The notes under the pieces are model-generated. The model searched no databases and was not told the origin of the DNA. It was given only the letters and a program-made list of their open reading frames with translations. The position numbers and the translations under genes are program-made. A stretch of 64,000 nt of DNA from a virus. Shown piece by piece: positions 1 through 64,000 of this stretch. Positions within the stretch are counted from its first letter, which is position 1. Each line of letters opens with the position of its first letter. Location: the IMG/VR virus record IMGVR_UViG_3300037418_004082; one strand, given 5' to 3'.

Positions 1-1
1 C

Positions 2-715
2 GGCCAGGCGCGAGCGCTGGACGTCGGCCGCCGGGGAGGGCAGTTGCTTGCGCACCTGGTGCGCCACCACCCGACCCACGTCGCTCGACAGGTGGTCGAG
101 CGCCGGCTGACAGTCGGCCAGCTCGTGCGGGCAGCAGACGAGGCCCGCCCGGTGGAGCTGCACAGCGATGTACGCCTTGACCTCTTCGCTCAAGGGCGTC
201 AGCCGGTCGATAACCCGCATGAGCCGGTGAGCCCACGCGATCTCGTGCGGGTCCAGCTCCTGCGTCAAGGTGAAGTCCACGGGCCGCCCGTTGAAGGCCA
301 CCGCGGCCTTCTCGAACATGTGCCAGTGCTCGAAGACGTCGGGGTCGTAGAGCGTCTGGCGGGCGAACAGGAGGCTCGTGGTCTCGTGGGCGGTCAAGCC
401 CAATGATTCCATCAGCGTTTCGGGCTCGTACTGCACCCAGACGGGCCCCAGCTCGCGTTCCGCGCGAACGGCCAAGCCCAGGGCGGTGCCGGCGGGCCGG
501 GCGGCCTGCTTCTGGACCCCGGGCTGTTCGAGGTGCTGGACGCCGGACGTCAGCAGCCGCGCGCCCACGCGCTCGGCCACCGCCTTGCGGTCGCGCGACG
601 AGTCCAGCAGGTCCGCAACCGACTTGAGGCCGGAGACCACCTGCTGGACCTGCTGCTCGCGTTTCGCGCGCTCCGCTTCGTCCGGCGCGCCGGGGACGCT
701 AGGCGTGGGGAGCAC
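2..715 (-). CDS. Conserved hypothetical, probably virion-associated protein; runs off the left edge
   Basis: Hand translation from GTG at 715 (VLPTPSVPG...YEPETLMESLG...FEKAAVAFNGRPVDF...) is open to position 1, with GC3-biased codons. Start overlaps the stop of 699..1748. Missing from the ORF track because it has no stop in the window. Confidence 0.75.
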   Translation of the reverse strand, partial: MLPTPSVPGAPDEAERAKREQQVQQVVSGLKSVADLLDSSRDRKAVAERVGARLLTSGVQHLEQPGVQKQAARPAGTALGLAVRAERELGPVWVQYEPETLMESLGLTAHETTSLLFARQTLYDPDVFEHWHMFEKAAVAFNGRPVDFTLTQELDPHEIAWAHRLMRVIDRLTPLSEEVKAYIAVQLHRAGLVCCPHELADCQPALDHLSSDVGRVVAHQVRKQLPSPAADVQRSRLA

Positions 716-1748
716 GCGCGCTGACCAGCAGCATGCGCTGCTGCGGAAGCTCCAGCTCCGCGAGCGCCGCCGCGAACTTGCGCATGTTGCCCCGCACCGC
801 GAACGCGCCGGGCGCGATGTCCGCGAGCACGTGGTCCGGGATGCCGTGCACGATGTCCTGCAGCGCCATGTGGACGCCCGCGAGCTTGACGTTGGCGGGG
901 TACATGTCCTCGTCCACCGGGCGGTACGCGATGGCCGGCAGGCCGATCAGACCGACGGCCTGGTCGAAGCCCGCGAGCTTGTCGAGCGTCGCGTAGGCGT
1001 CCCAGAACTCCGCGCCCAGCTCCTCGTCGTGTGCGAGCTTGCACAGCTCGTTGTACGCCGTCATGAAGCCGTCGTCGAAGCGGTGCACGGGACGGTACGC
1101 GTGCGGCAGGTCCACGTTGCGGGCGCTCGCCGCCTTGCGCAGCCCGTCGAGGTGCGCGGCCTCGTCGTGGTTCTGGCGGATGATTGCGACGCGCTGGCGC
1201 ACGGAGTCGATGACGTGCGACCGCTTCACGGCTTGCGCGGCCTGCTTCACGATGGCCGGCACCGGGATGTTGGCCTCGGTCAGTACCTCGTCGAGCACGG
1301 CGGCGGTCTTGTGGACCTCCTCCAGCGGCAGCTCGTTCGGCCGGAAGCTGTGCGCGGACGCGTAGGCCGCCTGGACCTCCGTCATCACGGGCGCCTCCGA
1401 CGCCGCCTTCTGCACCGGCTCCTCCAGCATGGGGAGGATGATGTCCTCCACACCGTGGATCGCGGCCGCGTACTTGATCTGGTCGCGGACGAAGTTGCGG
1501 TCGTCCACGTTGCCGATCTGGGAGGCGGTCTTCGTGAAGTAGAAGGCCGCCAGCCAGGTGTCCGCGGCCGTGTCGCAGGCGAACTTCTTGAGCTTGGGCC
1601 AGGCGTACAGGGTCTTCTCGGCGCGCGTGGCCTCGCCCGGGGCCTCGGCGGCCGCCTTCACGAACTCCGGGATGGCGGACTCGCCGTGGTCGTGGATGTG
1701 CCGGGTCAGCACCGCGCTGGTGGTGTCGTCGTGGTAGTCGAACAGCAT
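699..1748 (-). CDS. K-x-A-motif-rich hypothetical protein, putative head/internal virion protein
   Basis: ORF 699..1811; ATG at 1748 (MLFDY) follows an SD-like GGAGAC. 12 of 16 lysines are in K-x-A. Confidence 0.8.
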   Translation of the reverse strand: MLFDYHDDTTSAVLTRHIHDHGESAIPEFVKAAAEAPGEATRAEKTLYAWPKLKKFACDTAADTWLAAFYFTKTASQIGNVDDRNFVRDQIKYAAAIHGVEDIILPMLEEPVQKAASEAPVMTEVQAAYASAHSFRPNELPLEEVHKTAAVLDEVLTEANIPVPAIVKQAAQAVKRSHVIDSVRQRVAIIRQNHDEAAHLDGLRKAASARNVDLPHAYRPVHRFDDGFMTAYNELCKLAHDEELGAEFWDAYATLDKLAGFDQAVGLIGLPAIAYRPVDEDMYPANVKLAGVHMALQDIVHGIPDHVLADIAPGAFAVRGNMRKFAAALAELELPQQRMLLVSARAPHA

Positions 1749-1761
1749 GGAAGGCGTCTCC

Positions 1762-2178
1762 CTAGTAGGCCGGAAGGCCGACGGCCTTGCGCAGAGCGGC
1801 GTAGGTGTCACGATCGCGCAGGTAGCACACCGTCACGGTCTTGATGGAATTATCGCCCCGGCGCGCCGCGTTCACCAGAAGCACGTACTTCCAGCCGCGG
1901 AAGGTCACCCGCATCGACTCGCCGTCGCCATGACGGATGGGGGCGCCGTTGACGCGCTGGCCGTCGGACTCCAGCACCTTGGTGTTGATGGAGTCCGACG
2001 TCACGTGGAGCACTTCCAGCTTGTCGTTGTCCTCCTGGCTCTTGTTGAAGTGCGGATCTTCGTCCTCCTGGAGCACGAAGGTCGTCGCCGCGTTGACCCT
2101 GTCCTTCAACAGGGCCACGATCTCGGGCGTGTGCTCGGGCTGCTTACGCGGCGCGGCCGGTTTGATGTCCATCGTCAA
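1762..2178 (-). CDS. Hypothetical protein
   Basis: 138 aa ORF, SD GGAGG before TTG/ATG, in operon order. Confidence 0.75.
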   Translation of the reverse strand: MTMDIKPAAPRKQPEHTPEIVALLKDRVNAATTFVLQEDEDPHFNKSQEDNDKLEVLHVTSDSINTKVLESDGQRVNGAPIRHGDGESMRVTFRGWKYVLLVNAARRGDNSIKTVTVCYLRDRDTYAALRKAVGLPAY

Positions 2179-2187
2179 CTGTCCTCC

Positions 2188-3642
2188 TTAAGCGAGTGGT
2201 TGCCAACCTTGGATGTTGAGAACGGTCGCGACGGTGTTTAATGCCGTGTTGACCACCGTGCGTTCACCGCCCGCGCAGAAGAACGCGGCGAATACCGCGT
2301 CGTCATCCGTCACGATGGGCGCGTTGGCCGCGAAGCCACTTAGCCCCTGGTGAAGTGCATAGTTGAGTTGGTGATTGCCGCCCTGCACGGGCGGGATGAC
2401 CATGATCGATGCCGACAACGACAGGATCGACGCGAGGAAGTCGGCCACACCGTCGTCCATCGAGTCGATCAGGTTCGCCGCACGATCCGCGCCGTCGGCG
2501 ATCGTGTTGCCGGTCGTGGCGAGCGCCACCTGTCCCAGGTTCTGGGCCGCCACCGCACCCTCGCCGATCAGGTCGAGCGTCGCGATGGTCTTGTCCACGA
2601 AGGAACCCGCGCCGGGCACGAGCTTGTTGAGCGAGTCGCCCACGGTGATCGCGTGCCACACGTTCCACATGGCCGGGTCCCCGATCGTGGAGAGCGCGTC
2701 GAAGATGGTGGGCGCCTCGACGGTCAACGTGCCGGCGTCCATCTTCGCACCCTTGTGCGTCACGGCCACCGCGTGATCGCCCGCGCCCAGTTGCGACGGC
2801 AGCACCTGGCACTGCAGCGTATTTTCATCGATGAACGCGGTGGCTTGCGGGTGATCGTCCACCGTGATGAAGTCCTGCAGGTCGAAACCTTGGCCCTTCA
2901 CGCTGATGACGACGGCTTCGTCCGGCTTCACGGAGCTGGGCGTCACGGCGTCGATGTTGAACGACCCCGCCTTGAGCAGGTTGAGCGGATACACGTCGCC
3001 GTTCACGATCTTCGCGATGGGACTCGCCTCGAAGGCGCTCTTGATCCGCGTGGTCGCGGAGTCCCACAGGTCTTCCGGCAGCGACACGAGGTCGCTGAAG
3101 GCGTCGCTCACGCTGCCCAGGGCCGGGCTCGTGCCCAGCAGGTCCGACAGGGCCTTGCCGGCCGCCTCCGTGTCGCCCGTGAGCATCAGCAGCAGCACGA
3201 TGGCCGCGTCGAAGAGCGCTTCCGGCGGGCCGGCGAACAGGACGAGCACGCCGCCCGCGTAGGCGTCGTCGGCGAAGTCCGGGGCGGAGAGGTCGCTGTC
3301 GGGCGCCGTGATCCCCCGGCCGATGGTGTCGAGCACGCGCCCGAAGCCGCCGAAGTCCGGCCGCATGATGTACCAGTGGACCCCGCTGGTCCACGCGCTG
3401 TCCAGGAAGTTCGCGGCGGCGTCGGTGAGCGCCTGCACCTCGGTGCCTTGCTGGACCTGCTGGTTGTACCACGTGGCGAGCCGCTGGTTCACATCGCGCG
3501 CCTTCGTGGCCGTGCTCTGCAGGGGCGTCTTCACGCCGTCGAGTAGCCCGCGCGTGGCGTCGAGCAGGTGCGTGAACTCGTTGCCGGCGGGGCCGATGGA
3601 CTGCAGGTTGGCGGAAACCCAGAAGGGCGCGACGTTCGCCAT
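2188..3642 (-). CDS. Baseplate/tail-associated structural protein with a central IPT/TIG-like Ig domain
   Basis: NIDAVTPSSVKPDEAVVISVKGQGF...FIDENTLQCQV is an IPT/TIG pattern; gene lies in the spike operon. Confidence 0.65.
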   Translation of the reverse strand: MANVAPFWVSANLQSIGPAGNEFTHLLDATRGLLDGVKTPLQSTATKARDVNQRLATWYNQQVQQGTEVQALTDAAANFLDSAWTSGVHWYIMRPDFGGFGRVLDTIGRGITAPDSDLSAPDFADDAYAGGVLVLFAGPPEALFDAAIVLLLMLTGDTEAAGKALSDLLGTSPALGSVSDAFSDLVSLPEDLWDSATTRIKSAFEASPIAKIVNGDVYPLNLLKAGSFNIDAVTPSSVKPDEAVVISVKGQGFDLQDFITVDDHPQATAFIDENTLQCQVLPSQLGAGDHAVAVTHKGAKMDAGTLTVEAPTIFDALSTIGDPAMWNVWHAITVGDSLNKLVPGAGSFVDKTIATLDLIGEGAVAAQNLGQVALATTGNTIADGADRAANLIDSMDDGVADFLASILSLSASIMVIPPVQGGNHQLNYALHQGLSGFAANAPIVTDDDAVFAAFFCAGGERTVVNTALNTVATVLNIQGWQPLA

Positions 3643-3643
3643 G

Positions 3644-5020
3644 CTACCCTCCCACGATCGGTGCGAGGAACACCCACGACGCGTCGCTCGACGCCAGGTA
3701 GAACTTGGCGTAGATGACCTGGCCCGGGTTGTGACGCTTGGGCAAGCCCGCCTGCAGGGCGGCCTGCACGGCCGGGCCCATCTCCGCGACCGTGCCCTCG
3801 TAGCGGTACACGAAGACGGTGCCGATGGCGAGCGCGCCGCCCAGCTTCAGCCCGATGCCGCCCAGGCGATCGATCATCGCCTCGAAGTCCTTCACGGCCT
3901 TCTTGAGCCCGTTCTCCTGCTCGGTGTAGGAGTCCAACAGACGCTGGATGCCGGCCGCGCGATCGGCGTACGCCCCGACGATGCTGATGACCGTCTCCGC
4001 CGCGGCGTCGAGCTGCGCCTTCACGCCGTCCATCGCGTCCGCCAGGTACTTGAAGACGGGGATGGCGTCACCGATCGCGAGGTCGCCATCGTGCACGATG
4101 CCCGTGTCGGCAGGCAGCGGGATGGGATCGGCGTCGGTGCCGTCGTCGGCGTCGCCCGACGGATCGTCGGTAGGCAGCTCGGGCACGGGGCTCTCGGCAG
4201 GTGGGATGTACCCCAGGTCCTTGGTCTCGAACTCGTGCGTCGTGGTCATCAACTTGAAGTAGTACGTGCCTTCGTCAAGCGTGTCCGTCAACGTGTAGTG
4301 GTGCGTCAAGCCGTCCTGCGAGAACGCGAACGTCGCCACGAGGTCGTCGTGATGTGTGACCACGGTGGTCACCTCCAGCGTATCGGGGTCGGTCACGTCC
4401 TCGCTGGTGTCGTACTTCGTACGCAGCTCCAGCGTGTAGGCCACGTTTGCCGTCAAGGACGTGATCCAGGTGCACGACAAAAACGGTCCCGCGGTCGCGA
4501 TCTCCACGTTGCTGATCTCGTTCTCCGGCGGAGGCGGCGGGAACAAGTCGGGCATGTCGGGCCCCGACGTGAAGAAGTTGGCGAGCCCGTGGAACGCGCC
4601 TTCCGACGCCGTGAAGAAGAACACGCCCTTGACGGTGGCGGTCGGCGGGGTGTTGCCGAAGCCGCCCGCGAACTGCGCCGTGCACTGGTTGCCGAAGTCG
4701 CCCACGGTGCCCAGGTAGCTGTAGGCGTCGATGCGCAGGGCGATGCCGTTCGCGAACTCCGACAGCTTGGCGGTGATGGCCGCGACCAACCCCTGGATCA
4801 AGGCAATCAGCGCCGCGCCCGCGCCGCCCAGCGCGAGCAGCGGCAGGGCCGCGAGCATCGCCGCGAACTTGGCGACCTGGATGATGACCAGGACGACGGC
4901 TACCACGGCGCCCAGGATGCCCGGGATCACCTTGAGCGGCGCGAAGATGTTCAGCAGCGCGCCGATCCCCGGCAACGCCGCCCCCAACGATCCCTGCGAC
5001 TTGAGCTGGAACTGGGCCAC
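3644..5020 (-). CDS. Baseplate/tail-associated structural protein with duplicated terminal modules and a central beta-rich domain
   Basis: 458 aa, SD GGAGG; YSYLGTV and YRYEGTV modules at the two ends; context. Confidence 0.6.
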   Translation of the reverse strand: MAQFQLKSQGSLGAALPGIGALLNIFAPLKVIPGILGAVVAVVLVIIQVAKFAAMLAALPLLALGGAGAALIALIQGLVAAITAKLSEFANGIALRIDAYSYLGTVGDFGNQCTAQFAGGFGNTPPTATVKGVFFFTASEGAFHGLANFFTSGPDMPDLFPPPPPENEISNVEIATAGPFLSCTWITSLTANVAYTLELRTKYDTSEDVTDPDTLEVTTVVTHHDDLVATFAFSQDGLTHHYTLTDTLDEGTYYFKLMTTTHEFETKDLGYIPPAESPVPELPTDDPSGDADDGTDADPIPLPADTGIVHDGDLAIGDAIPVFKYLADAMDGVKAQLDAAAETVISIVGAYADRAAGIQRLLDSYTEQENGLKKAVKDFEAMIDRLGGIGLKLGGALAIGTVFVYRYEGTVAEMGPAVQAALQAGLPKRHNPGQVIYAKFYLASSDASWVFLAPIVGG

Positions 5021-5029
5021 GGATCCTCC

Positions 5030-5230
5030 TTAAGGCGACGCGTCGATCGCCGCGACGATCGGCGTCAGCAGCGCCAGCACGTACGTGTCGATGATGGTCG
5101 CGAGCTTCGCGGCCTGGGCCTGGGTGCTCGTGCCGTCGGCCGGCTTGAGCATGCCCTCCAACGACGTCGTCATGGCGGCGAGCGCGGTCGGGTGGATCCC
5201 TTGGAGAATAGCGGAAGCGGCTGACGGCAT
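5030..5230 (-). CDS. Small hypothetical structural protein
   Basis: 66 aa, SD AGGA, fills the gap in the operon. Confidence 0.65.
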   Translation of the reverse strand: MPSAASAILQGIHPTALAAMTTSLEGMLKPADGTSTQAQAAKLATIIDTYVLALLTPIVAAIDASP

Positions 5231-5240
5231 ACGTTTCCTC

Positions 5241-6401
5241 CTAGTTCTTCGTGAGGTCCACGACGTGGCTCAAGATGTCGAGGCCGTCCACGAACGGGTG
5301 GCCCGCAGCGGCCGCGCCCGGCGGGAACGTGGGACCCATCGGGCTCACCAGTACCAGCTCGGTGTTGATGTACTGGATCAGCTTCTTCAGGAGGTTCACG
5401 GCGTCGGTGCCCATCACGGCGGGCTGGCCGCCCTCGCCGCCCAGGTGCACGTGCGGCGAGTTGATGGTCTTCTTCACGCCAATCGTCTCGACCGACGAGC
5501 CATCCACGTCGATCTCCTGGCTTCCGCCCACGATCAACTTCTGGTTCTTCGTGATGCCGACGCCTTGGTTGCCGTTGATCTCCGTCAACTCGTCGCCCTT
5601 GAGCCAGCGGTGCTGCACCCCGTTCTGGTCGAGCTGGAACGTAGCCACGGGCGTCTCGCAGTCCTTCGCGTGAAGCGTCCAGCTCAAGAAGGGGCTCCCC
5701 TCGCTGTCGCTCTTGCCCAGCACGAGGTCGAACGCGAACTTGTCGTCATAGGTGTTGGGGCCGTGCATGTTGCAACGCATGTGCAACTTGGTCTTGCCCT
5801 CGTCATTGAGGATCTCGATGTGCCCCCAGTCCGTGAACATCTGGAACTGACGTGACACCAGACGTGTGAGGTGGTCCACCTGCATCATCAGCAACTGGCA
5901 GAGGTCGTCTACCTTGATGCCGGCCACGCCGCCACGTAGCGCGAAGACGCTCGCGCCGTCGCTCGACCGGAAGCCCCGGTCGCCCGCGATCAAGTCGTAA
6001 GGCCGATGCGAGCGGAAGTTCTTGACCTTGTGCTCGACCACGCGGTACGGCGTGGGGGACCCGGTCAACGAAAGCCAGGTGTTGAGGGCCTTGTCGTAGT
6101 CGTCGTGCTCCGGCGGGCGGCCTTCGGCGAAGTAGCTGGCCGGCGGAAAACAATGCTCGATCGCCTCCATACCCAGCTCGTGCGTGAGCTTGCCCTTCCA
6201 TCCGGGCTCCGGCGTCGAAATGTCGCCTCCACCATCCGGGCCCGCTTCGCTGATAATTAAAACGTCGGGCAACACCTGACCGTCGGACGACAGTACCGAC
6301 GCCGTCATACGCACGGGATCCACCGTCAGGATGGTCACGTACCCGCGAGAGGCACTGTCCTCCTGGTGGACCTGATACGGATTGCGAGGCGAGCGGGACA
6401 A
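5241..6401 (-). CDS. Baseplate central spike (gp5/gpV-like)
   Basis: N-terminal OB-like strand set (TILTVDPVRMTASV...PEPG), C-terminal beta-helix repeats (EINGNQ, LIVGGSQEIDVDGSS) and HLGG...PAVMG...SPMGPT tail; adjacent to gp25-like and J-like genes. Confidence 0.75.
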   Translation of the reverse strand: MSRSPRNPYQVHQEDSASRGYVTILTVDPVRMTASVLSSDGQVLPDVLIISEAGPDGGGDISTPEPGWKGKLTHELGMEAIEHCFPPASYFAEGRPPEHDDYDKALNTWLSLTGSPTPYRVVEHKVKNFRSHRPYDLIAGDRGFRSSDGASVFALRGGVAGIKVDDLCQLLMMQVDHLTRLVSRQFQMFTDWGHIEILNDEGKTKLHMRCNMHGPNTYDDKFAFDLVLGKSDSEGSPFLSWTLHAKDCETPVATFQLDQNGVQHRWLKGDELTEINGNQGVGITKNQKLIVGGSQEIDVDGSSVETIGVKKTINSPHVHLGGEGGQPAVMGTDAVNLLKKLIQYINTELVLVSPMGPTFPPGAAAAGHPFVDGLDILSHVVDLTKN

Positions 6402-6427
6402 GGTTACTCCGCGCGAGGAATGCGAAC

Positions 6428-6766
6428 GTGGGAAGCGAAAAAGATACGACGTTGAAGCGGTTCTTGGAGGCCCGGAAGTCCTTCCGGTCGGCCGTCGAGG
6501 AACTTAAGTTCCCGGCGTACTCCAAAGTGGTGACCCCTGCTTTGCATGATACCACTAAATTAGCCAAGCTGACGCGTTCATTAACCACCGACAAGCAAGT
6601 CGCCGTGCAGCAGCACGCCCACGACATCATCGCGTCGAGCCGACGCGCAGTTGCCCTGCGGAACAAGACCTTCCTCGACCACGTCGCGGACGCCAAGGCC
6701 GCGCGTCCGATGCAGGATCGGTACGAGGAGAGCCGCCTGGCGCGCTACGAAAGCGAGCGGTTCTAA
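6428..6766 (+). CDS. Hypothetical protein
   Basis: 112 aa, SD GAGG, stop overlaps the next ATG (TAATG). Confidence 0.65.
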   Translation: MGSEKDTTLKRFLEARKSFRSAVEELKFPAYSKVVTPALHDTTKLAKLTRSLTTDKQVAVQQHAHDIIASSRRAVALRNKTFLDHVADAKAARPMQDRYEESRLARYESERF

Positions 6767-7221
6767 TGGCCCTGTTCGGGATGTCGGCCGGCACGTTCGA
6801 GAAGATCGGCACCAACCTCTACCGCATCAACCTCAAGAAGGGCTTCAGCGAGGCGCGTTTCGCGACCGACACCGACAAGCTCCTGTTCGAGGTATTCTAT
6901 TACGTGCTGACGCCCCTCGGATCCATCCCCACGGACCCGGACGCGGGCACGCTCATCCCCAACATGATCGGCCGGGTCGCGCTCAACAGCAGCGTCTCCG
7001 CGCAGAACATGATGGTCAACGAGCTGAACCGCGCCGAAGCCGGCATCAAGTTGCGCCAGCAGCAGAACCCCGACCTGCCCGCCACCCAACGGTTGGGCCG
7101 GCTCGAAGCCGAACGCATCGAAGTCAACACGCCCGAACAAGCCATCGACATGGTGCTGGCGATCACGGACGGCACCGGGAAGCGCGTCGGCTTCACCATC
7201 ACGACCGGGCTGGGAGGCTAA
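6766..7221 (+). CDS. gp25/gpW-like baseplate wedge protein
   Basis: LLTPLGS-x-P-x-DP-x-x-GT-like motif (VLTPLGSIPTDPDAGT) and QQQNPDLPATQRL; size and position before the J-like gene. Confidence 0.75.
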   Translation: MALFGMSAGTFEKIGTNLYRINLKKGFSEARFATDTDKLLFEVFYYVLTPLGSIPTDPDAGTLIPNMIGRVALNSSVSAQNMMVNELNRAEAGIKLRQQQNPDLPATQRLGRLEAERIEVNTPEQAIDMVLAITDGTGKRVGFTITTGLGG

Positions 7222-7224
7222 CTC

Positions 7225-8700
7225 ATGGCGACCATCAACGACGTCATCTTGCAGCAAGCGGAGCAGTTCTTGGTGGAGGCCATCAAGGCGGGCTTCGAGG
7301 GCGACGCCGACGCGATCGACCTGCGCCCCGGCACGCCCCAGTACGACCTGTTCGTGCGGCCCCAGCTTCCCGTGCTGGCGCGCGTCATCGCCAAGCTGAA
7401 CGACGCGGACCGCAAGGCCACGCCCCTGAACTTCGACCAGCTCACCCAGACGGAGCTGTTCGCCATCGGTGACCGCTGGCAGGTCAACCCGACCACGGGC
7501 CGCAAGGCCGGCGGCTCCGTCCGCATCAAGCTGAAGGAGCGCGTGGCCGTGTCGGTGTCTCCCGCCGACGAGATCGTGCAGAACGGCCTCGTCTACCACC
7601 CGACCGCCGTGGTGGACCTGGCCGCGAGCGACCTTTCGTTCGAGTCCGTGCTGGACTACTACTACGCGGACGTCCAGATCGAGTCGGACGACGTGGGATC
7701 GAAGTACATCACGGGCATCGACACCAAGTTCACGATGGCGGCTTACGACGGCGACACGAACCTGATCGAGATCGTCGCCGTGACGCCGATCAGCGGGGGC
7801 TTCGACGTCGAGGCGAACGCCGACTACTACCAGCGCATCCGCACGACGAGCGTGGTGCGCAACTTGATCAACAACTTGAGCATCAACAACGTGCTCAAGG
7901 ACCAGTTCGCGGGTTCGATCCAGCGCTTGCTGGTGGTGGGCTACCAGGACGCGGAGATGCGCCGCGACCTCAAGACGGTGGTGGACCCCTTGTTGGGGAA
8001 CATCAGCCTGCACCTGGGTGGGCACACGGACATCTACGTGAAGACTCCGATCATCCGCAAGACCGTCGAGATCTTCGTGCCGTCGGGCGGGTTCGAGATC
8101 GATATGAGCGCGTACCTTGCCTTGCTGAAGGTGCATTCCGTCACGCGAAAGAGCGATCCTACCACGCCGCTCTACTTCGCCCTCACCAACACCCGCGTCG
8201 ATACGCGTTACTCCGCGCGTGACGGAGTGCGCCTGTTCGTGGACCCGGGCGTCGTGAACGACACGATCGTCGTGGATATGTCGTACGCGCCCGACGTCGT
8301 CGAGATCCAGGCGTTCGTGGATAGCGAGGACCAGCACGTGACGAACGCCGACCAGCTCGTGCGTTTCTTCCACCCGGTGTGGCTGTCGAGCCTGATCTAC
8401 GTGCAGGGCATTGGCACCGGCGACTCCGCCGCGTCGGCCGCGATGGAGGTGTACCTGGAGGGGCTGACGAACGCGGAGCCCCTGGCCGTGAGCCGCCTGA
8501 CCGAAGCGATCTACAAGTCGAGCGCGGTGAACGTCGTGCAGGACTACGCGCTGACCGCCCAGGTCTACTACGGCGACGGCACCCAGGTGGAGCTAACCGA
8601 CAGCAACGTGCTCGTGATCCCCGACAACCTCGCGAAGGGTTTCACGCAGCGAGTGGCGTGTTACGTGAACGAGGCGATTCGTCTCGTGCCAGTGGGTTAG
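7225..8700 (+). CDS. Baseplate J / gp6-like wedge protein
   Basis: IDLRPGT...DLFVRP N-terminus; GGFDVEANADYYQRIR; VVGYQDAEMRRD; GGHTDIYVK. Confidence 0.8.
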   Translation: MATINDVILQQAEQFLVEAIKAGFEGDADAIDLRPGTPQYDLFVRPQLPVLARVIAKLNDADRKATPLNFDQLTQTELFAIGDRWQVNPTTGRKAGGSVRIKLKERVAVSVSPADEIVQNGLVYHPTAVVDLAASDLSFESVLDYYYADVQIESDDVGSKYITGIDTKFTMAAYDGDTNLIEIVAVTPISGGFDVEANADYYQRIRTTSVVRNLINNLSINNVLKDQFAGSIQRLLVVGYQDAEMRRDLKTVVDPLLGNISLHLGGHTDIYVKTPIIRKTVEIFVPSGGFEIDMSAYLALLKVHSVTRKSDPTTPLYFALTNTRVDTRYSARDGVRLFVDPGVVNDTIVVDMSYAPDVVEIQAFVDSEDQHVTNADQLVRFFHPVWLSSLIYVQGIGTGDSAASAAMEVYLEGLTNAEPLAVSRLTEAIYKSSAVNVVQDYALTAQVYYGDGTQVELTDSNVLVIPDNLAKGFTQRVACYVNEAIRLVPVG

Positions 8701-8707
8701 GAGGTAC

Positions 8708-9334
8708 GTGATGAGTCTGCCAGCGTTCGTTCCCTGCTTCTGGATTGAAGAGATCGGCCAGGCGCGCCGCATGTTTCGTCGTTACCGATCGAGCATCGCA
8801 GAGCCGGTGAGCGTGTGTGATGCACGCTACGGCTACCACAACGCGCACGCGCCGCTCGACATCTCCGAAGTTCCTATCGAAGCGACGATGACGAGCACGA
8901 GCCCGAACGAGTTCAAGGACGATCCTCGCTGGCCCGTGAAGTGCGACCACTGCGACTACGTGTTCCAGCCCGACGACAACTACCAGATCTTTCAGGAACG
9001 CCTCTACCGTCGCACCGACACGGGCGAGGTGGTGGACCTGCGGACGGTGAGCCCCGGCGCGATGTGGAACGCCTGGTGGATGGCGGACCTCGACCCCGAA
9101 CGGCCTGGCCCCGACGGCAAGGTCCTGATGATCAAGCTCCCGGGCGGCCACGAGTGGTGTCCCGATCGCCCCTCGTCGAACGGCACCGGCCGCTGGCAGC
9201 GTACGGGCGACCCGACCGACCCCAAGACCCTCACCATCCGGCCCAGCATCCTGTTCGAAGGTAAGCCGCGCTTCCACGCGTACCTGACCGACGGCAAGCT
9301 GGATGTCCTGCCCGATTCGGAGCCCTGGGAGTAG
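8708..9334 (+). CDS. DUF6527-like metal-binding protein; true start uncertain
   Basis: CDHC, then PGAMWNAWW...GPDGKVLMIKLPGGHEW and W-x-R-x-G...LTIRPSIL...FHAYLTDGKL. Confidence 0.55.
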   Translation: MMSLPAFVPCFWIEEIGQARRMFRRYRSSIAEPVSVCDARYGYHNAHAPLDISEVPIEATMTSTSPNEFKDDPRWPVKCDHCDYVFQPDDNYQIFQERLYRRTDTGEVVDLRTVSPGAMWNAWWMADLDPERPGPDGKVLMIKLPGGHEWCPDRPSSNGTGRWQRTGDPTDPKTLTIRPSILFEGKPRFHAYLTDGKLDVLPDSEPWE

Positions 9335-9336
9335 CC

Positions 9337-10944
9337 GTGCGCGAAGTCCTTCAAGCCATCCACCAGCAGGAGCAGCTCGGGGCACCACCCGGCGCCTACA
9401 CCGGACGCGTCGGTCGGACGGGCGGGGCCAAGGGGGTCCCCGACCGTTGGGTCGTGCTGCAGGACGTCCGGGCGGCGGATGGTCAGCCCGTCACCGATCA
9501 CGTCTGGTTCCCGGCCACGCACGAGTTCGCGCCTTACGCCCACGGCGAGCGGGTGCGCTTCGTCGCCAAGGTCAACCCCTACTTCAAGGGGCCCAGCCAC
9601 GCCCGCGAGCTGGACTACGCGTTCAGCCGACCCAAGGAGGTCATGAAAGCCGCCATGCTGCAATCTGGAGAGCCCGGCTACGCCCGTCTGTTCGCCGCGC
9701 GCTTGCGCAACCGCCTGGGCCAGGGCGACGCCTCGACGTGGGCGATCGAGCAGGAGTATAAGGCGGCCATGGAGATGAACCCCGACGCCCAGCGCAAGCT
9801 CAACGCCCTGGAAGGCTCCGAAGGCGGGTGCTTCGCCGACGGGGTGATGGAGGCGGCCAAGGAGCTGGCACGCGCGGCCGGTCGCGACCTCGTGCTACCG
9901 GAGGACGTGGTGGCGGCCGTCCGTCAGACGCCCAAGGAGGCCAGCCTGTACCGGGCCAAGATCCTCGCCAACCAGGCACTCGCACCGCACGAGATGGATG
10001 GCTTCCACGCGTTGCTGGACCGCTTCACGCGCCTCAAGGCCCGCCAGCAAGGCTTCGGTCCCGACACCCTGATCGAGGGCGGCTACGCGCACAACCCGGC
10101 GTCGAAGTCGAACTTCGTGGGCTTCAACGTGAGCCACGGCGAGCAGGCAGAGCGCGGCGGTGGCCGCTTCACGGTGCAGCACCACGTGGGCGACCCGACC
10201 GAAGGTGTGACCGACTGGCTCGCGACGGCGGAGGCCCACCGTGGGCAAGGCCAAGCCAAGCGCACGGCCGCGCTGATGGACGACGTGATGGCCGCCATGG
10301 GAGCGCGTCGCCTGGTCAGCCGACCGCAGCACCCGGCCGTCGCCAAGTACCGGGCCCAGATGGGCTACAAGCCGGGCGGCAACCCGTTCATGGGCGAGGC
10401 GGAGAAGTACGTGCCGGACACCCCGGCCGTGGCCCGGGACCGGGCGCGCTTCAAGGAGGCCGCGGAGAAGGCGCCGACGCGTGACGACTGGAAGACCCGG
10501 CCGGGCGTGCGCGCCATGGTCACTGACAGCGACGGCAAGGTGCTCCTGCTGCGTCGCCCCGACGACGAGGAGTTCCACCCCGGCACGTGGAACCTGCCGG
10601 GCGGGGCCAAGGAGGACGACGAGACCTTCCTGAACGGCGCGCTGCGCGAGCTGAAGGAGGAGACCAACCTCGACGCCTACCCGACCAGCCAGGCCCACGA
10701 GTTCAAGTTCCCGGGCGGCATGGGCAAGGCGTTCATGATGAGCCTGCGGGACGGCGCCAAGCTGAAGCTGGATCCGCGCGAGGTGGACGAGGCCGGCTGG
10801 TTCTACCCGGACCACCTGCCCAAGAAGCTCTTCCCGCAGACCGCGAGCACCGTCAAGGCGCTCTTGAAGTTGCAGGCTTCCCGCGAGAAGTCTGCCGGTT
10901 TCCGCCCGTACGAGGTGTACCTGGGCACGTACTTCCACGAGTAG
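9337..10944 (+). CDS. Multidomain protein: OB-like N-terminal domain, histone-fold-like segment, GNAT-like domain, Nudix hydrolase
   Basis: Nudix box GGAKEDDETFLNGALRELKEETNL; GNAT motif A HRGQGQA with ...AKYRAQMGY; LARAAGRDLVLPEDVVAAVR; TDHVWF...RVRFVAKVNPY...DYAFSRP. Confidence 0.8.
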   Translation: MREVLQAIHQQEQLGAPPGAYTGRVGRTGGAKGVPDRWVVLQDVRAADGQPVTDHVWFPATHEFAPYAHGERVRFVAKVNPYFKGPSHARELDYAFSRPKEVMKAAMLQSGEPGYARLFAARLRNRLGQGDASTWAIEQEYKAAMEMNPDAQRKLNALEGSEGGCFADGVMEAAKELARAAGRDLVLPEDVVAAVRQTPKEASLYRAKILANQALAPHEMDGFHALLDRFTRLKARQQGFGPDTLIEGGYAHNPASKSNFVGFNVSHGEQAERGGGRFTVQHHVGDPTEGVTDWLATAEAHRGQGQAKRTAALMDDVMAAMGARRLVSRPQHPAVAKYRAQMGYKPGGNPFMGEAEKYVPDTPAVARDRARFKEAAEKAPTRDDWKTRPGVRAMVTDSDGKVLLLRRPDDEEFHPGTWNLPGGAKEDDETFLNGALRELKEETNLDAYPTSQAHEFKFPGGMGKAFMMSLRDGAKLKLDPREVDEAGWFYPDHLPKKLFPQTASTVKALLKLQASREKSAGFRPYEVYLGTYFHE

Positions 10945-10950
10945 GTTCGT

Positions 10951-11628
10951 ATGTCCCAGGTTAGCCGCTGGTCAGCGCGTCGTGACGACATCGTTCATCT
11001 CTTGAAGAACGGCATGTCGATCGCGGAGCTGGCCGAAACATACGGTGTTAAACCCAAGCACATGCGACGCGTGTTGCTACGAATGCACATCGACGCGTGC
11101 TGGCTGCGTAACAAGTATTGGGCCAATGTGCGTAATCTGCGAGCATTGATGGAGTCTGGTTACAGCCGTACGCAGATTGCACACCTGTACCACGTGGACG
11201 AGAACCTGGTCGAGAAGTACCTCAAGTTCCACGACCTGGATCCGCGTGATCCCGTGACCAGGTTCAAGGCCAAGTTGGCGGTTCGGGAGAACGGCTGCAT
11301 CGAGTGGACCGGGTACGTCGAGAAGGCGTCCGGCTACGGCGTGTTCACGTACAAGACGGGAACGCGTGATTATTTCTATGCGCACCGCTTCAGCTTCGTG
11401 CTGCAGCGCGGGGACATCCCGGCGGGGATGACGCTCGACCACACCTGCGTCAACAAGCGGTGCGTGAACCCGGACCACCTGGAGGTGGTGACCGCCTCGG
11501 AGAACAGCAAGCGCATGCACGCCCGCCGGAACATGCTCTGCGAGATCGCCAAGCGGCTCCTGCAGTCGGAGTACCCCTTCGTAGACCGGATCGCCCTGTT
11601 GGACCCCCTCACCCCCGGAGGTAGCTAA
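10951..11628 (+). CDS. HNH homing-type endonuclease with two N-terminal HTH-like repeats
   Basis: CIEWTG...GYG...AHR...LDHTCVNKRCVNPDHLEVVTASEN; SIAELAETYGV and SRTQIAHLYHV repeats. Confidence 0.9.
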   Translation: MSQVSRWSARRDDIVHLLKNGMSIAELAETYGVKPKHMRRVLLRMHIDACWLRNKYWANVRNLRALMESGYSRTQIAHLYHVDENLVEKYLKFHDLDPRDPVTRFKAKLAVRENGCIEWTGYVEKASGYGVFTYKTGTRDYFYAHRFSFVLQRGDIPAGMTLDHTCVNKRCVNPDHLEVVTASENSKRMHARRNMLCEIAKRLLQSEYPFVDRIALLDPLTPGGS

Positions 11629-11629
11629 A

Positions 11630-11953
11630 ATGCGCCCTGCAATCGTCTATCTATTGTTGAAGGAAGCCTCCGATCAGGCCCCCGTCGCTCCCCCGCCGCT
11701 CGACCTGATGGTCGTCGGCTCCGACGTGAAGGGCCACCTGGCGGCCCGGTCCAAGGGCTACGTCCCGCTCGTCCTGCTGGGCGAGGAAGGCCAGGAACCG
11801 ACGCACCTGGTCTACACCCACCGCCGGGGGTACAACGCCGCCGTGCACGCCCTGCACGCGGACCGGTCGTCCTTCATGGCGCACGCCCGCGGGCTGCTGG
11901 CGCCGCCCACCCCCACCCCTGGGGGTAACCCCTTCTTGCCGGCGCAGGCGTAA
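11630..11953 (+). CDS. Hypothetical protein with an N-terminal KEA motif
   Basis: 107 aa, last gene before the terminator. Confidence 0.7.
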   Translation: MRPAIVYLLLKEASDQAPVAPPPLDLMVVGSDVKGHLAARSKGYVPLVLLGEEGQEPTHLVYTHRRGYNAAVHALHADRSSFMAHARGLLAPPTPTPGGNPFLPAQA

Positions 11954-11983
11954 GCCCGCTCCCACAGACCCTATAAAGCTCCC

Positions 11984-12013
11984 GGCCACCCCCACCCCTG
12001 GGGGTGGCCTTTT
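11984..12013 (+). terminator. Rho-independent terminator closing the baseplate operon
   Basis: GGCCACCCCCA-cccc-TGGGGGTGGCC, 11 bp stem followed by TTTT. Confidence 0.85.
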
Positions 12014-12095
12014 AATGCCTAAAAACAGGCTCGAAAACCCCTATCTATAGTTGTATCCCACATTTACGCCCGGTCTGCCGGGCAAGGAGGTCACT

Positions 12096-12335
12096 ATGAC
12101 GAGCACGTCCCTCGCCCAGACGAAGGTCTTGGGCTTCTCCTGCTCGAACGACCGCCAGGTGCTCTTGGCTCACGGCCGGGTCCTCAAGACGGCCCTCGAC
12201 GCGGTGGTCGCCAAGCACGGCGCGTTCACGGCCGTCGGCAACACGCTCAACGACGCCTTCATGGACGTCGTCCGCCAGTTGCGCGCGATGGACGGCTTGC
12301 AGCCGGGCCAGGTGCACAACTTCTTCCCGGACTAG
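12096..12335 (+). CDS. Hypothetical early protein
   Basis: SD AAGGAGG after a hairpin; 79 aa. Confidence 0.8.
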   Translation: MTSTSLAQTKVLGFSCSNDRQVLLAHGRVLKTALDAVVAKHGAFTAVGNTLNDAFMDVVRQLRAMDGLQPGQVHNFFPD

Positions 12336-12356
12336 GTCACCCTAACCCGCGGTTGT

Positions 12357-12385
12357 TTGCTTACAACCGCGGGTCGCGCTATAGT
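12357..12385 (+). promoter_or_regulatory. sigma70-type promoter whose -35 lies inside a 12 bp inverted repeat
   Basis: TTGCTT-17 nt-TATAGT; inverted repeat arms at 12345-12356 and 12363-12374. Confidence 0.7.
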
Positions 12386-12455
12386 GGAGCTGGCACCTCG
12401 AACTGCCCGTCCAGCGTGACGTTAAACGGCCGGTCTGCCGGCCAGGAGTTACATC

Positions 12456-12647
12456 GTGCACACCAAGCGCACCACCTCGTTCTCCGCCATCGGGGTCGAG
12501 TACGTCAACCACACCTACATGGGCGAGCACTACTGCGGGCACAACATCCGCCCGGTGGAAGACGGCGTCGCCGTCCGTATGGGCTACCCGCGCAAGGGCA
12601 AGTACGCCGGCTTCCGGCTGGCGATGCCCATGCGGAAGTCGGCGTAG
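12456..12647 (+). CDS. Hypothetical early protein
   Basis: SD AGGAG after a hairpin; 63 aa. Confidence 0.75.
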   Translation: MHTKRTTSFSAIGVEYVNHTYMGEHYCGHNIRPVEDGVAVRMGYPRKGKYAGFRLAMPMRKSA

Positions 12648-12659
12648 GAGGTGCCGACG

Positions 12660-13403
12660 ATGCGAGCGCCCACCCCGCAAGACCCGCTGGGGCCCGTGAA
12701 GCCTCTTCCTGCCCCCGCACACACCGTGGGAACGGTCGTGGACGTGCGAACCGTCATGGACGCGTACACGCGCCGTACGATCGTGCGCGACCTTATTCGG
12801 TACTGGTCGTCGGCCGGTGGTCGCGGTAAGCTCCGTGGCGGCCGTGGTAAAGAGTTGGTCCGTAACGCTCTATGGGTGGTCGATCACGCCACCGAAGCCA
12901 CCGTGGTCGGTGTGGCGCCCGTCTTCAACGCGACCATTGGCAACGCGGTCAACGAGTGCTACGTCGCCGGTGTACAAGGCGCGTCGTCACCTCTTGATTA
13001 TCGCTACTACATGTTGTTCAAGGCCACACGTGATGGCAACCATCTGGCCTACATCCACACAACACCTATCTTCCGTATTCACCCGTGGTATGGTCGTACA
13101 CCATCGAATTGGTCGTATCACTTCGCACGTGCATTGTACGACAAGCACGAGAAGAACATCGAGAAAGAGGTCACGTCACGTATTGTAGACCGTATGCTGG
13201 AAGATGCACGCGGTATGCAAGGGCCTGACCACCTCTCCGAAACCGAAAAGCTCGCGAAGCTGTACAAGATCAATTGGTTCCGCCCTACGACGCGAGACGA
13301 GGAGATCGCGTTCATCAACGCTATGTACGCTTGGTTGGAAACTCGCGGTCTCTTGCCCACGGACGAGCAAGAGCAACACGACAAGGAGTCCTTCGAATGC
13401 TAG
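12660..13403 (+). CDS. Hypothetical protein with lower-GC codon usage
   Basis: SD GGAGG; ATG 12660. Confidence 0.75.
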   Translation: MRAPTPQDPLGPVKPLPAPAHTVGTVVDVRTVMDAYTRRTIVRDLIRYWSSAGGRGKLRGGRGKELVRNALWVVDHATEATVVGVAPVFNATIGNAVNECYVAGVQGASSPLDYRYYMLFKATRDGNHLAYIHTTPIFRIHPWYGRTPSNWSYHFARALYDKHEKNIEKEVTSRIVDRMLEDARGMQGPDHLSETEKLAKLYKINWFRPTTRDEEIAFINAMYAWLETRGLLPTDEQEQHDKESFEC

Positions 13404-13735
13404 ACCTCGACGCTTGCAACCACTACCTCGCCGGCAAGATCGGCAACCCGGCCGTCTGGGAGAACCTCCGCAAGGCCCTGGAGGCCGCCCAGACGGAGCT
13501 GGACGACCTCACCAAGCTCCACCCCCACGGCTTCATCGTGCGGCCGGCGCCCCCGGCCAGCTCGTCCGAAGCGTGGGACCTCAAGAACCGCGCCGGCCAG
13601 TGGGTCGTCGAGACCCAGGCCAGCCTGTTCGGGTACTACCCGTCCCAGGACGCCGCGATGGTCGCGGCAAGCCAATCGGAAACCCTGTGTCCGCACAAGG
13701 TGAAACGCCTGCACTGCCGCACGTGTGGGCGCTAA
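13397..13735 (+). CDS. Hypothetical protein with a C-terminal C-x-H...C-x-x-C zinc motif
   Basis: SD AAGGAG; LCPHKVKRLHCRTCG. Confidence 0.75.
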   Translation: MLDLDACNHYLAGKIGNPAVWENLRKALEAAQTELDDLTKLHPHGFIVRPAPPASSSEAWDLKNRAGQWVVETQASLFGYYPSQDAAMVAASQSETLCPHKVKRLHCRTCGR

Positions 13736-13746
13736 AAGGAGCACCC

Positions 13747-14100
13747 ATGGAACTCGAAGTTCAGACCATCACCCTGGAGTCCTCGCCCATACTGACGCAA
13801 CTGGGCGTGACCAACAACGTGCTTCACGACATCGCCAAGCCCATCTTGCTGAAGCGTGGCGTGGAGTTCAACGAACGTGGCGTCAGCATCGGCATCATCG
13901 ACGGCCTGACGCGCCAGTACCTCACGCGAAGCGGTCGCTTCGTCGAGATCACCTCCGACGGTACAGCCACGTATGTTGACGATAGTCGCGTCCAAATTGA
14001 CGCGGTTCGCGTCGGCATCAAGCTGGCCCTCGACAACGCCATCGACTCGCGCGAAACGACGCTGCGCAAGTTGAAGCGTGTTCGCAAGTCCGTCACTTAA
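13747..14100 (+). CDS. Hypothetical protein
   Basis: SD AAGGAG; MELEVQT start. Confidence 0.8.
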   Translation: MELEVQTITLESSPILTQLGVTNNVLHDIAKPILLKRGVEFNERGVSIGIIDGLTRQYLTRSGRFVEITSDGTATYVDDSRVQIDAVRVGIKLALDNAIDSRETTLRKLKRVRKSVT

Positions 14101-14151
14101 CTCGTTTCGCATTTCTGATAGCCCCACACGTGGGGAAGGAGCATTCACACA

Positions 14152-14589
14152 ATGACCAAGTCGAATCTCTCGAAGGAAGCCGTGTTCGTCGCCATCGCCC
14201 AGGCGGGGCTGTTGAACGTCAACGACAACCCGACGCCCACCAAGTTCCTGGAGCTGTACGAGAACTTCGCGGAGCACTGCCGTGGTGGCAAGGCCCCGGT
14301 GACCTTCTGGGAGGCCCTCGTCATCGAGCCGACCACCACACAGGCCCTGTGCGACTGGACGGAAGAGTCGTTCGCGGAGTGGGGCCTCGTCGTACTGATG
14401 TGCGACGTCGCCATCCGCGCGTGCGGCCTGCGCGACAAGACGGTCCTCATGCTGGAGCTGCTCTCCGGCCATCCCCTGGTCTACAACAACCCCGTTATCT
14501 GCACGCTGTTCGCCGCCCTCGCGGAAGCGTACGACGTGCGCATCGTCCCCCGGGTGTACGCCAAGGGCGTCGCCCATCTGGCCGCGTAG
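14152..14589 (+). CDS. Hypothetical protein
   Basis: SD AAGGAG after a hairpin. Confidence 0.8.
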   Translation: MTKSNLSKEAVFVAIAQAGLLNVNDNPTPTKFLELYENFAEHCRGGKAPVTFWEALVIEPTTTQALCDWTEESFAEWGLVVLMCDVAIRACGLRDKTVLMLELLSGHPLVYNNPVICTLFAALAEAYDVRIVPRVYAKGVAHLAA

Positions 14590-14608
14590 CGGCAGGAGGT
14601 CCTTCACC

Positions 14609-15121
14609 ATGACCCAAGTGAAAGAACTGAAGAAGGCCATCAAGGCCAAGCTCGGTCCCATCTTCGCGACCATCGAGCCGGAGGTCGAGCGCCTCTGCGA
14701 GCTGGCCGACAAGCCCATCCCGGAGCCGTTCGACGGCAACGAGTTCGCGGAGCAGATGCGCGAGTTGCTGTTCACGCTGCCCGGCGTGAAGCGCCCGCGT
14801 GGCCCGCGGCCGGCGGAGCTGCGCGCCCAAGGCAAGCTGCCCGCGGCCACCGACGACAAGAAGGCGGCCAAGCAGCGGCAGGAGGCCGGCATCGGCGTGG
14901 AAGCCCAGACCCAGGATCAGGTGAACCAGGCCGTCATGTCCGGGCCGGGCTTCCGGGCCCAGGAGGTGGCCCCGGCTCCGGCCGACACCAAAAGCGAGAA
15001 GGCGTCGAAAGCCCAAGGCGGGTCCTCGCGTGGCAAGACCGGGCTGGAGTTCACGCCTGAAGTCGCTTCTGCCCTGGCAAAGAGAACCACGGCCGGAGCT
15101 GGTAAGGGCGGTCGGAAGTAG
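14609..15121 (+). CDS. Hypothetical protein with a low-complexity basic C-terminus
   Basis: SD AGGAGG. Confidence 0.8.
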   Translation: MTQVKELKKAIKAKLGPIFATIEPEVERLCELADKPIPEPFDGNEFAEQMRELLFTLPGVKRPRGPRPAELRAQGKLPAATDDKKAAKQRQEAGIGVEAQTQDQVNQAVMSGPGFRAQEVAPAPADTKSEKASKAQGGSSRGKTGLEFTPEVASALAKRTTAGAGKGGRK

Positions 15122-15389
15122 GGAGCGCACGTGCGGAGAATGCAAGAACCTCTGCACGTCGCCCATCGCGCGTGAAGGTCTCAACGGTCACACGGCGGCC
15201 ACCATCGCCCTGACCGACGACGACAAGAGCTGCGCGGAGCTGGGGCAGAAGGCGGCCTTCGTGGCCTGCGCCGCCTTCGATCCCCTTCCCAAGGTCAAGC
15301 AGGCCACACCTTCTAAGGTTGGTACGCCAACCTCATCGCGGTCTTCACGGAGGAAACCGGTTCATGCACATGACCCGCGACGAGGCTAA
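15030..15389 (+). CDS. Cys-rich hypothetical protein; start unresolved
   Basis: Coding-like codons from about 15125 (CGECKNLC...SCAEL...ACAAFDP); the only in-frame start is GTG 15030 inside the upstream gene. Confidence 0.5.
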   Translation: MARPGWSSRLKSLLPWQREPRPELVRAVGSRERTCGECKNLCTSPIAREGLNGHTAATIALTDDDKSCAELGQKAAFVACAAFDPLPKVKQATPSKVGTPTSSRSSRRKPVHAHDPRRG

Positions 15390-15507
15390 AGCTTCATTCG
15401 TCATCGCCACGGTCATCACGAACCTCGTGGTGCACCTGACGTTGGCACTTAATCCCGCGTTGTCCGACGCGTCGTTGTTATCGCAGGGGATCGAACCCCC
15501 GAAGTAA
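15364..15507 (+). CDS. Small membrane peptide
   Basis: SD GGAGG; hydrophobic FVIATVITNLVVHLTLAL. Confidence 0.55.
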   Translation: MHMTRDEAKASFVIATVITNLVVHLTLALNPALSDASLLSQGIEPPK

Positions 15508-15518
15508 AGGAGCCCATT

Positions 15519-15731
15519 GTGCACACGCACTCTCCTAACTGTCACTACAATCCGCGCTACTTCCAGTACATCAAGTCGATGAAAGCCGTGAAGGCTCACT
15601 CGATGATGGTGCGTCATACGTTCGTGCAGTTGACGCCGGGCGTGCTGGTTGACGCGGAGACACACAAACCGGTGGGACCGATGGACAAGGTCGAACTCAC
15701 GCACATCGCGATGCGCATGTCGTACTCGTAG
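15519..15731 (+). CDS. Hypothetical protein
   Basis: SD AAAGGAG; GTG start. Confidence 0.7.
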   Translation: MHTHSPNCHYNPRYFQYIKSMKAVKAHSMMVRHTFVQLTPGVLVDAETHKPVGPMDKVELTHIAMRMSYS

Positions 15732-15739
15732 GCATTGAC

Positions 15740-15889
15740 GTGAGGCCCACCGACAATACCCCTTACGTTCACGACGAGTTCGACTGCTACATCTCCTGCG
15801 AGGAGGTCTACGGCGACTCGCCGCTGGCGTACAACCGTGCCGCGCTAGATGCGGCAGAGGACCAACACGCCCATGCCAAGAACGCCTAA
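15740..15889 (+). CDS. Small acidic hypothetical protein (49 aa, below the track cutoff)
   Basis: Hand translation MRPTDNTPYVHDEFDCYISCEEVYG...; fills an intergenic gap. Confidence 0.55.
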   Translation: MRPTDNTPYVHDEFDCYISCEEVYGDSPLAYNRAALDAAEDQHAHAKNA

Positions 15890-16496
15890 GCCTTGCCGTT
15901 GGCTGGAAAAGAAGAAAGCCAGCTACCAGCGGAAGGGCCACACCGCCAAGGTTGTCACCGTCTGGCGTGACGGGGATGACCACCACGAGCTGTGGATCGA
16001 GCGCCACAAGCTGCAGGGTCCGTTGACGCTGCTTCCGCACGGCAAGCCCTACGGCGCGCCGTACTCGCGGCTCGTACCCACGGGGTTGGACTGGCCGGAC
16101 CTCCGGCAGAAGTTGTCCACGTCGGTGTGGGAACTCGACCCGCACAACCCCGGCGAGGTCTGCCGTCGTGTCGGCCTGGGTAACTGCTGGCCGTCGGGCA
16201 AGCACTACGCGTTCTGGACGTCGAACCAGACCAAGAACGACGTCGCTCGTGACGAGCGGTTCAACGAGACGCTCGATCACGAGGCGGAAGAAAACGGCCT
16301 GGGTATCGAGTGGAACGACGGGTATCCGTACGTGTTCGAGCAAAAGGACGTGAGCGACCTCGTGCCCGGCGACATGGTTGCCTACGGGCACGTCGTATGG
16401 ACGATCGTCCCGGAGTTTTGTGAAGACAACGATCACGACATCACGTCCGATAACTTCATCACGATGTACGCCCAGACGGAGCGGGAGGCCAGTTAA
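15873..16496 (+). CDS. Hypothetical protein
   Basis: ORF 15849..16496 with GAGGA before ATG 15873. Confidence 0.7.
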   Translation: MPRTPKPCRWLEKKKASYQRKGHTAKVVTVWRDGDDHHELWIERHKLQGPLTLLPHGKPYGAPYSRLVPTGLDWPDLRQKLSTSVWELDPHNPGEVCRRVGLGNCWPSGKHYAFWTSNQTKNDVARDERFNETLDHEAEENGLGIEWNDGYPYVFEQKDVSDLVPGDMVAYGHVVWTIVPEFCEDNDHDITSDNFITMYAQTEREAS

Positions 16497-16580
16497 CGGC
16501 TAACCCACCGCGGGCACCACGAGACGTGCCCGCGTGGGCACGTCGTTTGCGTGCGTATGCGCACGAAGGAGGATGACACC

Positions 16581-17120
16581 TTGCCTCGTAAAGCTGCCGC
16601 GGCTGTTGCCGCTCCCGCCCCCGACACCGCCCTCGTGACGGCCGCTGTCACCCTCAAGCACAAGGCGTCGAGCCCTGCCAAGCTGATGCAGAACGTCTTC
16701 AAGACCTACCAGGAGTTGGTCTCCACCAAGCTCGCTCGCAAGCAGCTCCACGACCAGCTCATGGCGACGCCGCCGGGCCAGCAGCTCTCCGCCTACGACA
16801 CCCAGATCCAGGCGCTCACGGAGCAGCTCAAGGGCCTGCTCAAGGACACGCGGGGCGTCGTCGAGACCCCCTTCGGCAAGGTGGGTTACGAGATCCGCCG
16901 CAAGGTCACCTACACGCCCGGCCTGATTCGCAAGCTGCTGCCCGACTTCGCGAAGCAGCTCATCGGCGAGACCGTGGACACCAAAACGGTGGACGCGTTC
17001 GTGAAGGCCGGCATCAAGTCGAAGACCATGGACGAGTCGATCGCGGAGGACCTCGCCAACGAGGCCGACGTGGACGAGACCTCGGCGTGGATCGACAAGC
17101 CGCTCGCCGAAACCAAGTAG
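16581..17120 (+). CDS. Mu Gam/Gp157-like coiled-coil protein, putative DNA-end-binding or nuclease inhibitor
   Basis: SD AAGGAGG, TTG start; coiled coil then VETPFGKVGYEIRRKVTY...ETVDTKTVDAFVKAG. Confidence 0.45.
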   Translation: MPRKAAAAVAAPAPDTALVTAAVTLKHKASSPAKLMQNVFKTYQELVSTKLARKQLHDQLMATPPGQQLSAYDTQIQALTEQLKGLLKDTRGVVETPFGKVGYEIRRKVTYTPGLIRKLLPDFAKQLIGETVDTKTVDAFVKAGIKSKTMDESIAEDLANEADVDETSAWIDKPLAETK

Positions 17121-17132
17121 TTCCCCATCCCC

Positions 17133-17166
17133 GGGAGGCGGTACTGACGCCCGCCGCCTCCCTTTT
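17133..17166 (+). terminator. Terminator-like hairpin within the operon
   Basis: GGGAGGCGG...CCGCCTCCC followed by TTTT. Confidence 0.65.
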
Positions 17167-17172
17167 AGAGGT

Positions 17173-18309
17173 ATGCCTCCAATGACCAAGACCATCGACC
17201 TTTCCGCCGGCCTGCCCAGCGTCCTCACGGACGACAACGTGCAGGTGCCCATCCTGGGCGTCATCATGACGTGGAGCCTGTCGAGCCTCGCCGTGCCACG
17301 GACCGACCTGATCAAGGCGTGGACCGACGCCGGCTTCGACGACAAGTACATCCCCAAGGAGATCCGCATGCGCAGCCGCGTGCTGCGGGTCCTCAAGGAG
17401 ATGGAGCTGAACGGCTTCGCCCGCCGCATCAAGGAGACGGTGGACGAAGCCGCCTGGGCGCTCGTCGCGGAGAAGATCGACCAGGCGAACCTGAACATCG
17501 ACTTCAACGTCGAGGACCGCCTGGTCTACAACAAGAAGGACAAGACCGTCACCGTGACGGACCCTGCCTTCCAGCCCACGGTGGACGCGCTGCTCGACCA
17601 GTTCGGCGATCGCTTCCTGACCAACGACATCCGCGGCATGGTACTCGACGCCGTGAAGGACGCGGGTGGCATCGCCTGGCGCGACAACGGCGGCGTCTAC
17701 TTCATCCCGGCGAGCCGGCTGTGGGTGGTGAACGCGCTGCAGAAGTTCCTGGACGCGTTCCCGAAGTCCGGCAGCTACGTGCGGCGCCTCAACCTGGTCA
17801 ACACGCCGGACGACCGCAAGGGGGTGCAGAGCGCCTTCAACGGCGACCTCGACAGCAACATCGCCCAGATCACCCGCAAGCTCGACGAGCTGGAGGGCAA
17901 GGTTCTCGTGGGCGGTGAGGTGCTGGTGCGCGTCGAGCCCAACGGCGAGGTGACGTTGCTGGGTCCGGTGGACGACCAGGACTTCGAGACCAAGGAGGTC
18001 GGCGCGCCCGACAAGCTCATCGTGACGATGGGCGGTGCGACGTTCGAGCTGATGGTGCTCAACCGTCTCGACCCCATGAAGGTCCAGGTGAGCAACGCGC
18101 CGCGTAAGGCCGTCGAGGGCACCTTCTTCGTGAAGCGCGAGGTGACGAGCGCCACGCGCATGTCTACCTGGCACAACCGCCAGAAGGAAGTGCTCGCCGA
18201 ACGGCAGAAGCTCGCGATGTACACGGACCTGCTGAAGTTCCGTGGCGACGTCTACGAGAAGAAGCTCGCGGAGATCGAAGACCGCATCAAGCAGAACCTG
18301 CTCGGCTAA
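17173..18309 (+). CDS. DUF6744-like protein, typically found upstream of phage AAA+/VWA pairs
   Basis: ILGVIMTWSL...GGIAWRDNGGVYFIP...KLAMYTDLL; context. Confidence 0.55.
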   Translation: MPPMTKTIDLSAGLPSVLTDDNVQVPILGVIMTWSLSSLAVPRTDLIKAWTDAGFDDKYIPKEIRMRSRVLRVLKEMELNGFARRIKETVDEAAWALVAEKIDQANLNIDFNVEDRLVYNKKDKTVTVTDPAFQPTVDALLDQFGDRFLTNDIRGMVLDAVKDAGGIAWRDNGGVYFIPASRLWVVNALQKFLDAFPKSGSYVRRLNLVNTPDDRKGVQSAFNGDLDSNIAQITRKLDELEGKVLVGGEVLVRVEPNGEVTLLGPVDDQDFETKEVGAPDKLIVTMGGATFELMVLNRLDPMKVQVSNAPRKAVEGTFFVKREVTSATRMSTWHNRQKEVLAERQKLAMYTDLLKFRGDVYEKKLAEIEDRIKQNLLG

Positions 18310-18378
18310 CCCTTCTTTTACGTGAACCCCGCGAGCGGCAACGAAGCAATCGCTCGCTTTTGAAAGGACTATACGAAC

Positions 18379-19569
18379 ATGACCCGTACCGCTTCCGCCC
18401 CCGCCCTCTCCCTGGCCGCCGTTTCCGGCAAGCTGCAGGCCATCCGCCAGGAGCTGAACGCCGTGTGCTTCGAGCGCGGCCCCGTCGTCAACGCCATCCT
18501 GCTCGCGCTCGTCGCGAAGCAGAACGTCATCCTGCTGGGGCCCCCGGGCACCGGCAAGTCGATGCTCGTGCGCGAGGTCGTCCGCCGCGTGACCAACACG
18601 CGCGACTTCGAGAAGATGCTCAACAAGTTCATCTCGCCCGAAGAGCTGTTCGGCCCCGTGTCGATGACCAAGCTCCAGCAGGACGTGTTCGAGCGCGTGA
18701 TCGACGGCTATTTGCCGGACGTGCACATCGCGTTCCTCGACGAGGTCGGCAAGTGCTCGACGGCGGCGCTGAACACGATGCTGGACGTGATGATCGACAA
18801 GGTCTTCCGCAACGGCAACCAGACCATCAACGTGCCGATGATGTCGGTCATCGGCGCCTCGAACGAGGTGCCGTCGGAGGAGGGCCTGCAGGCGCTGTGG
18901 GACCGCTTCCTGCTGCGCTTCGAGGTCAAGCGCCTGTCGCCCGCCGGCCGCTTCAAGATGATGCGCGCGGAGTGCGACGGCCTGTACAACCAGGCGCCCA
19001 CGGCCACGATGGACCTGCAGGAGCTGCAGTGGATCCAGGCGCAGCTCTACAACGTCGTCGTGTCCGACGACGTGCTGTCCGACCTGAACGCGCTGGTCGG
19101 CGAGCTGGACCAGGAAGGCGTATCGCCGACCGACCGCCGCGTCGCGTTGTGCACGCGGTTGGTGCGTGCCAGCGCGCTCATCAACGGCCGCATGGACGTG
19201 ACCGAAGACGACGTCGAGGTACTGCAGGACGTGCTGTGGGACAACCTGGAAGACATCCAGACGGCCCGCAAGTACGTCATCAAGCACTCGAACCCGCTGA
19301 AGAGCCGGGCCGTCGAGATCCTCGACTCCGTCAAGGCGACGCACGAGAAGGTGATGGACCTGGTGCGGCAGCACAACGGCGACGTCACGCACACCCAGCA
19401 GCAGACCATGGCCGACAACAGCGAGGTCATGAAGCTCAAGAAGGAGCTGCAGGAGTCCATCAAGCGCAACTCCGGCGCGCCCTGCCTGCAGGACTTGAAG
19501 GACATGCTGGACGACGTCGAGCGCCTGCAGAAGGAGTTCGTCGAAGCCGGCACCGGCCTCAAGATGTAA
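18379..19569 (+). CDS. RavA/MoxR-family AAA+ ATPase
   Basis: Walker A GPPGTGKS, SPEELFGP, Walker B IAFLDEVGK, IGASNE, ALWDRFLLR, SPTDRR. Confidence 0.92.
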   Translation: MTRTASAPALSLAAVSGKLQAIRQELNAVCFERGPVVNAILLALVAKQNVILLGPPGTGKSMLVREVVRRVTNTRDFEKMLNKFISPEELFGPVSMTKLQQDVFERVIDGYLPDVHIAFLDEVGKCSTAALNTMLDVMIDKVFRNGNQTINVPMMSVIGASNEVPSEEGLQALWDRFLLRFEVKRLSPAGRFKMMRAECDGLYNQAPTATMDLQELQWIQAQLYNVVVSDDVLSDLNALVGELDQEGVSPTDRRVALCTRLVRASALINGRMDVTEDDVEVLQDVLWDNLEDIQTARKYVIKHSNPLKSRAVEILDSVKATHEKVMDLVRQHNGDVTHTQQQTMADNSEVMKLKKELQESIKRNSGAPCLQDLKDMLDDVERLQKEFVEAGTGLKM

Positions 19570-19623
19570 CGCCCCGGGCACGCGAGCGCCGTTGCTCGCG
19601 TGCCCTCCCTTGGAGGCATCCCC

Positions 19624-21099
19624 ATGAACATCATACGCACCTCGCCCATGGACGTCGGCAACTGGTCCGTCGCCCTGGCGCAGAGCGTACCGCTCCAGAC
19701 GACGGTGACCCAGGGAGAACAGAAGTTCCCGGGTTTCCACGACCTGGTGGCGGACGTGTTCCAGGCGCTCTATCAGCCGGCTCCCGTCTTCGACAACCAG
19801 AAGACGATCACGCTGCACGAGTTCCTGCTACGCGACATCGTCTACACCCAGGAGTTCGCCAACCTGGCGCCGATCAGCCAGACCAACCTCATCAACAGCG
19901 CGGTCGCCGCCAACGTTCTCGCGGAGCAGATCCTGCAACGCATGAGCACGTCGATGGCCGACCGGTTGGCGGAGGAATGGCGCGCCTCCAACGCTCTGGC
20001 CCAGGCCGAAGCGGAGGTGGCGACCCTCCAGGCCGCGGTCGCCGCCAACCCGGGTGACCCCGCGTTGCAGCAGCAACTGGCCGAAGCCCAGGCCCGGCTG
20101 CAGGCCGCGTACGACGAGCTGACCGCGCAGCTCCCCATCGAGACCCTGCAAGGCGACACCGATAAGATGCGCAACACGGCGCGCCAGGCGTCGGCGCAGG
20201 CCATCACCGCGGTCAACGAGCTGATCGAGCTGGAGACCGTCTTCGGCACCGATCGCGCGGCCAGCCTGCAGACGAAGCTGCACCTGCAGCAGAAGATCCG
20301 CGGCAACCGCAAGATGCAGATGCTCGCGGCCTTGGCGGGCCGTATGCGCCGCATCGCGCTCGCCAAGAAGAACTCGGTCGTTCGGCACTTCAAGCAGGAG
20401 ATCATGGGCGTCACGGTGGGCAAGGACCTGGCCCACGTGGTGCCCGCGGAGCTGGGCTTGTTGGGCAACCCCACCACCAAGCCGCTCTTCCTCAAGAAGT
20501 TCCACGAGGGCCAGCTCATGGTCTACGACCAGAAGGGCGAGGAGAAGCTGGGCCAAGGGCCGATGGTCCTCCTCGTGGACTCCACGGGCTCGATGCGGGG
20601 CGAGCCGGAGGTGTGGAGCAAGGCCGTCGTGCTGGGCTTCCTCGCCATCGCGGAGTCGGAGAAGCGCGACGTGTTCGTCGCGGCCTTTGGCTCGTCAGGC
20701 GACGACCTCGTGACGTGGTCGTTCCTCTACAAGAGCGACCCGCGCAGCGTCAAGTCGTCGGACATCCTGGGTTTCGCGGAATACTTCATGGACGCGAGCG
20801 GCACCGATCTGGAGAAGCCGCTGCTCTGGGCCGCGAAGTTCATCGCCAAGCCCGACAAGCCGCAGAACGCGGCCGACGTCGTGATGTTGACCGACGGCGA
20901 GAGCCGTTTCAGCGGCCGGTTCCTGCAGCAATGGAAGACCCTGCAGGAAGCCACCGGGTTCCATTCGTTCGGCGTGATGATCGGCACGTCAAGCGGTATG
21001 GCAACCCTTCGTCAAGCCATCCAAAACGTCGTGTACGTGACCGACCTGACCCAGGACGGTGACGTGACCGACGTGCTATTCAAAGGAGTCGTACACTAA
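19624..21099 (+). CDS. VWA-domain (ViaA-like) partner of the AAA+ ATPase
   Basis: MIDAS DSTGS, GTDLEKPL, VMLTDGE; G-x-DL-x-x-x-x-P-x-EL upstream. Confidence 0.9.
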   Translation: MNIIRTSPMDVGNWSVALAQSVPLQTTVTQGEQKFPGFHDLVADVFQALYQPAPVFDNQKTITLHEFLLRDIVYTQEFANLAPISQTNLINSAVAANVLAEQILQRMSTSMADRLAEEWRASNALAQAEAEVATLQAAVAANPGDPALQQQLAEAQARLQAAYDELTAQLPIETLQGDTDKMRNTARQASAQAITAVNELIELETVFGTDRAASLQTKLHLQQKIRGNRKMQMLAALAGRMRRIALAKKNSVVRHFKQEIMGVTVGKDLAHVVPAELGLLGNPTTKPLFLKKFHEGQLMVYDQKGEEKLGQGPMVLLVDSTGSMRGEPEVWSKAVVLGFLAIAESEKRDVFVAAFGSSGDDLVTWSFLYKSDPRSVKSSDILGFAEYFMDASGTDLEKPLLWAAKFIAKPDKPQNAADVVMLTDGESRFSGRFLQQWKTLQEATGFHSFGVMIGTSSGMATLRQAIQNVVYVTDLTQDGDVTDVLFKGVVH

Positions 21100-21353
21100 T
21101 GGGACGTCGCTTTACGGCCGCCACGGCCAAGGAGATCGTGAACACGATCGAGAATAACGCCACCGACCTGCGCGAGTGGACGGAAACGGCCGCGGAACTC
21201 GCCGACGCGGTCGATGACGCCAAGGACCAGGCCAAACTCCCCAGCCAGTTGACGGAGGAGGAGAAGGAGTTCCTCGTCAACGACAGCGACGACTTCACCA
21301 TCATCCCCACGGCACTGTGGTCGAAGATCACCGACCGCGCGAGCGAGCTGTAG
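21099..21353 (+). CDS. Acidic hypothetical protein
   Basis: TAATG coupling; SD AAAGGAG. Confidence 0.8.
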   Translation: MGRRFTAATAKEIVNTIENNATDLREWTETAAELADAVDDAKDQAKLPSQLTEEEKEFLVNDSDDFTIIPTALWSKITDRASEL

Positions 21354-21355
21354 CC

Positions 21356-21517
21356 ATGCACGAAGCTCTGCCTGGCTACGATGCCTGGAAGCTCGCGTCG
21401 CCTCCCGAAGACCCCCGTCGCTTCCGCGAGGATGACAACGAGGTGGAAGAGGAGATCGACGAGCTGGACGACGGTGACGCGTCGTTCGACCAGGAGCGCG
21501 ACGATGCCGCTGTATGA
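21356..21517 (+). CDS. Very acidic small protein (20 D/E in 53 aa)
   Basis: MHEALPGYDAWKLASPPED... Confidence 0.65.
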   Translation: MHEALPGYDAWKLASPPEDPRRFREDDNEVEEEIDELDDGDASFDQERDDAAV

Positions 21518-21710
21518 CGACGCGGCCGATGTTCCGCCGCCCGATCAAAAGCTGATCGACGCGCTGAACACGGCCCTGGCGCACATCGAAGGCCGTCGCC
21601 ACATCTTCTCGACCCGGGACCCCAAGACCGTCGCCGGCATCCTGCGGCAGGCCCTGGGTGACCGCGTGAACGAAGACCGCGGCAAGGACTTCGGCCCTCC
21701 CACCCCTTAA
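21504..21710 (+). CDS. Hypothetical protein
   Basis: SD AGGAG; MPLYDD start. Confidence 0.65.
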   Translation: MPLYDDAADVPPPDQKLIDALNTALAHIEGRRHIFSTRDPKTVAGILRQALGDRVNEDRGKDFGPPTP

Positions 21711-21768
21711 CCCCACCCGGCGCGGTACAGACGACTGCCGCGCCCCCTTTACGAAAGGCTGGTCCGCC

Positions 21769-22257
21769 ATGCCCACTACCACCCGCCTCACCAAGAAGGC
21801 CGCCCGCGAACGCCTGGACGAGTGCATCCAGGCCCCGGAGCCGCCGCGTACCCTGAACATCATCCAGCAGATGTTCCAGGCCATCCGGCAGCGCCCGGAG
21901 CTGCTGACGCACCACATCGCCGACTTCACCGTGATCGACACGGAGTTGATCAGCATGGCCCGCAAGGGCGATATGTTCGCCTGGTCCGTCCGTCCGTCGG
22001 GCACGCACCTGTTCTACCTGAACACCGATCGCGGCGCCCGCAACGCCATCGCGATGGCCCGGGAAGGCAAGTTCGGCACCGAAGACATCACGTGGTTCGT
22101 CATCAAAGTCACGTGGCGCAACGAAGCCAGTTCGGAGATCGTGACCGGTTGGCCGGAAGGCACCTTGAAGCCCGCGACGGCCAAGCAGGTGATCAGCCTG
22201 GCAGAGACCGTGCACCATCACAGCCGGGGCCGTGAGCACATCATCTGGGAGTCCTAG
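21769..22257 (+). CDS. Hypothetical protein
   Basis: SD GAAAGG; GC3 bias. Confidence 0.8.
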   Translation: MPTTTRLTKKAARERLDECIQAPEPPRTLNIIQQMFQAIRQRPELLTHHIADFTVIDTELISMARKGDMFAWSVRPSGTHLFYLNTDRGARNAIAMAREGKFGTEDITWFVIKVTWRNEASSEIVTGWPEGTLKPATAKQVISLAETVHHHSRGREHIIWES

Positions 22258-22259
22258 CG

Positions 22260-22904
22260 ATGGTCACGGACGACGACCTGGCGCGCGTGGACATCACCCA
22301 CGAGGACATCATGCAGGTCTTCAAGCGGCCCGACCACGTGATGTTCTTCTCCGACGTGCCGGCTGGCAAGCACGGCGAAGACGAGATGTTCACGCACTGG
22401 GCGCTGGGCCCGGTGCTCCTGACGCGCGACGCCAACTTGCTCGCGAAGAGCAACGCCGTCGCGCTGCTCAAGCATCTGGACACGATGCCGGAGCTGGTGA
22501 ACGACTGGGAGGTGCTGCGCCTGCAGCACTTCGCCAGCGGCTGGGTCGAGCACCTGGCCTTCCGGGCCCTCGACGCCGACCTGCAGCCCACCCGGATGTT
22601 CCGGGTGATCAAGCACTGGTGCGACGGCCTGGAGGAGTATCCAGTGGCCGACGAAGAGCACTACTACAAGCTTCGTCGGCAAGAAGAGCTGGACAACATC
22701 TACCGGACGATCGAGCACAAGATCGGCTGGTGGCCGAGGCCCATCCAGGGCATCGAAGACCAGGTGCACCAGTGGCTCTGGCAGAACCGCCAGCAGGCCC
22801 TGGAGCTGACCAACGACACCACCGTCGCGGACCCTACCGAAGACGATGTCCGCGCGGCCCTGGTAGCCCTGGGCTACCGCATCCCACCCAAAGACGAGGA
22901 GTAG
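22260..22904 (+). CDS. Hypothetical protein
   Basis: SD GGGAG; KSNA...DW...HFASGWVEHL pattern. Confidence 0.8.
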   Translation: MVTDDDLARVDITHEDIMQVFKRPDHVMFFSDVPAGKHGEDEMFTHWALGPVLLTRDANLLAKSNAVALLKHLDTMPELVNDWEVLRLQHFASGWVEHLAFRALDADLQPTRMFRVIKHWCDGLEEYPVADEEHYYKLRRQEELDNIYRTIEHKIGWWPRPIQGIEDQVHQWLWQNRQQALELTNDTTVADPTEDDVRAALVALGYRIPPKDEE

Positions 22905-22914
22905 TACATTGTCC

Positions 22915-23064
22915 ATGAGAGTCGAGCTGGGGATCCACGCCCAGCAACAAGGGCTCGCTCTGGTCCGCCAGGGCAGCAAGTGGCAGGTCAAGAACGTGAA
23001 GACCGGTAAGTTGCGCTACGTGGCTCATCGTCTGCGCGACATCAAGCGCTATTTTGGCCTGTAA
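22915..23064 (+). CDS. Small basic hypothetical protein (49 aa)
   Basis: SD GAGGAG; hand translation MRVELGIHAQQQG...KRYFGL. Confidence 0.65.
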   Translation: MRVELGIHAQQQGLALVRQGSKWQVKNVKTGKLRYVAHRLRDIKRYFGL

Positions 23065-23077
23065 GGAGAACCATCAA

Positions 23078-23449
23078 ATGGCAATTCATATCGACATGGC
23101 GAAGCGCTTCGCCGCGAACCAACGTGGCTCCGGCACGAACCACACCGTGACCAGTCACGGCGACGTCTCGACGTACATCTTGTTCGGCAACGTCATCGCG
23201 ACGCTCGACCACAAGACCAACACGCTCAAGCTGTACAACTGCGGGTACGAGACCGTGTCCACGGCCAAGCCGCTGAACGCCATCCTCGCCGAGGTGCCGT
23301 TCGCCCGCAAGTGGAAGCTCAAGAGCTGGGTGCTCACCGACCCGCACGGCAACAAGCACGAGTGGGTCGAGGGCTTCACGATCCGCCCGGACAATGCCGT
23401 CGGCGAGGATACGACGAGCGGCCTGGCGCCCGCGCTGGGGGATCGATGA
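23078..23449 (+). CDS. Hypothetical protein with a C-terminal GLAPALG
   Basis: SD AAGGAG; LFGNVIATL...LYNCGYETVSTAKPLNAIL. Confidence 0.8.
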   Translation: MAIHIDMAKRFAANQRGSGTNHTVTSHGDVSTYILFGNVIATLDHKTNTLKLYNCGYETVSTAKPLNAILAEVPFARKWKLKSWVLTDPHGNKHEWVEGFTIRPDNAVGEDTTSGLAPALGDR

Positions 23450-23919
23450 CGGACCTTGCGCCGGCCCTGGCGACCGACAACGACCTGGCGCCGGCCTTGG
23501 GCACGCCCACCGTCGATGGTATCCCCGGGCACCTGCTCGCCAAGAACGAGTACGGCGACTGGATCACGTACTACTACGGCGGCAAGGTGCCCAAACTCGA
23601 TCTGGCGATCGCCCGGGTCAAGGTGGACGGCAAGTACCGCATCACGGCGCACGACTGCAGCGAGGAGTACCTCGTGCTGAACTCCGCCTACAAGGGCCAC
23701 CTGGGGCGCTTTGAGGTGGGCACCGACCCGAACGGCCGCCGGATCTACGAGTGGTCGGCCAAGCAGTTCCCGGGCCTCGTGAGCGCGCTGAAGAAGCGGT
23801 ACGAGAACGGACCCTGGGCCAGCGACACCGGCCGCAGCGAAGACCTCCGCGCCGACCAGGCGCACTCGCTCTACACCAGCGTTTTCGAGTCGCTGCACAT
23901 CGAAGCGCCCGACCTATAA
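23446..23919 (+). CDS. Hypothetical protein with two N-terminal DLAPAL repeats
   Basis: ATGA overlap with the upstream gene. Confidence 0.8.
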   Translation: MTDLAPALATDNDLAPALGTPTVDGIPGHLLAKNEYGDWITYYYGGKVPKLDLAIARVKVDGKYRITAHDCSEEYLVLNSAYKGHLGRFEVGTDPNGRRIYEWSAKQFPGLVSALKKRYENGPWASDTGRSEDLRADQAHSLYTSVFESLHIEAPDL

Positions 23920-23929
23920 GGAGCCTCTG

Positions 23930-24358
23930 ATGACCAAGACCGAATGGCGCCAGTACCGCTCGCTCTACCGCCGCGTCAAGCGGATGCGGAGCGCGTGGTA
24001 CGAGGCGGATAAGGCGCACCGCAAGCGGCCCTACAAGATCGCCGACATCTACAAGCTCGAAGCGTCCATCCCGAAGGACGTGCTGTTCAAGCTGTTCGAC
24101 GCCGACTTCAAGCGGGGCTGCCTCCGTGACGGCGCAGAAAACTATCGCTGGCGCACGGCCGCGTACTCGTCCACGCCGTGGTTCGAATCGCAGAGCTTGC
24201 CGTACGCGACGGCCTCTCACAACTCGCGCTTCGTGCTCACGTGCAGCCTCAAGCGCTACTGCGCCAACGTGCGCGAGTGGCGTGCGCGCGAACACGCGCC
24301 GATGCTGTCGCACGACATCGACACGGGCCTCGCGCCCACGATCGAGAAGTGCGCGTGA
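23930..24358 (+). CDS. Basic hypothetical protein with a C-terminal GLAPTI
   Basis: SD AAGGAG. Confidence 0.8.
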   Translation: MTKTEWRQYRSLYRRVKRMRSAWYEADKAHRKRPYKIADIYKLEASIPKDVLFKLFDADFKRGCLRDGAENYRWRTAAYSSTPWFESQSLPYATASHNSRFVLTCSLKRYCANVREWRAREHAPMLSHDIDTGLAPTIEKCA

Positions 24359-24618
24359 TGGTGTACACGGACCTTCACGACTTCTTCCTGGGCTGGTACG
24401 CGAAGCTGGAGTGCGAGCGCAACTCGCACTCCAGCCGTCAGCATCAACTGTTGGCCCAGCTTCAGCGGGAGATGGCAGCACTCCCGGAGCTGGTCCTGAT
24501 GCAGAAACTCGACCGGGCCGTCGCCGGGTCGAACGACCTGTTCAACCCTCACCCCATCGATCACTACTTCCGCAAGGCCCTGGCTCTGCTGGAAGCAGCC
24601 TCTACCAAGGAGCCCTAA
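24358..24618 (+). CDS. Hypothetical protein
   Basis: TGATG coupling. Confidence 0.7.
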   Translation: MVYTDLHDFFLGWYAKLECERNSHSSRQHQLLAQLQREMAALPELVLMQKLDRAVAGSNDLFNPHPIDHYFRKALALLEAASTKEP

Positions 24619-24621
24619 CCC

Positions 24622-25239
24622 ATGCCGACTCCCAAGGAACACGTGCTCGCGGTCTACCCCAAGGCCGCCTCCTCGAAGAAGGGGACCCTCTGGCAGATCA
24701 TCATGCCGGATGGCCCCGACCCCGACGATCCCAGCAAGCAGCTCATCCGCGTGCTGGGGTCGGCGGGTACGGCGAACCTGGCCTGGCTGACCGCCTACGA
24801 ACGTCTGCCGGAACTCCAGCGCCACGACGAGAAGTCGCGCGACTTCGCCCTCAACTACGGCGTTGGGCCGGACAAGATGAAGGACTTCGCCCAGATGCAG
24901 GCCGATCCGCCCGACGCGGTGGCGACGATCGACGGCGTGCGCCACGAGATCCGGCACAAGCTGGGCAACGAGGATGCCGAACGGGGGCGGGCCCAGATGG
25001 ATGCCTACAAGAACGCCATGGGCATGCTACCGGCCACGCGGATGCCCGCTGTGGCGACCGCGGAACCGGAGGACCTCGACGAGGCCCCGGTCAAGGTCAA
25101 CACCAAGACCAAGAAGTACCGCGTCGTGCAGTACGTCGAGCCCAAGCCCCAGAAGCCGAAAGGCGCCAAGGAAATGAAGAAGCAGGCGCGCAAGGCAGAG
25201 CGGCAGGCCCGCAAGAAGAACCGCCGTCACCGCCGATGA
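24622..25239 (+). CDS. Hypothetical protein with a basic C-terminal tail
   Basis: SD AAGGAG. Confidence 0.8.
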   Translation: MPTPKEHVLAVYPKAASSKKGTLWQIIMPDGPDPDDPSKQLIRVLGSAGTANLAWLTAYERLPELQRHDEKSRDFALNYGVGPDKMKDFAQMQADPPDAVATIDGVRHEIRHKLGNEDAERGRAQMDAYKNAMGMLPATRMPAVATAEPEDLDEAPVKVNTKTKKYRVVQYVEPKPQKPKGAKEMKKQARKAERQARKKNRRHRR

Positions 25240-25409
25240 ACTTCCCTTTCCCTCCCGACGTGTCGCCGGAGCGACACGTTCGGGACGTCCTCGACACGGA
25301 GCACGCACGATTGAAGCGTGCCATCCGTCGTCAACTTCACGTGGATCGTGAACGTACCGCTCAACGCATTGTGCAGTTAGAGGTCTTGCTGCTCAACCTT
25401 CGCCGTTAA
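25236..25409 (+). CDS. Small hypothetical protein
   Basis: ATGA overlap; MNFPFPP start. Confidence 0.6.
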   Translation: MNFPFPPDVSPERHVRDVLDTEHARLKRAIRRQLHVDRERTAQRIVQLEVLLLNLRR

Positions 25410-25425
25410 CTGAAAGGAGTTCGGT

Positions 25426-25908
25426 ATGCCGAACACTGAAACTTACCGTCCGGTCCGCAAGATGTTTTCTCTGGGTGACGCCGTGTTGCTCGTCGTCACG
25501 CCCGTGGGTATCACGCACGAGCCCAGCCGCTGGCGCTTCCACGTGTCGTTTTTGCTCCAGAAGTACACGCCGTACGAACCCGGCAAGGAACAGGTCAAGC
25601 TTCCGGGGCACTGGTGCCTGGGCGTGCTCACCGACTTCGGCATCAACGTGGACACGCCCAACCCGGAACGCGAGGCCGCGGAGATGGCTCTCCGCTTCGC
25701 GGCCGATCCACCGTGGCGAGACTTCGGAGGCGGTGGCCTGACCTACACCGAACACCCGCCGTCGATCGACGACCTGCCGGCATCTTGGTCCGGGCAAGAG
25801 AAGGCGTGGTGGCGCATCCACGACGGTTTCGACTGGGAGAGCGAGATGTCGTGCAACGAGGAAGGCACGAAGGTCACGTGGCCCAACCTCGTGGACTACG
25901 TGGAATGA
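25426..25908 (+). CDS. Hypothetical protein
   Basis: SD AAAGGAG. Confidence 0.8.
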   Translation: MPNTETYRPVRKMFSLGDAVLLVVTPVGITHEPSRWRFHVSFLLQKYTPYEPGKEQVKLPGHWCLGVLTDFGINVDTPNPEREAAEMALRFAADPPWRDFGGGGLTYTEHPPSIDDLPASWSGQEKAWWRIHDGFDWESEMSCNEEGTKVTWPNLVDYVE

Positions 25909-26120
25909 AGACGCCCACGTGGACGTTCAGCGTCGTCCTCTACGACCGCACGCCTCAACGCACGCTGGGGTTCGTCGTGATCGAGGATCTCGACGAGTTC
26001 TTCCACGCCAAGCCGCTCGCGGTGTTCGATGTGATCGAGGTGGATGACTGCGGGAACGAGACGGCCGCGCGCACCACCAAAGACCTGATCACGCTGGTTT
26101 CGTTCGCCGTGACGGGTTGA
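25905..26120 (+). CDS. Hypothetical protein
   Basis: ATGA overlap. Confidence 0.7.
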   Translation: MKTPTWTFSVVLYDRTPQRTLGFVVIEDLDEFFHAKPLAVFDVIEVDDCGNETAARTTKDLITLVSFAVTG

Positions 26121-26253
26121 CGCGCAGCGTTTCGACTCGCACCACGGCGGGAGCTGGCGTCAAGGCGGTGGATAGCACCTGCATCTCTTCTTGGTGGCGC
26201 TTCTCGTCGCTCGCCATGAGTTGCTGGATCTGACGCACGATGTCCTGGGGCAT
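26089..26253 (-). CDS. Lone antisense small coiled-coil protein (54 aa)
   Basis: SD GGAGGG about 9 nt before ATG 26253; occupies the only long gap on the + strand. Confidence 0.6.
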   Translation of the reverse strand: MPQDIVRQIQQLMASDEKRHQEEMQVLSTALTPAPAVVRVETLRVNPSRRTKPA

Positions 26254-26363
26254 ACGGACAGGCCCTCCAAAGAATTTTGGCTTACAAGGACATGATGCGC
26301 CCGCCCCGCCCGGACGCAACCGATTTTTACATTCCGTTACACAGAAGAAAGGGCGAAGATAGA

Positions 26364-26576
26364 ATGAGCACCAACATGTTGGTTCAGATCACCGTCGGGA
26401 GCAAGGTCTACGGCGGTCCGGTCAAGTCCCGCAACAACGTGAGCAACGACCCCCAGGACCCCACCTGGTACGTCGAGTTCACGCACGACGAGAAGAGCGC
26501 GGGCCCCACCGGCCAGCCCGGCTACTGGAAGCAAGGCATCGACCCCGGCCACGTTCAGTTCGTGGAGACGAAGTAG
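26364..26576 (+). CDS. Hypothetical protein
   Basis: SD AAAGGG; MSTNML start. Confidence 0.7.
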   Translation: MSTNMLVQITVGSKVYGGPVKSRNNVSNDPQDPTWYVEFTHDEKSAGPTGQPGYWKQGIDPGHVQFVETK

Positions 26577-27062
26577 ATGCCGGAGCTGGAGTACAACAAG
26601 ACCAAGCACCACCAGTCCCCCAACCTGGTCGCCTACACGCTGGCCTTTGATGGCACACCCATCGGTTACGTCTGGCCCGACCCTTTGGGGAACTGGTGGC
26701 ACGCTGCGGTCGAGCCCAAGGGCATGCCGCTTCGTCAAATTTACCGCTTCGGCACGCCCGACCTCTCGTTCACGAGCAAGGGCGAAGCGGGACAGGCCGT
26801 GCTCGAAGCGTCTAGCTGGACGAATATGCAGTGGTCCACGTACGAGCTGGCACGTGGCACCACCAAGGTGTACGACGAGTTGGAGCTGATGCTTGCCAAG
26901 GTCAAGAAAGCTTCCGACATCATCACCGAAACCCGCAAGGTCAGCTACGCCCCCGACAGCGTGACGCAACTGAAGAACGAGCTGTACGTGTTGGGGGCAC
27001 GTGTGAAAGACCTTCTCGACAAAGCGAAGGTGGAAAAGGACAAAGCATGTTTGAAAAGCTGA
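26577..27062 (+). CDS. Hypothetical protein
   Basis: Abuts the upstream stop. Confidence 0.75.
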   Translation: MPELEYNKTKHHQSPNLVAYTLAFDGTPIGYVWPDPLGNWWHAAVEPKGMPLRQIYRFGTPDLSFTSKGEAGQAVLEASSWTNMQWSTYELARGTTKVYDELELMLAKVKKASDIITETRKVSYAPDSVTQLKNELYVLGARVKDLLDKAKVEKDKACLKS

Positions 27063-27442
27063 AAGCGGGCGATATGTCGCCCCATCCGGTTCTCAAGCTC
27101 GTTAAGGAGCAGGCTCCGAATGTGGCGATCGAGCTGTGGTGCCAGCCGCGTGAAGCAGGCGCAGACGAGCCGCGGTGGATTCCGTTCGAGGTGCGAGCGC
27201 TCTACGTGCACAAGGGCGAACTCGTCACCGGCAAGGCCGACGCGCCCCTGCTGCAGTCGAGCGTCTGGCCCGACATGCTGCCCGTGTACGTGGAGGAGGC
27301 GCTGGCTGCATTGTGGCTGCAGCTCAAGGACGAGCCGCCCGACGGTCTGCTCAACTACCCCTACTCCGCCCTACTCGCCGTGAAGGGCTTCCGCACGCGA
27401 CCGAAGGCCGAATGGTGGCCGATGCCGGAGGCGACGCCATGA
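27047..27442 (+). CDS. Hypothetical protein
   Basis: SD AAAAGGA; MFEKLK start. Confidence 0.75.
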   Translation: MFEKLKAGDMSPHPVLKLVKEQAPNVAIELWCQPREAGADEPRWIPFEVRALYVHKGELVTGKADAPLLQSSVWPDMLPVYVEEALAALWLQLKDEPPDGLLNYPYSALLAVKGFRTRPKAEWWPMPEATP

Positions 27443-27741
27443 CGGCGAAGTTCCCGTTCTACGACGGCCCCTGCATCGTCAGCCTCTCGCCCGCTCCCGA
27501 CGTCAACACGTGGCTCGTCCGCGTGGACACCGTCGAGGTGGGCTTGGTCAAGCCGTACGTGAACCTTGAGCTGGCCTTCGAAGGCTTCGTCTTCGACGAC
27601 AACCCCTTCCCGTTCAACGAGCTGTGGGATGCGGCGCGTGCGTTGGTGACGGCGCAGATGTGGCGGGCGAGTACGCGCAGCAATCCGAAGAACCCACGGC
27701 CCTTCCTCGACGTCCTCCAGGACGTGGTCAAGGGCCGTTAG
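27439..27741 (+). CDS. Hypothetical protein
   Basis: SD GGAGG; ATGA overlap. Confidence 0.75.
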   Translation: MTAKFPFYDGPCIVSLSPAPDVNTWLVRVDTVEVGLVKPYVNLELAFEGFVFDDNPFPFNELWDAARALVTAQMWRASTRSNPKNPRPFLDVLQDVVKGR

Positions 27742-27809
27742 GGTGTGACGGCGCCGCCCACCGCTTCATCCATCGTGGGTGAGGCGGTGGTCGGTCAAGG
27801 AGATAGGCT

Positions 27810-28205
27810 ATGAGTGAAAACCCCAACTTCTACGAACGCTACCGCGCTGAAGAAGCGCGGCGTAGTAAAGAGCATGAAGAAAAGATCGCCAAGTGGGACC
27901 GTGAACGTGCGCCAACCGACCCGAAAGAAGGCTGGGTCGTCGTCAACAAGAAGGCTACCAAGAAGGTCATTCACGTTACGGTAACAAGCGCTCATAACCG
28001 CAGCGAGGACCCGGACCACGACTGGTTCCACACCAGCGACGGATCGACGTACGCGCGTACTCGGATTCACGCGACTCGACGCGACGCATTGACGGAGTTG
28101 ATGCACATTTACGACAAGCTGCACGAAATGCACTCGAACAACGCTAGTAAGGCCGGCAACATGTGGGAGAAGGTCAAGCGCGAGCGCAATGCCTGCACCG
28201 ACTGA
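27810..28205 (+). CDS. Hypothetical protein
   Basis: SD AAGGAG after a long hairpin. Confidence 0.8.
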   Translation: MSENPNFYERYRAEEARRSKEHEEKIAKWDRERAPTDPKEGWVVVNKKATKKVIHVTVTSAHNRSEDPDHDWFHTSDGSTYARTRIHATRRDALTELMHIYDKLHEMHSNNASKAGNMWEKVKRERNACTD

Positions 28206-28548
28206 CCCCTACGAGAACAAGGTCAAGATATGCGACCGTCCATGCCCCGAATGCCCCTTCGTGGGCGGTCTCAAGCTTCGGCCTGGCCGCCTGCAGGAGA
28301 TCATCCGGGAGACGAAGCAGGGCGGCCAGTTCCCGTGCCACAAGGCCATCTACGAGAAGCGCCAAAACGTGCTGTGCGCGGGCTGGGACAAGGTTGTCCG
28401 GCCCAACGCCACGCGCATGGCGGAACGGTTCGGCATTCTGGTCGAGGTGGACCTCGACACGCTACCCAAACTCACGGGTGCTGCCGCTCGTCACGAGCTG
28501 CGCAACGTGTTCACCGACGAGGAGTATGACGACAATGGCTTCGACTAA
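28189..28548 (+). CDS. Cys-rich zinc-binding hypothetical protein
   Basis: CPECPF...FPCHK...CAG. Confidence 0.75.
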   Translation: MPAPTDPYENKVKICDRPCPECPFVGGLKLRPGRLQEIIRETKQGGQFPCHKAIYEKRQNVLCAGWDKVVRPNATRMAERFGILVEVDLDTLPKLTGAAARHELRNVFTDEEYDDNGFD

Positions 28549-29134
28549 CGAGCCCACGGTTCCCCCTTTGACGCCCATCATCGCCGGCCGGATGGAGGTC
28601 CATCCGCAAGAGCCGTACAAGGTTGGCATGAACAAGGACAAGGAGCAGATCGAGATTCACGTGGCTGGCGAGGTTTGCACCTCGATCACCCGCGTGTTCG
28701 GTTCGGAGATCGACGACCTGATCACGGCGCTCGTGACGTACCGCGAGCGTCATCGCGGCGTGATGGAGAACCCCATCCACCTGCAGGCGTCGAGCACGGG
28801 CCTGATGGAGCGCGTGATCCGCCAGCGCTTCGGCGAGGCCAAGCGCGAGCTGGAGAACCTGGGCTACACCGTGGATCCCTACAAGAAGGACATCCACGGC
28901 AACTCGTTCTTCGTGTGGCCCGTGCGTGTCACGCGGCCCGGTGGCCGGTCGAACGAGAGCATCGTGGTCCGCGACTGCGCCGATGTCGAGACGCTCGAAG
29001 GGGTGCTCGAACACGTGCGGCCTTTCGGCCACGTGTCGCACGGCGAGCTGGACCGCATGGAGAGCGGCCGGCTCTACCGGGACTACGAGCTGGAGCGTGC
29101 GCGCGATCGCGCGGCCAAGTTCCCGGGAGAGTAG
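28535..29134 (+). CDS. Hypothetical protein
   Basis: SD GAGGAG; MASTNE start. Confidence 0.75.
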   Translation: MASTNEPTVPPLTPIIAGRMEVHPQEPYKVGMNKDKEQIEIHVAGEVCTSITRVFGSEIDDLITALVTYRERHRGVMENPIHLQASSTGLMERVIRQRFGEAKRELENLGYTVDPYKKDIHGNSFFVWPVRVTRPGGRSNESIVVRDCADVETLEGVLEHVRPFGHVSHGELDRMESGRLYRDYELERARDRAAKFPGE

Positions 29135-29137
29135 CCC

Positions 29138-29299
29138 GTGATCCCGTTCACCTATCCGCCCGGCTGGCCTGTCTGGTCGGGCATCCCCATCGCCATCCTC
29201 TTGCTGGCGGCCATCTGGTGGCTGGATAGCCGTCAGCCGCCTCACGACAAGGAGTCCATCACCCATGACCACCAAGACCAAGCTGACCTTCGGCCTTGA
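29138..29299 (+). CDS. Small membrane protein (53 aa)
   Basis: Hand translation ...WSGIPIAILLLAAIWWLD...; SD GGGAG. Confidence 0.55.
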   Translation: MIPFTYPPGWPVWSGIPIAILLLAAIWWLDSRQPPHDKESITHDHQDQADLRP

Positions 29300-29663
29300 C
29301 GCGGCGCTGCCGCCGAACTGCCCGTTCGCGTGGGGCGCACGAGCGGTCTACGACAGCTCGAACCTCAAGAAGGGGAAGTTCGACATCCCCCTCACCAACC
29401 GGGACTCCTTCGGGCCGGTCGAGCTGCGACAGAAGATGCTCGCGACCCTGGAGAAGGGGCAGGCGCTGGAGAAGTCCGCCAAGGAGCTGTACAAGAAGGA
29501 CGTGGGCAACCACGACGACACGCACCACACGGTGTACATCGCCAATGGCTACGTCATCAAGGCACGCAGCTATGGCGGCTACATCTACCTGGTGGCCTAC
29601 CCGAACCCGGACTTCCCGGGCAACAAGGCGCTGTACGACGGCACCTACAAGACGGAGTCGTAG
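29265..29663 (+). CDS. Hypothetical protein
   Basis: SD AAGGAG; FAWGARAVY motif. Confidence 0.8.
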   Translation: MTTKTKLTFGLDAALPPNCPFAWGARAVYDSSNLKKGKFDIPLTNRDSFGPVELRQKMLATLEKGQALEKSAKELYKKDVGNHDDTHHTVYIANGYVIKARSYGGYIYLVAYPNPDFPGNKALYDGTYKTES

Positions 29664-29665
29664 CC

Positions 29666-30244
29666 GTGTACACGATCCTCAAGAAGACCGCCCAGGTCGA
29701 TCCCCGCCCCGGCGGCACCATCACCTACTACCGCATCGAGCTGCCGGACGGCACCCACATCGGTGACGTGCGGCACGAGAGCCAGGGTCGCTGGAAGGCG
29801 TTCCTGCCGTCCGACCGCCGGCCATGCGACCCGGACACGCTGCTGATGCAGCCGGGCAAGAGCTTCGAGAAGTACAACGGCCAGAAGGCGGCGGCCGACC
29901 GCCTTCTGGAGTGGCACAACTGGTCGTCTTCGGAGAAGCTGGCCGACGTGACGCTGCGGCAGCGGCGCGCCGAAACGGAGCGCTTGCGCATCCGGCAAGG
30001 TGGTTTGCACGGCATCGTGACCGACGTAGAGAAGTGGAGCGAGCAGGTCCACACGGTCCCGGGCGTGCAGGAGAAGATGCAGCAGGCGCTGCCGCACCTC
30101 AAGGCGGCCTTCGAGCTGATGTGGGACGCCTACCGCGAGTCCATCCCCGACGACGAGCGCGAGCACGGCCTTCACAAGAACGCCTTGACCATGGGCGTCT
30201 TGTTGACGCTGGGCCGCGGTCTTCACGATCCGAGGAACAAGTAG
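29666..30244 (+). CDS. Hypothetical protein
   Basis: SD GGAG; GTG start. Confidence 0.75.
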   Translation: MYTILKKTAQVDPRPGGTITYYRIELPDGTHIGDVRHESQGRWKAFLPSDRRPCDPDTLLMQPGKSFEKYNGQKAAADRLLEWHNWSSSEKLADVTLRQRRAETERLRIRQGGLHGIVTDVEKWSEQVHTVPGVQEKMQQALPHLKAAFELMWDAYRESIPDDEREHGLHKNALTMGVLLTLGRGLHDPRNK

Positions 30245-30631
30245 ATGGCCGAAAAGCCGCGCCACTTCCACCGCACCGTCGCCCTGGCGTTGTCGCCAAA
30301 GGTCTCGTTGAACTTCTTCGAGACCGTGAAGCAGCACACCAAGGCACAAGCTCTGGTTGATCAGGCACGTCGCTTTGCACGCAAAGGCCACGTGCTGCTC
30401 ATCTGGAACAACGTCGATTGGGACTACTGGGGCCCTAAAGGAAACGGGGACTCCGGTGTATTTCCTATCGGCAACTTCGTGGAGAGCCTTCGCGAAGAAG
30501 ACTACCGATACGTGCGTACCGAAGACCCGCACGACGTTACGATACACGGCACCCTAAAAGGCCCGTTCGCTCTGGACGCTCACGTGCAAGTGACGTTCAA
30601 GGCCGACGGTTTGACGGAGAGCATCGCTTGA
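30245..30631 (+). CDS. Hypothetical protein
   Basis: Abuts the upstream stop. Confidence 0.75.
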   Translation: MAEKPRHFHRTVALALSPKVSLNFFETVKQHTKAQALVDQARRFARKGHVLLIWNNVDWDYWGPKGNGDSGVFPIGNFVESLREEDYRYVRTEDPHDVTIHGTLKGPFALDAHVQVTFKADGLTESIA

Positions 30632-31203
30632 CCAAGACCAAACCCCTCACCACCGACGAGATCCTCGGCCAGCTCGCGCAAATGAAGGGCGAGAGCGTGT
30701 CGATGAACGACCTCGTCCCCCTCATCGCGGCCGCCGCGCAGGCGCAAGTGGAGCGCAAGCGCGCCAAGGAAGAAGCGCGTCTCGACGAGCTGGTGGAGAC
30801 CCTGACGACGTGGACCACCACGTTCGACGACTTCACGAACCTGATGGAGAACTTCCGCGGCCAGGGCATGGCGCCACCCGACACCCCCGCGTGGTTGGAG
30901 TCGATCGGCTTCGACAGCTCCTTCCTGGAGGAGCTGTACCCGCAGGCGTACGCGCTGCACGAGAAGTTCGAGCAGATGCGGGATCAGGCCCAGGAGCTGC
31001 GCGACCTCCACGTGAACAAGACGCGAGCCCTGGCCGCCCTGCCGTCGGGCTGGGAGATCGGCGTCGTCCGACGGCCGACCGGCATGCACGACATCGTCAT
31101 CAACGGCGGCACCACGAAGTGGTACGGGGAGACGCCGGCCGAAGCCTGGGGTGAAGCCGCCGACGGGCTGGAAGCCTCGACCAACGAGATCCCGTGGCGA
31201 TGA
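30628..31203 (+). CDS. Hypothetical helical protein
   Basis: SD GGAG; TTGA overlap. Confidence 0.8.
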   Translation: MTKTKPLTTDEILGQLAQMKGESVSMNDLVPLIAAAAQAQVERKRAKEEARLDELVETLTTWTTTFDDFTNLMENFRGQGMAPPDTPAWLESIGFDSSFLEELYPQAYALHEKFEQMRDQAQELRDLHVNKTRALAALPSGWEIGVVRRPTGMHDIVINGGTTKWYGETPAEAWGEAADGLEASTNEIPWR

Positions 31204-31337
31204 GCGTGCGTAGCCTGAACTACTGGCTCTACCACGGTCTCTCGTTCAAACAGGCCGTCCGTCGTGAGCGCAAGGTGCAGTGGGTGCTGCGCCTTGTGTG
31301 GTTCCTCGTGGGCCTTGTGCTCGGAAAGGTGCTCTAA
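31200..31337 (+). CDS. Small membrane peptide (45 aa)
   Basis: Hand translation ...KVQWVLRLVWFLVGLVLGKVL; ATGA overlap. Confidence 0.55.
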   Translation: MSVRSLNYWLYHGLSFKQAVRRERKVQWVLRLVWFLVGLVLGKVL

Positions 31338-31341
31338 ACCT

Positions 31342-31569
31342 ATGAAACACGTCGTTAATGGTGTTACACCAGAGCGGTTCGTCAAGACCGATCGTCAAGA
31401 CGGCAAGGACATCGGATACATCCTCGTGTTCTGGTGTAACCAATGGGTCACCGCGGCGTATCGCGAAGGCGATAACGAGTGGGCTCACGGTAACTACTGG
31501 GGCGCTAACGAGAAGGAGAAGGCGATCGAAGACTTGAACAAGCGTGTCGCTAATAAGGGCCGCCTGTAG
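31342..31569 (+). CDS. Hypothetical protein
   Basis: WVTA...WAHGNY pattern. Confidence 0.65.
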   Translation: MKHVVNGVTPERFVKTDRQDGKDIGYILVFWCNQWVTAAYREGDNEWAHGNYWGANEKEKAIEDLNKRVANKGRL

Positions 31570-31605
31570 GCACGTAACAGAAATTGTCTGAAGAAAGGAG
31601 GGACC

Positions 31606-31887
31606 GTGCCCGCGCAGACCCCGGAGTTCTATGATGCCATCGAGCACGCCGACCTCGTTGCTCGACGAGCGCAGAACGTTGCGTTTCAAACCATGAAGGT
31701 CCTTGCAGCACTCGATGCTGCATCCAAAGAGAGCCTCGTGCGGGCGGCCTTGGAAAAGACGAAACCAAGGATCGACCGCGACGAGGTGTTCTTGGCCGCA
31801 CGACGACTGGTTGACTTTGCCGAAAGCCTATCACGCGCGGCCGACGGCTTGTCCGCGACGTTTGCAGCCGCAGCAGGATCGATATAA
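31606..31887 (+). CDS. Hypothetical protein
   Basis: SD AAAGGAGG. Confidence 0.75.
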   Translation: MPAQTPEFYDAIEHADLVARRAQNVAFQTMKVLAALDAASKESLVRAALEKTKPRIDRDEVFLAARRLVDFAESLSRAADGLSATFAAAAGSI

Positions 31888-31915
31888 CAGCAACTATCTG
31901 GAAAGGAGGCCCGAC

Positions 31916-32137
31916 ATGGGCACCAAGATCGAGTTGCCGCCCGTTGGCGGCCAGTGCAGCTTCACGACCATCAAGGAGTACGCCGAGGACCGCGACCTGG
32001 ACGTCAGCGGCGCGGGCGAGGACAAGTACGGCGAAGGCCCTGACGAGGTGATCGTCGTGTCGGACCCCAACGCCGAGCCGAAGGTCTTCGTCTGGTCCGG
32101 CCACGCCCAGGGCTCCGTCTACAAGCGGGTCTACTAG
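31916..32137 (+). CDS. Hypothetical protein
   Basis: SD AAAGGAGG. Confidence 0.8.
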   Translation: MGTKIELPPVGGQCSFTTIKEYAEDRDLDVSGAGEDKYGEGPDEVIVVSDPNAEPKVFVWSGHAQGSVYKRVY

Positions 32138-32177
32138 GCCAGATAATCGACGTTATGTCGAGAAAGAGGTAGTAAAA

Positions 32178-32699
32178 ATGCAAAACGAACTCATCGAGAA
32201 AGCGAAGTTCATCCTCGCGAACACGGACGATCAGCCCGATGTGGACGTCACCCCCGCGGACGCGCGGGCCTTGGCCGAGGCTGTGCTCGCGCACTTCGCG
32301 CCCGCCAAGCCCCGGCTGGGCCGCGTGGGCATCGAGATCGCCTACACGGTGGACCTGGATGACGAGCGCCAGGTCGAGCGCGCCAAAGAGGCGGCCTACG
32401 AAGACCTCCAGAACTACATCAAGCATGACGAGGTCGCGACGGCGGAGGTATTCAGCACCGAGCCCCTCTCGGCCGAGTCCATCCCAGAGTTCATCCTGCG
32501 CGAGACCACGTGGCTTGACGCCGCGAAGGCTCACCTGCTGGAGCTGTGGCGCGGCGGACTCGACTTCGAGGACGAGGACGGAATGCAGGAGACGATCACA
32601 AACGTCAAGGAGAAGCACGGTCTCGAAGACGACGACGAGCTGTGGCGCTACCTCGACGAGTTGATCGCCAAGCACGAGGAGGATAAGCGTGCAGAATAA
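32178..32699 (+). CDS. Acidic hypothetical protein
   Basis: SD AGAGG; D/E-rich C-terminal half. Confidence 0.8.
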   Translation: MQNELIEKAKFILANTDDQPDVDVTPADARALAEAVLAHFAPAKPRLGRVGIEIAYTVDLDDERQVERAKEAAYEDLQNYIKHDEVATAEVFSTEPLSAESIPEFILRETTWLDAAKAHLLELWRGGLDFEDEDGMQETITNVKEKHGLEDDDELWRYLDELIAKHEEDKRAE

Positions 32700-33054
32700 T
32701 CGCTGCGGCGTGTGCAAGAACTGCAAGCAGGTCGAAAAGACGAAGGGCCATATGCTTGCCATCAGCGCGCAACACCAGCAGAACATTCATGACGGGCGTG
32801 GTCACGACGACGGCACGGTGGCCGTGTGGAACGACACGTTGCGGGACTTCCCGTGCACGGGCAGCTTCACGTACGAGCCGGGCCGCAACATCTACAAGAA
32901 CGGCGAGCCGTTCATCAGCGTCAACCGAACGGGCGAGACGACGCCCGAACACGCCGACGCGATGACGCGGCACCTCGTGGACCTGCTCAACGCCCATCCG
33001 GCCACGATGGAAGCCATCTTCGAGAAGCACCGGGAGGCCCTGCGCGATGCGTAA
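32689..33054 (+). CDS. Hypothetical protein with an N-terminal CGVCKNC
   Basis: SD GGAGG. Confidence 0.75.
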   Translation: MQNNRCGVCKNCKQVEKTKGHMLAISAQHQQNIHDGRGHDDGTVAVWNDTLRDFPCTGSFTYEPGRNIYKNGEPFISVNRTGETTPEHADAMTRHLVDLLNAHPATMEAIFEKHREALRDA

Positions 33055-33424
33055 GCAGTTGGTCTGCCCGCAGGGGTGCACCACCGGCATGTTCAGCGTC
33101 ACGGCCAACGTGCGCCGCGACCTGAACGCCGCCGGAGAGGAAGTAGGCCATGACTTCGAAGCCAGCATGGCCCAAGGCAAGCCCTGGTGTGGCTCCTGCC
33201 ACGCGGAGGCCGAGGTGCGTCAGTATCTGGAAGACGGCGACGCCATGTACGCAGTGGGCCGCGTCGAGTTCATCCTGGACTCGACCCAGAACGGTCACGA
33301 CCCGGCTGGCTTCCGCATCGGAAACTGGGGTGAGACGCACTTCGTGATTGACATCGGTGTCGATCGCGAAGACATTCGTCACGTGAAGAGCGACGACGCG
33401 GACCAGCTTTATTACGTGGAGTAG
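33047..33424 (+). CDS. Hypothetical protein with a zinc ribbon
   Basis: CPQGC...CGSC. Confidence 0.75.
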   Translation: MRKQLVCPQGCTTGMFSVTANVRRDLNAAGEEVGHDFEASMAQGKPWCGSCHAEAEVRQYLEDGDAMYAVGRVEFILDSTQNGHDPAGFRIGNWGETHFVIDIGVDREDIRHVKSDDADQLYYVE

Positions 33425-33435
33425 CGAGGAGCACC

Positions 33436-33702
33436 ATGTCGAACAACTACTACCGCCTCGTCGGTGCCTGGCACAGCAACGACCGCCGCGTGGAGGCCGT
33501 TCCCGAAGAACAGAAGGACCGCTTCGGGAACCTGCACCGCTTCCACCAGACCGCGAACCAAGACCTGGATAACGAGGCCCTCAAGGAGATTCAGTTTCAT
33601 ATCGACGCGCTCGCGCGCATCAAGGCCACGCTGGAGAAGGGTCGCTACGACTATCGTGCCAACGAGTGCGGGCCTATACCGCGGCCGCCGGAGGACACGT
33701 AG
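33436..33702 (+). CDS. Hypothetical protein
   Basis: SD GAGGAG. Confidence 0.75.
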   Translation: MSNNYYRLVGAWHSNDRRVEAVPEEQKDRFGNLHRFHQTANQDLDNEALKEIQFHIDALARIKATLEKGRYDYRANECGPIPRPPEDT

Positions 33703-34134
33703 ATGCAACGCTACGTTGCGGGCTTCCTGTTCAGCGAGAACGGGTCGTCGGTCGCGCTCGTGCTCAAGAGACGACCATCGTGGCAGGCTGGCAAGCTCAA
33801 CGGGATCGGCGGCAAGGTCGAGGAGGGTGAGAGCGTACCGTCCGCCATGGAGCGGGAGTTCCGCGAAGAGGCTGGTGTAGATTTCTACGGCTGGGTGCCG
33901 TTCGTGCGGCTGTGGCGTGCCGACACGTGGGAAGTCTTCTTTTACGTTGGCCGGTCACAAGTGATCGAGGCCGTCCGCACGATGACTGACGAACCCATCG
34001 TGGTCGTGGACACGGACCTCGTGTGCTTGCGTAACGACATAGTCCCCAACCTCAAGTGGCTCATCCCCATGGCGCTCAACGAGCACGTGGCGAAGGGTAC
34101 GTTCATTGACGTTGAAGACGTCGGCGGGTACTAG
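33703..34134 (+). CDS. Nudix hydrolase
   Basis: GIGGKVEEGESVPSAMEREFREEAGV Nudix box. Confidence 0.92.
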   Translation: MQRYVAGFLFSENGSSVALVLKRRPSWQAGKLNGIGGKVEEGESVPSAMEREFREEAGVDFYGWVPFVRLWRADTWEVFFYVGRSQVIEAVRTMTDEPIVVVDTDLVCLRNDIVPNLKWLIPMALNEHVAKGTFIDVEDVGGY

Positions 34135-34135
34135 C

Positions 34136-34462
34136 GTGGAAGATGCTTCGGACTTCATCTTCACGCCAGAAGACGACGTGCGTGACGCCTGGCACGTCGT
34201 TGACCGGATGCTCGACAAAGGGCGCATGACACGCGATCAGGCGATGAGCCTTTTCGGCCTCAAGCGCGTGCTGGCCGACGGCACGGTGGCAATGAGCGGT
34301 CAACGTGTGGCCGCTCGTCAAATGCCGGGACGAGCTGGTGTGCTTCGTCAAATCACTCATCACTGTTACAGCGATCGTCGCAAAAACCACTACACCATAG
34401 GCATCCGTTTTGAGGACGGATACTTCGACGAGTACCTGCCGGACGATGTAGTCTGGCTTTAG
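34136..34462 (+). CDS. Hypothetical protein
   Basis: Fills the gap; lower GC. Confidence 0.6.
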   Translation: MEDASDFIFTPEDDVRDAWHVVDRMLDKGRMTRDQAMSLFGLKRVLADGTVAMSGQRVAARQMPGRAGVLRQITHHCYSDRRKNHYTIGIRFEDGYFDEYLPDDVVWL

Positions 34463-34475
34463 ATAGGAGTATCAC

Positions 34476-34886
34476 GTGGATAAAAATTTCGTCACGTTGG
34501 AGCAGCACCTGTGTCAGGTGTGTGCGCGTAAGTTCGACACGAACAATTTGTTGATCAACACGCGAATGAAGGCCGTGTTCGACAAGTACACGCTCACGGG
34601 CTACGGCCTGTGCCAGGAGTGCCAGAAGCACTACGACAATGGGTTCGTCGCCATCGTCGGTGTGGACCCGAACAAGAGCGGCACGCGCAACGACACCCTC
34701 AAGCTGGAGGACGCGTACCGCACCGGGCGGATCGCCCACGTGCGCCGTACGGCGGCCCGCCAGGTGTTCGACGTGATTATCCCGGACGACATGGTCATGA
34801 TGTTCGCCGACGACGCCGTCATCGACGTGCTGAAGTCGATGGTGGAGGGCGCGGATACCCAGCAGGTCGAAGGGCAGAGCGAATGA
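34476..34886 (+). CDS. Conserved zinc-binding hypothetical protein
   Basis: EQHLCQVC...TGYGLCQEC...AYRTGRIAHV; SD AGGAG. Confidence 0.8.
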   Translation: MDKNFVTLEQHLCQVCARKFDTNNLLINTRMKAVFDKYTLTGYGLCQECQKHYDNGFVAIVGVDPNKSGTRNDTLKLEDAYRTGRIAHVRRTAARQVFDVIIPDDMVMMFADDAVIDVLKSMVEGADTQQVEGQSE

Positions 34887-35122
34887 ATCGCTTCAAGATT
34901 CCCGTCGAGATCGAGACCGACACGACAGGTATGACGGCCAAGGTCATACTGGAGCGCATCATCGAACTCGGCGTCGAGGCTTACAAGGAGAAGGGCATCA
35001 TGTCGTCGTACGAACTGGGCACGATCGACGTGTTGCCCGTCGGAGATCGTATTGAAGCCCTTCACTATGAATCGGTCAAGATGACGTCGTCGGACTGGAA
35101 TCTGACGAACGATCACGGATAA
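34883..35122 (+). CDS. Hypothetical protein
   Basis: ATGA overlap. Confidence 0.7.
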   Translation: MNRFKIPVEIETDTTGMTAKVILERIIELGVEAYKEKGIMSSYELGTIDVLPVGDRIEALHYESVKMTSSDWNLTNDHG

Positions 35123-35135
35123 GGAGTCGAACACG

Positions 35136-35561
35136 ATGACGGAAAAGAACTTGGAAAACATGAACCCACGTGAGCTGTTCGAGCATTTCACGGAAGACCT
35201 GGCGCATATCATGCGTGGTGTTGCCACCGACGCCTGCCTTGGCATCGTTCGGCCGGAAGACCTCGTGTACGCTAAACTGATGATTGGCGGACTCCTGGGC
35301 GCGGCCACCGACCTGCACAAGACCGGCGAGTTCACGCCCCAGCCGTCGGCCGACCACGAACTGGATGACGACCAGTTCGACGAGATCCGCATGCTGTGCC
35401 GCCACCTGACGAGCGATGGCAAGGCCACCCTGCTGGGCGAGACCTACGCGCTGGACGAGCTGCAGATGCGGTACGTGGCGGCATGTGCTGGCCGGGGCTT
35501 CACGCCGGAGCCGGAAGCGCTGCAGGAACGCAAGGCCGGCGGCAAGCGGAGGAGGAAGTAG
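35136..35561 (+). CDS. Hypothetical protein
   Basis: SD AAGGAG. Confidence 0.8.
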   Translation: MTEKNLENMNPRELFEHFTEDLAHIMRGVATDACLGIVRPEDLVYAKLMIGGLLGAATDLHKTGEFTPQPSADHELDDDQFDEIRMLCRHLTSDGKATLLGETYALDELQMRYVAACAGRGFTPEPEALQERKAGGKRRRK

Positions 35562-35563
35562 CC

Positions 35564-35725
35564 ATGGGCGAGCGCACCTACTTCGGGGTAGCCCTCGAAC
35601 CGGCCAACGAACGCGCCCGCGCGTGTGGTGTCCGCTGGGAGGCTCGCATCGGCAACGGCAAGCGCTTGTGCGCCGACACGCTGCGCGGCATCAAGCAGCT
35701 CGTGAAGAAGGAGTTGGGTCGATGA
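35564..35725 (+). CDS. Small basic hypothetical protein
   Basis: SD GGAGG. Confidence 0.65.
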   Translation: MGERTYFGVALEPANERARACGVRWEARIGNGKRLCADTLRGIKQLVKKELGR

Positions 35726-36156
35726 AACTGCCCCCTATCATCGAGATCGGTGTGGCCGCCAACGATCGCAGCGACGACGCGCGCTGGCGGCTTAACTGGC
35801 TGATCGGCCTGTGGTTCGGCTGGACCTGGAGCCGCGACACCAACGAGTGGCTGTCGCCCGACGGAGACATCCACAAGCAGATGCCGGACTTCGTTCAGCA
35901 GCTCTCCACGTCGTACAACCTGTCGGCCACCGTCTACAAGCCAGGTACGCGTGTGCTCCTGGTACAGCTCGATGATGACGACCTGGACGACGGCCTGTGT
36001 CCCATCAAGCCTGGTGACGAGGGCGTGGTCTACGAGGACCGCGAGCAACTCAACGGTCCCGGCATCGCCGTGAAGTGGTTCATCGACGGCCGCGAGCAGT
36101 TGACGGCATGGACCGTGCCCGCGGAGTGCTTGGCCTTGGTCAGGAGAGTGGCATGA
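35722..36156 (+). CDS. Two-part protein: NinX/ABA-sandwich-like N-terminus and DUF4314-like C-terminus
   Basis: LIGLWFGW...W-x-x-P...MPDF; YKPGTRVLLVQLDD...IKPGDEGVV...IAVKW. Confidence 0.5.
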   Translation: MKLPPIIEIGVAANDRSDDARWRLNWLIGLWFGWTWSRDTNEWLSPDGDIHKQMPDFVQQLSTSYNLSATVYKPGTRVLLVQLDDDDLDDGLCPIKPGDEGVVYEDREQLNGPGIAVKWFIDGREQLTAWTVPAECLALVRRVA

Positions 36157-36473
36157 AGGTTAAGATTCTCGGTTGGGCCGAAGCCAAAGAGATGAAGCGC
36201 TTCGGGGACCCCAACGGCATAGCTCACCTGCAGGTGGTGGACGACGGCACCAACCTGGCGCGCTCCGCTTGCGGCACCACGGTGCCTACTTTCGGCCTGG
36301 TCACCAAGGAGCCGCGCCTGGGCGTCAGAAAGTGCGAGCGCTGCGAGGCCGCTCGTATCTGCACGAAGTGCGGCACGACCAAGAAGGTGGTCAGCGGCGA
36401 GGGGCCGCGTACCGGTAAGTACAAGCTCTGTTCGGACTGCTTCAAGCAGTTCATGGCGGAGCTGCCGCGATGA
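36153..36473 (+). CDS. Zinc-finger protein (H-C-CxxC plus two further CxxC)
   Basis: AHL...ACG...CERC...CTKC...CSDC. Confidence 0.8.
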   Translation: MKVKILGWAEAKEMKRFGDPNGIAHLQVVDDGTNLARSACGTTVPTFGLVTKEPRLGVRKCERCEAARICTKCGTTKKVVSGEGPRTGKYKLCSDCFKQFMAELPR

Positions 36474-36787
36474 CATACCGGCCCACATATGACCGCCTCA
36501 TCAAGCAGCACGAGCCTCAACTGATCGAAGACGAGTGGTTGCAAGACCACGTCGAACCCAAGCGCTTCCTCGTGCTCTACAACGTGGTGCACGACCCCAA
36601 CAACCCGGGCACGGACTTCGAAGAAGACCCCATGCACACCCAGGACGTGTCCACGCCCGCGGAGTTCTGGGAGATCGTTCGCACGGGCGAGCACATGGTG
36701 CCCGCCGAAGATCGGGGCTGGACCCGCGTGCACTTCGCCTACGACCTCGCCACCGGCACCCTGGTGACACCGGTGTTTTCAGGATAA
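36470..36787 (+). CDS. Hypothetical protein
   Basis: ATGA overlap. Confidence 0.75.
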   Translation: MTYRPTYDRLIKQHEPQLIEDEWLQDHVEPKRFLVLYNVVHDPNNPGTDFEEDPMHTQDVSTPAEFWEIVRTGEHMVPAEDRGWTRVHFAYDLATGTLVTPVFSG

Positions 36788-36831
36788 TCTCTATTATCTG
36801 CTCGCCTGGTATACAAGGAGTAAACAAGCCA

Positions 36832-37209
36832 ATGAGCCTCATGCACAAGTTGAGCCTGCAGACCATGCAGGAGAAGATTCTCACGGCCCTTCACAACATC
36901 GCCGTCAAGCACGATTGCGAACTGCTGTGGCCGTACCGTCTTGACATCGGACGGCCGCCCGTGAGCGGCAAGATCACCGTGCAACCTGTTGGTCAGTTGC
37001 GCACGGTCGCCACGATCGAGTACAAGATCGGCGAAACTGACGTGTACCTTCACGTGTCGGGACCTAGCGACAAGTACCCGGAGGGTAAGTTGGTGTACAA
37101 GAACACGGTGCCGTACACCAACAACATGGAGATGGGCAAGGCTCTTTCGTTCTTTGACGAGCACCTCATCTCGTTGTTGGTGACCCCATTCGAGCCCAAG
37201 TCGGAGTAG
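36832..37209 (+). CDS. Hypothetical protein
   Basis: SD AAGGAG. Confidence 0.75.
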   Translation: MSLMHKLSLQTMQEKILTALHNIAVKHDCELLWPYRLDIGRPPVSGKITVQPVGQLRTVATIEYKIGETDVYLHVSGPSDKYPEGKLVYKNTVPYTNNMEMGKALSFFDEHLISLLVTPFEPKSE

Positions 37210-37212
37210 GGC

Positions 37213-37722
37213 GTGCCTGCACATCCTCCTCTCGTTCCGCCCGGTCACGACGACCCGTCGGGACGACGCCTGTGGGAGTGGTTCCAGCCCTTCTGCATGT
37301 ACGAGCTGATCATCCGGCGCAACCGCCCCGACCGACCGAAGCCAGCGGACGGGTGGCTCACCGCGTCGCCGGAGATCATGCTCTTCGACGTCGTCTACCA
37401 CATGGGCAAGTTGACCAAGGCCGCCTTTGACGGCAACTGGCACGAGGTCATCCGGCAGTGCGCGAACTGTGCCAACGAGTTCGCGATGATCGCGGACATC
37501 GCGGAACACATCCTCAACGGCCCCAACGAGCCGATGCTGGGTGGCGACCGCGCACTGCCGCCCGACCAGGTAGCGGAACGCAAGCCTGGTGGCTGGTTGG
37601 TCGAGCCCGACGCCGCGAGCCCGGAGCCCGATTCCACGCAACCCGTGATGCAGCAGCCGCCCATCCCGGGTGCCTCACCGGCGCCCGCTCCCAGCCAGAT
37701 TCCTACCTGGCACCTGACTTGA
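37213..37722 (+). CDS. Hypothetical protein with a Pro-rich tail
   Basis: SD GGAG; GTG start. Confidence 0.7.
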   Translation: MPAHPPLVPPGHDDPSGRRLWEWFQPFCMYELIIRRNRPDRPKPADGWLTASPEIMLFDVVYHMGKLTKAAFDGNWHEVIRQCANCANEFAMIADIAEHILNGPNEPMLGGDRALPPDQVAERKPGGWLVEPDAASPEPDSTQPVMQQPPIPGASPAPAPSQIPTWHLT

Positions 37723-37724
37723 CC

Positions 37725-37946
37725 ATGTACATCAAGACCAACGTGGTCGGCAAGGATCGCGAGATTCTTGTCACGGACATTCACGGTAACTGGCACGTGG
37801 TTCACGTGCTGCCAGATGGTGCGGACTTACACCAATTCGCAATCGACCGCGCTATCACACGCTTTTTCGATCAATCGTCGTGGGAGTACATCAAAACGGA
37901 TGGTGCTCCAGACTCCCTGTCACCCACTATCAACAAAGGAGAGTAA
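37725..37946 (+). CDS. Hypothetical protein
   Basis: Fills the gap; MYIKTN start. Confidence 0.65.
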   Translation: MYIKTNVVGKDREILVTDIHGNWHVVHVLPDGADLHQFAIDRAITRFFDQSSWEYIKTDGAPDSLSPTINKGE

Positions 37947-37949
37947 GGT

Positions 37950-38840
37950 ATGCCTTACAGCGAAAAGGTTTCCGAGCAGATCATCGGCACGTTCATGGTG
38001 CGCAGCACGTTGCACATTGACGAAGACGTCGAAGATCCCATGACGTTCAGCGACTGCAACGGCACGCTCCATCGGTTCGAGCGTGGCGGGTACGGTCACA
38101 ACGACCAGATTCACGAAACCTACAAGGACGACCCGTTCGCCCTGCGCATCCAGCGGTTCGAGCACGGTAACGTGGTGTACTCGCTGGCCGGCGAGGGCCC
38201 GCAGTGCGAGTTCGACACCACCAAGTACGCGGGCTACTGGGTCTGCGATGGGAACTGCCGCGCAAACTACGATTCCGTGCTCGCGGAGAAGGGGTTGTTC
38301 GAGGCGCAGAAGTGGCTGCGCGAGGCGGGTCGCACCATCCTGGAGGAGTTCACCTCCTGGGCCAACGGAGACTGCTGGAGCACCGACGTCCAGGTCTTCG
38401 AGAACGGCGAAGAGCTGGAGGAACTGCGGGACCAGTGCGGCGGCTACGTCGGCCGCTCCTACGCCGAAACGTGCCTCAAGGAGTCGGCCGACGTGGTCAC
38501 CAAGCAAGTCGAGGCGATGATCGCCCGCCGGCTCGCCCGCCTCAAGCACTGGCTCGCCAAACACGGAATCTACACGGTCAGCGACCACGATGTGGAGCCG
38601 GTGCGGCGCTACCTCTACACGATCAAGGCCCGGGAGATGACCTTCGGGCCCCAGTATCGGTATGGCAACCAGGACACGGCAGAGCAGTGCCTGGCCATGT
38701 GCAACATGAACCAGCAGGACCAGCTCGTGCAGCTCGTGGACCTGGACGGCAAGGGGCCCGACGGATACGGCGCGCCCGTACCCTTCCAGATCGGCTACAC
38801 GCTGGCCGTGCGGTCGGAGGCGGTGCAGTCGTCGTGCTAA
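37950..38840 (+). CDS. Hypothetical protein
   Basis: SD AAAGGAG; 296 aa. Confidence 0.8.
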   Translation: MPYSEKVSEQIIGTFMVRSTLHIDEDVEDPMTFSDCNGTLHRFERGGYGHNDQIHETYKDDPFALRIQRFEHGNVVYSLAGEGPQCEFDTTKYAGYWVCDGNCRANYDSVLAEKGLFEAQKWLREAGRTILEEFTSWANGDCWSTDVQVFENGEELEELRDQCGGYVGRSYAETCLKESADVVTKQVEAMIARRLARLKHWLAKHGIYTVSDHDVEPVRRYLYTIKAREMTFGPQYRYGNQDTAEQCLAMCNMNQQDQLVQLVDLDGKGPDGYGAPVPFQIGYTLAVRSEAVQSSC

Positions 38841-39094
38841 TTCACCGCCCTGGTCCCCAGCGGGACTCCAACGACCCGGCCACGAAAGCCATCTACCGCG
38901 CCTGGGACAACCCGGGCGTGATCGTCAAGGCGCTTGTCATCTGTCAAGAGCGTCGGTTCCTACGACCTGTCGGAACGGATGTCGTGAACGAGCTGGCGTA
39001 CAACTTCCGTTCGTTCGATTGGTCACCGATTCACACCTACAAGGTCACGCCGGATGACGTGATCGAATACGTGAAGATGGAGCGTAACAAGTGA
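38834..39094 (+). CDS. Hypothetical protein
   Basis: SD GGAGG; GTG start. Confidence 0.7.
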   Translation: MLIHRPGPQRDSNDPATKAIYRAWDNPGVIVKALVICQERRFLRPVGTDVVNELAYNFRSFDWSPIHTYKVTPDDVIEYVKMERNK

Positions 39095-39606
39095 GCTTGA
39101 CGTATCTCGAAGAGATGAAGCACCAGGCAGAGCGCCTGGAGGCCGAAGGTTTCACGGTCAAGATGACGGAGTTGTTCACCAAGCGCATCGAAGAGCTTGG
39201 TCGCGCTCCCGACGACTGGGACTTCGCCGACTGCTCCGACCATCTGCTGATCGAGGTGTCGCGCGGCGACCTCTCGATCTTGGCCTACTCAAGCGGCGAG
39301 CGCCACCTGGCCATGCACGAGCTGCTGGGACCGAACAGCGCTGCGGAGGTCGGCGAGTGGCGCAACGACCGTATCCCGGAAGCGGAGTTGGCGCTCTTCC
39401 GCCACTTCGGCGACGGCGTCGAGTTCGAGCTGCTGGGCGCCCGCAAGTTCCAGTTCACGGTGCACCTCAACGGCTGGTTCGAGCACTTCCGTTTCGACCG
39501 CAACGAGCAGGCCAACGACGGCGTGGTGAACGACGCCTGCCCTACGCCGAACCTGCTCGCCGACGAGATCATCGCGTGGGAAAACGAAGAGAAGGAGAAC
39601 GTCTAA
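39091..39606 (+). CDS. Acidic hypothetical protein
   Basis: GTGA overlap. Confidence 0.75.
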   Translation: MSLTYLEEMKHQAERLEAEGFTVKMTELFTKRIEELGRAPDDWDFADCSDHLLIEVSRGDLSILAYSSGERHLAMHELLGPNSAAEVGEWRNDRIPEAELALFRHFGDGVEFELLGARKFQFTVHLNGWFEHFRFDRNEQANDGVVNDACPTPNLLADEIIAWENEEKENV

Positions 39607-39608
39607 CG

Positions 39609-40028
39609 ATGCCCCTTTACATCTACACCGAAAAGTGTCGTGACGAGCACGAGCTGAAGGGTCCCCAGTTCACGGCCGGCGAGTTCCCCGGCTTCTCGCC
39701 GCTCGTGCAGACGATGACCCTGCTGTCGATGACGGCGGGTCTGTACGAGCTGACGACGAAGAACGTGGACGAGTGGATCTTCCGCGCCAAGGTGCTCGCG
39801 GACACGGGTCTGCGGCTCGTGTGCCGGCGTGAAGGCGACGACCGTCCCGACCACATCACCCGCCAGGAGATCGAGCGCCTGGTGGGCTTCCGCACCAACG
39901 CCAGCTCGATGAGCCGCGCGGAGTTCAAGAAGAACGTGTGGCTGCACCTGGAGCGCGAGGCGAACGCCTACGTGCGGCGTTCGAAGGAAGACGCGCCGCC
40001 CGCGAGCCTGGCCCCGGCCCTGAAGTAG
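39609..40028 (+). CDS. Hypothetical protein with a C-terminal SLAPALK
   Basis: SD AAGGAG; LSMTAGLYELTTKNVDEW. Confidence 0.8.
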   Translation: MPLYIYTEKCRDEHELKGPQFTAGEFPGFSPLVQTMTLLSMTAGLYELTTKNVDEWIFRAKVLADTGLRLVCRREGDDRPDHITRQEIERLVGFRTNASSMSRAEFKKNVWLHLEREANAYVRRSKEDAPPASLAPALK

Positions 40029-40042
40029 AGGAGACCATAACC

Positions 40043-40441
40043 ATGGTAGACATCGGCATCACCGTTCGCAACGCCATCCGAGCCCTGCAGCGCCCGGACA
40101 CCACCATGTCCGCAGACGCGAAGCGCTCGCTGGAGGACATGCTGCGCCTGATCGCGCAGCAGAACCCCACCGATCAGGAGATCCAGGACGCCATCGACGC
40201 CTACCTGGAGCCGCCTCGACCCGTAAAATTCGTCGTCGAGTTCACCGCGATGGTGCCGAACGGCGACTTGAGCAAGGCCGACTGGCTTCGCAAGGACCTG
40301 GCCATGAAGCTCAACACCCACATGGAGACCGGTGCCCCCGCGGCCCCCACGATCGACGTGCTGGGGGAGCTGCGCGCCCAGGACCTGGAGCTTACCCGGA
40401 TCCGCGTGACCGAGAGCATGGTGGTCGAAGATGCCCGCTAG
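40043..40441 (+). CDS. Hypothetical protein
   Basis: SD GAGGAG. Confidence 0.8.
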   Translation: MVDIGITVRNAIRALQRPDTTMSADAKRSLEDMLRLIAQQNPTDQEIQDAIDAYLEPPRPVKFVVEFTAMVPNGDLSKADWLRKDLAMKLNTHMETGAPAAPTIDVLGELRAQDLELTRIRVTESMVVEDAR

Positions 40442-40682
40442 GGGCCATTCGCCACGCACCATCCTTGGTTGTCGCCGCGAGCCCGAACCCGACGAAGCGG
40501 CCCGCGGCGCGGAGGTGGTCTTCGTGCGGCTCGACCACAACGGCAACGAGGTCAACATCCTGGCCTTCCTCACGGAGGACGGCCAGTATTCCCAGTACGG
40601 CGCAGACGCCGACACGTTGTGGGACAACGTGCCCGACGTCGAAGAGTGGCGTGAAGAACGCCTAGAGGAGTTGGCACCTTGA
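40431..40682 (+). CDS. Hypothetical protein
   Basis: Overlap coupling. Confidence 0.7.
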   Translation: MPARGHSPRTILGCRREPEPDEAARGAEVVFVRLDHNGNEVNILAFLTEDGQYSQYGADADTLWDNVPDVEEWREERLEELAP

Positions 40683-41089
40683 CACGTTTGATGACACACA
40701 ATACCGATACCGCGCACATCACTGACGAACACGGCTCGCTCTGCCGCCGCTTCGACACGAGTGGGCGATGGGTCAAGCCCAATGAACGTGAAGGTGTACA
40801 TTACAACATTTGTAAGGCGTGCGAGAAAGCTAACGACAAGGAGACGAAGCGCCGCGAGGAGCGAGACCACCAAGTCAAAGCCGATCGCGAAATCGTCGGT
40901 GACGACCACCATCGGTTGGCGAGACTTGCCAACGCCTACCTCGACGCAATCGACGAGAAGGACGATAGCCCTTCGATTCGCCTCACGCGATCGGAGCGTG
41001 CCATCGCCGTCGCGGAGTTCCTGCAGTTCGCTTTGGGCTTCGAGATATACGTCAACGAGCCAAAGAACGGTCCGGCCACGTTGTCCTAG
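40679..41089 (+). CDS. Zinc-finger protein (H-C-CxxC)
   Basis: AHI...LC...CKAC; SD GAGGAG. Confidence 0.75.
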   Translation: MTRLMTHNTDTAHITDEHGSLCRRFDTSGRWVKPNEREGVHYNICKACEKANDKETKRREERDHQVKADREIVGDDHHRLARLANAYLDAIDEKDDSPSIRLTRSERAIAVAEFLQFALGFEIYVNEPKNGPATLS

Positions 41090-41141
41090 CGGTATGACAT
41101 CTCGCGCACAGCGCCATTTTTGTGCCGTTTTGTAAACAAGC

Positions 41142-41169
41142 TTGACGAATTGTGGTTGTCTGTTACAAT
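41142..41169 (+). promoter_or_regulatory. Strong sigma70-type promoter with extended -10
   Basis: TTGACG-16 nt-TACAAT with TGn directly upstream of the -10. Confidence 0.75.
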
Positions 41170-41264
41170 CGGTGTTAACCTTTATAAATGCCTCCGACGC
41201 AGGGTGTTCGAAACCCATCAAACGAACATCGGATGTTAGAGGCAATCTGAAAAGGATAGAACCA

Positions 41265-41447
41265 TTGCTACGTCAACCACACCGTCGGGTCACGTACACG
41301 CGAATCACAACGAAGCAAGTGATCACGCAGCGCCCCGCGGACGACGACCGACCAATACCGACATCACTATTCCGTTCCATCACCGATTACGCACGCACCG
41401 AGTTTGTCGAATTAGACGACGCCGTCCGACGGTACTTCGGCACGTGA
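41265..41447 (+). CDS. Small hypothetical protein (60 aa)
   Basis: SD AAAAGGA before TTG 41265. Confidence 0.55.
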   Translation: MLRQPHRRVTYTRITTKQVITQRPADDDRPIPTSLFRSITDYARTEFVELDDAVRRYFGT

Positions 41448-41465
41448 AACAACAAGCGTGACGTG

Positions 41466-41474
41466 TGGTACAAT
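41466..41474 (+). promoter_or_regulatory. Extended -10 promoter upstream of the SpoVS-like gene
   Basis: TGG-TACAAT; no convincing -35. Confidence 0.5.
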
Positions 41475-41570
41475 GTAGTCACAACGACCACCGCCACGAC
41501 GCGCCACCGAAGTCACACAGCACGATCAATCGGTTACCTGTTGGATCACCTTCAAGAAGAGGAGCGTCAC

Positions 41571-41945
41571 ATGACCGCCCACGCCGAACAATTCGAAGAG
41601 TTCGAGGTGCACGAAGTGCCCACGAACGGCCCGGTTCCGATGAACCGCGCGTTCAGGGCATCCGTGGTGCCCGCGAAGCAACCGCCGAAGCCTCTCAAGG
41701 TCAGCTCGCACAGCGACGTCGGCCCTCTGGCCGGTGCGATCACCGAAACTATGAAGCGCCACGGCGCCTGCGAGATGCGCGCCATCGGCGCGGCCGCGGT
41801 CAACCAGGCGATGAAGGCTCTCGCCATCAGCCGGGGCCAGCTCGTTACCTCCGGCATCGACGTCGTGATGCGACCGTCGTTCTACGAGACGGTCATCGAA
41901 GGCCGTCCCATGAGCGGGTTGAGCTTCATCCTCGACTGCGCCTAG
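41571..41945 (+). CDS. spoVS: SpoVS-family (Alba-like) protein with a ~40 aa N-terminal extension
   Basis: LKVSSHSDVGPLAGAI...EMRAIGAAAVNQAMKALAISRG...PSF; SD GAGGAG. Confidence 0.9.
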   Translation: MTAHAEQFEEFEVHEVPTNGPVPMNRAFRASVVPAKQPPKPLKVSSHSDVGPLAGAITETMKRHGACEMRAIGAAAVNQAMKALAISRGQLVTSGIDVVMRPSFYETVIEGRPMSGLSFILDCA

Positions 41946-42529
41946 TCTTCGTTCCCTGCGTCAGCCATCGACTCCTCGTCGCCTTCGGGCGGCGGGGAGT
42001 CGATGTTTCCGGCCTCTTTTCTTTTAGCTTCCCGGGCCAGGGCGTCGCTGTGGGCGCCGCGCAGCAGGGCGAAGATCGTGGGGTCGATCACGTCGCCGCG
42101 CTCGTACCGCTTCTGGACGGTCTGGATCAGGTTGTGGATGCTCTTGGAAGGCGTGTCGGCCAGCACGGCCGCGACCGTCGTGGCGTCCTCCTCCTGGGCC
42201 TTGCGCGCGAGCAACGGCTGGTGTTGGCGCGCGGCCACGAAGGTGAAGGTCCTGCCCTTGTAGCTGACCACGTAGGAGCCCGTAGAAGCGTCCCAGGCCA
42301 GCGAGGGCTTGTACCGGGTGGGGACGAACCGTCCGACCCCCTTCACGGTCAAGCTGTCGCCGTTCGCGAGCACCTCCAGGAAGGTCGCCCAGAACGTCTC
42401 CATGATCAGCTCGACGTCGGCGGCCCGGAAGCCCGTCCGCTTGCTCACGATCTTGGCGAGGCCGTGGCCGGTGACGGTCTTGTTCGGGTCGGCGGGCTCC
42501 GTGGCCTTCCAGCGGCGTACGCGGGGCAT
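41942..42529 (-). CDS. HU/IHF-family DNA-binding protein with a C-terminal extension
   Basis: LAKIVSKRTGFRAADVELIMETF...GDSLTVKGVGRF...AWDASTG...FTF. Confidence 0.8.
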   Translation of the reverse strand: MPRVRRWKATEPADPNKTVTGHGLAKIVSKRTGFRAADVELIMETFWATFLEVLANGDSLTVKGVGRFVPTRYKPSLAWDASTGSYVVSYKGRTFTFVAARQHQPLLARKAQEEDATTVAAVLADTPSKSIHNLIQTVQKRYERGDVIDPTIFALLRGAHSDALAREAKRKEAGNIDSPPPEGDEESMADAGNED

Positions 42530-42542
42530 GGGTAGGTCCTCC

Positions 42543-43346
42543 TTAAACGATCTCGATGGCTTCCGCTTCGATCGTCGCCTTGCCGATGATGTGCTGCTCG
42601 ACAGGCGCCGTCATCAGCTTCATGGCGAAGCTGTGCAGGAAGTTGTCCTTGGTCTTGTTCAGGTCGAAACGCATGATGGTCTCGGCCAACTTGTGCACGC
42701 TCATCGACGCCGTCGTGAACATGTTCATCGTTGCTTGCAGACGCTTGAACGCCTCGTCGTCGTGCACGTTAATAAGCGTTTCGATGCTACGTGCAGAGTT
42801 GCCAAAGGCCATCATGTAGCGGTAGTTCATCGTGAGTGCGTCTTGTAATGCTTTACCTGGCTCGACTTGCTCTTCGCCCGATGTGGAGGCGAAGAAGCGC
42901 AGGTCGTCGTACGAGAACGTGAGAATGCGTCGCAACGACTCCGCGTGCATCGGGTCGCGACGGAACAAACCATCCAGGTACGCGAAACGATCCGTGGGTG
43001 ATTCGAACACCTTGATGTCGAAGAACAGGTCCGCGTAAGCTTGCACGACGGCCAGCTCGTCCGTCATCTGCAGCAAGTCCGCGGCCTTCTCGTAGTCGAG
43101 CGTCGCGAGCAGCATGGCGTCCATCACGAACCGGATCGCCGGCTGCTGGAACTTGAGGAGGGCGCGCACCACGGCGGGGTCGGGTGGCGGCGCCTTCTTG
43201 CCCTTGGGCCGCGGCGGGGGCTTGACCACGTTCACCAGCAGCTCGCTGATCGCGTCGGGCTTGGGCAGCATCTTGAGCCCGTCCTCGTGGCTGGGCATCT
43301 GGATCTGCGGCGCGACCCGGTTGTAGCGATGGCGGGGAGACAGCAT
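42543..43346 (-). CDS. Conserved hypothetical protein of the late operon
   Basis: RFVMDAMLL...VQAYADLFFD; co-oriented with structural genes. Confidence 0.75.
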   Translation of the reverse strand: MLSPRHRYNRVAPQIQMPSHEDGLKMLPKPDAISELLVNVVKPPPRPKGKKAPPPDPAVVRALLKFQQPAIRFVMDAMLLATLDYEKAADLLQMTDELAVVQAYADLFFDIKVFESPTDRFAYLDGLFRRDPMHAESLRRILTFSYDDLRFFASTSGEEQVEPGKALQDALTMNYRYMMAFGNSARSIETLINVHDDEAFKRLQATMNMFTTASMSVHKLAETIMRFDLNKTKDNFLHSFAMKLMTAPVEQHIIGKATIEAEAIEIV

Positions 43347-43355
43347 GCGGCGGGG

Positions 43356-43706
43356 TTAGTCCTCGTCGCCGTCCTCTTCGTGGTCGTCCTCGCCCTGGTC
43401 GGGGTCGGGCTGCGCGGGAGGCGAAAGTAGTGCGGTCTGCGGCGCGGCGAGGTTGCGCGGCTTGATGCGGTAGCGGACGACCACCACCATTGTAGCCGCA
43501 ACGTAGTCTATTTCAACCCCCTGCCGATCGAAGGTGCGCTTCTCTTGCGTGCGGGTGACGTCTTCCTTGACGATCTCCAGGGTGTGCTGGTTCTGCGCGA
43601 TCAGCTCGTTGTAAGCCTTCAGCTCCCGGCCATCGTACAGGTCGAACACGCCGACCTGCTCGATGGCATCGGGTTCCTGGTAGCTCTTCCGCGGCAGAAA
43701 GAGCAC
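43356..43706 (-). CDS. Hypothetical protein
   Basis: VFDL...YNEL...VVRY; SD GGGG/GGT region. Confidence 0.7.
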   Translation of the reverse strand: MLFLPRKSYQEPDAIEQVGVFDLYDGRELKAYNELIAQNQHTLEIVKEDVTRTQEKRTFDRQGVEIDYVAATMVVVVRYRIKPRNLAAPQTALLSPPAQPDPDQGEDDHEEDGDED

Positions 43707-43709
43707 GTG

Positions 43710-45782
43710 CTACCCCACGTTCGTCATGAACTGGCCCCGGCTCACGCTGGCGTTGATCAGTGTGGAGCGGAACTTGTCGGCCTCGCGGAAGACCCGCAGG
43801 ACCTCTTGCTCCGTCAGGAACTTGACCTTGTCCAAGCGCACCAGGGTGAGGATGCGGCCCAGCTTATCGCCGACCTCGCCCAGCAGGCCGATCAGCTCCT
43901 GGGCGATCTGCATGACCTCGACGTCCGGCAGCTCGTTGGTGGCGAAGCCCATCAGGATGTCGCTGATGTCCGGCAGGCCCTCCACCTCGGGACCGATCGC
44001 CGCCGACGTGTCGATCACCATGCCCGGGTCCTCGCCCTGCTGCGTCATCCCCACGGCGTCCGCGCGGCCGCTGTTGTCGAAGGCGACCTTGAGGCTCATC
44101 AGGTCCATCGCCAGCTTCACGGCACCCGGCGACAACACGCCCGGCTTGCGGTCGAGTGACGGCTCCAACACGCTGGCCTCGAACGTGTCGTACTTGTAGT
44201 TGCTGATGTCGTTCAGGATGGAGAGCGCCTTGTCGGGCGTCATCGCGTAGCGGTGCACGAGGTGCTGCACGAACTGCCCTCGCGTCAACGGGCTGCTGGG
44301 CGCGCCGTGGTGCTCGGAGATGCGCCAGAGGCCACCGCCCTTGAACACCTTCACCTTGACCACGTGACGCTCCGTGTCCTCGCGCGAGTCGGCCAGCGTG
44401 TCGAAGCGGGAGTCCGCGTCGAGCTTGGTGGGGTTGATGGCGAAGACGCTGTAGCCTTCCTTCGGGTAGGCGATCTCGCCGGGGCCCATGCGGTAGACGC
44501 CGCGCTGGTTGCCGAAGGAGATCGTGATGATGGGCGCCGTCTCGTTCGAGACGAGAGGCTTGACCTGCAGGACCGTGGCACCACCCTGGGTGTGGTGCTT
44601 GCCGGCGATGCGGAAGGGCACCGACGCCTCGTTGGTGACGTGGTTGAACAGGAACGCCATCTCGCCAGGCTTCAGCTCCGCGCGGCGGTAGATGTGGCGC
44701 ATCTCGTCGCCGCTGGGCACGGCGGACGGCGCGGCGCGCCAGTGCGTGCCGTGGTCCACCGCGTAGCCGTCCGTGCAGACCGCGAGCTTGTAGCCGCAGG
44801 GCAGGCCGTCCAGGTGGAAGGTGCGGAAGACGCGCGCGGTGGTCTCCTTCTTCAGGCCGGGCAGCGCGATCTCGTACCAGCCCGGGTCCTTCACGCCCAT
44901 CTGCGAGACGGCGTCGAACTTGCGACGGTCGTGCTCCTCGACGGTCAGGTGCGCGCGGCGCAGCGGGCTCGCGTCGGGCGCGGTCGCCATGATCGGGTCG
45001 GCCTTCTTGGCCTCCTTGACCCGGGTATCGAGCACCACGACGTCGTTGCGCAGCAAGGACGCGACGTGCTCCGGCTGGTTCAGCTCGCGCAGCAGGCTCG
45101 CGGCCTTGGGCATCTCCAGCTCCGTGAACTGGTTGTCCACGCCCACCTGCACGGCGCCCGACGGACGGGCCTCCATGGTCACCAGGTGGCCGGCAGCGGC
45201 CGCCTTGACGATGCGAGCGGGGTCGGTGGTCGCCTTGGCCGTGGCGAGCACGTGCTTCATCGTGGTCGCGTAGACGGGGAAGTCGGCGGCCGCGGCCTTC
45301 ATCGCTTCGTCGATCTCCTTCACGCGGGCGTCGTCCATCACCAGGATCTGGCTGGAGAGCTTCACGCGCTCGAACGAACGCATCACGTGCATGGGGCTGC
45401 GGCGGCCACCCTGGCGGTCGCTCGCGAACGGCGGCACCATCTCCAGGAACACGTCCCGGTCGATCGACGCCGGCATCCGCTCGACCACGGTGCCCATGCC
45501 GACGTTGTTGAACACGAACATCAGGTTGGGCTCCGACAGGTAGCAGAAGCGCGGCTCGCCGGCCTGGTGGAAGATGAGCGTGTCGAAGGGCTTCAGCTCG
45601 AACTCGCGCACGACGTACGGCACGACGGCGTTGTTCACCGGCACGACGCCATAGCCGTTGCCTTCCTCGTCCACGCCCAGCTCCTTCGTCTCGACGACGT
45701 AGGGCTCCAGCACGGGAAACTGCTGCAGGAGCGCTTGGATGATATAGGCACCCCACTGGACGGGATTCAAAGGCAGGCGCAT
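43710..45782 (-). CDS. Large K-x-A-enriched protein, putative virion structural protein
   Basis: SD AAGGAG before ATG 45782; 8 K-x-A among 34 Lys; C-terminal LGRILTLVR helix. Confidence 0.75.
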   Translation of the reverse strand: MRLPLNPVQWGAYIIQALLQQFPVLEPYVVETKELGVDEEGNGYGVVPVNNAVVPYVVREFELKPFDTLIFHQAGEPRFCYLSEPNLMFVFNNVGMGTVVERMPASIDRDVFLEMVPPFASDRQGGRRSPMHVMRSFERVKLSSQILVMDDARVKEIDEAMKAAAADFPVYATTMKHVLATAKATTDPARIVKAAAAGHLVTMEARPSGAVQVGVDNQFTELEMPKAASLLRELNQPEHVASLLRNDVVVLDTRVKEAKKADPIMATAPDASPLRRAHLTVEEHDRRKFDAVSQMGVKDPGWYEIALPGLKKETTARVFRTFHLDGLPCGYKLAVCTDGYAVDHGTHWRAAPSAVPSGDEMRHIYRRAELKPGEMAFLFNHVTNEASVPFRIAGKHHTQGGATVLQVKPLVSNETAPIITISFGNQRGVYRMGPGEIAYPKEGYSVFAINPTKLDADSRFDTLADSREDTERHVVKVKVFKGGGLWRISEHHGAPSSPLTRGQFVQHLVHRYAMTPDKALSILNDISNYKYDTFEASVLEPSLDRKPGVLSPGAVKLAMDLMSLKVAFDNSGRADAVGMTQQGEDPGMVIDTSAAIGPEVEGLPDISDILMGFATNELPDVEVMQIAQELIGLLGEVGDKLGRILTLVRLDKVKFLTEQEVLRVFREADKFRSTLINASVSRGQFMTNVG

Positions 45783-45832
45783 GATAATCTCCTTGGCTGG
45801 GTTCAAGCTAATTATCATCCGAAGCAGGTAAC

Positions 45833-47368
45833 ATGCGCGACGGTACGCTCTTCATCCAATTCTTGAGCGACTTCTGGACCACCGTCTGGACCGACCGCAA
45901 ACTGCTCGTGAAGGCGGTTGGCGCCCAAGTGGAGCTGCTCCAACGGCTCTACCTGCAGGCCGTCCGCGTCGCCGCGCCGGACTTCATCGACCAGCTCCCG
46001 ATCTTCCGCGAGGACTTCTGGCACCTGATCACGCTGGCGGAGAGCGCCGCGATCGACGTCGCCAAGACCAAGTACCGCCTCGACGCGCGGTACGAGACCG
46101 TGCCCTTCCTCTACAACAAGGTCTTCAACCCGACCAAGGTCCTGCGCGAAGGCGTGGACTACACCATCACCAAAGACGTGCCCGTCGGCGCGAACGACAG
46201 CACCCAGGTGGCGCCGTCTGTCATCACGTTCACGAGCAACCCCTTCGCCGACGCGACGATGCCCATCGCGGCGTCCGGCACCGACAAGCTGCTCGCCTTC
46301 TTCGCGCCCAAGGTGCTGGTGGACCAGGACGACCTGTACCGCTTGTTCGGCCACCTGGTCAACATCGTGCAGCCCTCCAGCGAGCAGTACCGCCAGCTCA
46401 TCAAGGGCGCGCTCTCGCTCTACGCGCACGGCCCCAAGCTGTTCTTGATGAACGCCGGCCTCAACATGGCCGCGGGCTACCCGGTGAGCCGTGACTTCGA
46501 TCGCGTGACCGGTATCACGAACAACGCCACGCACTACGTGATCCGCACGGAGAAGGGCGTGCGCTACGACATCCCGCTCGTGGCTACCTTGTCCGTGCAG
46601 GTGAACTCCAAGCTGCGGCCCTTCTCGACCTTCATCACCGACATCCGGTTGATGGACCACCACACGGTGCCGGAGTGGTGGAAGGGCGGCCGCGGGAACA
46701 CCAACCCGGAGTTCCGCATCGTCAACTACATCCCGCCAGAGATGGCACCCGAACTTGATGCCGCCATGCGTGACGACCCCGAAGTGATCGACTACCTGTT
46801 CGAGCAGTTCTTCAAGACGCACACGTTCGGCATGCAGGTGAACACGTTGGCCGTCCAGAACTTCGACGCGATCGAGGCGTTCTACAAGCTCGTCTTCGAT
46901 GTGAAGCCCTCACACACGAGCCCCTACATCAACTCGTTCTTCAAGGCGGAGCTGCTGTTCGAGCTGCCGGAGGAGGACCCGGAGGTGCACAGCCTGATCG
47001 AGCTGATGGCCCAGCTCGACACCGGCTCCGACCGCGACGACGCGGACTACTGGAGCTTCCCGCCCGACGTCGTCATGAACTCGGAACTGGTGCTGAACGC
47101 CGACCCCAGCTTCATGACGCAGAGCAACTACGACAGGCCCGCGCTGTCGGCCGACATCGACCTGGACGAGCCGGTGCAGACCGGCGGCGGCCAGTTCACC
47201 TTGGGCGGCCTGACCCGTCTGGGTGGCGGCGGACCGCTCGACAGCATGCGCGAGCACGTCAACATCACGGCGACCATCGAGCTGGAAGACGAAGTGGACA
47301 CGCCGACCGAAGTCGTCGGCATCTTCGTGACGGACGAGGACACGAACGTCACGACACAGGTCGTGTGA
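45833..47368 (+). CDS. Baseplate wedge-like protein (gp7/gpI-type)
   Basis: FLSDFW N-terminus, SSEQYRQLIKGALSLYAHGP...GLNMAAGYP; divergent from the structural operon. Confidence 0.55.
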   Translation: MRDGTLFIQFLSDFWTTVWTDRKLLVKAVGAQVELLQRLYLQAVRVAAPDFIDQLPIFREDFWHLITLAESAAIDVAKTKYRLDARYETVPFLYNKVFNPTKVLREGVDYTITKDVPVGANDSTQVAPSVITFTSNPFADATMPIAASGTDKLLAFFAPKVLVDQDDLYRLFGHLVNIVQPSSEQYRQLIKGALSLYAHGPKLFLMNAGLNMAAGYPVSRDFDRVTGITNNATHYVIRTEKGVRYDIPLVATLSVQVNSKLRPFSTFITDIRLMDHHTVPEWWKGGRGNTNPEFRIVNYIPPEMAPELDAAMRDDPEVIDYLFEQFFKTHTFGMQVNTLAVQNFDAIEAFYKLVFDVKPSHTSPYINSFFKAELLFELPEEDPEVHSLIELMAQLDTGSDRDDADYWSFPPDVVMNSELVLNADPSFMTQSNYDRPALSADIDLDEPVQTGGGQFTLGGLTRLGGGGPLDSMREHVNITATIELEDEVDTPTEVVGIFVTDEDTNVTTQVV

Positions 47369-47369
47369 C

Positions 47370-48035
47370 GTGGCGGACCTGCTGCAGAGCAAGGAGCTAC
47401 GCCCCTTCCTCGACGACATCGGGGCGGGTGCGAACGCGTCCACGGTGGCACCGAACCACGTCTACCGCGAGACCCTTCGCCTGCTACGCCTGCGCCAGTA
47501 CCCGCCGGCCGAAGTCACCACGTGGCGCAACAACAACCAGGCCATCGAAGCGCTGATCGGCGCCATGCTCGCGCCCGCGCCGCCGCTCACCCCAGACACG
47601 TCGGTGACGGGCAACATCGGACCCACGGCCGCGGACCGGGCGGCAGCGTTCCTGCGCGGCACGCCCCAAGGCCCGCGCGAGATGATCCTGCTCAAGGGCA
47701 TGGGCCTGGGCGGCGCCGACGTGGTGGCGAGCCTGCAGTTCGGCCCCAAGGTGCGCGCGTGCGTATTGGCAGCTCGCGCCGCCGGCCACAAGCTCGTCAT
47801 CAACAACTGCTACCGCGACTACGACCCGAAGCAGAGCAACGCCGCCCAGGGTGGCACCTCGAACCATCGCTACGGCAACGCGGTGGACTTCGACATCGCG
47901 AACTCCGGCATCGCCGCGATCGACTGGGTTCACGCCAACAAGAACAAGTTCGGGCTCAAGAACGAGCTGTGGAACCGCACGCAGCCCAAGGACTACACGC
48001 TGGAGTACAACCACTTCTCGATCGACGGACACTAG
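47370..48035 (+). CDS. M15-family Zn peptidoglycan peptidase with an N-terminal shared module
   Basis: CYRD...SNHRYGNAVD (SxHxxxxAxD) and EYNH (ExxH). Confidence 0.85.
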   Translation: MADLLQSKELRPFLDDIGAGANASTVAPNHVYRETLRLLRLRQYPPAEVTTWRNNNQAIEALIGAMLAPAPPLTPDTSVTGNIGPTAADRAAAFLRGTPQGPREMILLKGMGLGGADVVASLQFGPKVRACVLAARAAGHKLVINNCYRDYDPKQSNAAQGGTSNHRYGNAVDFDIANSGIAAIDWVHANKNKFGLKNELWNRTQPKDYTLEYNHFSIDGH

Positions 48036-48038
48036 CCC

Positions 48039-48833
48039 ATGCCACGCCCCGAAGCCGACCCTGCTCTCAAGCCCTTCCTGCAGGACATTGGCGTCCTCGA
48101 CGCCAACACCAAGGGCTCGAACCACGTCTACACGGCCACGATCGCCACGCTGCGCAAGCGGGCCTACGAGGCGCGCGGCAAGTGGGAGCAAGACAACAGC
48201 GCGATCACCGCGATCGTCGGTGCCATGCTTGCCCCGCCTGCACCACTGCCGTCCACGTCGAGTGTCCCCATCGACTCCGCCTCGTTGAGCGGCTTGTTGA
48301 ACACGTCAATCGAAGACTTTAACAAGAACATCGCTGGCCGTTTCGAGCCGTACGTCAAGTTCTTTGCGCCAGGTTGTCGTTATATCCAGCAGAAGTATGG
48401 CGTGCCCGGCGTGTTCGTCATCATCGCTGGCGAGCTGGAAAACTCGTTGGGCAATCCGGCCGTGATGTTGGGACGTAACATGTTCAACATCGAAGCGACG
48501 GGCTGGCACGGTAAGACCGTCACGTACTACCAGAAGGACGGTGCGGGTGTGAAGCACGCACGTAAGTTCCGCGATTACGACAGTTACTTCCAAGCGGTGG
48601 ACGACTTCGGCAAGCTGCTCGCGAGCAACGCCGGCAACGGGCGTGATACCTACGCGGCGGCCCTGGCCCGCTACAAGCGGGACAAGGACCTAAGCAAGTA
48701 CCTGCTGGCCGCCCGCCTGATCTACGCACCGCCCACGGAGACGCTGGGCGGCGGCAACTCCGCCAACCCGCTGCCGGACATGCTCAAGGTAGTCGCCCGG
48801 GTACGCGCGATCGACCCGTCGATTGTCCCCTAG
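48039..48833 (+). CDS. GH73-like glucosaminidase/muramidase with an N-terminal shared module
   Basis: IIAGELENSLG...RNMFNIEA...RKFRDYDSYFQAVDDFGKLL. Confidence 0.8.
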   Translation: MPRPEADPALKPFLQDIGVLDANTKGSNHVYTATIATLRKRAYEARGKWEQDNSAITAIVGAMLAPPAPLPSTSSVPIDSASLSGLLNTSIEDFNKNIAGRFEPYVKFFAPGCRYIQQKYGVPGVFVIIAGELENSLGNPAVMLGRNMFNIEATGWHGKTVTYYQKDGAGVKHARKFRDYDSYFQAVDDFGKLLASNAGNGRDTYAAALARYKRDKDLSKYLLAARLIYAPPTETLGGGNSANPLPDMLKVVARVRAIDPSIVP

Positions 48834-49162
48834 CGCAGCTCCGCGAACAGGTTGCCGCGCCAGGGCGGCGGACCGTCGCCCAGCTTGTGCAGCTTGCGCG
48901 TGCGGTACTCCTCGACCGTCATCAGGACTTGGGCTCGCTCAAGCGTGATGTGCCGTTCCTTCACGCGCACCGCCATGATGGCGTAGTCGGCCGCCAGGTG
49001 CCACCATCCGCTGGGCCGCTTGTCGTCGCACTGGCCTTCGCGGTACGTGTCCCACACGGCCTTCTGCAGCACCTTGGGCACGGCACGCCAGTGCATCCCG
49101 CACATCAGGTGCGTCGGTGGGCACGAGCGCGTGCAGTCGTAGGCGTGGCAGGTATGCTTCAC
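48830..49162 (-). CDS. Small Cys/His zinc-binding phage protein
   Basis: HTCHAYDC...LMCGMHW...VWDTYREGQ; GTGA overlap with UvrD. Confidence 0.75.
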   Translation of the reverse strand: MKHTCHAYDCTRSCPPTHLMCGMHWRAVPKVLQKAVWDTYREGQCDDKRPSGWWHLAADYAIMAVRVKERHITLERAQVLMTVEEYRTRKLHKLGDGPPPWRGNLFAELR

Positions 49163-50673
49163 GACACGTCCTTCTTCTCGTCCTTCGACGGCGGCTCGAC
49201 GAAGTAGTAGAACTGCTTCGAGCGCGTCAAGGCGACGTACATCAGGTTCTCCTCCTGGTCCCGCTCCCACGCCGACGTGGCCTTGGGGTGGGGGATCAAG
49301 TCGGGCCGCAGCAGGAACACGCACTCCGCCTCCAAGCCCTTGGCCCGGTGGATGCTGGAGAGGACCACCTGGTTGCCCTTCTCCTCCGTGAGCCCCTTGA
49401 TGACGCCCTTGATGGCCGACGCGTCGTAGATCTTGCGCGAGCGCGCGATCGACAGCACGACCTCCACCTGGTCCTCGACTTCCGCGAGCATGGTCTCCGC
49501 GTTGAGGTACTCCTTCAGCTCGTCGTACCGCTTCTTCACGAACGCCTTGCAGCCGGCGAGCAGTGCGTCGTACGTCTTGCCCTTGTACTTGGTCTCCGTC
49601 TCCACGTAGTGGAGGATGGTGCTGAACTCCTTGAGGATGTCCTTGCCCTGGATGCGCGCGGGGATGCCGCGGTCGATCAGCTCCAGGCAGAGCGCGTACA
49701 GCGGCGCGTTCACACGGCAGAGGATCAGGTCGTCGGGCTCGACCTCGTGGAAGATGTCCTCGTGCGGGATGTGGAAGATCTCGCCGTCGTCCGCGCCGGG
49801 CGCCGCTTCGATCTGGGGCACGTACTGCTTCGCCAGCGCGACGTGCTTCTTCGGGCAGCGGTAGGTGACGGAGAGCGGCAGCTCCGTGATGCCCGGCAGC
49901 GCACGCAGGGCCTCCACGGAGGCGGTGTCGGCACCGGTGAAGCCGTAGATGGCCTGGGCCGGGTCCAGCACGAAGAAGATGCGGCCGCCGGGCTTGAGGC
50001 TCTTGAGCAGCAGCTCGCGCTGGGCGCGGCTCAAGTCCTGGGCCTCGTCCACGAAGATGTAGTCGTACTGGGGCACGGCCATCGGCGCGACGTTGGGGAG
50101 CCAGAGCATGTCGTCGAACGTGATCCGCCCGGTCTCGAACGCCATGCGGTAGCCGATGTCCATCGCTTCGGCTGCCCACTCGAAGACCTCCGGGTACTTC
50201 GTCGAGAGACCGTAGTGCTCCGCGAGCAGCTTCATCGCGTCCTTGTCACGAGGGTTCGTCAGCGTGACCTGCGCATAGTGCACGTAGTCAAGCGTCAGGT
50301 TGCGCATGTAGTATTTCGAGTGAGTGATGCCCTTGCGCCAGTTCTTCACGACGATCTGCTCGCAAATGTCGTGGTACTTGTACTGGAAGTCGTTCCGCTG
50401 CATGTGCGGGATGACTTGCTCGATGGCGTTCATACCCAGCTTGTGGTTCGTGAACACGTCCACGTACAAGGGCAGACGCGAGCGCAGCACGCCAGCGATC
50501 GAGTTGTTGAACGCGGAGAACAGGACCTTCAAGTGCGTCGGCACGAGCGCCATCGCGTTCACGAACGTGGTCGTCTTGCCGGAGCCGGCGACCGCGGAGA
50601 TGAAGGCGTGCCCGTCGCCGTGCGCGACGAAGTCGTAGATGTCCTGCTGGAACCGCGAAGGCGCGACGACCAC
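49159..50673 (-). CDS. uvrD: UvrD/Rep superfamily 1 helicase
   Basis: AVAGSGKTT, IFVDEAQD, D-x-x-QAIYGFTGA, LSVTYRC, SIHRAKGLE, NLMYVALTR. Confidence 0.95.
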   Translation of the reverse strand: MVVAPSRFQQDIYDFVAHGDGHAFISAVAGSGKTTTFVNAMALVPTHLKVLFSAFNNSIAGVLRSRLPLYVDVFTNHKLGMNAIEQVIPHMQRNDFQYKYHDICEQIVVKNWRKGITHSKYYMRNLTLDYVHYAQVTLTNPRDKDAMKLLAEHYGLSTKYPEVFEWAAEAMDIGYRMAFETGRITFDDMLWLPNVAPMAVPQYDYIFVDEAQDLSRAQRELLLKSLKPGGRIFFVLDPAQAIYGFTGADTASVEALRALPGITELPLSVTYRCPKKHVALAKQYVPQIEAAPGADDGEIFHIPHEDIFHEVEPDDLILCRVNAPLYALCLELIDRGIPARIQGKDILKEFSTILHYVETETKYKGKTYDALLAGCKAFVKKRYDELKEYLNAETMLAEVEDQVEVVLSIARSRKIYDASAIKGVIKGLTEEKGNQVVLSSIHRAKGLEAECVFLLRPDLIPHPKATSAWERDQEENLMYVALTRSKQFYYFVEPPSKDEKKDVS

Positions 50674-50676
50674 GCG

Positions 50677-51390
50677 TTAGAACCTCAATCCCGCGCCCGC
50701 GTACCAGCCCGCCCCGTTGTCGAGGTTCACGTCGCCGCCGACCTGCACGAAGTACGGTCCGCCGACGGCCGCACCCAGGCCCAGGGCCCGGTGGTTGAGG
50801 ACGGCGTCCACGCTCATCTCGATGTCGCCCGCTCCTTCCGGCACGAGCTGCCAGGTGACGAGGGGCTTGAGGGGCTGTCCGCGCAGGAGCTGCACGTCGA
50901 GCGCCATGCCGGCAGGCACGTAGCCCAGCAGCACGCCCAGGCGGCTGTGGTTGATGCCGTGCGGGTCCACGGTGGGGATGGTGAGGGGAACGGTCTCGTG
51001 CCGCTGCTCCGGGGTGACCGGAACGGGCGTGGGGGTGATGACGACGATGGGGACGGAGGCGCCCGCGTCCTGGTGCATGGTGATGTCGATCACCTCGTCC
51101 TGGTCGGGCGTCGGGCCGACGAGCGTGGGGTCCGTGGAGGCGCCCAGGCTGGAGGCGGGGCGAGCAGGCCGGCGAATGACGACGTGCACGTCCTGCGACG
51201 CTCGCACGACGGCCACGGGCCCCGGGGTGGGCGTGGCGTCAGGCGACGGCGTGGGGGAAGCCACCGCCGCCCCTTGCTTCGGAGCGAGTGCGGTCGGAGC
51301 AGGGGTCGGTCGATGAGGCGTGCAGTACGTCAGGCCAACACCCGCGGCGAGAACGGTCGCGACGGCGACTGCGATGATGCGCATGTCCAT
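50677..51390 (-). CDS. Membrane-anchored protein: N-terminal TM, Pro/Thr linker, C-terminal beta strands ending in Phe; spanin-like candidate
   Basis: IIAVAVATVLAAGVGLTYC; C-terminus WYAGAGLRF. Confidence 0.6.
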   Translation of the reverse strand: MDMRIIAVAVATVLAAGVGLTYCTPHRPTPAPTALAPKQGAAVASPTPSPDATPTPGPVAVVRASQDVHVVIRRPARPASSLGASTDPTLVGPTPDQDEVIDITMHQDAGASVPIVVITPTPVPVTPEQRHETVPLTIPTVDPHGINHSRLGVLLGYVPAGMALDVQLLRGQPLKPLVTWQLVPEGAGDIEMSVDAVLNHRALGLGAAVGGPYFVQVGGDVNLDNGAGWYAGAGLRF

Positions 51391-51391
51391 C

Positions 51392-52003
51392 TTAGCGACC
51401 CAGCGCGGCGTAACGCGCGCGGCACGTGTCCACCATCTTGCGCAGGCACGCGGCGGTGGCGCGCACGTCATTCAGCGCGTCGTGCGCCGCCTCCTTCGAC
51501 AGCTCGATGCCCAGGTACTGGCAGAGCATCTCCAGCTTGACCTTCTGCACCTGGTTGTTGGCGAACTTCATGTCGAAGAGCGCGTAGCTCATGGTGTCCA
51601 TCACGTGGTAGTCGAGCGGCAGCTTGTGCTTGATGCCCAGCCAGCGCTTCACTTCACGGCGCAAGATCGGCATGTCGTAGCCGGCGGCGTTATGGCCCGC
51701 GGGCGTCAGGTAGTTGCCGTGCTTGCGGATGAACGCGTCCAGCTCCTGGTAGACCTGCAGCGGCGGCTTGCCGGCGTTCATGAACCACTCGTAGCTGCGG
51801 CCCTTCTGCTCGTGCATCTGCATGGCGTAGGGCTCGACGTGCGCGTAGGAGGGGATCTTCAAGAACTCGTGGAAGCAGTCGATCTCCGGGAAGCCCGGCT
51901 GGCGGGCGTCGAGGATGATGCCGGCGATCTGCACGGGCACGATGGCCTCGCCCATCTCGCCCAACCCGGTGGTTTCCAGGTCGAACACGAAGATCTTGTG
52001 CAT
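51392..52003 (-). CDS. DEDDh 3'-5' exonuclease (DnaQ-like)
   Basis: FDLETTG, AGHNAAGYD, AHDALND. Confidence 0.93.
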   Translation of the reverse strand: MHKIFVFDLETTGLGEMGEAIVPVQIAGIILDARQPGFPEIDCFHEFLKIPSYAHVEPYAMQMHEQKGRSYEWFMNAGKPPLQVYQELDAFIRKHGNYLTPAGHNAAGYDMPILRREVKRWLGIKHKLPLDYHVMDTMSYALFDMKFANNQVQKVKLEMLCQYLGIELSKEAAHDALNDVRATAACLRKMVDTCRARYAALGR

Positions 52004-52013
52004 GGAGTTCTCC

Positions 52014-52607
52014 TTAGAACGCGAAGGTGATGCGTTTCAGCTTCGGCAGGAGTTCCGCGACGCGCTCGTCGGGACCGTCAGCCGTCACCGTGTGGATGCG
52101 AACGTGAGGGGCGCGCTCCCGCACCAGGGGGAGCAACTTGTCGGTGAAGAACTCCTCGATTATAGCTTGAAAACCCGCGCTCGTGTGCCTCACACCGTCA
52201 TTTTCCGGCCCGAACATCACGGGCACGTAGACCAGGTCGGTGTAGCGGTGGATGCGCTGCTGCAGCAGGTTCGCGTACAGCAAGAGCAGCTCGCCGTACT
52301 GCTCGTGGAACTTGTAGATGAGACCCGGGGGCGGGTTGTGGGCGTAGGCCGTGTAACAGAGCATCGAGCAATCGCTGACGAAGCCGCTGACCTCGTGCTG
52401 GACCTCCTCCACGAAGTGGTACTCCAGGGCCTTGCGCTGGAACTCGCAGAAGTCGGGCAAGGCCAAGTTGCCGGGGGTGACGCCCATCTGGCGGGCGACG
52501 ATGCGCGCCGGCTCCTCGATCAGAGGTTTGTCGAGCACCAGCGCGAGGCGCGCGGCCAGGGTGGTCTTGCCGGTGCTGAACGCGCCGCACACGCCGATTC
52601 GGCTCAT
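52014..52607 (-). CDS. P-loop nucleotide kinase-like protein (AAA_28/NadR type)
   Basis: RIGVCGAFSTGKTTL, IEEPAR, VSDCSMLC. Confidence 0.8.
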   Translation of the reverse strand: MSRIGVCGAFSTGKTTLAARLALVLDKPLIEEPARIVARQMGVTPGNLALPDFCEFQRKALEYHFVEEVQHEVSGFVSDCSMLCYTAYAHNPPPGLIYKFHEQYGELLLLYANLLQQRIHRYTDLVYVPVMFGPENDGVRHTSAGFQAIIEEFFTDKLLPLVRERAPHVRIHTVTADGPDERVAELLPKLKRITFAF

Positions 52608-52630
52608 GTTGTCGTCTCCGCAGATGATCA

Positions 52631-53401
52631 TCAGGATGCTCCCTTCCTAATGATATTCTCCTCTGCGAGTTCTCCCGTCATGTCTTGGCGTTGGCCTTCA
52701 ACGGCACGTGCTTCGTAGTCGGTGATGCCGCGCGTCACGTAAGGGTGTGGTGCACCCACCAGGTGAAGCCCCATCACCGCGAGCAGGAACGCGTCCGCTT
52801 CGTCGTTGCGCCAGTGGCTCGCGTTCGTGCCCCAGTTGTCGGGCATCGGCTTTCCCGGCGTGACGACGGCCGGGTACACGGTGTCGGGAACGGGCTCCGG
52901 GTTGGGGTTCTTCTTGGTGGGCTTGGGTTGACGATGTTGCACGACGCGCTCTGGCTTGATCTTCGGCGCCCAGCCCGACCAGTCCGTACGCAGGAACGAC
53001 ACGTCATAGCGGCGCTGCACGTGCTGACCTACCATCACCTTGTCGGCATTGCCGTTGCCGGTGCCGAAGATCTTCAAGCGGCTGATGGGCACCACCGCGT
53101 ACGGGATGCCCGACAGGTGGATCGCGTAACGCAACACCGCCCACATCTCGATGAGCGCGGTGTTGGCCCCCACGATGCTGCCGTAGCCCTCCACCACGAT
53201 GGTGACCACCCGCTTGCCCTCCGCGGCGAGCGCGGAGAGCACGTTCAGGAACTTGTGATGGATGTCCTGGACCCGCAGCATCCCGGTCACCCCGGGGGCG
53301 GGCGTCAAGGTCGTGGTGGCGATCGGGCCGCCCTCCACGTCCGCGACGGCAAGACCCGTCGAGTTGACCGAGATGTCGAGGCCCAGGATGACGTCAGGCA
53401 T
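52631..53401 (-). CDS. RuvC-like Holliday junction resolvase with a Pro/Lys-rich insertion
   Basis: ILGLDIS...STG, IVVEG, LKIFGTGNGNADK, NDEADAFLLAVMG. Confidence 0.88.
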   Translation of the reverse strand: MPDVILGLDISVNSTGLAVADVEGGPIATTTLTPAPGVTGMLRVQDIHHKFLNVLSALAAEGKRVVTIVVEGYGSIVGANTALIEMWAVLRYAIHLSGIPYAVVPISRLKIFGTGNGNADKVMVGQHVQRRYDVSFLRTDWSGWAPKIKPERVVQHRQPKPTKKNPNPEPVPDTVYPAVVTPGKPMPDNWGTNASHWRNDEADAFLLAVMGLHLVGAPHPYVTRGITDYEARAVEGQRQDMTGELAEENIIRKGAS

Positions 53402-53933
53402 GGTGTTGTACGAGTCCTCGGTAGATGTTGTTGTTGCGATGACCGGCGCGGAAGCGAACCGCCTTGCCCTTCTCGACCTCGTAGATGACGCGGAACATGT
53501 CGTTCTGGCCCGCCTTCATCTTGAAGCCTTGCGTCACGCAGCCGATGGATCCGGCCGCGATCGGATCGCCGATCCCTGGTTTAATTATCGCTCGCACCAT
53601 CTTCTTGAAGAGCGACATCTGGGTGTTCACGTCGCCCGGCGCGCCTTCAAGTGCGACGGCCATCACGGTGGCGACTTCGACGACGGCTTCGGTCTCGGTG
53701 AAGCGCCCGGTGTCGAGCACGGACTCCGTGCACTCGCGTGCCAGCTTGGCGAACTTCTTGTGCGGCTTGCACTTGCAGCGGATCACTTCGTGCAGGGCCG
53801 CGAGCACCTTGTCCGACAGATGGTCGGGAGCCAACGGTCGATCCGCCACCAAGGGCGTGTGCGCCGCAACCAGCCCAACAATGTAGTTGTGGGAAGCCCT
53901 AGCTGCCGGAGGCTTGGGAGCCGCCGGCACCAC
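53394..53933 (-). CDS. Hypothetical protein
   Basis: 179 aa, fills the operon. Confidence 0.65.
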   Translation of the reverse strand: MVPAAPKPPAARASHNYIVGLVAAHTPLVADRPLAPDHLSDKVLAALHEVIRCKCKPHKKFAKLARECTESVLDTGRFTETEAVVEVATVMAVALEGAPGDVNTQMSLFKKMVRAIIKPGIGDPIAAGSIGCVTQGFKMKAGQNDMFRVIYEVEKGKAVRFRAGHRNNNIYRGLVQHHA

Positions 53934-53953
53934 GGCCGTCAGGACGGGCTCGT

Positions 53954-54523
53954 CTACCTGGCGGCCGGAATGAAACTTTCCAGCTTCGCGTTCAGATCGG
54001 CGGGCAGATCCACCGACGAGGCGGGCTGCTTGAGCAGCTTGTCGTGCTCCTCCAGCAGGTCGTTGTGGTCCTTCTGGAGGTCGGCGAGCTTGGCCTGCAG
54101 GGCGGTCATTTCCTCGTCGCGCGCGGTGAGCTTGCCGACGGCCTGGTTATGCGCCAGCTCAAGCGTCGTGAAGGCGTGGGACTGCTTGTCGCGCAGCTCC
54201 TGAAGCTGCTGCACCTGGTCCAGCAGCCAATAGAGCTTGGTGGTCCAGTCCGCCGTAGAGGGGACGGGTGCCGCCGTCGAAGCGGGGATCTTCTCGATCT
54301 CCGCCTGGCACAGGTTGCACAGGTCGTAGTTCTCCGACGTGTCGAACGGGTTCACGAGAGCGTACTGATGAGGGGAGCGATGGCAGGCCGGCTTGCCCGC
54401 GATCATTACGTGAGCGGTCGTGCTATGCGGAGGGATCTTCGTCGTGACGAAGACGAACGGCTTGTTGATCTTCTCCGCCAGCGTGGTGGCAAAGTCCATC
54501 AGATGGGGACGCGTGTTGGACAT
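53954..54523 (-). CDS. H-C-CxxC zinc module plus coiled coil
   Basis: AHV...ACH...LCNLC; SD GAAAGGA. Confidence 0.75.
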   Translation of the reverse strand: MSNTRPHLMDFATTLAEKINKPFVFVTTKIPPHSTTAHVMIAGKPACHRSPHQYALVNPFDTSENYDLCNLCQAEIEKIPASTAAPVPSTADWTTKLYWLLDQVQQLQELRDKQSHAFTTLELAHNQAVGKLTARDEEMTALQAKLADLQKDHNDLLEEHDKLLKQPASSVDLPADLNAKLESFIPAAR

Positions 54524-54587
54524 GGTGATTCCTTTCACGATAAGTGACGCCCTCGCCACGAGGGCGTCACGTGGTTTGTACGAACAG

Positions 54588-55877
54588 TTAGCCGACCGGC
54601 GCGCCGATCTCGCGGAGTTGGTCGAGCATCACGGCGGGCAAGCGGATCTGACCCGCTTCCTTGAGCCGCGTGTTCTCCTCCGCGAGCGCCGTGTTGGTCA
54701 GGGTCAACTCCTCGATCTTGGTGGCCTGGAGCTGCACGCGCTCCATCAGCCAGGCCATGTGCTTGATGACGGCGTCCGCGTCCACCGCCACCGATGCGCG
54801 AACCGGGCTGGGCGGCGTGCTGGCCTTGAGCGGCACCTCCGCGGGCGGCGGCATCTGCTGCCAGGGCGGTGCCGGCATGGGAACCGTCTGCTCGAACCCG
54901 GGCGGCACCTGCGCGGCGTCGGCGAGCAACGGCGGCGCATCTTCCGCGTCGGCCGACCCCGGGTCCACGTCCAGGGCCTGGCCGTTCTTGAAGAAGCCGA
55001 TGCGGTCGTAATCCAGCAGGTGCTGGAAGCACGACTTGCAGACGGTCATCTCCTTGCCGTGCTCCAGGGGGATGTGCGCGAGGATGCGGTTGCCGCACAT
55101 CGGCTTGAACGCACGGATCTTGATGGCCTCGCCCACGTGCCACGCCTGCGTCACGATGACGTGCGCCACCGCCGCGTCGGGCCCCGTGAGCGCGTAGATG
55201 AAGCGCATGGGCAAGAGCTTCTCGACCCGGCCCTCCGTCGTGAGCGGCGGGGTCAAGTGCTTGACGGCCTTGTCCCGGTCGGCCATCTCCTGCGCCAGGT
55301 TGCGCTGGTTCATGGCGTGCTTGGGGCTCTCCGACCCCATCGGATTCACGGGCTCCGCCGGCTTCGACGGCGCGATCTTCGGGGTGGGCACGGCTTCCGC
55401 GACCGGTGCGGGCTTGGGCAGTTCGGGCGCGGCAGGGGGAAGAGGCGGGGGTGCAGCGGCGTCCACCTTCTTCTCGACCGGCTTGGGCGGTTCGGGCTTT
55501 CGCGGCGTCAGCGCGTCGTCCACGACCTTGTGCAAAGGCGTCGTGCCAGGGGCCGGCTTGACCTTGGTCATCTGGTAGGCGGCATGGAGCTTCTTGGCAC
55601 GGTTCAAGCACACCGCGCAGATGACGAGGCCCTCGCTGGTAGCGACCGGCTTCTTCATCGGCATGGCGTCCTTGCGGCACAGCGGCGCCTGCTCCACGAT
55701 GGGGTAGGCATAGCCTTCCGGCGCCTTGACCGGCTTGGTCGGCACGACGTGTGCGCACAGCGTCGCACCCGGCTGGGTGCTGCGCTCGAAGGTGTAAGGG
55801 AAGGTAAGGGCTTCGGCCAGGGCTCCTAGCTTGTTCGTCTTACAGTTGGGATCGGGCATAGCGGGCATTTGAACCAT
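54588..55877 (-). CDS. Protein with two H-C-CxxC zinc modules, Pro-rich linkers and a C-terminal coiled coil
   Basis: AHVV...PLC...ICAVC and AHVI...PMC...VCKSC. Confidence 0.75.
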   Translation of the reverse strand: MVQMPAMPDPNCKTNKLGALAEALTFPYTFERSTQPGATLCAHVVPTKPVKAPEGYAYPIVEQAPLCRKDAMPMKKPVATSEGLVICAVCLNRAKKLHAAYQMTKVKPAPGTTPLHKVVDDALTPRKPEPPKPVEKKVDAAAPPPLPPAAPELPKPAPVAEAVPTPKIAPSKPAEPVNPMGSESPKHAMNQRNLAQEMADRDKAVKHLTPPLTTEGRVEKLLPMRFIYALTGPDAAVAHVIVTQAWHVGEAIKIRAFKPMCGNRILAHIPLEHGKEMTVCKSCFQHLLDYDRIGFFKNGQALDVDPGSADAEDAPPLLADAAQVPPGFEQTVPMPAPPWQQMPPPAEVPLKASTPPSPVRASVAVDADAVIKHMAWLMERVQLQATKIEELTLTNTALAEENTRLKEAGQIRLPAVMLDQLREIGAPVG

Positions 55878-55890
55878 CCTTTCGGTATCG

Positions 55891-57093
55891 CTACCGTCTT
55901 GCCGCGGCCGCTTCCTCGCGCTCCAGCGCGTACGCCACGGCGAACTCCGGGTGGCAGTGCTCCAGGTAGGGGCACGGCTCCTTGGTCAACTTGTTCACGC
56001 AGTTGGACGAGAAGTCCGTCGGGTTCTGCTGGATGAACACCTCTTGTTCGATCGCCTTGATGGCCTTCATCTTGCGCGCGACCGCCTGCTCCGCCTTGAC
56101 GGGGTCGAACGGCGCCCAGATGAACTGGTTGGTGCGCAGGTGCCAGATGGCGATCATGTGGGGGTACTGGCCGTGAATCTGCTTCCACGCCCAGCCGTAC
56201 AGCAGGAGCTGCTCCCAGTGCGCCACCTTCGACTGCGTGGGAGCTTCCTTGCTGCTCTTGTAATCGATCAAGTACACGCGGTTGTACGAGTCCGTCACGG
56301 CAAGGTCAATGTACCCCTTGTAGATGACGTCCGTGCCGGGGAAGTAAACCGCGTTGCGCAGGCGCTTGAACTCGTCGTCGTACTCGCTGATCTGGAACTC
56401 CACACCGTCGATGCGGCAACCCCACACGTGATCGGTGAAGATGTTGATGATGCTCATCACGTCGGCGTACACTTTGGTGAGCGAGAACTTGGCCCAGATG
56501 CCGACCTTGGGGATCAGCGACTTGACCGCGGCGGGATCGTCGTCCGGCAGCGGCACGATCGGCAGCGCGGCGTGCGCCTGCTTGGCCATGTTGTTGGCGT
56601 ACTCCTCCTGCTGCTCGATGCCGGCAGCGGCGTACGCGTTGGTCCAGGCGGCGGTCTTCTCCGGGGCCGTGGCGATGTCGTTCTTCCACGCTTCGGCGCC
56701 CTTGAACTTCCCGCTCTTGCGGATGGCGTCGGGCCCCTGATAGGACGCGCTCGCGCGCAGCTTGAGGTTGGCGAGGACCTGGGCGCTCATGTTGAGCGTG
56801 GGCAGCAGATGGGCCAGGTTGTCCTTGGCGAGCAGCGTGTGCCAGTGCTCCGCGGCGAGCTGTTGGACGCTGGGCACCTCGTGCGGCTGGGGCTGGCGCT
56901 GCCACTGCAACTGGAAGTTGCGGATGTTGTTGCCGTAGGTCTCCAGGATGTCGTGGCAGATCGAACCGACCGTCGTGGAGAAACGGTCGGTGTCGGGCCG
57001 CGGCACGCTCTTGTCGATGTAGTACAGGCGGTAGTATTCGCTGCACTCGTTGTACTTGTCCAGCCGTGTGTGGCTGAAGAACTTGAACGACAT
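55891..57093 (-). CDS. PD-(D/E)xK nuclease, Cas4/RecB/AddB-like, with a probable 4-Cys cluster
   Basis: FSHTRL...EC, GSICHDILE, GYIDL, LIDYKS, QLLLY, C...CPYLEHC. Confidence 0.9.
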   Translation of the reverse strand: MSFKFFSHTRLDKYNECSEYYRLYYIDKSVPRPDTDRFSTTVGSICHDILETYGNNIRNFQLQWQRQPQPHEVPSVQQLAAEHWHTLLAKDNLAHLLPTLNMSAQVLANLKLRASASYQGPDAIRKSGKFKGAEAWKNDIATAPEKTAAWTNAYAAAGIEQQEEYANNMAKQAHAALPIVPLPDDDPAAVKSLIPKVGIWAKFSLTKVYADVMSIINIFTDHVWGCRIDGVEFQISEYDDEFKRLRNAVYFPGTDVIYKGYIDLAVTDSYNRVYLIDYKSSKEAPTQSKVAHWEQLLLYGWAWKQIHGQYPHMIAIWHLRTNQFIWAPFDPVKAEQAVARKMKAIKAIEQEVFIQQNPTDFSSNCVNKLTKEPCPYLEHCHPEFAVAYALEREEAAAARR

Positions 57094-57119
57094 TGATTAC
57101 GTGCTCCTGATGTGATGCG

Positions 57120-57740
57120 TTACGTGATGCAGTTGAGAATACGTTCGTGAACTTCGTCAACAGTACCACAACCATCGACTACTTGCCAAGAGGTACGTCC
57201 ACCCGCGTGAGAGATCGCGTACGGCGGCGCGTTGAACACGTGCAGGTACGCTTCTCTCACACGACGAAGACGATCTTCGTTCGCTTCGTACGCATCATCA
57301 CGAATGGGACGACGACGGAAAGACTCCTCGACGGGGATGTCGATGAGGATCTGCACGTCCGGCTGCGGGATGTCACCGGGGATGATGCTGTAGAGCCAGT
57401 CGAGGTCGAGGCCGTCGGCCAGGCCGTACGCGAACGCGCTTGCCGTGTAGCGGTCCAGCACCAGGGAGCCCTCCGCGAGCATGGCCTTGAGCTTGGGGCG
57501 AGCCTCCAGCCGGTTCACGGTCTGGAGGGCCTGCAACGCGTGGCCGGCGTGCACGGGGTCCGGGTGCGGGTTGTTGAACGCCTTCACGATCTCCCGGCCG
57601 CTGACGCTGTCGTAGACCGGGAACTTGTAAGTCTGGGCACCCAGCTTGTTGGCGAGCAGTTGGATCTGCGTGCCCTTGCCGGCGGCGTCGAGGCCCTCCA
57701 GCGCGACGAGGCGCTTGCCCGCGGGAACGGTCCAGAGCAT
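57120..57740 (-). CDS. tmk: Thymidylate kinase
   Basis: LEGLDAAGKGTQ, LVLDRY, PDVQILID. Confidence 0.92.
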   Translation of the reverse strand: MLWTVPAGKRLVALEGLDAAGKGTQIQLLANKLGAQTYKFPVYDSVSGREIVKAFNNPHPDPVHAGHALQALQTVNRLEARPKLKAMLAEGSLVLDRYTASAFAYGLADGLDLDWLYSIIPGDIPQPDVQILIDIPVEESFRRRPIRDDAYEANEDRLRRVREAYLHVFNAPPYAISHAGGRTSWQVVDGCGTVDEVHERILNCIT

Positions 57741-58577
57741 CTACGCCACCGCCTTCGTGACCAACGAGAAGTCGTGCTCGTTGGGGATCATCTTGCGCCG
57801 GCTCACCCAGCCGCACAGGTTGCCGTAGAACTCGTCGTCATCCGCGGGCGTGGCCGCGTGCTCCAGCGGGCTCATGTGACCGGCCGTCGTGAGCCGGCCC
57901 GTCATCGCGATGTCGTCCACGGCGTCACGAACACCGTTGTGCGTCACGTGCGTGACACGAGCGCAGCGACCCACGCTCGCCGACACGATGTCTTCGAGCC
58001 CGAACGCCTGCTGCAAGTCGGCGAGGTCGGGCGTCAGCGGCAGGTGCCACTCACCGTACGCCAGGCGCTTGGGCGTGGACGCTTCCCGCGCCTCGCGCAT
58101 CATCACCGCGATCGTCTGGATCTCCGGCTGCGCGTCGGGGTGGCAACGCAGGGCGAAGAAGTTGTCCCACTCCGTCGCCGTGAAGATGGCGGTGTACCAC
58201 TGGAACGGTTCCAGCACACGGTTGGCGAGCTGCTTGTGCAGGCCGATCAGCTCGAACAGCCACGAGACGAACACGGCGATGCGCGAGGCCGCGATCCAAA
58301 CCTGGATGGCCGCCCAGCGGCGCCAGCCCGTCAGCTCCGCCTTGGCCTGCATCCCCGCCTGGTTCTTGCCCAGGTAGGTCGGGATGAAGGGGTTGTCCCA
58401 CACGGCCTTGCGGATCTTCTTCGTGGGGATCGCGCGGCTGCTCGCAGCGTTGCGGCTAAACATGCGATGGGTCATCATCTCCGCGTGGATGATGCGCGGG
58501 TAGGTCAGCTCCATGGTCGTGAGGCGCTTGCCGCGAGGGCTGACGCTGTCGGCCAGGATGACGACGTTGTAGGCCAA
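57741..58577 (-). CDS. thyX: Flavin-dependent thymidylate synthase (phage ThyX/Thy1 type)
   Basis: PRIIHAEMMTHRMFSRNAASSRAIP (T/R-H-R-x7-S), HKQ-x-x-NR, SPLEH. Confidence 0.85.
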   Translation of the reverse strand: MAYNVVILADSVSPRGKRLTTMELTYPRIIHAEMMTHRMFSRNAASSRAIPTKKIRKAVWDNPFIPTYLGKNQAGMQAKAELTGWRRWAAIQVWIAASRIAVFVSWLFELIGLHKQLANRVLEPFQWYTAIFTATEWDNFFALRCHPDAQPEIQTIAVMMREAREASTPKRLAYGEWHLPLTPDLADLQQAFGLEDIVSASVGRCARVTHVTHNGVRDAVDDIAMTGRLTTAGHMSPLEHAATPADDDEFYGNLCGWVSRRKMIPNEHDFSLVTKAVA

Positions 58578-58581
58578 GGTT

Positions 58582-58905
58582 CTATTCCTCCGTTCCCGGC
58601 AGCACGAAGCATGCCGACAGATAGTGCTTGTGGGGCGGCCAGGACTTGGGCGTCACGTCCTCCGCCTTCCTGCTCTCCAGGTTGATCAAGTTGACGCGCT
58701 TCCACGGGAAGTCGGCGAGGCCGTCCTCCGGGCTCGTCAGGATGTCGCAGCACAGGTCCACGCACTCGTTGCAGATGAAGACGCCCGGTGCCGCGATGAG
58801 CTTGGCGACGGATTCAAGCGCCTTTCCGCAGAACGAGCACCTCGACGTGTACTGCGGCGGCAGCGGGTCCTTCTTGAGCGGTTCGTCGGGGTTCAAGAAC
58901 GTCAC
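58582..58905 (-). CDS. Stand-alone ClpX C4-type zinc-binding domain
   Basis: CSFCGK...[18 protein letters not shown]; no ATPase domain follows. Confidence 0.88.
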
Positions 58906-59408
58906 ACCAGCTCCAGTGCACGCTCGCTCTGCGGCACCATCACGGTGCGCCAGCCGGCAGCGGCCGCGTGCTCCAATGCGCCCATCGGCGTCTTGCGGTG
59001 CATCACGACGCTGTGCCAGACCTCCATCAACGCGAGCAGCGAGCCGCCGTTCATCGAGCCCTCGACGCGGTACACGTTGGGGTGCCAGTAGAACGCGCAC
59101 GTCGTGTTGTCCACGGTGAAGGCCGTGCGCGTGTAGTCCCAGATGATGACGGGCTTGTTGGTGAGCAGGCCGCCGCCCAGCTCGACGTGGGTGCCGCGGC
59201 CGCCGGGCAGGAGCACGAGCACGACGTCGGCCGACCGCACGCCCTCGACCTCCTTGACCGACACTTCCTGCAGCCGCTCGATGCTGCTGCCCGCGGGGCC
59301 GTGGTCGAACCAGCGATAGGTGATGATGTGGCCCAGGTCCTCCAGCATGTCGGCGACGCGCTTGGCCTCGGCCAGGTTGTCGAGACCGCTCGCGATGTAA
59401 ATGCGCAC
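58902..59408 (-). CDS. Nucleoside 2-deoxyribosyltransferase-like / nucleotide N-glycosidase
   Basis: RIYIAS...[26 protein letters not shown]. Confidence 0.8.
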
Positions 59409-59419
59409 GTGTGGTTCTC

Positions 59420-59671
59420 CTATACTGCCGTGTGGCCGCACATCAAGCACGGCTGTCCGGGGGTGTGCTTCAACTTGATGGCGCGACTTTTCCCGTCACC
59501 CAGCTCGATGAGCCCTGCGATGGCGAGACCTTCGAGGTGGTAGTGCACCGTGCTCGTCGAGCGCAGGCCCGTACCCTCCGCGATCTCACGTACCGTTGGC
59601 GTGAGGCTGTTGGCTTTGAAGTAGGTCTGGATGAACTCCAGCACTTCGTTACGCGTATCCGACTTGCTCAT
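59420..59671 (-). CDS. LexA DNA-binding domain only (no peptidase), with a C-terminal CxxC
   Basis: EVLEFI...[22 protein letters not shown]...GLIE...KSRAI; CLMC. Confidence 0.88.
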
Positions 59672-60033
59672 TCACCGAACTCCACACGAAAGGGCACGCC
59701 GATCTTGCCTTTCAACGACGCGTACTGCGTCTCCTCGACGGGGATGCGCATGCGCTGATCGCAGTGCTTGCACCAGGTGTCGGCCCAGTCGCCCCCGCCG
59801 TAACCCGTGTCGCCGTGCTCGTTGTGGCCGGTGACGAGACCGCACAAGAGCTTGGCGGGCCAGAGCAGCAGACGGTAGCCGCGCAACGGCCGGACACCCG
59901 GCAGGATCTTCTGCTGCAGCAGGCCGTCGATCAGCCCTTTACGGTACGCACGAACCAATTGGCTCACGACCGGCGTCAACGCCAGGCGGATCAGGGCGAG
60001 GTAACCGTACTGGCGGGTCTGCGGGCCGCACAT
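59668..60033 (-). CDS. Hypothetical protein
   Basis: LLCGLVTGH...WCKHC; overlap coupling. Confidence 0.7.
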   Translation of the reverse strand: MCGPQTRQYGYLALIRLALTPVVSQLVRAYRKGLIDGLLQQKILPGVRPLRGYRLLLWPAKLLCGLVTGHNEHGDTGYGGGDWADTWCKHCDQRMRIPVEETQYASLKGKIGVPFRVEFGE

Positions 60034-60573
60034 CTACTTGATCCTCCCGGCCCGGCGCAGCTCCGCCTCGATCACCGCCACCGACTTCATCACGCGGAAC
60101 TCCGCGCCGGCCAGGGCGACGAGCACGCTGTTGGCGTCCGGGCACTGCAGCGCGCTGATCCCCTGCTGCTGCTCCAGCTTCAAGAGGGACTCGACGAGCT
60201 GCTTGAGGCTGCTGGGATAGCGGTAGCCCTTGGCCGGAGCCCAGTTCGTCCAGCGCTTCTCCTCCTCGTTCCAGTTCCGGCTCAACAGCTCGAAGCAGAT
60301 GAACTGCTTAGTGAGCTTGAACGCGTAGTGGTCGGAGAGCTGGATGATGGGGAAGCCGCCGGGCTTGCCGACCTCTTCGGTCTCGTCGTCATCGGCGACC
60401 TCTTCGTCCGCGTCGGACGACGGGTCGGCTTCCGGCATGGGGGCCGCCTCCACCGCCGCCGCTATCGCCCGAGGCTTGCGCGTCCTGGGAGGCGCTGGCT
60501 CGGTCGGGGCGACGGTCCGGTACATGTCCCGCGGATCCTTGGGTGCGTCGGCGGCCTTCTTACGGGGCGGCAT
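60034..60573 (-). CDS. Hypothetical protein with an acidic linker
   Basis: 179 aa, operon order. Confidence 0.75.
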   Translation of the reverse strand: MPPRKKAADAPKDPRDMYRTVAPTEPAPPRTRKPRAIAAAVEAAPMPEADPSSDADEEVADDDETEEVGKPGGFPIIQLSDHYAFKLTKQFICFELLSRNWNEEEKRWTNWAPAKGYRYPSSLKQLVESLLKLEQQQGISALQCPDANSVLVALAGAEFRVMKSVAVIEAELRRAGRIK

Positions 60574-61090
60574 TCAGGACCTCTTCGAGCTTCTGGCCCA
60601 GGCCAGACGAGCCCCAACCCTTCGAGCCGCGCTGGCTGTCGGGGAGCTGCTCCACCGGGATGGACTTGAACAGCGGGTGGGTGTACTCCTCGACGCAGAT
60701 CTGCGCGATGCGATCGCCGTCGTTGACCACGAAGTTCTTGTCACCGTGGTTGTAGAGCACGATGCCGATCTCGCCGTGGAAGCCATTGTCGATGAGGCCC
60801 GCACCCGCCTCCACGCCGAACTTGGCGGCCAGGCCGCTGCGGCTCTGCACGCGGCCGCGGTAGCCCGGCGGTAGGATCAGGTGAACGCCCGTGCCGAAGA
60901 CCTTGTAGCAACCGGGGCGCACGATGGTCTGGCTATCAACCATCTTGCGCTCGTCCCAGTCGTTGCGCTCCGGGTTCCACGTGCGCAGCGTGTACGCGCC
61001 GACATCCGCGCCCACGTCGCCTTCACGTGCAATCGTGGGCATGAACGCGCCGGGGCGCAAGTAGGTAGGGACGTCAACCATCGTGAGCAC
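60560..61090 (-). CDS. dut: Trimeric dUTPase
   Basis: SRSGLA, GLID-x-x-F-x-GEI, GDRIAQ, RGSKGWGSSG. Confidence 0.93.
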   Translation of the reverse strand: MLTMVDVPTYLRPGAFMPTIAREGDVGADVGAYTLRTWNPERNDWDERKMVDSQTIVRPGCYKVFGTGVHLILPPGYRGRVQSRSGLAAKFGVEAGAGLIDNGFHGEIGIVLYNHGDKNFVVNDGDRIAQICVEEYTHPLFKSIPVEQLPDSQRGSKGWGSSGLGQKLEEVLNAAP

Positions 61091-61103
61091 GTGAACTTCC
61101 TCC

Positions 61104-61940
61104 TTATGAAACGACAGCGTGGTTCGGCGACGTGTAGAGGCCGGCGGCCGCGAGCGTCATCGCGACGCGGACGTCGAGCCCGTCCAGCTCGTTGCCCATC
61201 ACGGTCCAGTTCGGGCGCGGGTAACGGCAGAACATCTCCAGCTTGGTCTGGTTGGGGTACATCTGCTCCAGCCGCTCCGCCACCACGTCAGGCTTGCGGC
61301 TGTGCTCCCGGATGGGCTCGCGCACGGCGATGGTGCCGGTGGGCCACAACTCGGTCGCGCCGTTGTTGGGGTTGACCAACACGTCGCTATCCCAATCCCA
61401 CACGGTCTGTGGCGTCATCCGACGACCACCCACGGATTCCGGCGTGAGCTTGTTGCCGTCCTTGCCGCTCTTCTTGCGGTTGTACGTGAACAGCAGCACG
61501 TCTTCCGTGTTGGACGCCGTGTACGTGCCGGGCATCCCACGTTCTTTCTTGCCGTCCTTGGTGCACTTGAACCAGCAGAACGACTTGGTGCTGTACTCCA
61601 GCCCCCACGCCTTGCCGATCTCGATGGCGGAGTTGATGTGCGGACCCGTGACCCACATGTGGATGACGGCGCGGTCCGCGAGGATGCTGCGTACAAGCTT
61701 GCCCATCGCCATCATGTCTTCGATGGTCATCATGTCGTACTGCGCGTCGGCACCGCCACCGAACACGGTGCGGTTGCCTTCGCCGTGCGTGATACGACCG
61801 CCGTAGATCCAGGGCGGGTCGAGGTAGACGACCTCGTATTGCTTGGGCGCGTAGACCGGCACCGTGCGCGCGAGCTGCGGCAGGAAGGCCGGGTGGGGGT
61901 TGTACGGCTGGTAGTAGGGGACGAAGGGCTGGGTGGACAC
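61104..61940 (-). CDS. MT-A70-family N6-adenine methyltransferase
   Basis: YLDPPW, HMWVT, WGLEY...FCWFK, REHSRKP, LEMFCR, W-x-x-x-GNE. Confidence 0.92.
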   Translation of the reverse strand: MSTQPFVPYYQPYNPHPAFLPQLARTVPVYAPKQYEVVYLDPPWIYGGRITHGEGNRTVFGGGADAQYDMMTIEDMMAMGKLVRSILADRAVIHMWVTGPHINSAIEIGKAWGLEYSTKSFCWFKCTKDGKKERGMPGTYTASNTEDVLLFTYNRKKSGKDGNKLTPESVGGRRMTPQTVWDWDSDVLVNPNNGATELWPTGTIAVREPIREHSRKPDVVAERLEQMYPNQTKLEMFCRYPRPNWTVMGNELDGLDVRVAMTLAAAGLYTSPNHAVVS

Positions 61941-61941
61941 G

Positions 61942-62277
61942 CTAGGACCTCACGTGGGCTCGAAGGGCTGCATGGAGATCATCAACGTAGCGAGCAACCA
62001 CGTGACCATGGCAGGGGTTGGGTGCGCAGTAGCACACCAGGTTCGCGTTGCGCGGAATGGCGAGCAGGGCGTTGACCACGACCATGTTGCCGCCGGCCAC
62101 TTGCTCGTGAAGCCACACCTGGTAGTGCGCGATGGCCTCCTCGCGTGTCGTGACCTTCTTGACCTCCGGGAACTTGCTGGGCTTGCTCGACCAGCGGTTC
62201 GCGAGCGGTGACGGACGACCGATGTAGATGTCGCGTGTCGAGGGCACGTGGTAGTGCTTGTTAACCACGTGGGGCAT
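61942..62277 (-). CDS. DUF4326 protein
   Basis: IYIGRPS-x-x-AN...REEAIAHY...LVCYCAPNPCHGHV. Confidence 0.85.
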   Translation of the reverse strand: MPHVVNKHYHVPSTRDIYIGRPSPLANRWSSKPSKFPEVKKVTTREEAIAHYQVWLHEQVAGGNMVVVNALLAIPRNANLVCYCAPNPCHGHVVARYVDDLHAALRAHVRS

Positions 62278-62908
62278 ACGTGTCCCTCCATTCGTTCCAC
62301 ACGTTGATGAGCCGCGGCTTACCTGTGCGCTCGCTCAACTTGTGGACGTCTCGCACGCAGTTTCCCGTACCGCCCGCCGAACCGTCGTGTAGCGCAAGTA
62401 CCACCGTAGCGCGACGGTTCATCCACTCGTTGCGCACCTGCATCTTACGCGGTTCGTAGAAACCGTCACTCACGATGACGATGTACTCGGCCTTGACCAA
62501 GGTCTGTGCGTACAACGCACGTGACGCGTCGGGCCACGTGCCGTCCTGCCCGAAGCACGGGACGGCTGCGATCAGCTTGATGCCCAGCAAGAGGGCGGCT
62601 ATCGCGAGCGCGAGGTCCCAGCCCAGGGCCATCCCGGAGACGACCCAGTTGGGCTTGCCGTGCTGCAGGCACCACATGGCCAGCGCCACCAGCCGCTCGA
62701 ACACGTTGTCACCGTAGCCGCCCAGCTTGGGCGGGCGGTGCCCGGTCCCGCTCCAGACCTCGTCACCGAAGAGCACGTAGTGGTCCAGCACGTCGCGCGT
62801 GAAGACCTCGACGTCGGCAGGCAGGATCAGGCGACCCACGAACGGGTCCTCGTCAGGTGCTGCGGCATGTGCCTCGAAGGTGATGCGAAGGTCGGCTGCG
62901 CCAGCCAA
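62261..62908 (-). CDS. SLOG-superfamily (YspA/DUF1273-like) protein
   Basis: SGTGHRP, SGMALGWD, MQVRNEWM, DGSAGGTGNCV. Confidence 0.85.
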   Translation of the reverse strand: MAGAADLRITFEAHAAAPDEDPFVGRLILPADVEVFTRDVLDHYVLFGDEVWSGTGHRPPKLGGYGDNVFERLVALAMWCLQHGKPNWVVSGMALGWDLALAIAALLLGIKLIAAVPCFGQDGTWPDASRALYAQTLVKAEYIVIVSDGFYEPRKMQVRNEWMNRRATVVLALHDGSAGGTGNCVRDVHKLSERTGKPRLINVWNEWRDTYAPRG

Positions 62909-62927
62909 GTAGGCTGGAGTGGAGGGT

Positions 62928-62956
62928 ATTATAGCCTACCAGAACACCTGGACCAA
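62928..62956 (-). promoter_or_regulatory. sigma70-type promoter upstream of the SLOG gene
   Basis: TTGGTC-17 nt-TATAAT on the minus strand. Confidence 0.55.
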
Positions 62957-63391
62957 GTGTTCTATCCCAGCCGGTTGAAAAACTTTTGTTAACACAGGCT
63001 CGACCTCGCTCCTGGTGCGCTTTCCGTTCTCGCAACCAGGCGCCGGCAAGCACACCGGCCAGAGGGTGGTCGGCGCCACGCGCAGCATCGTGCTGACCCA
63101 GTTGGTGAGCTGCCGCGCGCTCGTCTCGATGAGCGCCAGGTCGGCCTCCTGCTGCCAGTGGTGCTTGGTGGGGAACGTGATGAGCCGCAGGTCGGCCCAG
63201 AAGTAGCACTGGTTGCCGCCATTACGCAGCGCCGTGCCCAGGCGTGCGTCGAAGCCCGGGAAGCGCTGCGTGGTCGCCTTGGCGATGCCCGCACCCACGA
63301 TGGCCGTGCCGTCCTTGCGGGTGGCGCCGTTCGTGGTCACGCAGATGACGTGACCACACGCGTGCCAGTCCCAGATGGGATAGTGCTTCAC
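62936..63391 (-). CDS. Macro domain (ADP-ribosylglycohydrolase, DarG-like)
   Basis: VTTNG...VGAGIAK...RFP...LITFPTKHHW...CLPAPGCENG. Confidence 0.85.
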   Translation of the reverse strand: MKHYPIWDWHACGHVICVTTNGATRKDGTAIVGAGIAKATTQRFPGFDARLGTALRNGGNQCYFWADLRLITFPTKHHWQQEADLALIETSARQLTNWVSTMLRVAPTTLWPVCLPAPGCENGKRTRSEVEPVLTKVFQPAGIEHLVQVFW

Positions 63392-63810
63392 GCCGGAGGC
63401 AGCAAGTAGGCGCTGCACACGCGGGCCCACTTCTCCGCGTTGTCGTGCCCGTCCAGCGCGCCCTCGTACAGCGGCAGGTCCGCGAGGAACACGTACGCGT
63501 CGTCGTAGCTCACGGGGAAGCTGACCTGGCCCGTGGGCAGGTCGATGATCAGCAGGTTGTCCTGCTCCGGGGACGCCGTGGCGTCCATGGTCACGCCAGC
63601 CTTGAGCCCCTGGCTCATCGCCACGCGAGCGACCAGGGCGGCGAGCATGGCCACCTGGGTCCGCATGCGATCGCGCTCATACTCCGCCTTCTCCGCGCGG
63701 TCGGTGAGCGTGTTGACGGTGTCGATGGCCTTGATGCGCGTGTCCTGCAACGCAACGAGGACGGGATCCTTGGGGCCCTCGACGGGGAGCAAGGGGTACT
63801 GCTGGGACAT
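63388..63810 (-). CDS. Conserved phage hypothetical protein
   Basis: IDLPTGQVS...YEG-x-x-DGH...EKW; SD AGGAG. Confidence 0.75.
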   Translation of the reverse strand: MSQQYPLLPVEGPKDPVLVALQDTRIKAIDTVNTLTDRAEKAEYERDRMRTQVAMLAALVARVAMSQGLKAGVTMDATASPEQDNLLIIDLPTGQVSFPVSYDDAYVFLADLPLYEGALDGHDNAEKWARVCSAYLLPPA

Positions 63811-63820
63811 GGAGGTTCTC

Positions 63821-64000
63821 CTATTCGTACGTTCTGCGGGTGCCGCCCAACTCGGGCGCGTATTTGTCCGGGGAATTGTCCAGGCTTCCGCCCAGTTGTG
63901 GAGCCAGTTCGGGCGGTTCGATGACCGGCCAAATGTCCACGAGAATGTCCATCAGGGTGACGACGTCCAGAGTGCTCTGCTTGGCCTGGTTCAACTTGCG
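63821..64000 (-). CDS. 3' end of a hypothetical protein entering from the right edge; tail has LAPQLGG and YAPELGG
   Basis: Hand translation RKLNQAKQ...ELAPQLGGSLDNSPDKYAPELGGTRRTYE*. Confidence 0.7.
   Translation of the reverse strand, partial: RKLNQAKQSTLDVVTLMDILVDIWPVIEPPELAPQLGGSLDNSPDKYAPELGGTRRTYE

What the first reader, a model, noticed from the sequence alone, without database searches (positions are those of the whole stretch)
9337..10944. Candidate polyprotein: OB-like, histone-fold-like, GNAT and Nudix domains separated by K-x-A sites
Seen: only 5 of 31 Lys are in K-x-A (K104AA, K142AA, K200EA, K373EA, K518SA), and all fall at or near apparent domain borders. K104 is after the OB-like domain, K142 and K200 bracket a 58 aa segment, K373 is between the GNAT and Nudix domains, and K518 is after the Nudix domain. 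The bracketed segment (nt 9769-9942; NPDAQRKL...ELARAAGRDLVLPEDVVAAVR) resembles helix 2-loop 2-helix 3 of archaeal histones (HMf-type DARITL...KLARHAGRKTIKAEDIELAVR), with a 4-residue Gly-rich insert. Established: histone folds bind DNA, GNATs acetylate Lys, Nudix enzymes cleave nucleoside diphosphate derivatives including ADP-ribose and dinucleotide signals. Inference: this gene in the virion operon may encode a packaged precursor cut into a histone-like peptide, an acetyltransferase and a Nudix enzyme for co-injection.
Basis: partly seen in the sequence, partly recalled or inferred. Interest (0 to 1): 0.82.

Follow-up and report, generated by a model that had tools for sequence, protein, structure and literature searches.

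The report
Tag-linked fusion of phage cargo enzymes
A gene of an uncultured giant phage joins five small protein modules, among them an acetyltransferase-like and a Nudix enzyme, through the same K-x-A linker that ends an address tag on this phage group's virion-type proteins. It is therefore probably loaded into the virus particle and perhaps cut into separate injected enzymes, but no experiment shows this, and the supposed histone piece is not a histone.

Summary
Five is what chance gives (4.2 expected). Their placement is not chance: four of five lie within 4 residues of module ends defined independently by homologues (Fisher p = 8e-4), and all five align with K-x-A in relatives.

K-x-A is the invariant end of a ~12-residue N-terminal tag (M-x-P-Y-x-A-Y-[ML]-x-K-x-A). 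In related jumbo-phage contigs, most genes around a fused beta-beta' RNA polymerase carry this tag, including stand-alone copies of the GNAT-like and Nudix modules. Fusions keep K-x-A at the junction and often lose the rest of the tag. A nearby virion-region protein has 12 of 16 Lys in K-x-A, and its 31%-identical orthologue has 12 of 15.

Domain calls:
- Nudix: firm.
- GNAT: moderate.
- N-terminal OB-like barrel: fold level only.

Best reading (about 0.45): a tag-linked polyvalent cargo protein, packaged and cut at K-x-A like T4 internal proteins. Cleavage, packaging and the protease are untested. This scan has noted T4-like [ILV]-x-E tags on other phages; the K-x-A code and its retention at fusion junctions are the new parts.

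The parts
9337..10944 (+). Whole ORF, 535 aa, GTG start, stop at 10942-10944
   Evidence: GC3 0.91; identical protein P0002 on JGI contig L001
9337..9645 (+). Module 1, aa 1-103: N-terminal helix plus small beta-barrel (OB-like), with a conserved T-D-H-V-W motif
   Evidence: Stand-alone or differently fused homologues P0021, P0045, P0056, P0060. AF2 model pLDDT 85, pTM 0.73. Structural neighbours are OB-fold SSBs: Foldseek PDB E 0.02, VIA best Z 6.8, BFVD E 1.2e-4
9646..9654 (+). Junction K104-A-A
   Evidence: K in 4 of 5 homologues and A106 invariant. Modelled as a low-confidence linker (pLDDT < 50)
9667..9726 (+). Module 2, aa 111-130: short basic helix (G-E-P-G-Y-A ... R-L-G-Q-G)
   Evidence: The same ~20-aa element occurs in P0003, P0004 and P0006 in a different order relative to the other modules. 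Helix at aa 115-126 in the model
9733..9768 (+). Internal copy of the tag, aa 133-144, ending in K142-A-A
   Evidence: Aligns with the N-terminal tags of P0004 and P0006. Helix at aa 134-144 in the model
9769..9933 (+). Module 3, aa 145-199: helical domain with a conserved G-G-C-x-A-D loop and a strand-helix G-R-D-x-V-x-x-x-D-V end. AAA+-lid-like, not a histone
   Evidence: pLDDT ~88-90. VIA: RuvBL1 lid Z 9.0 (rmsd 3.0, 65 aa), BchI Z 8.6, Rpt3 C-domain Z 7.5 (rmsd 2.0, 54 aa); histone 1f1e only rank 31, Z 5.7. Foldseek top 50 nearly all AAA+ proteins. Pfam AAA_lid_2 E 0.03
9934..9942 (+). Junction K200-E-A
   Evidence: Aligns with the K-S-A / K-S-S end of the N-terminal tag of the stand-alone GNAT-like proteins P0049 and P0030
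9943..10452 (+). Module 4, aa 203-372: GNAT-like acetyltransferase domain, motif A R-G-Q-G-Q-A at aa 302-307
   Evidence: Pfam Acetyltransf_1 E 1.6e-3, 19.1 bits, just under the 20.7 cutoff. Profile of query + P0030 + P0049 hits Naa30 7l1k E 1.9e-4 and YycN E 0.009. Motif A conserved in all three
10453..10461 (+). Junction K373-E-A
   Evidence: Stand-alone P0030 ends one residue before it. K-x-A upstream of Nudix in 7 of 7 fused relatives against 3 of 56 other Nudix proteins
10483..10881 (+). Module 5, aa 383-515: Nudix hydrolase, Nudix box at aa 422-445 with the R-E-x-x-E-E glutamates intact
   Evidence: Pfam NUDIX E 3.4e-18, 66.4 bits against cutoff 21.1; phrog_1198; PDB Nudix hits to 1.6e-8; no subfamily reaches its cutoff
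10888..10896 (+). Junction K518-S-A after the Nudix domain
   Evidence: Equivalent K-K-A in P0003 and K-T-A in P0008, each followed by a tag-like Y-x-x-Y stretch
10900..10941 (+). C-terminal partial tag, aa 522-535 (F-R-P-Y-E-V-Y-L ...), lacking a closing K-x-A
   Evidence: Best match in the protein to an HMM built from N-terminal tags of other proteins. P0003, P0008, P0045 and P0060 also end in tag-like sequence
10951..11628 (+). HNH homing-endonuclease gene directly after the ORF (context)
   Evidence: Pfam HNH_3 E 1.2e-12; phrog_826 E 4.9e-35
11630..11953 (+). 107-aa ORF with a canonical N-terminal tag ending K-E-A (context: the only N-terminally tagged gene in this window)
699..1811 (-). 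Virion-region protein saturated with K-x-A (context: independent sign that K-x-A is a functional motif)
   Evidence: 12 of 16 Lys in K-x-A, 2.8 expected, 0 of 1000 shuffles reach it. Its 31%-identical orthologue L012:10423-11508 has 12 of 15, 1.6 expected

Best explanation
The gene encodes a modular, polyvalent cargo protein of an uncultured high-GC jumbo phage. The modules are an OB-like barrel, a short basic helix, an AAA+-lid-like helical domain, a GNAT-like acetyltransferase and a Nudix hydrolase.

In this phage lineage, many proteins encoded around the virion-type multisubunit RNA polymerase begin with a ~12-residue tag, M-x-P-Y-x-A-Y-[ML]-x(1-3)-K-x-A. The modules of this protein occur elsewhere as separate genes, some carrying that tag at the N-terminus and some a tag-like C-terminus. 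The fusion arose by joining such genes, and a K-x-A remains at every junction (shown).

By analogy with the phage T4 capsid targeting sequence and its gp21 cut site, I infer that the aromatic part of the tag addresses proteins to the prohead. I infer that K-x-A is the site of the head maturation protease (cut after Ala, P3 = Lys, or after Lys). The fusion would then be packaged, cut into single modules and ejected with the DNA and the virion RNA polymerase.

The Nudix module is fused or adjacent to the polymerase-cluster SNF2 helicase in relatives. It would then act early on nucleotide-linked substrates (RNA 5' ends or caps, or nucleotide signals), and the GNAT-like module on host proteins. 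Both substrates are guesses.
For: Modularity:
- Each module aligns separately to other proteins: the N-domain alone in P0045/P0060, GNAT-like alone in P0030/P0049, Nudix alone in P0015/P0016.
- Nudix also occurs with SNF2 in P0004/P0006, and modules 2 and 3 occur in another order in P0006.

The tag:
- 18 of 49 genes in the RNAP-cluster loci L002, L003, L007 and L009 start with the core motif, against 2 of 813 internal 20-aa windows (p ~ 1e-34; sequences).
- It is conserved at protein level with synonymous codon differences.
- Tagged proteins include the beta-beta'N RNAP fusion and the SNF2 helicase.

Virion link:
- The closest cultured phage with the same fused RNAP is Salmonella phage Arash. 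Its virion mass spectrometry finds RNAP beta as the most abundant protein, plus beta', sigma and the adjacent helicase (PMC10585845).
- Relatives of this Nudix are fused to a portal family (phrog_15528) and to DUF2213.

K-x-A as a separate functional element:
- It is invariant at the tag end although its distance from the aromatic core varies.
- It is kept at fusion junctions where the P-Y-x-x-Y part is lost. In the query these are K200 and K373. In P0004/P0006 it is the Nudix|SNF2 junction, whereas the unfused helicases in L003 and L010 carry the full tag.
- All five query sites are homologous to such sites.
- 12 of 16 Lys in a nearby virion-region protein are K-x-A, and 12 of 15 in its 31%-identical orthologue.

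Precedent:
- T4 CTS (M-K-T-Y-Q-E-F-I-A-E) is cut once by the prohead protease (PMC3012670).
- Giant-phage ejection proteins and a vRNAP subunit carry protease-removed propeptides (PMC5694885).
- Polyvalent phage proteins with GNAT and NUDIX associations are predicted to be packaged and processed (PMC5512222).
Against: - There is no proteomic or biochemical evidence for packaging or cleavage in this lineage.
- The maturation protease lies outside the window and could not be examined, so its specificity is unknown.
- The query's own N-terminus (M-R-E-V-L ...) is not a canonical tag. Its tag copies are internal and C-terminal, and T4-type targeting is known only for N-terminal tags.
- The gene follows baseplate genes. 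It is not in the head or RNAP cluster.
- Internal K-x-A is not avoided in tagged proteins: observed/expected is 0.82, against 0.81 in untagged ones. K-x-A alone therefore cannot be a sufficient cut signal.
- The number of K-x-A in the query equals chance.
- Arash, the only cultured relative with virion data, has no such tag.
- Keeping the distal end of a tag at a fusion point could be a by-product of small deletions rather than selection.
Confidence: 0.45

Rival explanations
1. The protein works as one uncut multidomain enzyme, packaged or cytoplasmic. The K-x-A triplets are only leftovers of the N-terminal tags of the genes that were fused, sitting in flexible Lys/Ala-rich linkers. The tag itself may still be an address or docking helix that is never cleaved.
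For: The K-x-A count equals chance. K-x-A is not avoided inside tagged proteins. Small deletions that fuse neighbouring genes would naturally keep the distal end of the downstream tag. Multidomain Nudix fusions that look uncut are common among relatives (P0009-P0017). There is no peptidase domain in the protein.
Against: K-x-A is kept at at least six kinds of junction in different proteins while flanking linker sequence diverges. K-x-A saturates one conserved protein in two distant orthologues, which a passive leftover does not explain. The spacing between the aromatic core and K varies while K-x-A itself does not.
Confidence: 0.3
2. The tag and its K-x-A end are recognised by something other than the head assembly machinery. 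Candidates are a docking site for the virion RNA polymerase complex, a modification site for a dedicated enzyme, or an export signal. The fusion would then be a client of that system.
For: Tagged genes cluster tightly around the RNAP genes rather than around capsid genes. An earlier case in this scan (e1-127136) showed a shared N-terminal tag linked to a radical-SAM enzyme rather than to capsid sorting. Many tagged proteins have Gly/Ala-rich hydrophobic stretches.
Against: No conserved modifying enzyme was seen next to the tagged genes in four loci. The RNAP-cluster homologues in Arash are virion proteins. The tag resembles the T4 CTS in length, position and aromatic spacing. Hydrophobic stretches are also typical of ejection proteins (PMC5694885).
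Confidence: 0.12
3. The protein is a tail or baseplate passenger. The conserved OB-like N-domain anchors it to the baseplate or tail tip, and the variable C-terminal modules are delivered through the tail, as with effector-carrying spike proteins of contractile injection systems.
For: The gene follows gp25-like and Baseplate_J-like genes. In the syntenic contig L005 the same slot holds P0021, which has the same N-domain, a K-x-A, a tag-like stretch and a different C-terminal part. A gp5-like spike gene is nearby.
Against: The same N-domain also stands alone directly upstream of the RNAP gene in L003/L004. Its structural neighbours are nucleic-acid-binding OB folds, not spike or PAAR proteins. 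The junction motif is the one used by RNAP-cluster proteins.
Confidence: 0.1
4. One reading: aa 143-200 is a histone-fold peptide that binds DNA after release.
For: Local resemblance of A-G-R-D-L-V-L-P-E-D-V-V-A-A-V to the L2-alpha3 region of archaeal histones. An archaeal histone (1f1e) appears in the structural list at Z 5.7, rmsd 2.2 over 60 residues.
Against: No histone family appears at E <= 1 in Pfam or at E <= 10 in PDB sequence searches with the segment or its profile. Thirty AAA+ lid domains outrank the histone (Z 9.0 to 5.8). The Foldseek top 50 holds no histone. The conserved G-G-C loop breaks the would-be long central helix, and an intrachain bridge closes the domain as a monomer.
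Confidence: 0.03

Closest known systems
Phage T4 internal proteins (IPI, IPII, IPIII, Alt) with the capsid targeting sequence, cut by prohead protease gp21
   Same: A ~10-13-residue N-terminal leader is shared by unrelated proteins. It has an aromatic residue at position 4, a second aromatic three residues on and then an aliphatic residue, and it ends in a fixed three-residue motif. The cargo is enzymes and small proteins injected with the DNA.
   Different: The closing motif is K-x-A, not [LI]-x-E. The tag also occurs internally and at C-termini. Here it links modules within one polypeptide, giving a polyprotein-like cargo that T4 does not have. Neither cleavage nor packaging is shown.
Polyvalent proteins of phages and conjugative elements (Iyer, Burroughs, Anand, de Souza, Aravind 2017, PMC5512222)
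   Same: Several unrelated effector-type domains sit in one polypeptide encoded among virion genes. GNAT and NUDIX are among the associated domains. The protein is predicted to be delivered with the DNA and processed into units.
   Different: Those proteins are proposed to be processed by their own zincin-like peptidase domain. This one has no peptidase domain and instead carries a repeated short motif at every junction, pointing to a trans-acting protease.
Ejection proteins and virion RNA polymerase of phiKZ-like giant phages (phiKZ, 201phi2-1, SPN3US), processed by the prohead protease at [SAG]-x-E
   Same: A jumbo phage with a virion multisubunit RNAP. Head proteins carry propeptides removed at a three-residue motif, and some proteins have multiple cut sites (PMC5694885, PMC10052503).
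   Different: Propeptides there are mostly long (>100 aa) and not a shared short tag. The motif ends in Glu. The RNAP here is a beta-beta'N fusion of the Arash type, not the phiKZ split type.
Salmonella phage Arash (OQ632216) virion RNAP cluster
   Same: Same beta-beta'N fused RNAP (33% identity over 100% of the query), with a separate beta'C and an adjacent helicase. All are detected in virions.
   Different: Arash proteins carry no such tag, and no Nudix/GNAT fusion was seen in the region examined.
AAA+ ATPase lid (C-terminal helical) domain, for module 3
   Same: The predicted fold superposes on lids of RuvBL1, ORC1/Cdc6, BchI and Rpt3 (Z 9.0-6.7). There is a weak Pfam AAA_lid_2 match over the strand-helix motif.
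   Different: No ATPase core is attached. There is no significant sequence match. Z is below the level the tool regards as decisive for helical domains.

Membership tests
Nudix hydrolase superfamily | Match to Pfam PF00293 above the gathering score | tested here: met
   66.4 bits against cutoff 21.1, E 3.4e-18, aa 387-504
Nudix hydrolase superfamily | Nudix box G-x5-E-x7-R-E-U-x-E-E-x-G-U with the catalytic glutamates | tested here: met
   aa 422-445 read directly from the translation. R-E-L-K-E-E is present; the last Gly is Asn in the query and Gly in relatives
Nudix hydrolase superfamily | Assignment to a substrate-defined subfamily (MutT, RppH, NudC, ADP-ribose pyrophosphatase) | tested here: inconclusive
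   All NCBIfam equivalogs score far below their cutoffs (best 39.4 against 245). PDB hits are spread over many specificities
GNAT acetyltransferases | Match to a Pfam GNAT model above the gathering score | tested here: not met
   Acetyltransf_1 scores 19.1 bits against cutoff 20.7, E 1.6e-3, covering only profile positions 46-116. P0030 has no hit and P0049 has E 0.14
GNAT acetyltransferases | Acetyl-CoA-binding motif A ([RQ]-x-x-G-x-[GA]) on the beta4-alpha3 element, and profile similarity to solved GNATs | tested here: met
   R-G-Q-G-Q-A at aa 302-307, conserved in P0030 and P0049. The three-sequence profile hits Naa30 7l1k at E 1.9e-4 and YycN at E 0.009 over this region
Histone fold | Sequence match to histone or archaeal-histone families | tested here: inconclusive
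   No histone family at E <= 1 in Pfam. None at E <= 10 in PDB with the segment or its profile
Histone fold | alpha1-L1-alpha2-L2-alpha3 with one long central helix, histones as nearest structural neighbours | tested here: not met
   The model (pLDDT ~88-90 here) has helices at aa 149-162 and 164-180 broken at the conserved G-G-C, and an intrachain bridge between about aa 146 and aa 185. AAA+ lids fill ranks 1-30 (Z 9.0-5.8); histone 1f1e is rank 31, Z 5.7. This rests on a model, not a structure
AAA+ lid domain | Four-helix lid fold with the strand-helix motif | tested here: met
   RuvBL1 2xsz Z 9.0 (rmsd 3.0, 65 aa); BchI 1g8p Z 8.6 (2.3, 60); Rpt3 C-domain 2dzn_B Z 7.5 (2.0, 54). Foldseek top hits are AAA+ proteins, E 0.05-0.3. 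Fold level only
AAA+ lid domain | Attached to a P-loop AAA+ ATPase core | tested here: not met
   No ATPase domain in the 535-aa protein in Pfam, PHROGs or NCBIfam. I therefore call it lid-like, not an AAA+ protein
OB fold | Five-stranded closed beta-barrel with OB-fold proteins as nearest neighbours | tested here: inconclusive
   Model pLDDT 85. All top hits are OB folds but weak: Foldseek PDB E 0.02, TM ~0.5; VIA best Z 6.8; BFVD E 1.2e-4 to uncharacterised ~115-aa phage proteins and SSBs
T4-type capsid-targeting-sequence cargo | Short N-terminal leader shared by otherwise unrelated proteins of the phage | tested here: met
   For the lineage: 18 of 49 N-termini against 2 of 813 internal windows; alignment. 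In this window it holds only for ORF 11630-11953
T4-type capsid-targeting-sequence cargo | The protein in question itself starts with the leader | tested here: not met
   The N-terminus M-R-E-V-L-Q ... is conserved with N-domain homologues but has no P-Y-x-x-Y core and no K-x-A. The tag copies are internal (aa 133-144) and C-terminal (aa 522-535)
T4-type capsid-targeting-sequence cargo | Leader ends in the cut motif of the phage's own prohead protease; protein found clipped in virions | not testable with these tools
   The protease and capsid genes lie outside the window and no whole genome is held. There is no proteome for this lineage
Polyvalent proteins (Iyer et al. 2017) | Two or more unrelated effector or catalytic domains in one polypeptide, encoded among virion or late genes | tested here: met
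   GNAT-like plus Nudix plus three further modules. gp25-like and Baseplate_J-like genes lie directly upstream
Polyvalent proteins (Iyer et al. 2017) | Own peptidase (zincin-like MPTase) domain for processing | tested here: inconclusive
   No peptidase family found in Pfam, PHROGs or NCBIfam. This feature is frequent in the class but not obligatory

The most novel reading that the evidence does not exclude
A lineage of uncultured high-GC jumbo phages uses its own address-and-cut code, an aromatic P-Y-x-x-Y core followed by K-x-A. The code loads a large protein cargo into the capsid: virion RNA polymerase, SNF2 helicase, Nudix, GNAT-like enzymes and many membrane-active small proteins. Because the cut site works in any position, genes for cargo can be fused and split freely. 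This protein would then be a true phage polyprotein, matured by the head protease into four or five injected proteins.
Probability: 0.35. Interest if true: 0.75.

Novelty: new variant of a known kind. Interest (0 to 1): 0.6.

Why it matters
If the K-x-A tag is an address-and-cut signal, the injected proteome of a whole group of uncultured giant phages could be read from sequence alone. That proteome includes their early RNA polymerase, a helicase, and Nudix and acetyltransferase enzymes that would meet the host before any phage gene is expressed.

It would also show that capsid cargo can be built as polyproteins, with modules fused and split around a portable cut site. That mode of evolution is familiar from RNA viruses but not described for tailed phages. 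It would give a second, chemically different targeting tag for loading foreign proteins into capsids, alongside the T4 one.

If the protein is not cut, it is still a clean example of domain shuffling at conserved linkers.

Tried and rejected
- Closer relatives and whole genomes:
  - tblastn and megablast against cultured phages found only distant Nudix hits or nothing.
  - IMG/VR scan: nothing.
  - Word-based protein searches with aa 100-205 and aa 196-380 found only the protein itself or nothing.
  - No whole genome is held for the window, and the 203-kb relative could not be searched whole. The prohead protease and capsid protein could therefore not be examined.
- HMM built from 25 N-terminal tags: too short for HMMER. 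In the query it finds only the C-terminal partial tag, at 1.7 bits. I relied on homologous alignments instead.
- Avoidance test: if K-x-A were a sufficient cut site it should be depleted inside tagged proteins. Observed/expected is 0.82 in 20 tagged proteins and 0.81 in 29 untagged ones, so there is no signal.
- A global alignment of all module homologues (A2) collapsed onto the Nudix domain and was discarded.
- Histone fold: no sequence hit and structural rank 31. Rejected.
- AAA+ lid by sequence: only E 0.03 in Pfam and nothing in PDB. Kept as fold-level likeness only.
- PHROGs and Pfam on ten tagged proteins, and on the proteins between the baseplate genes and the putative portal, gave no usable names. 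I therefore do not call the K-x-A-rich protein a scaffold.
- Arash proteins were checked for the tag: none.
- The ESM Atlas was unavailable.
- No complex prediction was run, because no binding claim is made.
Full report
**The object.** The + strand ORF at 9337-10944 gives 535 residues from a GTG start. It has the third-position GC of real genes in this 65% GC window (0.91). The same protein is called on a 12-kb JGI metagenome contig.

The window is phage DNA with no close cultured relative. Directly upstream lie a gp25-like baseplate wedge gene, a weak Baseplate_J gene and a 208-aa unknown. Directly downstream lies an HNH homing endonuclease and then a small ORF.

**The observation.**
- Count: 31 Lys, of which five are K-x-A, at 104, 142, 200, 373 and 518. 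Five is what composition predicts (4.2 +/- 1.8 in shuffles), so the count is not a finding.
- Positions: an exhaustive HMMER search of 1.8 billion representatives shows that the protein falls into pieces that align separately.
  - aa 1-107 aligns to small proteins P0021, P0045, P0056 and P0060.
  - aa 199-374 aligns to stand-alone proteins P0030 and P0049.
  - aa ~376-516 aligns to thousands of Nudix proteins.
- Against these independently defined ends, four of five K-x-A Lys lie within 4 residues of an end. Only 1 of 26 other Lys does (Fisher p = 7.7e-4).

**What K-x-A is.** The relatives carry a short N-terminal tag. P0030, P0049, P0007, P0015 and P0016 begin with M-x-P-Y-x-A-Y-[ML]-x-K-x-[AS].

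I fetched the contigs that encode the relatives. They are large phage contigs of 203, 175 and 132 kb. In them, the genes around a fused beta-beta'N RNA polymerase nearly all begin with this tag. Tagged genes include the polymerase itself, the SNF2 helicase, the GNAT-like protein and many unknowns (alignment).
- The core motif is at 18 of 49 N-termini, against 2 of 813 internal windows.
- Codons differ synonymously, so the conservation is in the protein.
- The distance from the aromatic core to the Lys varies by up to three residues, but K-x-A itself is nearly invariant.

**The five sites in the query are all homologous to tag-associated K-x-A.**
- K200-E-A aligns with the tag end of P0030 and P0049.
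- K142-A-A closes a complete internal tag that aligns with the N-terminal tags of P0004 and P0006.
- K373-E-A precedes the Nudix domain, as K-x-A does in 7 of 7 close fused relatives but in only 3 of 56 other Nudix proteins. In P0015 and P0016 the N-terminal tag sits in that place.
- K104-A-A follows the N-domain. K is present in 4 of 5 homologues and the Ala is invariant, followed there by tag-like sequence.
- K518-S-A follows the Nudix domain, as K-K-A and K-T-A do in P0003 and P0008.
- The query then ends in a partial tag (aa 522-535) without a closing K-x-A.

Where genes are fused, the P-Y-x-x-Y part is often gone while K-x-A stays. The helicases of L003 and L010 carry the full tag. The Nudix-SNF2 fusions P0004 and P0006 keep only K-R-A-A and K-A-A-A at the junction.

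**Independent sign that K-x-A is functional.** Following a note of the first-stage reader (e1-5811394), I verified the protein at 699-1811 (-). It has 12 of 16 Lys in K-x-A, with 2.8 expected and 0 of 1000 shuffles reaching that. Its orthologue on the syntenic 132-kb contig is 31% identical and has 12 of 15, with 1.6 expected. No family search names this protein, so I do not call it a scaffold. A protein studded with one triplet every 20-35 residues is what a protease-dismantled assembly protein looks like.

**Link to the virion.** The closest cultured phage with the same fused polymerase is Salmonella phage Arash (33% identity over the whole 1431-aa query). In its published virion proteome the polymerase beta subunit is the most abundant protein, and beta', a sigma factor and the adjacent helicase are also present (PMC10585845). 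Arash lacks the tag, so this shows only that the homologous gene cluster encodes virion proteins.

Relatives of this Nudix are also fused to a portal family (phrog_15528) and to DUF2213 proteins.

**The domains.**
- Nudix: secure, with an intact Nudix box. No subfamily can be assigned.
- GNAT-like module: just under Pfam's cutoff. It has a conserved motif A, and as a three-sequence profile it hits Naa30 at E 1.9e-4.
- N-domain: models confidently (pLDDT 85) as a helix plus a small barrel. All its neighbours are OB folds, though weakly.
- The "histone-like" segment: modelled together with module 2 from an alignment with P0004, P0006 and P0007 pieces.
  - In the confident part (pLDDT ~88-90) the nearest solved structures are AAA+ lid domains: RuvBL1 Z 9.0, ORC1 8.8, BchI 8.6, Rpt3 C-domain 7.5 at rmsd 2.0 over 54 residues.
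  - An archaeal histone appears only at rank 31, Z 5.7.
  - Foldseek's top 50 are nearly all AAA+ proteins and none is a histone.
  - Sequence searches find no histone. Pfam's only hint is AAA_lid_2.
The Z values are below what the tool regards as decisive for helical domains, so I say lid-like fold, not AAA+ homologue.

**Mechanism.**
- Shown: a modular fusion whose junctions are tag-derived K-x-A sites, in a lineage where that tag marks virion-type RNAP-cluster proteins.
- Inferred: the tag works like the T4 capsid targeting sequence. That is a ~10-residue leader on unrelated internal proteins, cut once by the prohead protease (PMC3012670; PMC5694885). On this reading K-x-A is the protease site, and the fusion is loaded and cut into single modules.
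- From my own knowledge, not tested here: a P3/P1 type of motif with Ala at P1 has a precedent in herpesvirus assemblins, which share the fold of phage prohead proteases.
- The concept also matches the polyvalent proteins of Iyer et al. (PMC5512222), except that processing would be in trans at a repeated motif rather than by a built-in peptidase.

**Against the mechanism.**
- There is no proteome for this lineage.
- The protease was out of reach.
- The query lacks a canonical N-terminal tag.
- The gene sits by the baseplate genes.
- K-x-A is not avoided inside tagged proteins.

The main rival is an uncut multidomain enzyme with vestigial linkers. A tail-borne passenger, or a tag read by another system, remain possible.

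**Novelty.** This scan has already noted T4-like tags ending in [ILV]-x-E on several other giant phages, so tags as such are not new. What is new here is a different closing motif (K-x-A), its use at N-terminal, internal and C-terminal positions, and its retention at gene-fusion junctions, which gives a polyprotein-like cargo. I found no paper describing this. I rate it a new variant of a known kind, of moderate to good interest, resting on comparative evidence only.

Noticed in passing
window 699-1811 (-); L012:10423-11508: A 370-aa protein (true start probably the Met 21 codons in) with 12 of 16 Lys in K-x-A, spaced every 20-35 residues. Its orthologue at 31% identity has 12 of 15. No family match. 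It could be a protease-dismantled assembly protein.
   Followed up: partly
window 43710-45818 (-): A 702-aa protein with 8 K-x-A against 3.3 expected (p = 0.014). No family match.
   Followed up: partly
window 10951-11628 (+): An HNH homing-endonuclease gene sits between the ORF, which ends in a truncated tag, and a tagged 107-aa ORF. Small HNH genes also follow the tagged helicase genes in L002 and L003. The conserved tag-coding DNA may serve as a homing site.
   Followed up: no
L002, L003/L004, L007, L009, L010: Nearly every gene around the beta-beta'N RNA polymerase of related 130-200-kb phage contigs starts with the tag. Many of these proteins have Gly/Ala-rich hydrophobic stretches like membrane-active ejection proteins. 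A sigma-like gene and a >1500-aa SLT-domain protein are in the same cluster.
   Followed up: partly
L007:8724-14069: The fused RNA polymerase gene of this relative is 1781 aa and carries a faint LAGLIDADG hit, suggesting an intein. It also lacks the N-terminal tag that the L002 and L003 polymerases have.
   Followed up: no
L012:14313-14504: A 63-aa tagged microprotein follows a 674-aa protein that is modestly K-x-A-rich (7 against 3.6 expected).
   Followed up: partly
window 5241-6401 (-) and 2188-3642 (-): Weak T4 gp5 C-terminal (spike beta-helix) hits in the 386-aa protein, and an IPT/TIG Ig-like domain in the 484-aa protein. This minus-strand block is probably tail or baseplate rather than head.
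   Followed up: no
P0013, P0005, P0023 (relatives of the Nudix module): The same Nudix clade is fused N-terminally to a Hint/intein-like domain (P0013) and to DUF2213 (P0005, P0023). It also heads proteins of 1000-1800 aa with no other recognisable domain (P0009, P0011, P0012, P0017).
   Followed up: partly
window 18379-21099 (+): An ATPase of phrog_19600 (E 2e-80) is followed by a 499-aa phrog_24053 protein. This is a conserved pair of unknown role in the early or middle region.
   Followed up: no
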